DNA of 64,000 bases, from positions 1,005 through 65,004 of the forward strand of contig JBJFFD010000043.1 in NCBI GenBank assembly GCA_051891335.1, given 5' to 3'. The notes under the pieces are model-generated. The model did no database searches. It was not told where the DNA came from and saw nothing but the letters and a program-made list of their open reading frames with translations. Below are positions 1 through 64,000 of this stretch, in pieces. Position numbers and translations under genes: made by a program. Position 1 is the stretch's first letter. Every line of letters starts with the position of its first letter. Origin of the DNA: Candidatus Scatovivens sp. (lineage in GTDB: Bacteria > Bacillota > Clostridia > TANB77 > CAG-508).

Positions 1-9059: not shown

Positions 9060-11150
9060 ATGGGCAAAAGAATGAACTCAAATATATTCTTATACATTAT
9101 ATTAGGAACATTGGGAATATTTGCAATAGTAGTTATAGCTTATTTAATATTGAAAAACAAAATGCAAACTAAAAGTTCAAGATATAGGGCTCAATTAGTT
9201 GAAGGAACTAAATCTGATGCATTTAGCATGGAAATATTCTATCAAAAATTCTATATAAAATGCTCTAAAATTCCTTTAATAAAAAGATACTTATTAAAAC
9301 TAAGAAGAAGATTAGAAATTTTAAATTTGGAAGATGAATATGTAACTAGAAAGCAAGCAGCACAAATTTTATTTAAATGCCTTTTTATAACTATAATATT
9401 AACAGTTGTAATTATTTGGTTTACACATAAAAATACTATATTAATGCTAAGCTTAATACTTTTTGAATTCTTCTTTATTGAAGTAATTATGGAAGGTATG
9501 GTTGATAAAATTGACAATAATTTATTGAGACAACAAGTAGACTTTTTTGCAGAAATAAGACATGCATATCATGAATTTAACATGGTTGAAGAAGCTATAT
9601 ATGATGTATCACAAAATGATGAGTTAAGCGTTTCAAGACAAGGAGAAAGAGTCTATGAAATATTAATTTCTGATGACCCTGAAACTGAGTTAGAAAAATA
9701 TTATGATATAGCACCAAATAGTTATTTAAAAGAATTCGCAGGTGTTTCTTATTTAACAAAAGAGTTTGGAGATAGAAAAGATAAAGATGGAGCATCTTTA
9801 TATTTAAAAAACTTAAATAATATAACACAAGAAATGCAAATAGAAATATTAAAAAGAGATAAATTAGATTATGTTTTTCAAAGTTTATCTATAATAGCAG
9901 CTGCACCAATTTTAGCTATAGAAGCTGTTAAAAGTTGGGCTGTTGGTAATTTCTCATTTACAGCACAGTTTTATAATGGCTCACTAGGATTTATTGCTCA
10001 AGTTGCATTAATAATTATAACTTTTATATGCTTTATACTAGTTAGAAAATTAAAAGATAATGGTAGTGTAAATACAGCTGTAAATACAGAAAATCCATGG
10101 CAGGCAAAAATATATAAAAAGAAAATAGTAAAGAAAATTGTAGACTTATTTATTCCTAAACAAGGAACAAAAGATTATAGAAAAATAGTAAAACTATTAA
10201 AGGATTCAGCTTCAAAACTGAAAATAGAGTGGTTATATGTAAATAGACTTTTTGTAGCACTTGCAACATTTTTAATGTTTATAATACTGTTTAATATAAC
10301 TCATTTTATGACTATTAACTATGTTTATACAGAACCTACATCAGATTATAATTTATTAGGTTCAATGTCTGAATCTCAAGAAAAAAAAGCAATGAAATTA
10401 ACTGAGTCAGATAATGTATATTTAGATAAATATAGATATGACTATAAAATGACAGAAGAAAAATTAGAAAAAGAATTGAGAAAAACACAAGAATATGGCT
10501 CTTCATCAGATGAAGATATAAAAGAAGCATCAGAAAGAATTTTTGAAAAGTTGCAAACTGTACAAAATGCATATTTTAAATGGTATGAATTACTTATTTG
10601 TTGTATTACAGCAGTAATTGGATACTATGGACCAGTACTATTATTGGAATTCCAAAAAATAATGAGACAAATGGAAATGGAAAATGAAGTAATGCAATTT
10701 CAAACAATAATATTGATGCTTATGAAAATTGAAAGAGTAAATGTTGAAATGATTCTAGAATGGCTAGAAAGATATTCAAATATATTTAGAGAACCAATAT
10801 CAAAATGTGTAAATAACTATGAAAGTGGAGCATGGGAAGCATTAGAAGAATTGAAAAATGATATAACATTTGATAAATTAATAAGAATTGTAGAAAGTTT
10901 GCAAGCTGCAGTAGAGCAAATACCAATAAGACAAGCTTTTGATGAGTTAGACACAGAAAGAGCTTATTACCAAGAAAAAAGAAAAGAGTCAAATGATAGA
11001 TTAATTTCTAAAAAAGCATTAATAGGTAAAGCAATAGGTTTTGCACCAATGGTAGTGCTATTTGTAGGATACCTAATTATTCCTTTATGTGTAATTGGTA
11101 TGATAAGTATGTCTGAGGCATTTAATTCTATGAGTGCTACAATGAAATAA
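9060..11150 (+). CDS. large polytopic membrane protein, TadB/TadC (T2SS-F)-like platform candidate
   Basis: 696 aa with several hydrophobic helices at both ends. It lies immediately after the ATPase. Assignment is by position and topology only. Confidence 0.45.
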   Translation: MGKRMNSNIFLYIILGTLGIFAIVVIAYLILKNKMQTKSSRYRAQLVEGTKSDAFSMEIFYQKFYIKCSKIPLIKRYLLKLRRRLEILNLEDEYVTRKQAAQILFKCLFITIILTVVIIWFTHKNTILMLSLILFEFFFIEVIMEGMVDKIDNNLLRQQVDFFAEIRHAYHEFNMVEEAIYDVSQNDELSVSRQGERVYEILISDDPETELEKYYDIAPNSYLKEFAGVSYLTKEFGDRKDKDGASLYLKNLNNITQEMQIEILKRDKLDYVFQSLSIIAAAPILAIEAVKSWAVGNFSFTAQFYNGSLGFIAQVALIIITFICFILVRKLKDNGSVNTAVNTENPWQAKIYKKKIVKKIVDLFIPKQGTKDYRKIVKLLKDSASKLKIEWLYVNRLFVALATFLMFIILFNITHFMTINYVYTEPTSDYNLLGSMSESQEKKAMKLTESDNVYLDKYRYDYKMTEEKLEKELRKTQEYGSSSDEDIKEASERIFEKLQTVQNAYFKWYELLICCITAVIGYYGPVLLLEFQKIMRQMEMENEVMQFQTIILMLMKIERVNVEMILEWLERYSNIFREPISKCVNNYESGAWEALEELKNDITFDKLIRIVESLQAAVEQIPIRQAFDELDTERAYYQEKRKESNDRLISKKALIGKAIGFAPMVVLFVGYLIIPLCVIGMISMSEAFNSMSATMK

Positions 11151-11233
11151 AACTAATTAAAGAGTAATTTAAACTTGTCTTAATAAATAAAATATGCTTT
11201 TCAAATGTATATATTTAAGAAAGGATTTGTAAT

Positions 11234-12004
11234 ATGGATACAAATGCATCTCAAGCATTGAAAATGGCTGGTGGAATATTAATAGCAGTAGTAATAATAG
11301 CGACACTAACATATTTTTTTAGATCACTAACGCCATTTCAACAACAAATAGAAGACATAGAAGCATTAGAACAAACAGCAGACTTTAATAAAGAATATGA
11401 AGTATATAATAAAAACTTGATGTATGGAATTGACTTAATATCGGTAATAAATAAAGCATATGGTAACAACAAAAAATACATAGATGAATACGGATATTCA
11501 CAAGATTTAAAAGATAATTACTTGATAGATATTGAATTAGAAACACCAGTTACATTAAAACAAACCTTAATTGTCAATGATATATATGATGAAGTAAATG
11601 GAGAAATAATTGAAAAGAATCCAAGCAAAGTTAATGTTTCATCAATTAGCCCACCTTCAATTCGAGAAGAAGTAAAAAAAGAAATTGCAAATAAATTAAG
11701 AATGAAAGAAGAAGACATTGAAAAGATATATGATGATAAAATAATTTCTGGTAAATTAATTGTACCTGGAGCTGGAAATGATACAAATGAAAATATGTAT
11801 ATATATATAATAGAAGAATCTGTTAAAGATCTTAAGAGAAATGCAAGAAATAATAATACAGATACAATAAAAATATGGGGAACTGCTACACTAGAAACAT
11901 ATGCGTATTCATTAAAAAATAAAAAATTTAAATGTACTGGAGTAGAAAATAGTAAAAATACAGGTAGAATAATTAAAATGAATTTTAAAGAAATAGAAAT
12001 ATAA
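11234..12004 (+). CDS. pilin-like protein (short polar N-terminus plus hydrophobic helix)
   Basis: N-terminus MDTNASQALKMAGGILIAVVIIATL, shared with the ORFs at 12028, 13191 and 13672. Confidence 0.4.
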   Translation: MDTNASQALKMAGGILIAVVIIATLTYFFRSLTPFQQQIEDIEALEQTADFNKEYEVYNKNLMYGIDLISVINKAYGNNKKYIDEYGYSQDLKDNYLIDIELETPVTLKQTLIVNDIYDEVNGEIIEKNPSKVNVSSISPPSIREEVKKEIANKLRMKEEDIEKIYDDKIISGKLIVPGAGNDTNENMYIYIIEESVKDLKRNARNNNTDTIKIWGTATLETYAYSLKNKKFKCTGVENSKNTGRIIKMNFKEIEI

Positions 12005-12027
12005 TAACTACATAAAAGGAGAACAAA

Positions 12028-12537
12028 ATGGAAAATACTACAAAAGCCTTATATATGGCGACGGGTGTATTAATAGGAATTTTAATATTAACAGCTTTTG
12101 TATTTGTCTTTGCAAAAGGTGGTCAAATGTTGGGAACAGCAGAAAACAAAAAAGCAAGTGAACAAATAGAAGACTATAATTCGAAGTTAATTATATATAA
12201 TAGAACTGGTGAAGAAAATAACTATAATACAATATTTGATGTAGTAACAGCATGTAATTTAGCGTATGATATAAATAATCAAAATATGTTTGATAACAAA
12301 AACTATTTGATAGTTGAATTAGTAGTAATAAGGGGTAGTGAGGAATACATTTTAGATAACCTTGAAAGCCAAAAAAAAGGATATATAGGAGATGAAAAAC
12401 TAACAAGCTTAATAACAAGGTATGGTCAACAAATAGAATATAGTGGAAAATATATTTATGAACATAAATTTAAAGGCGAGGTAGAATTTGACATGGACTC
12501 TGGAAAAATTAATAAAATTATATTTACAAAAATTTAA
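12028..12537 (+). CDS. pilin-like protein
   Basis: N-terminus MENTTKALYMATGVLIGILILTAF. Confidence 0.45.
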   Translation: MENTTKALYMATGVLIGILILTAFVFVFAKGGQMLGTAENKKASEQIEDYNSKLIIYNRTGEENNYNTIFDVVTACNLAYDINNQNMFDNKNYLIVELVVIRGSEEYILDNLESQKKGYIGDEKLTSLITRYGQQIEYSGKYIYEHKFKGEVEFDMDSGKINKIIFTKI

Positions 12538-12550
12538 ATAACAACAAAAA

Positions 12551-12573
12551 CTGTAAGAGCTCGCTCTTAACAG
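12551..12573 (+). terminator. hairpin inside the pilus cluster (possible internal terminator or processing site)
   Basis: ctgtaagagc tc gctcttaacag, an imperfect palindrome. Confidence 0.35.
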
Positions 12574-12684
12574 ACTAAGAATTTAAATTATAATTTATAA
12601 ATAAAATATAAAACAAATAATCCAATAAAATTTTACAAAATAATTGAAACAAAAATAAAAATAAGATATAATAGGTATAAGAAC

Positions 12685-13110
12685 ATGAAAAAAAGTTTAA
12701 TTTTGATTGCTACTTTATTAATAGTAATAATAATAATTGTTGCAGTAAAAATAAATGATTTACAAAAAGGCAAACAAAAAATATTAAATTTTAATAAAGA
12801 GTTTGAATATTATTGTAACAAATCAGTATTAGGAACAGATATAACAACATTAATAAATAAAGCTATAGATAATAATGAAAAAAATAATGTTCAAAAAGAT
12901 GAAAAAGGTTTATATGTGCAAAATGGTGAAAACTCAATTAAAATTTATGTAAAAATGAAATTTACTGAAAATACTTATCCTATGGAAAGTTTCTATACTG
13001 CAGGAATAAATGATTTTACAAAGTACTTCGGAGCAATAAATTTTAAAAGCACTGAAGTAAATTATCATGAAAATGGAAAAATTTCTTCAATAATTTTTGA
13101 GGAACAGTAA
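12685..13110 (+). CDS. small membrane-anchored protein in the pilus cluster
   Basis: N-terminus MKKSLILIATLLIVIIIIVAV, then a soluble domain. Confidence 0.35.
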   Translation: MKKSLILIATLLIVIIIIVAVKINDLQKGKQKILNFNKEFEYYCNKSVLGTDITTLINKAIDNNEKNNVQKDEKGLYVQNGENSIKIYVKMKFTENTYPMESFYTAGINDFTKYFGAINFKSTEVNYHENGKISSIIFEEQ

Positions 13111-13190
13111 AAAAAGTCTTTAATATTTTTCTACATAAACAGTAGAAAATTTAAATAAAAAATAATTAAAAAACTAAGGAGGAAAAATTT

Positions 13191-13649
13191 ATGGAAAATG
13201 CGTCAAAAGCATTAATTATAGCAGGAGCTATATTAATATCAATATTAATAATTGCAATAGGAATGTACATATACAGTAGTTCAACAAATTCAATTAGAAG
13301 TGGAATAAATTCAATGGATACTCAAGAAAAAGAAGCTTTTAATTCTCAATGGACAAATTATGAAGGAAAGCAATCAGGTGCACAAGTAAAATCATTAATT
13401 ACAAAATTAATTGCAAATGCTAATACAAATAAAGATGAGGAACATAAAGTTGTTAATTTAACTTATCCTACAAATGGAACTGGTACTGCTACTACCCCAC
13501 TAACTTATAATGGAGTGAGTGATAGTGTTGGAGACTTTATGGATGAATTAAATGATGCTTATACAGCTATAAAAGCAAATCATACGTATACTGTAACTTT
13601 TGACTATGAAAGTACTGAATTAATAAGAAGAATAATAGTAACTTATTAA
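13191..13649 (+). CDS. pilin-like protein (best major-pilin candidate)
   Basis: N-terminus MENASKALIIAGAILISILIIAIGMYIY. Strong RBS AAGGAGG. 152 aa. Confidence 0.45.
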   Translation: MENASKALIIAGAILISILIIAIGMYIYSSSTNSIRSGINSMDTQEKEAFNSQWTNYEGKQSGAQVKSLITKLIANANTNKDEEHKVVNLTYPTNGTGTATTPLTYNGVSDSVGDFMDELNDAYTAIKANHTYTVTFDYESTELIRRIIVTY

Positions 13650-13671
13650 TTTTCTGAAAGGATTGTAATTT

Positions 13672-14340
13672 ATGGAGAATGCTGTTGAAAGCATATTAAT
13701 TGCATTTGCTGTTATTGTTTTTGTAATAGCTCTTTCTTTGACAACTTTTATGCTTTCAAAAGCAATGACAACTACTGAAGATTTAATATATTTTTCAGAT
13801 AAAACAAATTATTATCAAAATATAAAAATTAGTGAATCAGCAGGAGAATTAACAAAAAGAAATGTTAGTATAGATACAGTTGTAAATTCTTTATATAGAT
13901 ATTATAAAGAAAACTTTATGGTTAGAATTTATAATAAAAGTGGTGAATTAGTACAAATATTTGATACAACAATAGAAGGAAAAGTGTATATTGCATCTAG
14001 TAAAAAAATATCTAATAGAACAAATGAAGAAAAAGCTTTAATGAATAATTATGGCAGTGGTAAACTAAATTTGTTTGGAGCTCCATGGATGGGAAATACA
14101 ACAAGAGATGCTAAATATAGAGTTGATTTATATGTTTCAGGAAAAAATGGATATATAAATAATATAGGAGTTAGCTATGAAGGAAATGGACTATATGATT
14201 TAGGCACAACAACTTTTGAAGAAACTTTTGTTGAATATATGTATTCTGGACAAACTATTTCAACTGAAAATGGAATAGAGTCAATAACAGGTAATACTAA
14301 GGAAAAGAATAAAATAATAGTAGATTATAAAGCAAAATAG
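13672..14340 (+). CDS. pilin-like protein
   Basis: N-terminus MENAVESILIAFAVIVFVIALSL. Confidence 0.4.
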   Translation: MENAVESILIAFAVIVFVIALSLTTFMLSKAMTTTEDLIYFSDKTNYYQNIKISESAGELTKRNVSIDTVVNSLYRYYKENFMVRIYNKSGELVQIFDTTIEGKVYIASSKKISNRTNEEKALMNNYGSGKLNLFGAPWMGNTTRDAKYRVDLYVSGKNGYINNIGVSYEGNGLYDLGTTTFEETFVEYMYSGQTISTENGIESITGNTKEKNKIIVDYKAK

Positions 14341-14349
14341 GAGGATTTT

Positions 14350-14880
14350 ATGAGTGATACATTAATAACAGTTGTAGCAATATTATTAGCAGCTATATTA
14401 ATGTTTATGTTTCCACTTATGTCTGTTTCAGAAAGAAGTGATGATGTTTCACAACTTGCTGTTCAGACAGCAGTAAATGAATTTGTAGATAATTCAAGTA
14501 CAATAGGAAAAATAACATTAGAAAATTATAATAGTTTGATAAGTACTTTAAATGCTACAGGCAATCCTTATGAAGTAGAAATAGAACATAAAATATTAGA
14601 TGAAAACATTGGAAAAAAATCTGCTTGGACACAAGGCACAGTAATAGGAGAAAATGTTTATTATTCAGTGTATACTTCTCAAATAATGAGTGAATTACAA
14701 TCAAGTACAAATGGAGTATATAATATGAAAAAAGGTGATATTTTATCTGTTAGTGCTAAGAATAGTGGAAAAACATTAGCTCAAATGATTAGAGGAGTAT
14801 TTTATTCTATTAGTGGAAATAGTAATTACCAAATATCTGCGCAACATTCAAGAGCTGTTACCGCTACAGCATCAAAATAA
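14350..14880 (+). CDS. membrane-anchored pilus-cluster protein (TadE-like topology)
   Basis: N-terminus MSDTLITVVAILLAAILMFMFPL. Confidence 0.35.
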   Translation: MSDTLITVVAILLAAILMFMFPLMSVSERSDDVSQLAVQTAVNEFVDNSSTIGKITLENYNSLISTLNATGNPYEVEIEHKILDENIGKKSAWTQGTVIGENVYYSVYTSQIMSELQSSTNGVYNMKKGDILSVSAKNSGKTLAQMIRGVFYSISGNSNYQISAQHSRAVTATASK

Positions 14881-14894
14881 ATAATAAATAAAAT

Positions 14895-14930
14895 TAGGCG
14901 GAGAAAAAATTATTTTCTTCGCCTAAAAAT
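14895..14930 (+). terminator. rho-independent terminator
   Basis: taggcggagaaaa / ttttcttcgccta stem, then an A/T tail. Confidence 0.7.
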
Positions 14931-15017
14931 ATATATATAAATATTTTTATAAAAAATAAAGATATTTATATGTATATTAAAATTTTGCTAATTATTGTTT
15001 TATAAATAAAATATATA

Positions 15018-15041
15018 AGGGCTAATGTTCACATCAATCCG
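15018..15041. repeat. degenerate copy of the GATGTTCACATC hairpin repeat
   Basis: gggctaATGTTCACATcaatccg compared with the intact copies at 23285, 28274 and 59213. Confidence 0.4.
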
Positions 15042-15125
15042 AAAAAATAAAAAGGAATATGTCAATGTATACATAGACTACTACAATTAATAAATTTGCA
15101 AAAATAAAGAAAAGGATAAAAATAT

Positions 15126-17108
15126 ATGAAATTACAAAGTTTAGGTATAATATTTATAATAATAGTATTTCCAATGATATTAATATTATCTTATTATCTT
15201 GGATTGCAAATAGAAACAGTTACATTACAAAATAAATATAGAAATTCATTAATAGATGCAACAAATGATGCAATGTCTGCGTTTGAATTGAATACAGCAA
15301 ATGAAGAATTATCAAATGTTTCAGATTCATTAAGAACCATAGTAAATGCTTCAACCAATACTTTTGTAAATACATTATCAACAAGTTTAGGATTATCAAA
15401 TGCTAATAAAGAAAGAATACAACCATATATACCAGCAATTTTATATACTTTATATGATGGATATTATATTTATTCTCCAACTAAAATACCAGTAATTTTA
15501 GAAAAAACAAAAAAAGAAGGAGAAACAGTAATATCTGACGGAGCTAAATATTCAGACGATGGAGCATTGTTATATAAACAAAATGAAAGTGATGATATTG
15601 GAACAACAGATATAAACAAAGCAATGAATAAAACTGATTATGTATTAAAATCATATATGCCATATTCAGCAACATATAAAAAAGCAACAGACGAAGTTAC
15701 TATTAACTATACATTAGATAATTTTATAAATGTTTCAGGAATAATAGATGGAATTTATTATACAAAATCAGGATATTATATAAATATAAACTTAGTAACT
15801 GATTGTAATATTCCAAACTGGACAAATATGGGGCAAGATGAACTTAAAGAATACTGTGAAAACGAAGATAATCAAATTAATATAAAAATAAATGATGAAA
15901 TAGAGATTTATACTGATCGTGGTGATACAGAAGAAGTTAAAAAAGCTAATAGAAAAGCAATAGAATACTATCTAACTAATACAGCTTTTTCAAATTGGGT
16001 GAATGACAAATTGAAATTTGTTAGAGGAGATACATTACAAAGTGTAATTAATTTTAGTAATCCAGATAGTATAGGATATTCTTTAGAAAATATGAATAAT
16101 ATATACCATAATTTTGAAAATGAAACACAAGATATTTTTGATGCTTCTAATGATCCAGAGGATGAAGACTCTTCATTTAATAATCATAAATATAATATTA
16201 TAAAAAACTCAATTCAATATAATTTGAATTTAGCAATATCTTCTTATAGTGAAATGTTTAAGGGATTAAATTTTGAAATGCCACAACTGTCTGATGAAGA
16301 ATGGGAACAAATAACTGAAAAATTATCAATAGTAACATTCCTTCAAGGATTAGATTGTGGACTAAAGAATTTTAATGATTATGCGATTATATCTAGTACT
16401 AATAATGAAATGACAGTAATACCAGAAGAAATATACTATGTAAAAGCAAATGAATTTAATAATGAGACTTCATACTATCATAGACTAGATTGTAAAAAAT
16501 TAAATGAAAAAAGTGATGGGACTGAATATGATGGAGATTTTATTTCTTTTGTTTCAAAAGAGGTAAAATATGATGATGTTTATAAAGGTGATACAACAAC
16601 TGGAATCGAATATGAATATGATCATAAAAACTTAGCATGCTATGATTGTATAGTACAAAATAATTATACAAATTATAGTTCAAAAAAAATAAAATTAAGG
16701 GCGTTTTTGGGAATAGAAGAAGATATAGATGAAAATGGTATTACATATAAAAATAACTCAGTAAAGTCTAACTTGAAAAAAGCTTATTATACAGCAGTTG
16801 CAAAAGAAAGACAGAACCTATATAAAACAACACAGTATTCAAAAAATGAGGGAATAAAAATAGATACTAGTGGAAGTTCAATAACTTGGAATAGTAATAT
16901 ATCAAAAGCAGAAATTACAATAGAGGTAACAGCTCCGAACGGAATCGTTGGAGAAATAAAGATAGGAGGAAATGGAACAGGAAAAATGATTTCAACATCA
17001 ACCAAATCAACTCAGACTGTTGAAATAGAAAACAATGGAAGTTCTGGAAACATAGAATGTACATTAGGAACAATTCAAGTTAAATCTATAAAATACATTT
17101 ATAAATGA
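15126..17108 (+). CDS. large (660 aa) N-terminally anchored extracellular protein, last gene of the pilus cluster
   Basis: N-terminus MKLQSLGIIFIIIVFPMILILSYY, then a long Asn/Asp/Tyr-rich domain. No motif recognised. Confidence 0.4.
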   Translation: MKLQSLGIIFIIIVFPMILILSYYLGLQIETVTLQNKYRNSLIDATNDAMSAFELNTANEELSNVSDSLRTIVNASTNTFVNTLSTSLGLSNANKERIQPYIPAILYTLYDGYYIYSPTKIPVILEKTKKEGETVISDGAKYSDDGALLYKQNESDDIGTTDINKAMNKTDYVLKSYMPYSATYKKATDEVTINYTLDNFINVSGIIDGIYYTKSGYYININLVTDCNIPNWTNMGQDELKEYCENEDNQINIKINDEIEIYTDRGDTEEVKKANRKAIEYYLTNTAFSNWVNDKLKFVRGDTLQSVINFSNPDSIGYSLENMNNIYHNFENETQDIFDASNDPEDEDSSFNNHKYNIIKNSIQYNLNLAISSYSEMFKGLNFEMPQLSDEEWEQITEKLSIVTFLQGLDCGLKNFNDYAIISSTNNEMTVIPEEIYYVKANEFNNETSYYHRLDCKKLNEKSDGTEYDGDFISFVSKEVKYDDVYKGDTTTGIEYEYDHKNLACYDCIVQNNYTNYSSKKIKLRAFLGIEEDIDENGITYKNNSVKSNLKKAYYTAVAKERQNLYKTTQYSKNEGIKIDTSGSSITWNSNISKAEITIEVTAPNGIVGEIKIGGNGTGKMISTSTKSTQTVEIENNGSSGNIECTLGTIQVKSIKYIYK

Positions 17109-17173
17109 AACTATATAATATGAAGAAGTTTCTAAAAAATAATAAAAATTTCAAAAATGGTTAAGATATTCTT

Positions 17174-18364
17174 ATGAAAGTTTTAAGAAATATTTTAATC
17201 ATTTTTTTGATGCTAATTATATATGCATATTTTATAAGTATAGAATTCTTACCTGATGAAGTAACATTACTTTCTGGAGAAAGGTATTATATAAAAACTT
17301 TATATGGTACAAAAGTTACATCTACTTCAAAAACTTCAACAACATCTTCTGAAAAAATAGATGTTAATGTGAGTTTATTTGGAAAATTAGATTTAAAAAC
17401 AATATCTGTAAATATTTTAGAAGATATAGAAATTGTTCCAGTTGGTAAAATTATAGGGTTAAAATTATACACAAATGGAGTCCTAGTTGTTGGAATGTCA
17501 GAAATAGAAAACATGGATAATCAAATGGAAAGACCTTTTGATAATGCTGACATAAAAGAGGGAGACACTATTATAAAAGTTAATAATACTGAAATAGATT
17601 CAATAGAAAGTTTGAAAAAAGAAGTTAATAATTCTAATGGTAATACAATTAATTTGACTTTAGTAAGAGATGGAAGTATTTTAACCTCTAATATAATACC
17701 AACTAAAACTGAAGAAAATGAATATAAACTAGGTTTATGGGTAAGAGATGCTGCAACTGGTGTAGGTACTATAACTTATTATGAACCAGAAAGTAAACAA
17801 TTTGCTGCATTAGGTCATGGAATAACAGACACTGATACTGACAAATTGATAGATATTGAATCTGGAGAATTGGTTACTTCAAATATTGTTTCTATAAAAA
17901 AAGGAGAAAGCGGAAAACCAGGAGAAATAAAGGGAAGTATAATAAATCAACTTACAATAGGAAATGTAACTAAAAATTCAATATTTGGAATATATGGTGA
18001 TTTAACAAATTTGGCAAGTTTAAATATTGACACTTCAAAAAGTATTAAAGTAGCTTTAAGAAATGAAATAAAAACAGGAAGCGCAAGTATAATTTGCAAT
18101 ATTAATGGAGCAGAAACAAAAGAGTATTCTATAAATATTGACAAAATATATTATGACAATGATTCAAGTAATAAAAGTTTTATTATAACTGTAACAGACA
18201 AAGAACTAATTGAAAGAACTGGTGGAATAATTAGAGGCCTTTCTGGGGCTCCTATAATACAAAACGGAAAATTTGTTGGAGCAGTAACAAATGTATTAGT
18301 TCAAGATCCTAAAATAGGGTATGGAGTATTTGCAGATTTAATGATAAAAGAAATGAAAAAATAA
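17174..18364 (+). CDS. spoIVB: SpoIVB peptidase (S55)
   Basis: N-terminal TM, a PDZ-like region (GDTIIKVNNTEI), and the catalytic region GTITYYEP..FAALGHGI and SGAPII. Confidence 0.9.
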   Translation: MKVLRNILIIFLMLIIYAYFISIEFLPDEVTLLSGERYYIKTLYGTKVTSTSKTSTTSSEKIDVNVSLFGKLDLKTISVNILEDIEIVPVGKIIGLKLYTNGVLVVGMSEIENMDNQMERPFDNADIKEGDTIIKVNNTEIDSIESLKKEVNNSNGNTINLTLVRDGSILTSNIIPTKTEENEYKLGLWVRDAATGVGTITYYEPESKQFAALGHGITDTDTDKLIDIESGELVTSNIVSIKKGESGKPGEIKGSIINQLTIGNVTKNSIFGIYGDLTNLASLNIDTSKSIKVALRNEIKTGSASIICNINGAETKEYSINIDKIYYDNDSSNKSFIITVTDKELIERTGGIIRGLSGAPIIQNGKFVGAVTNVLVQDPKIGYGVFADLMIKEMKK

Positions 18365-18446
18365 GTCAACATAACAAAGAGGTTGAAAAAATTCTTATAG
18401 TGTGGTATAATAATTTATATGTAAATTTTTGGAAAGGGGTTTTATA

Positions 18447-18734
18447 ATGCTACAGCCAGATAAATGGACAATTCTACGGAAAGATGCATTACCAATTGTA
18501 GAAATAATTGGAGAATCAGTTTCAGCAAAAAATGAATCCTATATGATTTTTTTTGCAGTTAAATTAATAACCTTAGCAGAAGAATTTAAAGGAATTCTTA
18601 TCTCGGAAGAACCCAAATTTTTTAAGAAAAGTGAAATTGAAGTTGGTTTTTCAGTTGTATTTCCGAATGAAGAAAGCATAATTCAATTTGTTGAAGAAGT
18701 AAAAAAACGCCTGTCAAGAAATAATAATTATTAA
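18447..18734 (+). CDS. hypothetical protein (95 aa) carrying the only uninterrupted in-frame CGG in the window
   Basis: RBS GGAAAGGGG then ATG 18447, and a terminator directly after the stop. Codon 11 is CGG (18477). Confidence 0.5.
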   Translation: MLQPDKWTILRKDALPIVEIIGESVSAKNESYMIFFAVKLITLAEEFKGILISEEPKFFKKSEIEVGFSVVFPNEESIIQFVEEVKKRLSRNNNY

Positions 18735-18741
18735 CTTTAAT

Positions 18742-18770
18742 AAAGCAGTCCGATTTTGGACTGCTTTATC
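18742..18770 (+). terminator. rho-independent terminator
   Basis: aaagcagtcc gattttg ggactgcttt. Confidence 0.8.
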
Positions 18771-18788
18771 CATTTAAGAGCTTCATAT

Positions 18789-18817
18789 TTGACAATTAGC
18801 AAAAATTATTGTATAAT
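18789..18817 (+). promoter_or_regulatory. consensus sigma-A promoter with no ORF behind it
   Basis: TTGACA (18789-18794), 17 nt spacer, TATAAT (18812-18817), with a TG at the extended -10 position. Confidence 0.6.
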
Positions 18818-19037
18818 ATCTTTAGCGAAAATCGGATTTATCTGATTGTTAATGAGATTTATAATATAAAAATAAAAATGTTCGGAAGTAAAAAAGTATA
18901 ATAAAAAAATATATTTTGTAATAAGTGGGAACGAAATAGAAACTTTTGCAAAATAGAATAATTTGGAAAAATTGTATAATAATATAAAGGTTAAAAGTAG
19001 TAATTTATAAAATAAAAATAATAAAAATATTCCGAAT

Positions 19038-19068
19038 AAGATTCATTTTTTATTGAATCTTATTTTTG
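19038..19068 (+). terminator. hairpin plus T-run closing the 18.8-19.07 kb non-coding unit
   Basis: aagattca ttttttat tgaatctt followed by atttttg. Confidence 0.55.
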
Positions 19069-19132
19069 TATGATAATTTTATAATTAAATAAAAATTTCG
19101 CTAATTTAAATATATACAAGAAAGGAAATTAT

Positions 19133-20944
19133 ATGAAAGAAGAAAGAACAAAAAAACAAGATGAAAAAAGTTTTTCTAAAAGAGAAACGGAAACAAATAG
19201 AAAAATTAATTTGAATAATAGTAAAGCTAGAAAAACGAAGAAAATTGTTAAAAAAGAAGAAAGTATTAAAGAGGATTTTAAATTTAAGTCTCAAAAGTTA
19301 AAAATAATTCCATTAGGTGGAATCGAAGAAATAGGAAAAAATATAACGGTTTTTGAATATGAAAATGATATTGTAATAGTAGATTGTGGAGTAGCATTTC
19401 CTGGTGATGATATGCTTGGAATAGATTTAGTAATACCAGATTTTGCATATTTAGAAAAAAATAGAGATAAAATAAAAGGTCTAGTAATTACTCACGGTCA
19501 TGAAGATCATATTGGAGCAATTCCTTATTTATTAAAACAAATAAATATTCCTATTTATGCAACTAAGCTAACAGTTGGATTAATAGAAAATAAATTAGAA
19601 GAACATAAATTAAAAGATTCTACCAAAATAAAAACAGTGAAAGCTGGACAAACTATAAATTTAGGAAAAATGAGAATAGAATTTATAAAAAGTTGTCATA
19701 GTATACCAGATGCTGTAATACTAGCAATTCATACACCTGCTGGAACTGTAGTTCATACTGGAGATTTCAAAATTGATTATACTCCTATAGATAATGAAAG
19801 AATAGACTTAGGAAGATTAGCAGAATTAGGAAATAAAGGAGTTTTAGCCTTAATGTCTGATAGTACTAACTCCGAAAGAAAAGGATATACTATGTCTGAA
19901 AGTTCAGTAGGAGAAGTTTTTGACAAACTATTTTTTAATTGTACAAAAAGAATAGTGGTTGCAACTTTTGCTTCTAATGTTCATAGGGTTCAGCAAATTG
20001 TTAATGCAGCAATTGCAAATAAAAGAAAAATTGCTGTTTGTGGAAGAAGTATGATAAATATGATAGAAACATCTATAAAACTAGGATATATAAAAATGGA
20101 AAAAAATGTATTTATAGATATTGATATGATTAAAAATTATACTGACGATCAATTAGTAATAATAACAACAGGAAGCCAAGGAGAGACGATGTCTGCTTTA
20201 ACTAGAATGGCAAATGGAGAGCATAAAAAGGTAAGTATTACTTCTAATGACTTAGTTATTATTTCAGCAACACCAATTCCTGGAAATGAAAAATTAGTTG
20301 CAAAAGTTATAGATGATTTAATGAAGATAGGAGCAGATGTTGTTTATAGTTCTTTAGCTGATGTTCATGTTTCAGGACATGCTTGCCAAGAAGAACAAAA
20401 ATTAATGCTTTCTTTAGTAAAACCTAAATATTTTATACCAGTTCATGGAGAGTATAGACAATTAATATCTCATAGTGAAACTGCTAGAAAGATAGGAATT
20501 CCAAAAGAAAATATATTTTTGATGACAAATGGTAGAATATTAGAATTAAATGAAGAAGAAGCTAAGCTTACAACATCAGTACAAGTAGGAAAAGTAATGG
20601 TTGATGGATTGGGAGTTGGAGATGTTGGAAATATAGTATTAAGAGATAGACAACATTTGTCTCAAGATGGATTAATAATAATTGTATTAACAATGGATTC
20701 AGCTACAGGAGAAGTTATTGCAGGACCAGACATTATTTCTAGAGGATTTGTATATGTAAGAGAATCTGAAAATTTAATGGATGATGTAAAAAAAGTTATT
20801 GCAAAACAAATAGCATATTGCGAAGAAAATAGAATAACAGATTGGACAACTATAAAAACTCAAATTAAAGATAATTTAAGACAATATATTTATCAAACAA
20901 CAAAAAGAAATCCAATGATTTTACCAATAATAATGGAAGTATAG
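19133..20944 (+). CDS. rnj: ribonuclease J
   Basis: Metallo-beta-lactamase HGHEDHIGA, beta-CASP and C-terminal domain. Lys-rich N-terminal extension of about 50 aa. Confidence 0.93.
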   Translation: MKEERTKKQDEKSFSKRETETNRKINLNNSKARKTKKIVKKEESIKEDFKFKSQKLKIIPLGGIEEIGKNITVFEYENDIVIVDCGVAFPGDDMLGIDLVIPDFAYLEKNRDKIKGLVITHGHEDHIGAIPYLLKQINIPIYATKLTVGLIENKLEEHKLKDSTKIKTVKAGQTINLGKMRIEFIKSCHSIPDAVILAIHTPAGTVVHTGDFKIDYTPIDNERIDLGRLAELGNKGVLALMSDSTNSERKGYTMSESSVGEVFDKLFFNCTKRIVVATFASNVHRVQQIVNAAIANKRKIAVCGRSMINMIETSIKLGYIKMEKNVFIDIDMIKNYTDDQLVIITTGSQGETMSALTRMANGEHKKVSITSNDLVIISATPIPGNEKLVAKVIDDLMKIGADVVYSSLADVHVSGHACQEEQKLMLSLVKPKYFIPVHGEYRQLISHSETARKIGIPKENIFLMTNGRILELNEEEAKLTTSVQVGKVMVDGLGVGDVGNIVLRDRQHLSQDGLIIIVLTMDSATGEVIAGPDIISRGFVYVRESENLMDDVKKVIAKQIAYCEENRITDWTTIKTQIKDNLRQYIYQTTKRNPMILPIIMEV

Positions 20945-20951
20945 ATAAATG

Positions 20952-20980
20952 ATACCAAGATTAAATTCTTGGTATTTTTT
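20952..20980 (+). terminator. rho-independent terminator
   Basis: ataccaaga ttaaa ttcttggtat followed by tttttt. Confidence 0.75.
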
Positions 20981-21025
20981 ATGTAATAGGAAAGTTTGTT
21001 GAACTTTCTATTATATAAAGGCTTC

Positions 21026-21136
21026 GCCAATTTTGTACACAAATTTTATTACATAAAATTTGGCACATGCGAACAAATACGTGGACTTTAAAAATGTTTA
21101 AATAATATAAAATGTTTAAGAAGTCCACTTTTGTTC
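21026..21136. other. GC-enriched double-hairpin intergenic island
   Basis: gccaattttgt..acataaaatttggc (21026-21064) and gaacaaatacgtggactt..aagtccacttttgttc (21071-21136). Confidence 0.4.
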
Positions 21137-21234
21137 TAATAAAACATAATAAATGGCTTTGTAAACATTGTATTTTAGATTGAGTTATGATAAAATAAAT
21201 AACATATTTTAATAGATTTAAGGGAGAAGATTTT

Positions 21235-22860
21235 ATGGATAATAAAGATTTAGCAAATTTAATATTTCCAGATGCAAAACCTATTGCATATTATGAGGAA
21301 AAATATAAAAATAGAGATCTACCAGAAGGTGCTTTAGTAACAAGATACGCACCAAGTCCAACTGGTTTTAATCATATTGGTGGAGTTATGCAAGCAATGA
21401 TTTCTCAAACTATAGCAAGACAAACAGGTGGTGTATCAATAGTAAGAATAGAAGATACAGATCAAAAAAGAGAAGTAAAAAATGCTGCAGAACAAATAAT
21501 GGAAAATTTGAGAGACTTTGATTTATTACCAGACGAATCTATCTGGACTCCTGAAAAAAGTTATGGTCCATATAGACAATCAGAAAGAAGAGAGATATAC
21601 AAAGCTTATGCAAAATCATTAATTGAAAAAGGATTAGCATACCCATGTTTTTGTACTCCGGAAGATTTAGAACAAATAAGATCCAATCAAGAAGCAGCAA
21701 AAGAAAGAACGGGATACTATGGAAAGTGGACAAAATGTAGAAATATGCCAATAGATATGGCATATGAAAAAATAAAAAATGGAGATCCATATATTATTAG
21801 ATTTAAATCAAATGGAAATCCAGATAGAAAAATTAAACATAAAGATGTTATAAAAGGAAATATAGAAATGCCTGAAAATGATCAAGATATAGTAATTATA
21901 AAATCTGACGGATTACCAACATTTCATTTTGCACATGCTATTGATGATCACTTTATGGGAGTGAACTTGGTTAATCGTTCTGATGAATGGATTCCATCAG
22001 TTCCATTGCATTTACAATTATTTTATACGTTAGGTTTTAAACCTCCTAAATATGCTCATACAGCCCCAATGATGAAATTAGACGGAGATTCAAAGAGAAA
22101 ATTAAGTAAAAGAAAAGATCCAGAAGCTAATGCTGCATACTATTGGGAAATTGGTATTCCAAAAGAATCTGTAAAGGAATATTTAATGAATATAGCTAAT
22201 TCAAACTTTGAAATTTGGAGAAAACAAAATCCAGATAAACCTATGGAAGAATTTACATTTGATATAAAGAAAATGGGAGTTGCAGGGGCTTTATTTGATA
22301 TGGTGAAAATGCTTGATGTTTCTAAAAATACAATTTCAAGATTTACTGCTGAAAAAGTATATAATGAAGCTTTAGAATGGGCTAAAAGGTATGATTTAGA
22401 ATTAGTAGAAATGCTTGAAAACAAAGAATATGCTTTAAAAGTGTTAGGAATAGAAAGAGAAAATATAAAACCTAGAAAAGATATAGCAAAATGGTCTGAT
22501 TTGAAAGATTCTATTATTTATATGTATGATGATAAATTTGAAAAATCAGAAGAAGAATATCAATATCAAAAAATTACAGATAAAGAAGAAATTGAAAAAA
22601 TAATAAAAACATATTTTGAAAAATATTATGATGAAAATGATGACAAGCAAACTTGGTTTAATAAAATGAAAGATTTAGCAGAAGAGTTAGGATATGCAAG
22701 AGAAGTTAAAGAATATAAACAAAATCCAGATGCATATAAAGGACATGTTGGAGATATAAGCACGGTTATAAGAGTTAAACTTACTAGAAGATGTAATACA
22801 CCAGATTTATACGAAATAATGCAAGTTTTAGGAAAAGAAAGTATACTTAAAAGAATATAA
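21235..22860 (+). CDS. gltX: glutamate--tRNA ligase (541 aa form)
   Basis: Class I motifs PSPTGFNHIGG and KLSKRK; the catalytic core resembles GluRS. Confidence 0.85.
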   Translation: MDNKDLANLIFPDAKPIAYYEEKYKNRDLPEGALVTRYAPSPTGFNHIGGVMQAMISQTIARQTGGVSIVRIEDTDQKREVKNAAEQIMENLRDFDLLPDESIWTPEKSYGPYRQSERREIYKAYAKSLIEKGLAYPCFCTPEDLEQIRSNQEAAKERTGYYGKWTKCRNMPIDMAYEKIKNGDPYIIRFKSNGNPDRKIKHKDVIKGNIEMPENDQDIVIIKSDGLPTFHFAHAIDDHFMGVNLVNRSDEWIPSVPLHLQLFYTLGFKPPKYAHTAPMMKLDGDSKRKLSKRKDPEANAAYYWEIGIPKESVKEYLMNIANSNFEIWRKQNPDKPMEEFTFDIKKMGVAGALFDMVKMLDVSKNTISRFTAEKVYNEALEWAKRYDLELVEMLENKEYALKVLGIERENIKPRKDIAKWSDLKDSIIYMYDDKFEKSEEEYQYQKITDKEEIEKIIKTYFEKYYDENDDKQTWFNKMKDLAEELGYAREVKEYKQNPDAYKGHVGDISTVIRVKLTRRCNTPDLYEIMQVLGKESILKRI

Positions 22861-22884
22861 CACGAAAAAATGTTTGTAAATATG

Positions 22885-22913
22885 TTGACATGTATTGTTA
22901 AAGAATATATAAT
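22885..22913 (+). promoter_or_regulatory. consensus sigma-A promoter of the small-peptide module
   Basis: TTGACA (22885-22890), 17 nt spacer, TATAAT (22908-22913). Seven nt later the left inverted-repeat arm GAAATAAGAA begins (22921). Confidence 0.6.
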
Positions 22914-22984
22914 TTTATAAGAAATAAGAATAAGCAGAGAATGTGGTATCATCTTATCTTTTAAAGAAAGAGGGGGTGATGCGT

Positions 22985-23122
22985 ATGTTAGAAGAAGCTC
23001 TATTAAAATTACTTACTTTTTCACTTTTCTTAAATATAGCTTTTGCTATCATTTCTTTCTTGTTAATGATGAATTTAATTATCATTACATATAAAGAAAT
23101 ACATAACTCTGCCAATCAATAG
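22985..23122 (+). CDS. 45-aa hydrophobic peptide, type I toxin candidate
   Basis: GGGGG RBS 8 nt before ATG 22985 (alternative ATG at 22979). MLEEALLKLLTFSLFLNIAFAIISFLLMMNLIIITYKEIHNSANQ. The stop codon lies inside the terminator hairpin. Confidence 0.5.
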   Translation: MLEEALLKLLTFSLFLNIAFAIISFLLMMNLIIITYKEIHNSANQ

Positions 23123-23136
23123 AGTTATGTATTTTT
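23097..23136. terminator. bidirectional terminator hairpin shared by the convergent transcripts
   Basis: aaatacataactct gccaatcaat agagttatgtattt. Confidence 0.6.
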
Positions 23137-23188
23137 AATACAAATATTTTATTGATACCACACTTTGTGGTTTCTTATTTCTACTATT

Positions 23189-23217
23189 ATTATAATAAAT
23201 ATTTATTATTTTGTCAA
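23189..23217 (-). promoter_or_regulatory. consensus sigma-A promoter on the minus strand (antisense RNA candidate)
   Basis: The minus strand reads TTGACA (23217-23212), 17 nt spacer, TATAAT (23194-23189). Seven nt later comes GAAATAAGAA (23181-23172). Confidence 0.55.
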
Positions 23218-23284
23218 ATTATATTGTATGTATGGACAAGTCTTTAAGTTTTATTGAAGAATAACAAATAATGAATAAATAAAT

Positions 23285-23312
23285 GTAGGGTTCGATGTGA
23301 ACATCGAACCGC
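23285..23312 (+). repeat. REP-like element: GTAGGG head plus GC-rich hairpin
   Basis: GTAGGGttcgatgtgaacatcgaaccgc. Confidence 0.6.
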
Positions 23313-23374
23313 AAATAAAATAATAAAAAAATCTGTAGTTACAATGGGATGACCTGACACGAAAGAGGTAAAAA

Positions 23375-23551
23375 ATGGAATATAATATTGGTGATTTAGT
23401 AAGGACGAAAAAGCCACATCCATGTGGAAATAAAATTTGGGAGATAACAAGAATTGGTGTAGATTTCAAACTAAAGTGTACAAAATGTGGACATGTAGTA
23501 ACATTGCCAAGAGAAAAAGCATTAAAAACAATAACAAAGAAAATAGATTAA
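23375..23551 (+). CDS. DUF951-family small protein (58 aa)
   Basis: RBS AAGAGG. MEYNIGDLVRTKKPHPCGNKIWEITRIGVDFKLKCTKCGHVVTLPREKA matches the KKPHPCG..W.I.R.G.D..L.C..C pattern. Below the ORF-track cutoff. Confidence 0.7.
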   Translation: MEYNIGDLVRTKKPHPCGNKIWEITRIGVDFKLKCTKCGHVVTLPREKALKTITKKID

Positions 23552-23559
23552 TTTATGGT

Positions 23560-23708
23560 TACGATTCAGATTAAAATATCCTTTATATTTATCGCAAACG
23601 TTTGTAGTGGCGGGCCTTGTGTCCGCCTGTGAAAATAAAATTTACGGGTCTACACGAGGACGACACATATAGTTTCTCTACAATTAAAAATTAGGTCTGA
23701 ACATTAAG
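23560..23708 (+). repeat. composite ~150 bp element (copy A, partly degenerate) with terminal inverted repeats and an internal REP doublet
   Basis: Left ttcagattaaaat..aaacgtttGTAGtggcgggccttgtgtccgcc, right acgggtctacacgaggacgac..aaaattaggtctgaacatt. Homologous along its length to 63011-63166. Confidence 0.6.
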
Positions 23709-23779
23709 ATTTATGTAAAATCTGCAATAAAAACACTTGAAAAAGTAAATAATAAATGATAAAATAATAAATAGTTAAA

Positions 23780-23995
23780 AACGTTTGATTAAGAACTAAG
23801 TAATAAATTAAATTTATTAGAGAGTCTGTGGTTGGTGAAAACAGATTAAATTTATTTATGAAATCTATTCCTAAGAGTTCCTATAAAAATAGGCCGGGTT
23901 GTTACAGGTTATAGTAATAAAATAAGTTATAAAAAAAGGTGGTACCGCGATATAATCGCCCTTAAGCAAATAAAAGCTTAAGGGCGATTTGTTTG
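23780..23995 (+). promoter_or_regulatory. T-box leader (serS)
   Basis: Stem I AGAGAGTC..GGTGAAA, T-box sequence aaaGGTGGTACCGCG (23936-23950), terminator aatcgcccttaagc..gcttaagggcgatt. Confidence 0.9.
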
Positions 23996-24032
23996 CTAAT
24001 TTATAAATATTCATTAGTATAGGAGGTAAATA

Positions 24033-25319
24033 ATGATAGATATCAAATTTTTAAGAGAAAATCCAGAAGCAGTAAAAGAAAATATTAGAAAAAAATTTCA
24101 AAATCATAAATTAGGTTTAGTTGATGAGATTATTGAATTAGATAAACAAAGTAGAGAATTAACTTTAATGTGTGATGATTTAAGAATGAAAAGAAATTCA
24201 GCTAGTAAAGAAATTGGAAATTTAATGGCTCAAGGAAAAAAAGAAGATGCTGAAAATAAAAAAGCAGAAGTTCAAGAAATAAATCAAAAATTAGCTGATA
24301 ATGAGAAAAAAGAAGAGGAATTAAAACAACAAATTAAAGAAAAAATGATGAAAATCCCTAATATTATGCATGAATCTGTTCCAATTGGTGAAGATGATAG
24401 CAAAAATGTTGAAGTTAAAAAGTATGGAGAACCATTAGTACCAGATTATGAAATACCATATCATGCAGATATAATGGAAAGTTTATCAGGTCTGGATTTA
24501 GATTCTGCACGTAGAGTTTCTGGTAATGGATTTTATTATTTAACAGGAGATATTGCAAGACTACATTCAGCAATATTATCTTATGCTAGAGATTTTATGA
24601 TAAATAAAGGATTTACCTATTGTATACCTCCATTTATGATAAGAAAAGATGTAGTTGAAGGTGTAATGAGCTTTGAAGAAATGGATGCAATGATGTATAA
24701 AATAGAAGGAGAAGATTTGTACTTAATAGGTACGAGTGAGCATTCTATGATAGGTAGATTTAAAAATCAAATATTGAAAAAAGAAAATTTACCATATACA
24801 TTAACATCTTATTCTCCTTGTTTTAGAAAAGAAAAGGGAGCTCATGGAATTGAAGAAAGAGGAGTATATAGAATACATCAATTTGAGAAACAAGAAATGG
24901 TTGTAATTTGTGAGCCAGAGGAAAGCTATGTATGGTATGATAAAATGTGGAATTATACAGTAGAATTATTTAGAAGTTTAGATATACCAGTAAGAACTTT
25001 GGAATGTTGTAGTGGGGATTTGGCAGATTTAAAAGCTAAAAGTGTTGATGTAGAAGCCTGGAGCCCTAGACAGAAAAAATATTTTGAAGTTGGAAGTTGT
25101 TCTAATTTAACAGATGCACAAAGCAGAAGATTAGGAATTAGAGTAAAAGGAGAAAAGCAAAATTATTTACCACATACATTAAATAATACTGTTGTAGCTC
25201 CTCCAAGAATGCTAATTGCATTTTTAGAAAATAATTATAAAGAAGATGGAAGTATAAATATACCAGAAGTATTATGGAATTACATGGGAGGCACTAAAAA
25301 ATTAATTTGTAAAAAGTAA
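24033..25319 (+). CDS. serS: serine--tRNA ligase
   Basis: N-terminal coiled-coil arm and class II motifs (FRKEKGAHG, RIHQFEKQE, GSCSN). Confidence 0.95.
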   Translation: MIDIKFLRENPEAVKENIRKKFQNHKLGLVDEIIELDKQSRELTLMCDDLRMKRNSASKEIGNLMAQGKKEDAENKKAEVQEINQKLADNEKKEEELKQQIKEKMMKIPNIMHESVPIGEDDSKNVEVKKYGEPLVPDYEIPYHADIMESLSGLDLDSARRVSGNGFYYLTGDIARLHSAILSYARDFMINKGFTYCIPPFMIRKDVVEGVMSFEEMDAMMYKIEGEDLYLIGTSEHSMIGRFKNQILKKENLPYTLTSYSPCFRKEKGAHGIEERGVYRIHQFEKQEMVVICEPEESYVWYDKMWNYTVELFRSLDIPVRTLECCSGDLADLKAKSVDVEAWSPRQKKYFEVGSCSNLTDAQSRRLGIRVKGEKQNYLPHTLNNTVVAPPRMLIAFLENNYKEDGSINIPEVLWNYMGGTKKLICKK

Positions 25320-25339
25320 AATTATTTAGGAGAAAACAA

Positions 25340-26245
25340 ATGAGAAATTTCAATGAAATGTATGAAAAAATATTTAAAGAATATAATCAATATTTAGAAA
25401 AATTAAGAGTAAAAACATATATATATACAATTATATTTGGAGTATTTCTTGCTTTTGTTTATTACTATTTTTTTAAAGATTTTCCATCTAAGTATAAACA
25501 TTTTCTAATTGTAAGTATTTTTATAATTTGTTTTTGTTTTTATAAAATTTTATTAAAAGGAAAAAATACAAGGATTTTTAAAAACGGTGTTATAAATTAT
25601 TTAGTAAAAGGGTATGATTCGGGATTAAATTATAACCCTAATGGTGCTATTTCGAAGATAACATATGATATGGGCTTTTTTGAACAAAACTATAATATTA
25701 TAAAATCAGAAGATACTGTAAAAGGAACACTAAAAGAAGGAATAAATTTGCAATTAGGTGAAATTGAGCTATATAATGAAACTATAAATGAAGAACTTGG
25801 GATAAGAGATAAAACAAAAGTTTTCCAAGGAATATTTGCTAAAATAATATTAAATAAAGATTGTTTTTTATCAAAAATAAAAATAAGAAATAATAGATTA
25901 GTTAATTTTTCACTAGAAAAAGATAAAAAAGTGGAACTAGAGTCTATCGAATTTGAAAAACATTTTGATTTTTATGCAGATAATAAAATAGAGGCTCTTA
26001 AACTTTTCACAGTAGATGTAATAGAAAAAATTAATTATTTTAGAGAAAAGTATAATGTTGATTATGAAATGACTATATATAAAAATGAAATCTATATAAG
26101 ATTTCAAAAGAAAAACTCTTTTGAAATTGTAATTGGCAAAAATACACTAGATTATAATATGCTATATGAATATTATAAAATTATAGAAATGATAGGAAAT
26201 ATAGGAATATATTTTAATGATATTATAGAAAAAATGAATATATAG
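25340..26245 (+). CDS. membrane protein, DUF3137-like (tentative); first of a tandem paralogue pair
   Basis: Two N-terminal TM helices and a conserved C-terminal half shared with 26291-27176. Confidence 0.5.
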   Translation: MRNFNEMYEKIFKEYNQYLEKLRVKTYIYTIIFGVFLAFVYYYFFKDFPSKYKHFLIVSIFIICFCFYKILLKGKNTRIFKNGVINYLVKGYDSGLNYNPNGAISKITYDMGFFEQNYNIIKSEDTVKGTLKEGINLQLGEIELYNETINEELGIRDKTKVFQGIFAKIILNKDCFLSKIKIRNNRLVNFSLEKDKKVELESIEFEKHFDFYADNKIEALKLFTVDVIEKINYFREKYNVDYEMTIYKNEIYIRFQKKNSFEIVIGKNTLDYNMLYEYYKIIEMIGNIGIYFNDIIEKMNI

Positions 26246-26290
26246 AAATGTAAAGTAATTTATGTACTATAATTACTTTAGGAGAAGCAA

Positions 26291-27176
26291 ATGAGAAATT
26301 TTAATAAAGCATATGAAAGAGTTATAAAAAAATATAATGAATATTTAAAAAAAATAAAAGTAACAAGCTATATATATACTTTTTTAGTAGGTATTTTTGT
26401 TTTAAGTACATCTTACTTTATGTTAATAGATTTTATATACGATAAAAAAAATTTAATAATTTTATGTATTACTTTCTTTATATGTTTTATTTTTTGGAAT
26501 ATTTACATTAAAGAGAAAAACACAATAGTTTTAAAGTATGGTGTTATAAATGAGTTAGTCAAAGAATATGATTTGGGATTAAAATATAATCCTAAAGGAA
26601 CTATTATAAAAGAAGTATATATGCTTGGTGAGTTTGACGATCGGATTTGATGGCTTTATAGTATCAGAAGATACAATAAATGGAACATTAAAAGAAGGAA
26701 TAGATTTACAAATAGGAGAAGTTTTAAAAGATGGTTGGGACTCTGCACAAGTATTTTCTAGAATAAAATTAAATGTAGATTGTAATTTGTCAAAAATAAA
26801 AATAAGAAATAATAGTGAAGTACAATTCTTTATAGAAAAAGATAGGAAAGTAGAATTAGAGTCTGCTGAGTTTGAAAAATACTATGATTTTTATGCAGAT
26901 AATAAAATAGAGGCTCTTCAACTATTTACAACAGAAGTAATTGAGAAAATTAATTATTTTAGAGAAAAGTATAATATTTGTTTTGAAATGACTATATATA
27001 AAAATGAAATTTATATAAGATTCTGGAAAAATAATTTTTTCGAGCTTGCAATTGGTAAGGATATACTAGATTATAATATGTTATATGAATATTATAAAGT
27101 TATAGAAATGATAGGAAATATAGGAATATATTTTAATGATACTATACAAAAAATAAATTTAAGTAATGGAGAATAA
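26291..27176 (+). CDS. paralogue of 25340-26245, two frames joined at in-frame CGG 26642
   Basis: ORFs 26291-26650 and 26625-27176. Skipping C26642 gives YMLGEFDDGFDGFIVSEDTINGTLKEG, colinear with YDMGFFEQNYNIIKSEDTVKGTLKEG in the neighbour. Confidence 0.5.
26642..26645 (+). other. frame-break site: in-frame CGG with the continuation in the overlapping +1 GGA
   Basis: gac gat CGG att TGA in the 0 frame. The +1 frame reads GGA TTT GAT GGC. Confidence 0.5.
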
Positions 27177-27178
27177 GA

Positions 27179-27763
27179 ATGTTAGTTAAAAACCCTAAAT
27201 TTGAAATATCAGCAGTTAGTAAGAAGCAATATCCAAATAAAAATATACCAGAAATTGTTTTGGTAGGAAAATCTAATGTTGGAAAGTCTTCTTTTATAAA
27301 TACAATGTTAAACAGAAAAGCTTTAGCAAGAACAAGTAATGTCCCCGGAAAAACTAGACAAATTAATTTTTACAATGTTGACGAAAAGTTTTATTTTGTG
27401 GATTTACCAGGATACGGATTTAGTAAAATGTCTAAACAAGAAAAAATTATTTCTGGAAAATATATTGAAGAATATCTTGAAGATGGAAAAAATATTTCTT
27501 TAATAATTTTACTTTTAGATATAAGACATAATCCTACTGATGATGATATTTTAATGTACAACTATATTTTAAAATCAAATTTACCATTTATAGTATTAAC
27601 TAATAAAGCAGATAAAATTGCTGTAACTAAAGTAAATGAAAAAGTAAATGAAATTAAGAATATACTAGGAATTTCTTATAGTTCTATATTACCATTTTCT
27701 TCAGAAAGAAAAATATATGCTGAAGAAGTTTGGAAAGAAATTGAAAAATATCTATGTGAATAA
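27179..27763 (+). CDS. engB: ribosome biogenesis GTP-binding protein YsxC/EngB
   Basis: GKSNVGKSSFIN, PGKTRQINFY, DLPGYGF, TNKADK. Confidence 0.9.
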   Translation: MLVKNPKFEISAVSKKQYPNKNIPEIVLVGKSNVGKSSFINTMLNRKALARTSNVPGKTRQINFYNVDEKFYFVDLPGYGFSKMSKQEKIISGKYIEEYLEDGKNISLIILLLDIRHNPTDDDILMYNYILKSNLPFIVLTNKADKIAVTKVNEKVNEIKNILGISYSSILPFSSERKIYAEEVWKEIEKYLCE

Positions 27764-27803
27764 ATTTAAATTCTCTGCATAAAATATTCTAAAAAGACCA
27801 ATA

Positions 27804-27921
27804 GACAAAAAATAAACTTCGTCTTGCGTTGTTAAGTTTTGAAGAAAAAGCCTCAATGTACAAACGTACACCTCCGGTTTTTCTTCAAAATTTGCCTAGC
27901 AATACTTGTTTCTTTTTTGCC
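27804..27921. other. long nested imperfect hairpin (~118 nt) in an intergenic region
   Basis: Outer arms gacaaaaaataaac / gtttcttttttgcc, inner arms ttttgaagaaaaagcc / ggtttttcttcaaaa. Confidence 0.5.
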
Positions 27922-27953
27922 TTATACTTATTTTGGGTAAGGAAGAATATTAT

Positions 27954-28178
27954 ATGAGAGAAGAATTTATTAAGGAAGATAGAATATTTGAAAAAACAGA
28001 TGATGAAAGAAGAGAAGAACTTTTAAATAGCTTAAAAATTGTAAAAAATAATTTGATGTCAAGTTATAATAACATGGCTTATGCAGAAGGAGAGTTAGTT
28101 GATTATTACATTTACAAAATTAAAGCAGAAGAAGCTCAATATGCGTATTTGATAAAAAAAATAAAAGAAGAATATTAA
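27954..28178 (+). CDS. DUF2508 (YaaL-like) small protein
   Basis: RBS AAGGAAG then ATG 27954. The ELVDYYIYKIKAEEAQYAYLIKKIK pattern is typical of YaaL. The track ORF start at 27906 overlaps the hairpin element and is rejected. Confidence 0.55.
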   Translation: MREEFIKEDRIFEKTDDERREELLNSLKIVKNNLMSSYNNMAYAEGELVDYYIYKIKAEEAQYAYLIKKIKEEY

Positions 28179-28225
28179 TTATTGAATAAAAAATCATTTC
28201 AAAATAAAAATAGAAGAAATATAAC

Positions 28226-28251
28226 GGGCGGACAGAGTCGTCCGCCCCTAC
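28226..28251 (-). repeat. REP-like element of the GTAGGGGCGGAC family (minus orientation)
   Basis: The minus strand reads GTAGGGGCGGACgactctGTCCGCCC. Confidence 0.6.
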
Positions 28252-28273
28252 AAAAAATATAATAAATTTTGTG

Positions 28274-28300
28274 TGTAGGGATCGATGTTCACATCGATCC
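28274..28300 (+). repeat. REP-like element: GTAGGG head plus GATGTTCACATC hairpin
   Basis: GTAGGGatcgatgttcacatcgatccg. It lies head to head with the 28226-28251 element, just 3' of glmS. Confidence 0.6.
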
Positions 28301-28310
28301 GTTAATATTT

Positions 28311-30149
28311 TTATTCAACTGTTACTGATTTTGCTAAATTTCTAGGTTTATCTACATCTAGCATTTTTTCTTTAGCTATATGATAAGCTAAAAGTTGAAG
28401 AGGTATTACCGATAATATAGGAGATAGGAATTTATTTATTTCGGGAATTTGTATTACCTCATCAAATTTATGGTTTCCTAAATCTTGATTTGTTATAACT
28501 AATGTTTTTGCACCTCTTGAAACTACTTCTTGAATATTACTAATTGTTTTGGAAGCTAAGTCTTGGTTTGTTATTATTGAAATAACAGTTATTCCATTTT
28601 CTATTAAAGCAATAGGTCCGTGTTTTAATTCACCTGAAGCATAGGCTTCAGAATGAATATATGAAATTTCTTTCAACTTTAAAGAACCCTCCATAGCAAC
28701 AGCATAATCAATTCCTCTACCTAAAAAGAACATATCTTTTTCTGCATAGATTAAATGAGAAAAAGCCTTTAATTTATCATCTAATTTTAAAACTTCATTA
28801 ATTTTATTTGGAAGACTTAAAATATCGGCTTTTATTTCAGTCAAATCTTCATTTTTAATTTCTAATATTTCAGAAAAATAAATGGCTATAAGTGTAAGTA
28901 AAAGAACTTGGCAGGTGTATGCTTTTGTAGAAGCTACTGCAATTTCTGGACCTGCATGTGTATAAACTGTATAATCTGCTTCTCTGGTTATTGAACTTCC
29001 TATTACATTAGAAATAGCAATTGTTTTTGCACCTTTTTGCTTTGATAATTTTAGTGCTGCAATAGTATCTGCAGTTTCTCCAGACTGACTAATATAAATA
29101 CATAAAGTTTTATTATCAATTAAAGGATTTCTATATCTAAACTCTGAAGCAACATCAACTTCAGTGCTTATATTACATAAATTTTCAAATAAACTTTTTG
29201 ATACAAGTCCTGCATGCATAGCTGTACCACACGCTACAATATATATTTTATTTATAGAAGTTAAATACTCTTTAGATAAATTTAAATCTTCTATATTACA
29301 AGATAAATCATCAAGTAATCTTGAACCAATAGTTTCTCTGATAGATTTTGGTTGCTCATATATTTCTTTTAACATATAATCTTCAAATCCATTTTTCTCG
29401 CTTGAAGTAGCATCCCAATCTATATTTTGTAAATTCTTGGTTATATTATTTAAATTAGAGTCAAAAAATTCTATTGAATCTGTTTTTAAAACAGCTAGTT
29501 CTTTATCATCTAGTATATAAAAATCTTTTGTATAAGATAAAATTGCTGGAATATCTGATGCAATATAATTTTCTAATTTCCCTTTTCCTATAACAAGAGG
29601 ACTATCCTTTCTAATTACTATTATAGAATCAGGAATATATTCTGAAACAACGCATATAGCATAGCTTCCTTGTAACATATCACAAGCTTGTTTTACAGCA
29701 GTAATAAAATTTGTACTGCTTTTATTATCAAATTTTTTAAAATTAAAATCTATTAAGTTAGGGATTACCTCAGTATCTGTATCAGAAAGAAATTTATATC
29801 CATTTTGAACTAATAATAATTTTAAATCTGAATAATTTTCTATAATACCATTATGAACAACAGCTATAGAATTACTATTATCTAAATGAGGATGTGAATT
29901 AGTAACAGATGGCTTTCCATGAGTTGCCCATCTTGTATGACCAATTCCAATTGTTCCATTTAATTTTTTAGCATCTTCATTATCAGCTAAATTCTTAACT
30001 CTTCCTTTTGTTTTTACCAATTTTATTTCATTATTTTCTAGAGTTGCGATTCCAACAGAATCATATCCTCTATATTCTAGACGTAAAAGTCCATCAATTA
30101 ATATAGGTTCAGCTTTTTTTGAACCTATATATCCAACTATTCCACACAC
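28311..30149 (-). CDS. glmS: glutamine--fructose-6-phosphate aminotransferase
   Basis: MCGIVGY N-terminal nucleophile, two SIS domains, C-terminal KSVTVE. GTG start with an AGGAGG RBS. Confidence 0.96.
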   Translation of the reverse strand: MCGIVGYIGSKKAEPILIDGLLRLEYRGYDSVGIATLENNEIKLVKTKGRVKNLADNEDAKKLNGTIGIGHTRWATHGKPSVTNSHPHLDNSNSIAVVHNGIIENYSDLKLLLVQNGYKFLSDTDTEVIPNLIDFNFKKFDNKSSTNFITAVKQACDMLQGSYAICVVSEYIPDSIIVIRKDSPLVIGKGKLENYIASDIPAILSYTKDFYILDDKELAVLKTDSIEFFDSNLNNITKNLQNIDWDATSSEKNGFEDYMLKEIYEQPKSIRETIGSRLLDDLSCNIEDLNLSKEYLTSINKIYIVACGTAMHAGLVSKSLFENLCNISTEVDVASEFRYRNPLIDNKTLCIYISQSGETADTIAALKLSKQKGAKTIAISNVIGSSITREADYTVYTHAGPEIAVASTKAYTCQVLLLTLIAIYFSEILEIKNEDLTEIKADILSLPNKINEVLKLDDKLKAFSHLIYAEKDMFFLGRGIDYAVAMEGSLKLKEISYIHSEAYASGELKHGPIALIENGITVISIITNQDLASKTISNIQEVVSRGAKTLVITNQDLGNHKFDEVIQIPEINKFLSPILSVIPLQLLAYHIAKEKMLDVDKPRNLAKSVTVE

Positions 30150-30189
30150 AAAAAATGCCTCCTAAAAATAAATTTAGTGCATATTTAAA

Positions 30190-30330
30190 CTATCCTATTA
30201 GTATTGTTCTAATATTACTATTAGTTTTTCCTAATATTTAATGGCAATAGTCATGCCATAGAGTATCCGCCGAATATTTCGATAAACTCTAACCTCGTCA
30301 TCAATAAAAATTGACCTGGCGCTAATATAA
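30190..30330 (-). promoter_or_regulatory. glmS ribozyme
   Basis: The minus strand reads A/GCGCCAGGUC..GACGAGGUUAGAGUUUAUCGAAAUAUUCGGCGGAUACUCU, matching the conserved cleavage site and core of the glmS ribozyme, directly upstream of glmS. Confidence 0.9.
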
Positions 30331-30499
30331 AGCTTTATTCCAGCTTTGACACAATTATTTTTAATATCTCCTTTCTAAGATTTTTATGCACTTTCTATAT
30401 TATATAATATATTTTAAAAAAATAAGCAAGTACAATTGGAAAAATAAATTTAATGTGATAAAATTTATATATAATTTATAATAAGAAAGTTGAAGAAAA

Positions 30500-31015
30500 A
30501 TGGAAAAAATAAAAGTATTAATTGAAGCAAAAAAAATTCAGGAAAGAATAAAACAGCTTGCTGATGAAATAATGAAAGATTATAAAGATGAAGAAATTTT
30601 AATACTTAGTGTATTAAAAGGAGCTGTATTTTTTACAGTTGATTTAGCAAAACAAATAAATAATAAAACTGAATTTGAATTTATTAAATTATCTAGTTAT
30701 GGCAATGCAAAGGTAAGTAGTGGTAAGGTTGAAATAAAACAAGATATAACAAGTAAAATAAAAGGAAAAAATATTCTTATTGTTGAAGATATTATAGATA
30801 CTGGAATAACAATGAAATTTTTAAAGGAATATTTATTAAAATTTGAAGTGAATTCAGTTAAAGTAGCAACTTTATTAAATAAACCAGAAAGAAGACAGGT
30901 TGATGTAAAAATAGATTATATAGGATTTAACATACCAAATAAGTTTGTAGTAGGTTATGGATTAGATAATAAAGAATATTTAAGAAATTTGCCATATATA
31001 GGCTATATAGAATAA
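30500..31015 (+). CDS. hpt: hypoxanthine phosphoribosyltransferase
   Basis: PRPP loop ILIVEDIIDTGITM, with the size and order typical of Hpt. Confidence 0.92.
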   Translation: MEKIKVLIEAKKIQERIKQLADEIMKDYKDEEILILSVLKGAVFFTVDLAKQINNKTEFEFIKLSSYGNAKVSSGKVEIKQDITSKIKGKNILIVEDIIDTGITMKFLKEYLLKFEVNSVKVATLLNKPERRQVDVKIDYIGFNIPNKFVVGYGLDNKEYLRNLPYIGYIE

Positions 31016-31028
31016 TGGAGTAAAGTTT

Positions 31029-32813
31029 ATGTTTAATATTGAAGAAGAATTAAAAAAGCTTCCAAATAAGCCTGGAGTATATATAATGAAAGACATAAAT
31101 GACAATGTTATTTATGTAGGAAAGGCTGTTATTTTAAAAAATAGAGTAAGACAGTATTTTAGAAAAAACAATAAAACTAGAAGAATAGAAAAAATGGTAT
31201 CCTTGATAGACCACTTTGAATATATAGTTGTTAATAGTGAAGATGAAGCTTTAATCTTAGAATGTAATTTAATAAAAAAATACAGACCTAAATTTAACGT
31301 TTTATTAAAGGATGATAAAACATATCCATATATTTGTATAGATATAAAATCAGATTATCCAAATGTTTTTATAACAAGAAAAATTACAAATAATGGAGAA
31401 AAATATTTTGGACCATATCCTAGTGTATCAAGTGCTCGTGAAATGATAAATTTTATAAAGGAAAAATTTAAAATAAGGCAATGCAAAAATTTTAAGAATA
31501 AAGATAGAGCCTGTTTAAATTATCATATAAAAAAATGTTTAGCGCCATGCATGAATTATGTGTCACCAAAAGAATATAAAAAACAAATTGATCAAATAAT
31601 TATGCTATTAGAAGGAAAAACAGATATTATAATAAAACAAATGAATGAGGAAATGACGGAATTTTCCAAAAAAATGGAATTTGAAAAAGCAGCAGAATTA
31701 AGAGATAGAATTATTGCTATAGAAAGAATTACAGAAAAGCAAAAGGTTTCAAATATTTCAGAAAACAATATAGATGTTATTGGAATGTATAAAAATGAAG
31801 TATCTGTTTGCATAGAAATTTTCTTTGTACGCTCAAGTAAAATGGTTGGAAGAGAACATTACTTTTTTGATGGATTAAAAGATATGGAAGAAGAAGAAAT
31901 AGTATCTGGTTTTATAAAACAATTTTATGAAAAAAGTTTAGAACTTCCAAATAAAATAATGATGAGAACTGAAATAGAAGATAAAGAAGTATTAGAAAAA
32001 TGGTTAAGTAATAAAGCAGGAAGAAAAGTAGAGATAAAAAACACTAAAAAAGGTGAAAAGCTACGTTTTGTAGAAATGGCAGAAATGAACAGTAAAATTA
32101 CTTTAGAAAATAAGGTTAAAGATAAAACAGAAATTTTAATAGAATTAAAAGAAAAATTAAATTTAGATAAAATTCCAAGTAAGATAGAAAGTTTTGATAT
32201 TTCAAATATTTCGGGTAATTTTATTGTCGCTGGTATGTGTGTCGCTATTAATGGAGTAGTAAAGAGAAATTTATCAAGAAGGTTTAAAATAAAAACAGTT
32301 TATAATCAAGATGATCCAAAATGTATGGAGGAGGTTATAACAAGAAGAATAAAACATTCGATAGAAAGTCCTAAAGGTGGATTTGGAACATTACCAGATT
32401 TAATACTAGCTGATGGTGGAATAACTCAAATAAAAGCAATAAAAAATGGAATTAAGAAATATAATGTAGAGATTCCAGTATTTGGAATGGTAAAAAATGA
32501 TAAACATGAGACAAGAGCATTAATAGATGAAAAGCGACATGAGATACAAATTTCTGAAAATTTGTTTAATTTTATAACTAATTTTCAAAATGAGGTGCAT
32601 AATACTGCTATTGAATATCATAGAAAAGTAAGAGATAAAGAACTTACAAAATCTAAATTAGATGAAATTGAAGGAATAGGACCAAAGAAAAAAGAAGAAT
32701 TGTTTAAAAAATTTAAAACAATCAAAAACATAAAAGAGGCTACTATAGAAGAAATTTCTGAAATAAAAGGAATAAATAAAAAATTAGCTAAAAACATAAA
32801 AGAAAGTTTATAA
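31029..32813 (+). CDS. uvrC: excinuclease ABC subunit C
   Basis: GIY-YIG (GVYIMKD..VIYVGKA), UVR domain, endonuclease and C-terminal HhH. Confidence 0.95.
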   Translation: MFNIEEELKKLPNKPGVYIMKDINDNVIYVGKAVILKNRVRQYFRKNNKTRRIEKMVSLIDHFEYIVVNSEDEALILECNLIKKYRPKFNVLLKDDKTYPYICIDIKSDYPNVFITRKITNNGEKYFGPYPSVSSAREMINFIKEKFKIRQCKNFKNKDRACLNYHIKKCLAPCMNYVSPKEYKKQIDQIIMLLEGKTDIIIKQMNEEMTEFSKKMEFEKAAELRDRIIAIERITEKQKVSNISENNIDVIGMYKNEVSVCIEIFFVRSSKMVGREHYFFDGLKDMEEEEIVSGFIKQFYEKSLELPNKIMMRTEIEDKEVLEKWLSNKAGRKVEIKNTKKGEKLRFVEMAEMNSKITLENKVKDKTEILIELKEKLNLDKIPSKIESFDISNISGNFIVAGMCVAINGVVKRNLSRRFKIKTVYNQDDPKCMEEVITRRIKHSIESPKGGFGTLPDLILADGGITQIKAIKNGIKKYNVEIPVFGMVKNDKHETRALIDEKRHEIQISENLFNFITNFQNEVHNTAIEYHRKVRDKELTKSKLDEIEGIGPKKKEELFKKFKTIKNIKEATIEEISEIKGINKKLAKNIKESL

Positions 32814-32870
32814 AATTTGGAATAAAACTCATTTTATTTGAATATATATTAATATATTTAAATAAAAAAT

Positions 32871-32911
32871 GTACAAGCTAATATAATAATAATTTTATAC
32901 TAGCTTGTACA
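32871..32911 (+). terminator. hairpin after uvrC
   Basis: gtacaagcta..tagcttgtac with a 20 nt loop. The 3' arm abuts the RBS of the next small ORF. Confidence 0.45.
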
Positions 32912-32927
32912 AGAAGGAGTTTTACAA

Positions 32928-33035
32928 ATGAAAAATAATAAATTTTTAATAATTCTTTTAGCATGTACCAGTGTGTGTTTTACTATATTAATAGTGCTTC
33001 TTTATAATTTTATACATGTACTGACAGTTATTTAA
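32928..33035 (+). CDS. 35-aa hydrophobic peptide (speculative)
   Basis: RBS AGAAGGAG then ATG 32928. MKNNKFLIILLACTSVCFTILIVLLYNFIHVLTVI. Confidence 0.3.
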   Translation: MKNNKFLIILLACTSVCFTILIVLLYNFIHVLTVI

Positions 33036-33253
33036 TAAATTGTTGTATTAGTATTAAAGCAATTAATGAGTAAAATAATTGTGGATATATTGTAGAGTAA
33101 TACAATATAGATTTTTATAATGGGATAGTTAATTTTATAACTATCCTTATTATATTTTATAAATCTTATAATAAAAATATAATATTATTGTAAACTTAAA
33201 TTAATTATGATAAAATATTAATGGTAAAAATAATTAGAAGAAGGAATGTTTTT

Positions 33254-34114
33254 ATGAATATTGCAAATGATTGGAAAGATTATGAAATCTTAGATATGGC
33301 AGGAGAAGAAAAACTTGAAAGATGGGGAGATATTTATTTGATAAGACCAGATCCTCAAATTATCTGGAAAGAAAAATCTTTCCCTGAGAAATGGAAAAAA
33401 GCTTTTGCAAGATATAGTAGAAGTAATACAGGAGGAGGAAATTGGAATTATAATAAAAAAGTTCCTGAATCTTGGCAAATTAAATATAAAAATTTAACAT
33501 TTAACATTAAACCAATGGGATTTAAACATACTGGATTGTTTCCGGAACAAGCAGTTAATTGGGATTGGATGATTAATAAAATAAAACAAGAAAAAAGGGA
33601 AGTAAAAGTATTAAACTTATTTGCATATACTGGAGGAGCAACTGTAGCTTGTTTATCAGCAGGAGCATCAGTTTGTCATGTTGATAGTTCAAAAGGTATG
33701 GTTGCTTGGGCAAAAGAAAATGTTGTATCATCAGGACTAGAAAAAAGACCCGTTAGATATATAATAGATGATGTTAATAAATTTGTTCAAAGAGAAATAA
33801 GAAGAGGAAATAAATATGATGCAATAATAATGGATCCACCTTCTTATGGAAGAGGTAAAAATGGTGAAGTATGGCAATTCGAAAATGATATATCAAATTT
33901 AGTAGAGACATGTTCAAAAATATTATCAGATAATCCTTTATTTTTCTTAATAAATTCTTATACAACTGGAATATCATCTAAAGTTTTAGAAAATATTTTA
34001 TATTTAAATATAAAATATAAAAATGGAAAAATAACATCTGGAGAAATAGGGCTTCCAATGACAAATTCAAAATTAGTTCTACCATGTGGAATTTATGGAA
34101 GATGGGAAAAATAA
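33254..34114 (+). CDS. class I SAM-dependent (rRNA) methyltransferase, PF10672-like
   Basis: SAM motif LNLFAYTGGATVA and IIMDPPSYGRG. RBS before ATG 33254. Confidence 0.75.
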   Translation: MNIANDWKDYEILDMAGEEKLERWGDIYLIRPDPQIIWKEKSFPEKWKKAFARYSRSNTGGGNWNYNKKVPESWQIKYKNLTFNIKPMGFKHTGLFPEQAVNWDWMINKIKQEKREVKVLNLFAYTGGATVACLSAGASVCHVDSSKGMVAWAKENVVSSGLEKRPVRYIIDDVNKFVQREIRRGNKYDAIIMDPPSYGRGKNGEVWQFENDISNLVETCSKILSDNPLFFLINSYTTGISSKVLENILYLNIKYKNGKITSGEIGLPMTNSKLVLPCGIYGRWEK

Positions 34115-34172
34115 TATATAAATAAAATTTAGATGTAGGAGCTATTTTAATAGCCCGAAAAAAGAGGAAAAA

Positions 34173-34841
34173 ATGAAAATTATTTATGAAGACAATCATA
34201 TTATTGTAGTAGAAAAACCAGTAAACATACCATCACAAGCAGATAAAACTGGCGATGCCGATATGCTTAGTATGGTAAAAAAATATATAAAAGAAAAATA
34301 TAATAAGCCAGGAGAGGTGTATTTAGGATTAGTACATAGATTAGATAGACCAACAGGCGGAGTTATGATTTTTGCAAAAACTTCAAAAGCAGCATCAAGG
34401 CTTAGTCAGCAAGTAAGAGATAAAGAATTTATAAAAAAGTATCTTTGTATTGTAGATGGTAAAATGGAAAAAAATGAAGATACATTAAAAGATTATTTAT
34501 ATAAAAATGAAAAAAATAATATGAGTAGAATTGCAAAACAAAAAGAAAAAAATGCTAAAGAAGCTATATTAGATTATAAAGTTATAAAATATAATGAACA
34601 AACAAACTTGTCTGTAGTAGAAGTTATTTTGCATACAGGAAGACATCATCAAATAAGAGTACAATTTTCTTCAAGAAATCATAGTTTATATGGTGACCAA
34701 AAATATGGAACAAGAGGAAAAGGAAAGCAATTAGCTCTTTGGGCATATTATTTAAGTATATTGCACCCAATAACTAAAGAAAGAATGGAATTTAAAATTT
34801 ATCCAGAAAAAATAGGAAGTTGGAAAATTTTAGAAGACTAA
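34173..34841 (+). CDS. RluA-family pseudouridine synthase
   Basis: Catalytic HRLDRPTGGVMIFAKT, plus GRHHQIRV. Confidence 0.88.
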   Translation: MKIIYEDNHIIVVEKPVNIPSQADKTGDADMLSMVKKYIKEKYNKPGEVYLGLVHRLDRPTGGVMIFAKTSKAASRLSQQVRDKEFIKKYLCIVDGKMEKNEDTLKDYLYKNEKNNMSRIAKQKEKNAKEAILDYKVIKYNEQTNLSVVEVILHTGRHHQIRVQFSSRNHSLYGDQKYGTRGKGKQLALWAYYLSILHPITKERMEFKIYPEKIGSWKILED

Positions 34842-34854
34842 AAGGAGAAAAATT

Positions 34855-35391
34855 ATGGGAATATATGTAATAAGACATGGAAAAACAGATTGGAATGAAG
34901 AATCGAAGATTCAGGGACAAACAAATATAAAATTAAATGAAATTGGTATAAAACAAGCAAGTGAAGTTCGAAAAGAAATTGAACAAAAAAATATAGATTT
35001 AATTATTTGTAGTCCTTTGGATAGAACAAAACAAACAGCTCAAATAATTAATAAAAATATGAATATTCCAATACAATATAATGAAAAATTTATGGAAAGA
35101 AATTTTGGAGTACTAGAAGGAAAGAAAACAGAAGAAATAGAAAATCTAAATGAATATTTTGAGTATAATGTTAATAAAGAAGTAGAAGATGGAGAAAATA
35201 TACAAAGATTTTTTAATAGAGTTTTTGAAGGTATGAAAGAAATTGAAAAAGAATATAAAGAAAAAAATGTTCTTTTGGTAACTCATGGTGGAGTAGCTAG
35301 AGCAATTGATTATTACTTTAATGGAATATCAAAAGAAAAAAATGATTTAGAAAAAGCTAGTTTAAAAACATGTGAATTAAGAGAATATTAA
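34855..35391 (+). CDS. histidine phosphatase family protein (phosphoglycerate mutase-like)
   Basis: RHGKTDWN motif and a downstream THGG. Confidence 0.8.
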   Translation: MGIYVIRHGKTDWNEESKIQGQTNIKLNEIGIKQASEVRKEIEQKNIDLIICSPLDRTKQTAQIINKNMNIPIQYNEKFMERNFGVLEGKKTEEIENLNEYFEYNVNKEVEDGENIQRFFNRVFEGMKEIEKEYKEKNVLLVTHGGVARAIDYYFNGISKEKNDLEKASLKTCELREY

Positions 35392-35419
35392 TATAAAAAT
35401 AATATTAAATGAAGTGATA

Positions 35420-35466
35420 AAATAAATGCAGATACAAAAAGAATGTGTTTGCATTTATTTTTTTGT
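35420..35466 (+). terminator. rho-independent terminator
   Basis: aaataaatgca..tgcatttattt followed by a T-run. Confidence 0.6.
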
Positions 35467-35604
35467 ATAAAATAAAAGAAAGGCTTAGCCGATAATGTTA
35501 CAAAAATATAACAAAAACAATAAGTTTTAGTAAAAAACATAAAACAAATAAAATGAAATGTTATACTATAATTAGTTATGTATATTTAATTGGAGAGAGA
35601 AAAT

Positions 35605-36618
35605 ATGGAAGATGATTTGAATAAAGAAAATAGTAAAGAAAACAAAGAATTAATAGATGTTTCTTCTAAAAAATTTGTTTTAGGTGGAAAAGTAATAACA
35701 ATGAGTCGAAAAAATGAAATACAAGATATAGTTGGAACTAAATTAAGTAATTCAGAAATAAAAAATAGCATAGTAGTAGCGGTAAAAGAAAATGGAGAAG
35801 AAAAAAAAGAAGAAAAAACACAAAAAAATATGGTAGCAAAAAGAATTATTCCTGTTATATTAATACCAGTATTATTAGCTGGTATGGCACATTCTTGTGC
35901 AAGAGAACAAGCTCAAACGCGAAAAGAAACAACTCAAGTATATGGTACTATTTATCAAGTAAAAAATCCATATACAATTTTAGAAGGAATAGTAAACTCT
36001 GCAGGACAAGAGGGAATGACAGCCAATGCTATAGAAGGATATGCATTTGATGGTAAATATTATTCTGCAACAGAGCAAATGAGTGCTGAAGAAAGATCAT
36101 CATCGGGATTTTCTCAATTTGAACAAATGCAACAAGAAATTGATGAAAAATTAGAAACTTTAACAAATGAAACAACTACTCAAACGGAAAAAGAAGATGC
36201 TGCTAGGCGTTTACTAAAATTATCAAATAAGGCAAAACAACTATACGAAGGAAATGAAGATTTTGCAAAAGAGTATTCTGAAAGATTTAAAGAAGCATCA
36301 AAAGCTTATGAAGATTCTAATACTGAAAATGAAATAGCAACAGTTGATAAAATGGTAGAAAATTACATGACAGAACTTGGCTTATCTTCTGAGAATGTAG
36401 ACACGATACAACAAATAGTTGATGCATTTGAACAAGGATATGAGTTAGAACTTGAAGGTAATAAAGAAAAAGATGGTGACTTTGTAATTGTTGGAGAAGG
36501 AGTTAGAGAAGTGGCTGTAGAAGAAGGCGTAAATAAATCAGCTTGGCAAAAATTTAAAGATTTTATGAATGGCAATAGAGATGTTAATAGAGACAATATA
36601 GATAGTTTTGGAAAATAG
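35605..36618 (+). CDS. hypothetical membrane-anchored protein
   Basis: RBS GGAGAGAGA then ATG 35605. One TM helix (IIPVILIPVLLAGMAHSCA), acidic coiled-coil-like remainder. Confidence 0.5.
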   Translation: MEDDLNKENSKENKELIDVSSKKFVLGGKVITMSRKNEIQDIVGTKLSNSEIKNSIVVAVKENGEEKKEEKTQKNMVAKRIIPVILIPVLLAGMAHSCAREQAQTRKETTQVYGTIYQVKNPYTILEGIVNSAGQEGMTANAIEGYAFDGKYYSATEQMSAEERSSSGFSQFEQMQQEIDEKLETLTNETTTQTEKEDAARRLLKLSNKAKQLYEGNEDFAKEYSERFKEASKAYEDSNTENEIATVDKMVENYMTELGLSSENVDTIQQIVDAFEQGYELELEGNKEKDGDFVIVGEGVREVAVEEGVNKSAWQKFKDFMNGNRDVNRDNIDSFGK

Positions 36619-36631
36619 GAGAGAATATTAA

Positions 36632-37087
36632 ATGGAAAATAATTTATTGTATAGTAATGTAGCTACAGAATTGCTTGAAATATTTAAATATTTTGATAAA
36701 ACTCTTAAAGAAAACATACCATCAAAATTGGAAGAGATGTTATTTGAATTTAAGAATGAAGATTATATATTTAAAATCGATAAAACAAAAAAACTAAATG
36801 AACAAAAACTTCTTCCAGAAACAAGACAAATCTTATCAATGATATATTTAAAATATTGCTGTACACAAGAAGAAGCTAATGAAGTATTAGAAGAAAAAAG
36901 AAGAAATGAATTATTAATAGAAGAGAAAAAAAGAGAAAGATATAATATAGAAAATATTTTTCATGAAAATCCAAAAAAAGAGGAAAGTTCTACTACAGAA
37001 ATGATTGTGTATGAAGAAAATACACCTATATATATAAAGATAGTAGAAAAAATAAAGGAATTTTTTAAAAATATATTAATAAGGTAG
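36632..37087 (+). CDS. hypothetical protein
   Basis: ORF with RBS, translationally coupled to its neighbours. No motif recognised. Confidence 0.5.
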   Translation: MENNLLYSNVATELLEIFKYFDKTLKENIPSKLEEMLFEFKNEDYIFKIDKTKKLNEQKLLPETRQILSMIYLKYCCTQEEANEVLEEKRRNELLIEEKKRERYNIENIFHENPKKEESSTTEMIVYEENTPIYIKIVEKIKEFFKNILIR

Positions 37088-37096
37088 GAGAAATAT

Positions 37097-37357
37097 ATGA
37101 ATAAATATAAAGTTGGAACAGTTTTTGAATTGTTTGAAAATAATAATCAAGAATATATGATACTAGATACTTTTGAAAAAGAAAATTTTGTTTATGCATT
37201 TGTAACCCCAATAAATACAGATAAAAAAGGTGTTACAAAAACAGACTATACTAAGGCTATGCTAATAAAAATAAATAAAATTACAGAAGAAATGAAAATA
37301 GAAACAGATGAGAGAATAATAGCAGAAGCAGTAGATAGTATGATTAGTAAAATTTAA
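37097..37357 (+). CDS. hypothetical small protein
   Basis: ORF with RBS AGGAG. No motif recognised. Confidence 0.5.
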   Translation: MNKYKVGTVFELFENNNQEYMILDTFEKENFVYAFVTPINTDKKGVTKTDYTKAMLIKINKITEEMKIETDERIIAEAVDSMISKI

Positions 37358-37464
37358 TCATAAAAATATATAAAAGTAATTATTATGATGCTTAAATTTT
37401 TCTGAATTAAATAATGAATTAATTCATCCTTTAAAGAATATCATTTAATAGATATTTAGAAAGG

Positions 37465-38259
37465 GTGATTTTTTTGAAAGAAAAATTTTCTAGAATAAGT
37501 GTTGCTATAATTTTATTATTGATAGTTGTATTCCAATTTGCATATATTTCATTAGCAAATTCTGAATTAAGTACAAAATTAATAGCATGGGGATTTAGAA
37601 GAGGTGAAAATAATCAGCAACCAACTTTAGATGCTGAAGCCTTAAAAATAGTAAATAAATTTGATGGATATGCTATGGGAAACAAAGAAAAGAACTATGT
37701 ATATTTAACATTTGATGCTGGATATGAAGCAGGATATACAAGTAATATTTTAAAATCACTAAAAGAAAATAATGTCACTGCAACTTTTTTTATAACAGCA
37801 CATTATTTAAATACAGCTGAAGATTTAGTTTTAGAGATGATTAAAAACGGAAATGATGTGGGTAATCATACAGTGAATCATAAATGTATAGCTCAAATTA
37901 GTGATGAAGAAATTAAAGAGGAAGTAATGAAACTTCATAATGCAGTATTTGAAAAAACAGGATATGAAATGAAATATTTTAGACCACCAAAAGGTGAATT
38001 TAGTGAAAAGTCTTTAAGTGTAATTAAAGATTTAGGATATACAACTGTCATGTGGTCTTCTGCTTATGATGATTGGGATAAAAACAAACAAGGAAGGACT
38101 GAATATGGGAAAAAGAAAATATTAGACAATTTGCACAATGGAGCAATAATACTATTACACTCTACATCAGAAGATAATATGAACATGTTAGATGATTTAT
38201 TAAAGGAGATAAAAGCAAAAGGATATGAGATAAAATCTCTAAGAGATTTTGAAAAGTAA
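37465..38259 (+). CDS. pdaA: delta-lactam-biosynthetic de-N-acetylase (polysaccharide deacetylase, PdaA-like)
   Basis: WGFRRGENNQQP, YLTFDAGYEAGYT, ATFFITAHY, GNHTVNH. The start may instead be TTG 37474. Confidence 0.8.
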   Translation: MIFLKEKFSRISVAIILLLIVVFQFAYISLANSELSTKLIAWGFRRGENNQQPTLDAEALKIVNKFDGYAMGNKEKNYVYLTFDAGYEAGYTSNILKSLKENNVTATFFITAHYLNTAEDLVLEMIKNGNDVGNHTVNHKCIAQISDEEIKEEVMKLHNAVFEKTGYEMKYFRPPKGEFSEKSLSVIKDLGYTTVMWSSAYDDWDKNKQGRTEYGKKKILDNLHNGAIILLHSTSEDNMNMLDDLLKEIKAKGYEIKSLRDFEK

Positions 38260-38400
38260 ATATTAAATAAAAATTTTGTAGTGCGATATTTATATTAAGC
38301 ACTATAAAATTTTTGCTCCAAACACAAACAAATGTATTGACAAACAATTTTTTTAGAAATAAAATAATTATACAAAAATATGTTTGTATGAGGAGGGCTT

Positions 38401-64000: not shown

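Follow-up and report, generated by a model that had tools for sequence, protein, structure and literature searches.

A candidate type I toxin-antitoxin-like cassette with a predicted panhandle mRNA and a 3′-nested antisense RNA in uncultured gut Clostridia

Why should a 330-base insert between two housekeeping genes carry two perfect promoters that face each other across a 45-aa ORF? The cassette occupies the gltX-DUF951 spacer, and the same spacer is 4–170 nt long in most congeners. The window, which is the whole stretch of DNA that was analysed (64 kb), contains three perfect TTGACA-17-TATAAT promoters against 0.06 expected from shuffles, and 0 of 100 shuffles reached three. Two of the three are the cassette pair, which is convergent across the ORF and a 14-bp hairpin and supplies the sole 12/12 matches in a 5-kb scan. 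The whole arrangement is seen again, with compensatory changes, in dozens of other genomes and is therefore more than chance. We consider it likely that this segment represents a type I toxin-antitoxin-like cassette, intact and self-contained, with a panhandle mRNA and an antisense RNA nested in the 3′ end of that mRNA. A type I reading had already been put forward in a first-pass annotation of the locus, and it is supported by the conserved peptide, the convergent small RNA, the predicted sequestration of the ribosome site and the occurrence of single, tandem and decayed copies.

The comparisons are based on a pattern scan of one genome per species, which gave 119 loci, most of them from gut MAGs that carry the label "uncultured Clostridia" or "Clostridium sp.". 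The unique AT-rich copies number 92; 56 of these are complete and encode, at a fixed position, 54 different peptides. Among the other 36 AT-rich matches many have the ORF deleted, frameshifted or deprived of its start codon, and a few are chance matches.

Layout of the cassette and its peptide

The promoters, arms, ribosome binding site, ORF and hairpin listed in the first-pass annotation could all be read from the sequence just where it had placed them (Table 1). Both repeated arms begin 7 nt past their own −10 box, which is the expected transcription start. The stop codon of the ORF (23120–23122) spans the loop and the 3′ arm of the central hairpin.

Table 1. Positions of the cassette features in the window.
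Feature	Position	Strand	Details
mRNA promoter	22885–22913	+	−35 TTGACA 22885–22890, 17-nt spacer, −10 TATAAT 22908–22913; 12/12 versus consensus
Predicted mRNA start	A22920 or G22921	+	
mRNA 5′ arm	22921–22953	+	helix 1 22921–22930 (GAAATAAGAA), helix 2 22934–22939 (GCAGAG), helix 3 22942–22951 (TGTGGTATCA)
Arm repeat GAAATAAGAA	22921–22930; 23181–23172	+; −	
Arm repeat TGTGGTATCA	22942–22951; 23162–23153	+; −	
Shine-Dalgarno region GAGGGGGTGA	22970–22979	+	6 nt upstream of ATG 22985–22987
Peptide ORF	22985–23122	+	MLEEALLKLLTFSLFLNIAFAIISFLLMMNLIIITYKEIHNSANQ, 45 aa, putative toxin
Antisense small RNA, putative antitoxin	23088–23181	−	~92 nt; 3′ end predicted
Central hairpin	23097–23134	both	23097–23110 pairs with 23121–23134, 14/14 complementary
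mRNA 3′ arm	23153–23181	+	small hairpin ACCACACTTTGTGGT 23157–23171 and T-rich tail TTCTTATTTC 23172–23181, putative mRNA terminator
Predicted antisense RNA start	23182 or 23181	−	
Antisense promoter	23189–23217	−	−35 TTGACA 23217–23212, 17-nt spacer, −10 TATAAT 23194–23189; 12/12

With its ORF, Shine-Dalgarno sequence (SD), ATG and helix, the plus strand offers what is expected of a type I toxin gene, a small (<60 aa) hydrophobic membrane-helix peptide on a short dedicated mRNA. AlphaFold2 predicts the peptide as a single helix (residues 2–44, pLDDT 94.6), and its hydropathy peaks at 2.49 in a 19-residue window. Homologues of equal length are 58–69% identical, and SD-like purine runs lie at the same distance from the start codon in all 56 complete relatives. 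The peptide family has a pN/pS of 0.47, and differences at the three codon positions number 1607, 942 and 2202. Judged by these substitution patterns, the ORF is coding and under purifying selection. Arms that are kept while the ORF is not, named in the first-pass annotation as the sign of a pure mobile element, are the opposite of what the intact copies show, in which the peptide is conserved.

Four family peptides had no meaningful match in Pfam or NCBIfam at E ≤ 10, neither to TxpA/BsrG nor to Fst, and a profile search of PDB sequences returned a chance match to SecG only. The peptides form at least 150 clusters at 90% identity, none of which is named or has a Pfam, NCBIfam or Rfam match.

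The antisense RNA, the mRNA 3′ end and the panhandle

An RNA of ~90 nt, transcribed from the minus strand and antisense to the 3′ end of the peptide mRNA, had been predicted from the start, and the geometry of promoter, ORF and terminator fits such a transcript (~92 nt). Its 5′ end would be a single-stranded tail of ~7 nt, formed by the first bases of GAAAUAAGAA; a small hairpin would come next and, after a linker, the terminator hairpin, which ends in a U-rich tail. The predicted fold has an energy of −23.5 kcal/mol and a z-score of −4.0. The complementarity of the RNA to the mRNA is complete and covers the 3′ UTR and the final 35 nt of the ORF. Among the 56 complete copies the promoter of the small RNA reaches 12/12 in 44 and 11/12 in 11 (at least 11/12 in 55/56), and at least 11/12 is also reached in 28 of the other 36 AT-rich matches. 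The mRNA promoter is perfect also in relatives of this 45-aa subfamily and is weaker in most other subfamilies (mean 8.1/12). Homologous small RNAs can be aligned across species. At the sequence level, the antisense RNA has a gene to itself, complete with promoter and terminator, as befits a type I system. Sequence and comparison together establish one consensus promoter predicted to drive an mRNA for a 45-residue single-helix membrane peptide, and a facing one predicted to drive an RNA of ~92 nt that ends at the central hairpin.

The central hairpin shows compensatory changes in relatives. At least six T within the 9 nt after it are found on the minus strand in 52/56 copies and on the plus strand in 22/56, the plus-strand T-run being poor in the remaining 34. 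Family-wide, these counts point to a hairpin that is mainly the terminator of the small RNA. The shared bidirectional terminator of the first-pass annotation is thus in keeping with this copy, which is T-rich on both sides, but across the family the signal is chiefly on the minus strand. Since TTTTT follows the hairpin on the plus strand here, many mRNAs may stop at it and would then not contain the 3′ arm; the hairpin is probably also a partial terminator of the mRNA in this copy.

Most likely, the mRNA runs past the central hairpin to the second small hairpin at 23157–23171. This hairpin is picked on the plus strand by a terminator scan, and AACCAC-loop-GTGGTT with the T-rich tail is conserved in 56/56 complete copies. 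If the mRNA reaches this point, the small RNA gene would be nested in the mRNA 3′ UTR, which goes beyond mere sharing of a terminator. There is good support for a functional mRNA of ~261 nt, from 22921 to ~23181, which would require at least partial read-through of the central hairpin.

The symmetric arms make best sense as a 5′-3′ panhandle of this predicted mRNA. End-to-end pairing of a read-through mRNA had been a side remark in the first-pass annotation; folds and covariation now make it appear the main point of the symmetry. The two inverted arms of 10 bp each described there are both present, but the similarity is wider and comprises 26 base pairs when G·U is counted. In this copy the arm duplex (22921–22951 with 23153–23181) has an energy of −31.4 kcal/mol, two of its 26 bp being G·U, and the pairing belongs to the minimum-energy fold of the 261-nt RNA. 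Across the family, 54/56 copies have 15 or more long-range pairs in their minimum-energy fold, and the family arm duplex has −36.3 kcal/mol compared to −13.1 for shuffled arms. Helix 1 is 98.6% paired and four of its pairs have changed on both sides; its covariation score was matched by 0/500 shuffles, and slid controls showed 50–72% pairing. The lengths of the T-run and the A-run co-vary as well. The family panhandles contain 159 G·U pairs, and the mRNA strand forms the stronger panhandle in 55/56 copies (by 8.2 kcal/mol on average), although counts like this overstate independence because the copies share ancestry. The advantage of the mRNA strand is also seen within the subfamily, this copy having −31.4 versus −25.3 kcal/mol. 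Such a strand-specific G·U bias and the compensatory changes would be difficult to account for if the plus-strand RNA did not contain the 3′ arm.

The same data make it unlikely that both RNAs end at the shared central hairpin in a short par-like form, with ~45 nt of overlap and with arms that have no role in RNA pairing or serve only rare read-through. The T-rich stretches on both sides of the hairpin in this copy, and the at least six T on the plus side in 22/56 relatives, are what this arrangement would predict, but the strand-specific G·U pairing of the arms and their compensatory changes are not, and neither are the 34/56 copies without a good plus-strand T-run. In addition, the two RNAs begin with identical, not complementary, 5′ ends, and the small RNA has no excess complementarity to the 5′ UTR (best duplex −26.7 kcal/mol; shuffled −25.8).

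The ribosome site and a proposed mechanism

In the predicted fold of the toxin mRNA the ribosome site is sequestered, which is a further property of type I systems. TATCATC (22947–22953) can alternatively pair with GGTGATG of the ribosome-site region, and in this copy the pairing appears in the predictions once the 3′ end is blocked. With the last 90 nt blocked, the mean opening energy of the region from −13 to +3 rises from 10.1 to 12.4 kcal/mol, with an increase in 50/56 copies; for this copy the two values are 6.9 and 12.7 kcal/mol. Base-pairing between the SD and the first 40 nt increases from 0.32 to 0.72. The family-wide gating effect is modest (2.2 kcal/mol), and the site is predicted to be largely closed in all states (SD unpaired probability 0.13 versus 0.09). 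A panhandle that fully exposes the ribosome site is weakly supported, as the site is mostly paired in every predicted state.

For the working of the cassette we propose the following. The first ~31 nt of the mRNA would pair with the last ~29 nt to form the panhandle, in which both ends are protected, and the toxin mRNA would be long-lived; this step has good support. Over its first ~30 nt the antisense RNA has nearly the sequence of the mRNA 5′ end, and in this stretch it is a full Watson-Crick complement of the 3′ arm. The mean energy of the antisense duplex is −67 kcal/mol, compared to −36 for the G·U-containing panhandle. Due to this match and this difference in energy, the antisense RNA should displace the mRNA's own 5′ end. 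Good support also exists for the next step, in which the two RNAs would form a duplex of ~90 bp that is a substrate for RNase III. With weaker support, TATCATC of the freed 5′ arm might clamp GGTGATG of the ribosome site, so that antisense binding at the 3′ end would also stop translation. It is likewise with weaker support that the peptide is presumed to be membrane-damaging when made, and that the antisense RNA, with the stronger promoter in most relatives, may keep the peptide off.

A more tentative idea, possible but not favoured, is that the antisense RNA acts as a molecular mimic of the mRNA 5′ end in a three-way RNA switch that works by strand exchange. During transcription, the 5′ arm of the nascent mRNA would clamp the ribosome site. 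The finished 3′ arm would then capture the 5′ arm via the G·U-weakened panhandle, which would leave the ribosome site looser and the mRNA stabilised. When the antisense RNA takes the 3′ arm, the 5′ arm would return to the ribosome site and the duplex would be cut. To our knowledge, such strand-exchange logic is not known for any type I system. If true, the switch would be a compact natural RNA device in which an event in the 3′ UTR is relayed to the ribosome site.

Copies of the cassette and known type I systems

Further copies, for which the first-pass annotation had suggested a genome-wide search, are present in the same genome: the small-RNA profile recovers this copy and three more on another contig, C44, which are divergent paralogues with different peptides. 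A blastn search with the cassette and a tblastn search with the peptide in its own genome found one copy only and missed the divergent ones, and blastn among 40 relatives gave mostly AT-rich promoter look-alikes. The strict 5′-end pattern under-counts (in genome G092 it found none, the profile model four). The RNA model (R1) is sequence-only; RNAalifold gave no consensus pairs because MAFFT had misregistered the variable linker and the loops. Strong matches are confined to one taxonomic family. Of the two weak class-wide matches, both outside the family, one (L188) is an ordinary terminator, and the other (L187) is a remote or decayed relative at best. Rfam returned for positions 21000–25000 at E ≤ 1 the serS T-box alone and no RNAII match, and no description of the cassette family was found in the literature or databases searched. 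In other species the relatives sit in unrelated genomic contexts; copies are found single, in tandem (locus L049; contig C44) and decayed with the small RNA only.

These copies bear on the question whether the peptide is a toxin. A harmless small membrane protein, regulatory or accessory and tuned by a cis-antisense RNA, would not have to resemble a known toxin, which this peptide does not, and the purifying selection suits any functional peptide. Such a role is nevertheless rather improbable: the ORF is often destroyed in copies that retain the antisense gene with its promoter, this promoter is systematically the stronger of the two, the predicted sequestration of the ribosome site is heavy, and the cassettes are multi-copy, tandem and non-syntenic. 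Loss of the ORF with retention of the antisense gene, a strong antisense promoter, sequestration and multiple copies are hallmarks of type I systems and not of a housekeeping small protein. A miniature inverted-repeat element or DNA-level palindrome, with the arms as terminal inverted repeats and with incidental ORF and promoters, would suit an insertion in a variable spacer and in many contexts, but is very improbable, as blastn found no second near-identical copy in the genome, the three paralogues are coding and have diverged, both promoters lie further out than the arms, which are away from the element ends, the ORF shows conservation at the protein level, the differences between the arms lean to G·U on one strand, a bias not expected from a DNA-level mechanism, and the cassette was unmatched in phage and plasmid collections.

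As a putative type I system, the cassette has the Gram-positive layout of txpA/RatA and bsrG/SR4 (also bsrE/SR5 and yonT/SR6) of Bacillus subtilis. As in the TxpA/BsrG systems, a convergent antisense RNA overlaps the 3′ part of the toxin mRNA, here the end of the ORF and the 3′ UTR, and the extensive duplex suggests RNase III-dependent decay. SR4 acts on mRNA decay and on translation (PMC6563280). The same kind of effect is predicted here, with a ribosome site that is tighter when the 3′ end is occupied. The match to txpA/RatA and bsrG/SR4 drawn in the first-pass annotation therefore holds for the 3′-overlapping convergent layout but does not extend to membership in the TxpA/BsrG family as defined in Pfam and NCBIfam, and neither the peptides nor the RNAs of these systems are similar in sequence to those of the cassette. 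In contrast to them, the antisense RNA of the cassette apparently lies wholly inside the mRNA 3′ UTR, the mRNA panhandle covaries and offers its 3′ strand as the target of the antisense RNA, and the two RNAs share nearly the same first ~30 nt.

Franch and colleagues reportedly described in 1997 that the full-length hok mRNA folds back to pair its 5′ and 3′ ends, and the full-length aapA1 toxin mRNA of Helicobacter pylori is said to be closed by long-distance 5′-3′ pairing. The cassette resembles hok/sok (plasmid R1) and aapA1/IsoA1 in its 5′-3′ closed toxin mRNA with a sequestered ribosome site, here seen in silico and with a predicted mRNA 3′ end. In these Gram-negative systems the target of the antisense RNA is the 5′ part of the mRNA, and translation is activated by trimming of the 3′ end. 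The antisense gene of the cassette, in contrast, is located at the mRNA 3′ end and covers the 3′ strand of the panhandle, and the peptides are unrelated. Two designs so far known separately would be combined here, the 3′-overlapping antitoxin of Gram-positive bacteria and the fold-back mRNA of hok and aapA1; the twist added by the cassette would be a leader common to antitoxin and mRNA.

The par locus of the Enterococcus faecalis plasmid pAD1 (Fst; RNA I/RNA II) also has convergent units, a central, possibly bidirectional terminator and a repeat at both 5′ ends. The par repeats are direct in the DNA, so that the two RNAs are complementary and pair at their 5′ ends. The repeats of the cassette are inverted; thus, the 5′ ends of its RNAs have the same sequence and are unable to pair with each other. 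The likeness to fst/RNAII proposed initially fails on this defining feature, in line with the small RNA's lack of excess complementarity to the 5′ UTR, and the peptide has no similarity to Fst.

The type I peptides of Clostridioides difficile have a charged, lysine-rich C-terminus. Within the Clostridia, characterised type I systems are described only in C. difficile according to a 2019 review (PMC6563280). They comprise CD2517.1-RCd8, CD2907.1-RCd9, CD0956.2-RCd10 and prophage copies, which are convergent overlapping genes with unannotated hydrophobic peptides of 50–53 aa and long complementarity (PMC6563280). The cassette is alike in being clostridial, in its convergent overlap, its small hydrophobic peptide and its long complementary regions, and is set apart by description, as the review mentions no panhandle or shared leader for the C. 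difficile systems (PMC6563280). The family described here appears to be common in small-genome uncultured gut Clostridia, with copies from human, mouse, rabbit and ruminant samples, and its cassettes are unannotated small genes that are worth adding to the annotations of these MAGs.

The cassette and its insertion site

The promoters, repeats, open reading frame (ORF) and hairpin described in the first-pass annotation agree with the sequence at their positions in the window. The two cassette promoters are the sole 12/12 matches to TTGACA-17-TATAAT within the surrounding 5 kb and account for two of the three in the 64-kb window (shuffles: 0.06). The third precedes the RNase J ORF by ~315 nt, leaving a long leader. 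GAAATAAGAA is located on both strands 7 bases past each −10 box, which is the expected transcription start, and is followed on both strands by TGTGGTATCA after a gap of 11 or 9 nt.

Features of the cassette and its surroundings (window positions)
Feature	Position	Strand	Remark
Perfect promoter	18789-18817	+	TTGACA-17-TATAAT
RNase J	19133-20944		flanking gene
Class I Glu/Gln-type tRNA synthetase	21235-22860		flanking gene
Peptide mRNA promoter	22885-22913	+	TTGACA-17-TATAAT, read from sequence, 12/12
45-codon ORF	22985-23122	+	upstream GAGGGGGTGA
Central hairpin	23097-23134		14 bp, perfect; contains ORF stop codon
Small hairpin	23157-23181		AACCAC-loop-GTGGTT, T-rich tail included in the range
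Antisense RNA promoter	23217-23189	-	TTGACA-17-TATAAT, read from sequence, 12/12
Perfect hairpin	23289-23310		10 bp
DUF951	23375-23551		flanking gene
T-box leader	23775-23966	+	before serS
serS	24033-25319
ORF, 301 aa	25340-26245	+
ORF, 119 aa	26291-26650	+

The host assembly comprises 1.38 Mb in 49 contigs (25.8% GC). The serS T-box matches over the full model length (E=4e-17) with 80.9 bits, under the Rfam gathering score of 93. Between the cassette and DUF951 lies a 10-bp hairpin (GGTTCGATGT / ACATCGAACC) with a T-rich minus-strand side. The adjoining ORFs of 301 and 119 aa closely resemble each other at the N-terminus (MRNFNEMYEKIFKEYNQYLEKLRV... and MRNFNKAYERVIKKYNEYLKKIKV...) and look like a tandem paralogue pair, one of which is possibly truncated.

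The gltX-DUF951 pair is kept across the genus. Since its spacer is only 4-170 nt long in most species and contains unrelated inserts in others, the cassette is an accessory insert. This spacer is a hot spot for insertions, with unrelated inserts of 400-650 bp in several congeners (loci L164, L165, L168, L171 and L181). In the first four loci the insert begins with ...TATGGTATAAT or a comparable promoter-like sequence, and it contains an ORF of ~100-130 aa. The cassette had no match in phage or plasmid collections.

A family of cassettes and its peptides

The cassette belongs to a family and is not a chance arrangement. The first homologous cassettes to be found, from two congeners, encode different peptides and sit in unrelated genomic contexts. 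Their arms vary jointly, both being GAAATAAGAA in the window copy, GAAATGAGAA in one relative (G007) and GAAAATAAGGAA in another (G048), and in the hairpin stem an A-T pair is replaced by T-A, a compensatory change. A strict pattern for the small-RNA 5′ end was present in 6 of 75 genus genomes (reversed control: 0) and at 119 loci in contigs of one genome per species, mostly gut MAGs (rabbit, goat, mouse and human) that carry the label uncultured Clostridia or Clostridium sp. High-GC matches among these loci were discarded as chance. Filtering yielded 92 unique AT-rich copies, of which 56 are complete. The complete copies encode 54 distinct peptides (34-45 aa), and the distance to the small RNA is fixed; as family members are related, such family-wide counts are not independent. 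Across sampled genomes of the order, the pattern, which under-counts copies, was detected in 31 of the 275 that belong to the window's taxonomic family and in none of the 125 from four sister families; it missed four copies in another relative (G092) that a profile model of the small RNA identified. Strong matches to this model in 150 genomes across the class were confined to the same taxonomic family. A literature search found no paper describing these cassettes.

The genome-wide search for further copies proposed in the first-pass annotation was carried out with the profile model and revealed three more family members within 2 kb on another contig of the window's genome (C44:4195-4982, minus strand, and C44:5921-6195, plus strand). 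The tandem pair, 507 nt apart, encodes the same 37-aa peptide (MVKVILFFILSLMFSLTLNVALTAVLYKNWVDKQLHK) and has different central hairpins; the third copy encodes a ...FLSK subtype (MIESILLETICLLSFGLIAVTFVAIALIITLVIFLSK). All three have the 5′-3′ panhandle formed by the arms. Locus L049 of another genome (CALXFC010000030.1, 5136-6204) contains three tandem cassettes with ~520-bp spacing, each encoding a different peptide subtype.

Clustered at 90% identity, the matches of a peptide profile search form at least 150 groups; none is named, and a Pfam domain occurs in one long outlier only. At least four subtypes can be distinguished: MLEE...YKENHISANQ, to which the window copy belongs, MIEA...ILSK, MIETNY...LSKSK and M[VI]E...LLHRQ. 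Pairwise comparison (192 pairs) gave a pN/pS of 0.47 and a codon-position bias of 3>1>2. AlphaFold2 with 29 homologues predicts one continuous helix (residues 2-44, pLDDT 94.6), and the hydropathy fits a single membrane span. Most family peptides keep an acidic residue at position 3 and end in a basic or polar tail. No match to known toxin families was found.

Predicted pairing of the arms in the peptide mRNA

For folding, each module spanned the sequence between the mRNA start and the position complementary to the first base of the small RNA (261 nt in the window copy). The first and last ~32 nt pair in an almost unbroken helix, with a mean duplex energy of −36.3 kcal/mol vs −13.1 for shuffled arms, and 54 of the 56 modules have a panhandle of at least 15 pairs in the minimum-energy fold (26 bp in the window copy, as 10, 6 and 10). 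In the joined-arm alignment helix 1 is 98.6% paired (slid controls: 50-72%), with both sides changed in 4 of 11 pairs and a covariation score reached by none of 500 shuffles. In helix 3, T-run and A-run lengths agree almost always.

Almost all differences between the mRNA 5′ arm and the small RNA 5′ end are A-to-G or C-to-U changes, which result in G·U pairs in the plus-strand RNA (159 pairs in all; in helix 1, 27 G·U-compatible differences vs 1 incompatible). Because of this bias, 55/56 modules have a panhandle that is more stable in the mRNA than in an RNA of the opposite strand (mean difference 8.2 kcal/mol), among them all members of the window copy's subfamily. Neither a palindrome kept at the DNA level nor a protein-binding site common to both arms predicts such a G·U strand bias. 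It is predicted by selection on a plus-strand RNA containing both arms, so at least some of the mRNA most likely continues past the central hairpin. Folds and covariation support the 5′-3′ pairing of a read-through mRNA that had been suggested earlier. Across the family the central hairpin is mainly a terminator of the small RNA: at least 6 T in the 9 nt after it are found on the minus strand in 52/56 copies and on the plus strand in 22/56 only. The small hairpin with its T-rich tail is conserved; the mRNA would probably end here, which would nest the antisense RNA gene in its 3′ UTR.

The antisense RNA and its predicted action

The sequence shows two convergent transcription units, with a small RNA complementary to the final ~92 nt of the long mRNA; the RNA ends used throughout are predicted. 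Of the complete copies, 44 have a minus-strand promoter of 12/12 and 11 have one of 11/12; the mRNA promoter (mean 8.1/12) is weaker in 47/56, and both are perfect in the window copy's subfamily. The predicted fold of the 96-nt minus-strand RNA (−23.5 kcal/mol, z-score −4.0) has a 5′ tail followed by a small hairpin and the terminator hairpin. In many copies the ORF has been lost, through an internal deletion, a frameshift, an in-frame stop or the absence of a start codon. The small-RNA promoter scores at least 11/12 in 28 of the 36 AT-rich matches that are not complete, which include these decayed copies and a few chance matches. Such an asymmetry would be expected of a harmful peptide and a protective RNA. 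Decayed copies retaining the small RNA gene and a consensus promoter include L050, L053, L094, L107, L111, L159, L037/L102, L034, L089 and L142.

The closest layout is that of txpA/RatA and bsrG/SR4 of Bacillus, where the antisense RNA is likewise on the 3′ side (PMC8594479, PMC6563280), but the cassette peptide falls outside this group by sequence. For Clostridia, a review counts only C. difficile families among the characterised systems (PMC6563280). The fold-back mRNAs of hok and aapA1 resemble the panhandle. Their antisense RNAs target the 5′ region, whereas the cassette's small RNA is complementary to the mRNA 3′ end. The comparison with par (fst/RNAII) drawn in the first-pass annotation fails on the 5′ complementarity of the two RNAs that defines par.

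A stable toxin mRNA is usually paired with an abundant, labile antitoxin. Burial of both mRNA ends in the panhandle would slow exonucleases and stabilize the putative toxin mRNA; the small RNA, with its free 5′ tail and, in most relatives, stronger promoter, could be the labile, abundant antitoxin. Its leader is fully complementary to the 3′ arm (−66.7 kcal/mol over 40 nt), so that it should displace the 5′ arm of the mRNA, whose pairing is weakened by G·U, and generate a long duplex for RNase III. More tentatively, the released 5′ arm might bring an anti-Shine-Dalgarno (SD) segment to the ribosome site (TATCATC / GGTGATG in the window copy, GCCTCC / GGAGG and GCCACC / GGTGGT in two other subtypes). 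With the last 90 nt blocked, predicted SD pairing with the first 40 nt rises from 0.32 to 0.72 and the opening cost of −13 to +3 from 10.1 to 12.4 kcal/mol, with a rise in 50/56 modules. For the window copy this cost increases from 6.9 to 12.7 kcal/mol (nascent 5′ fragment: 12.3). The predictions nevertheless keep the ribosome site largely shut in every state.
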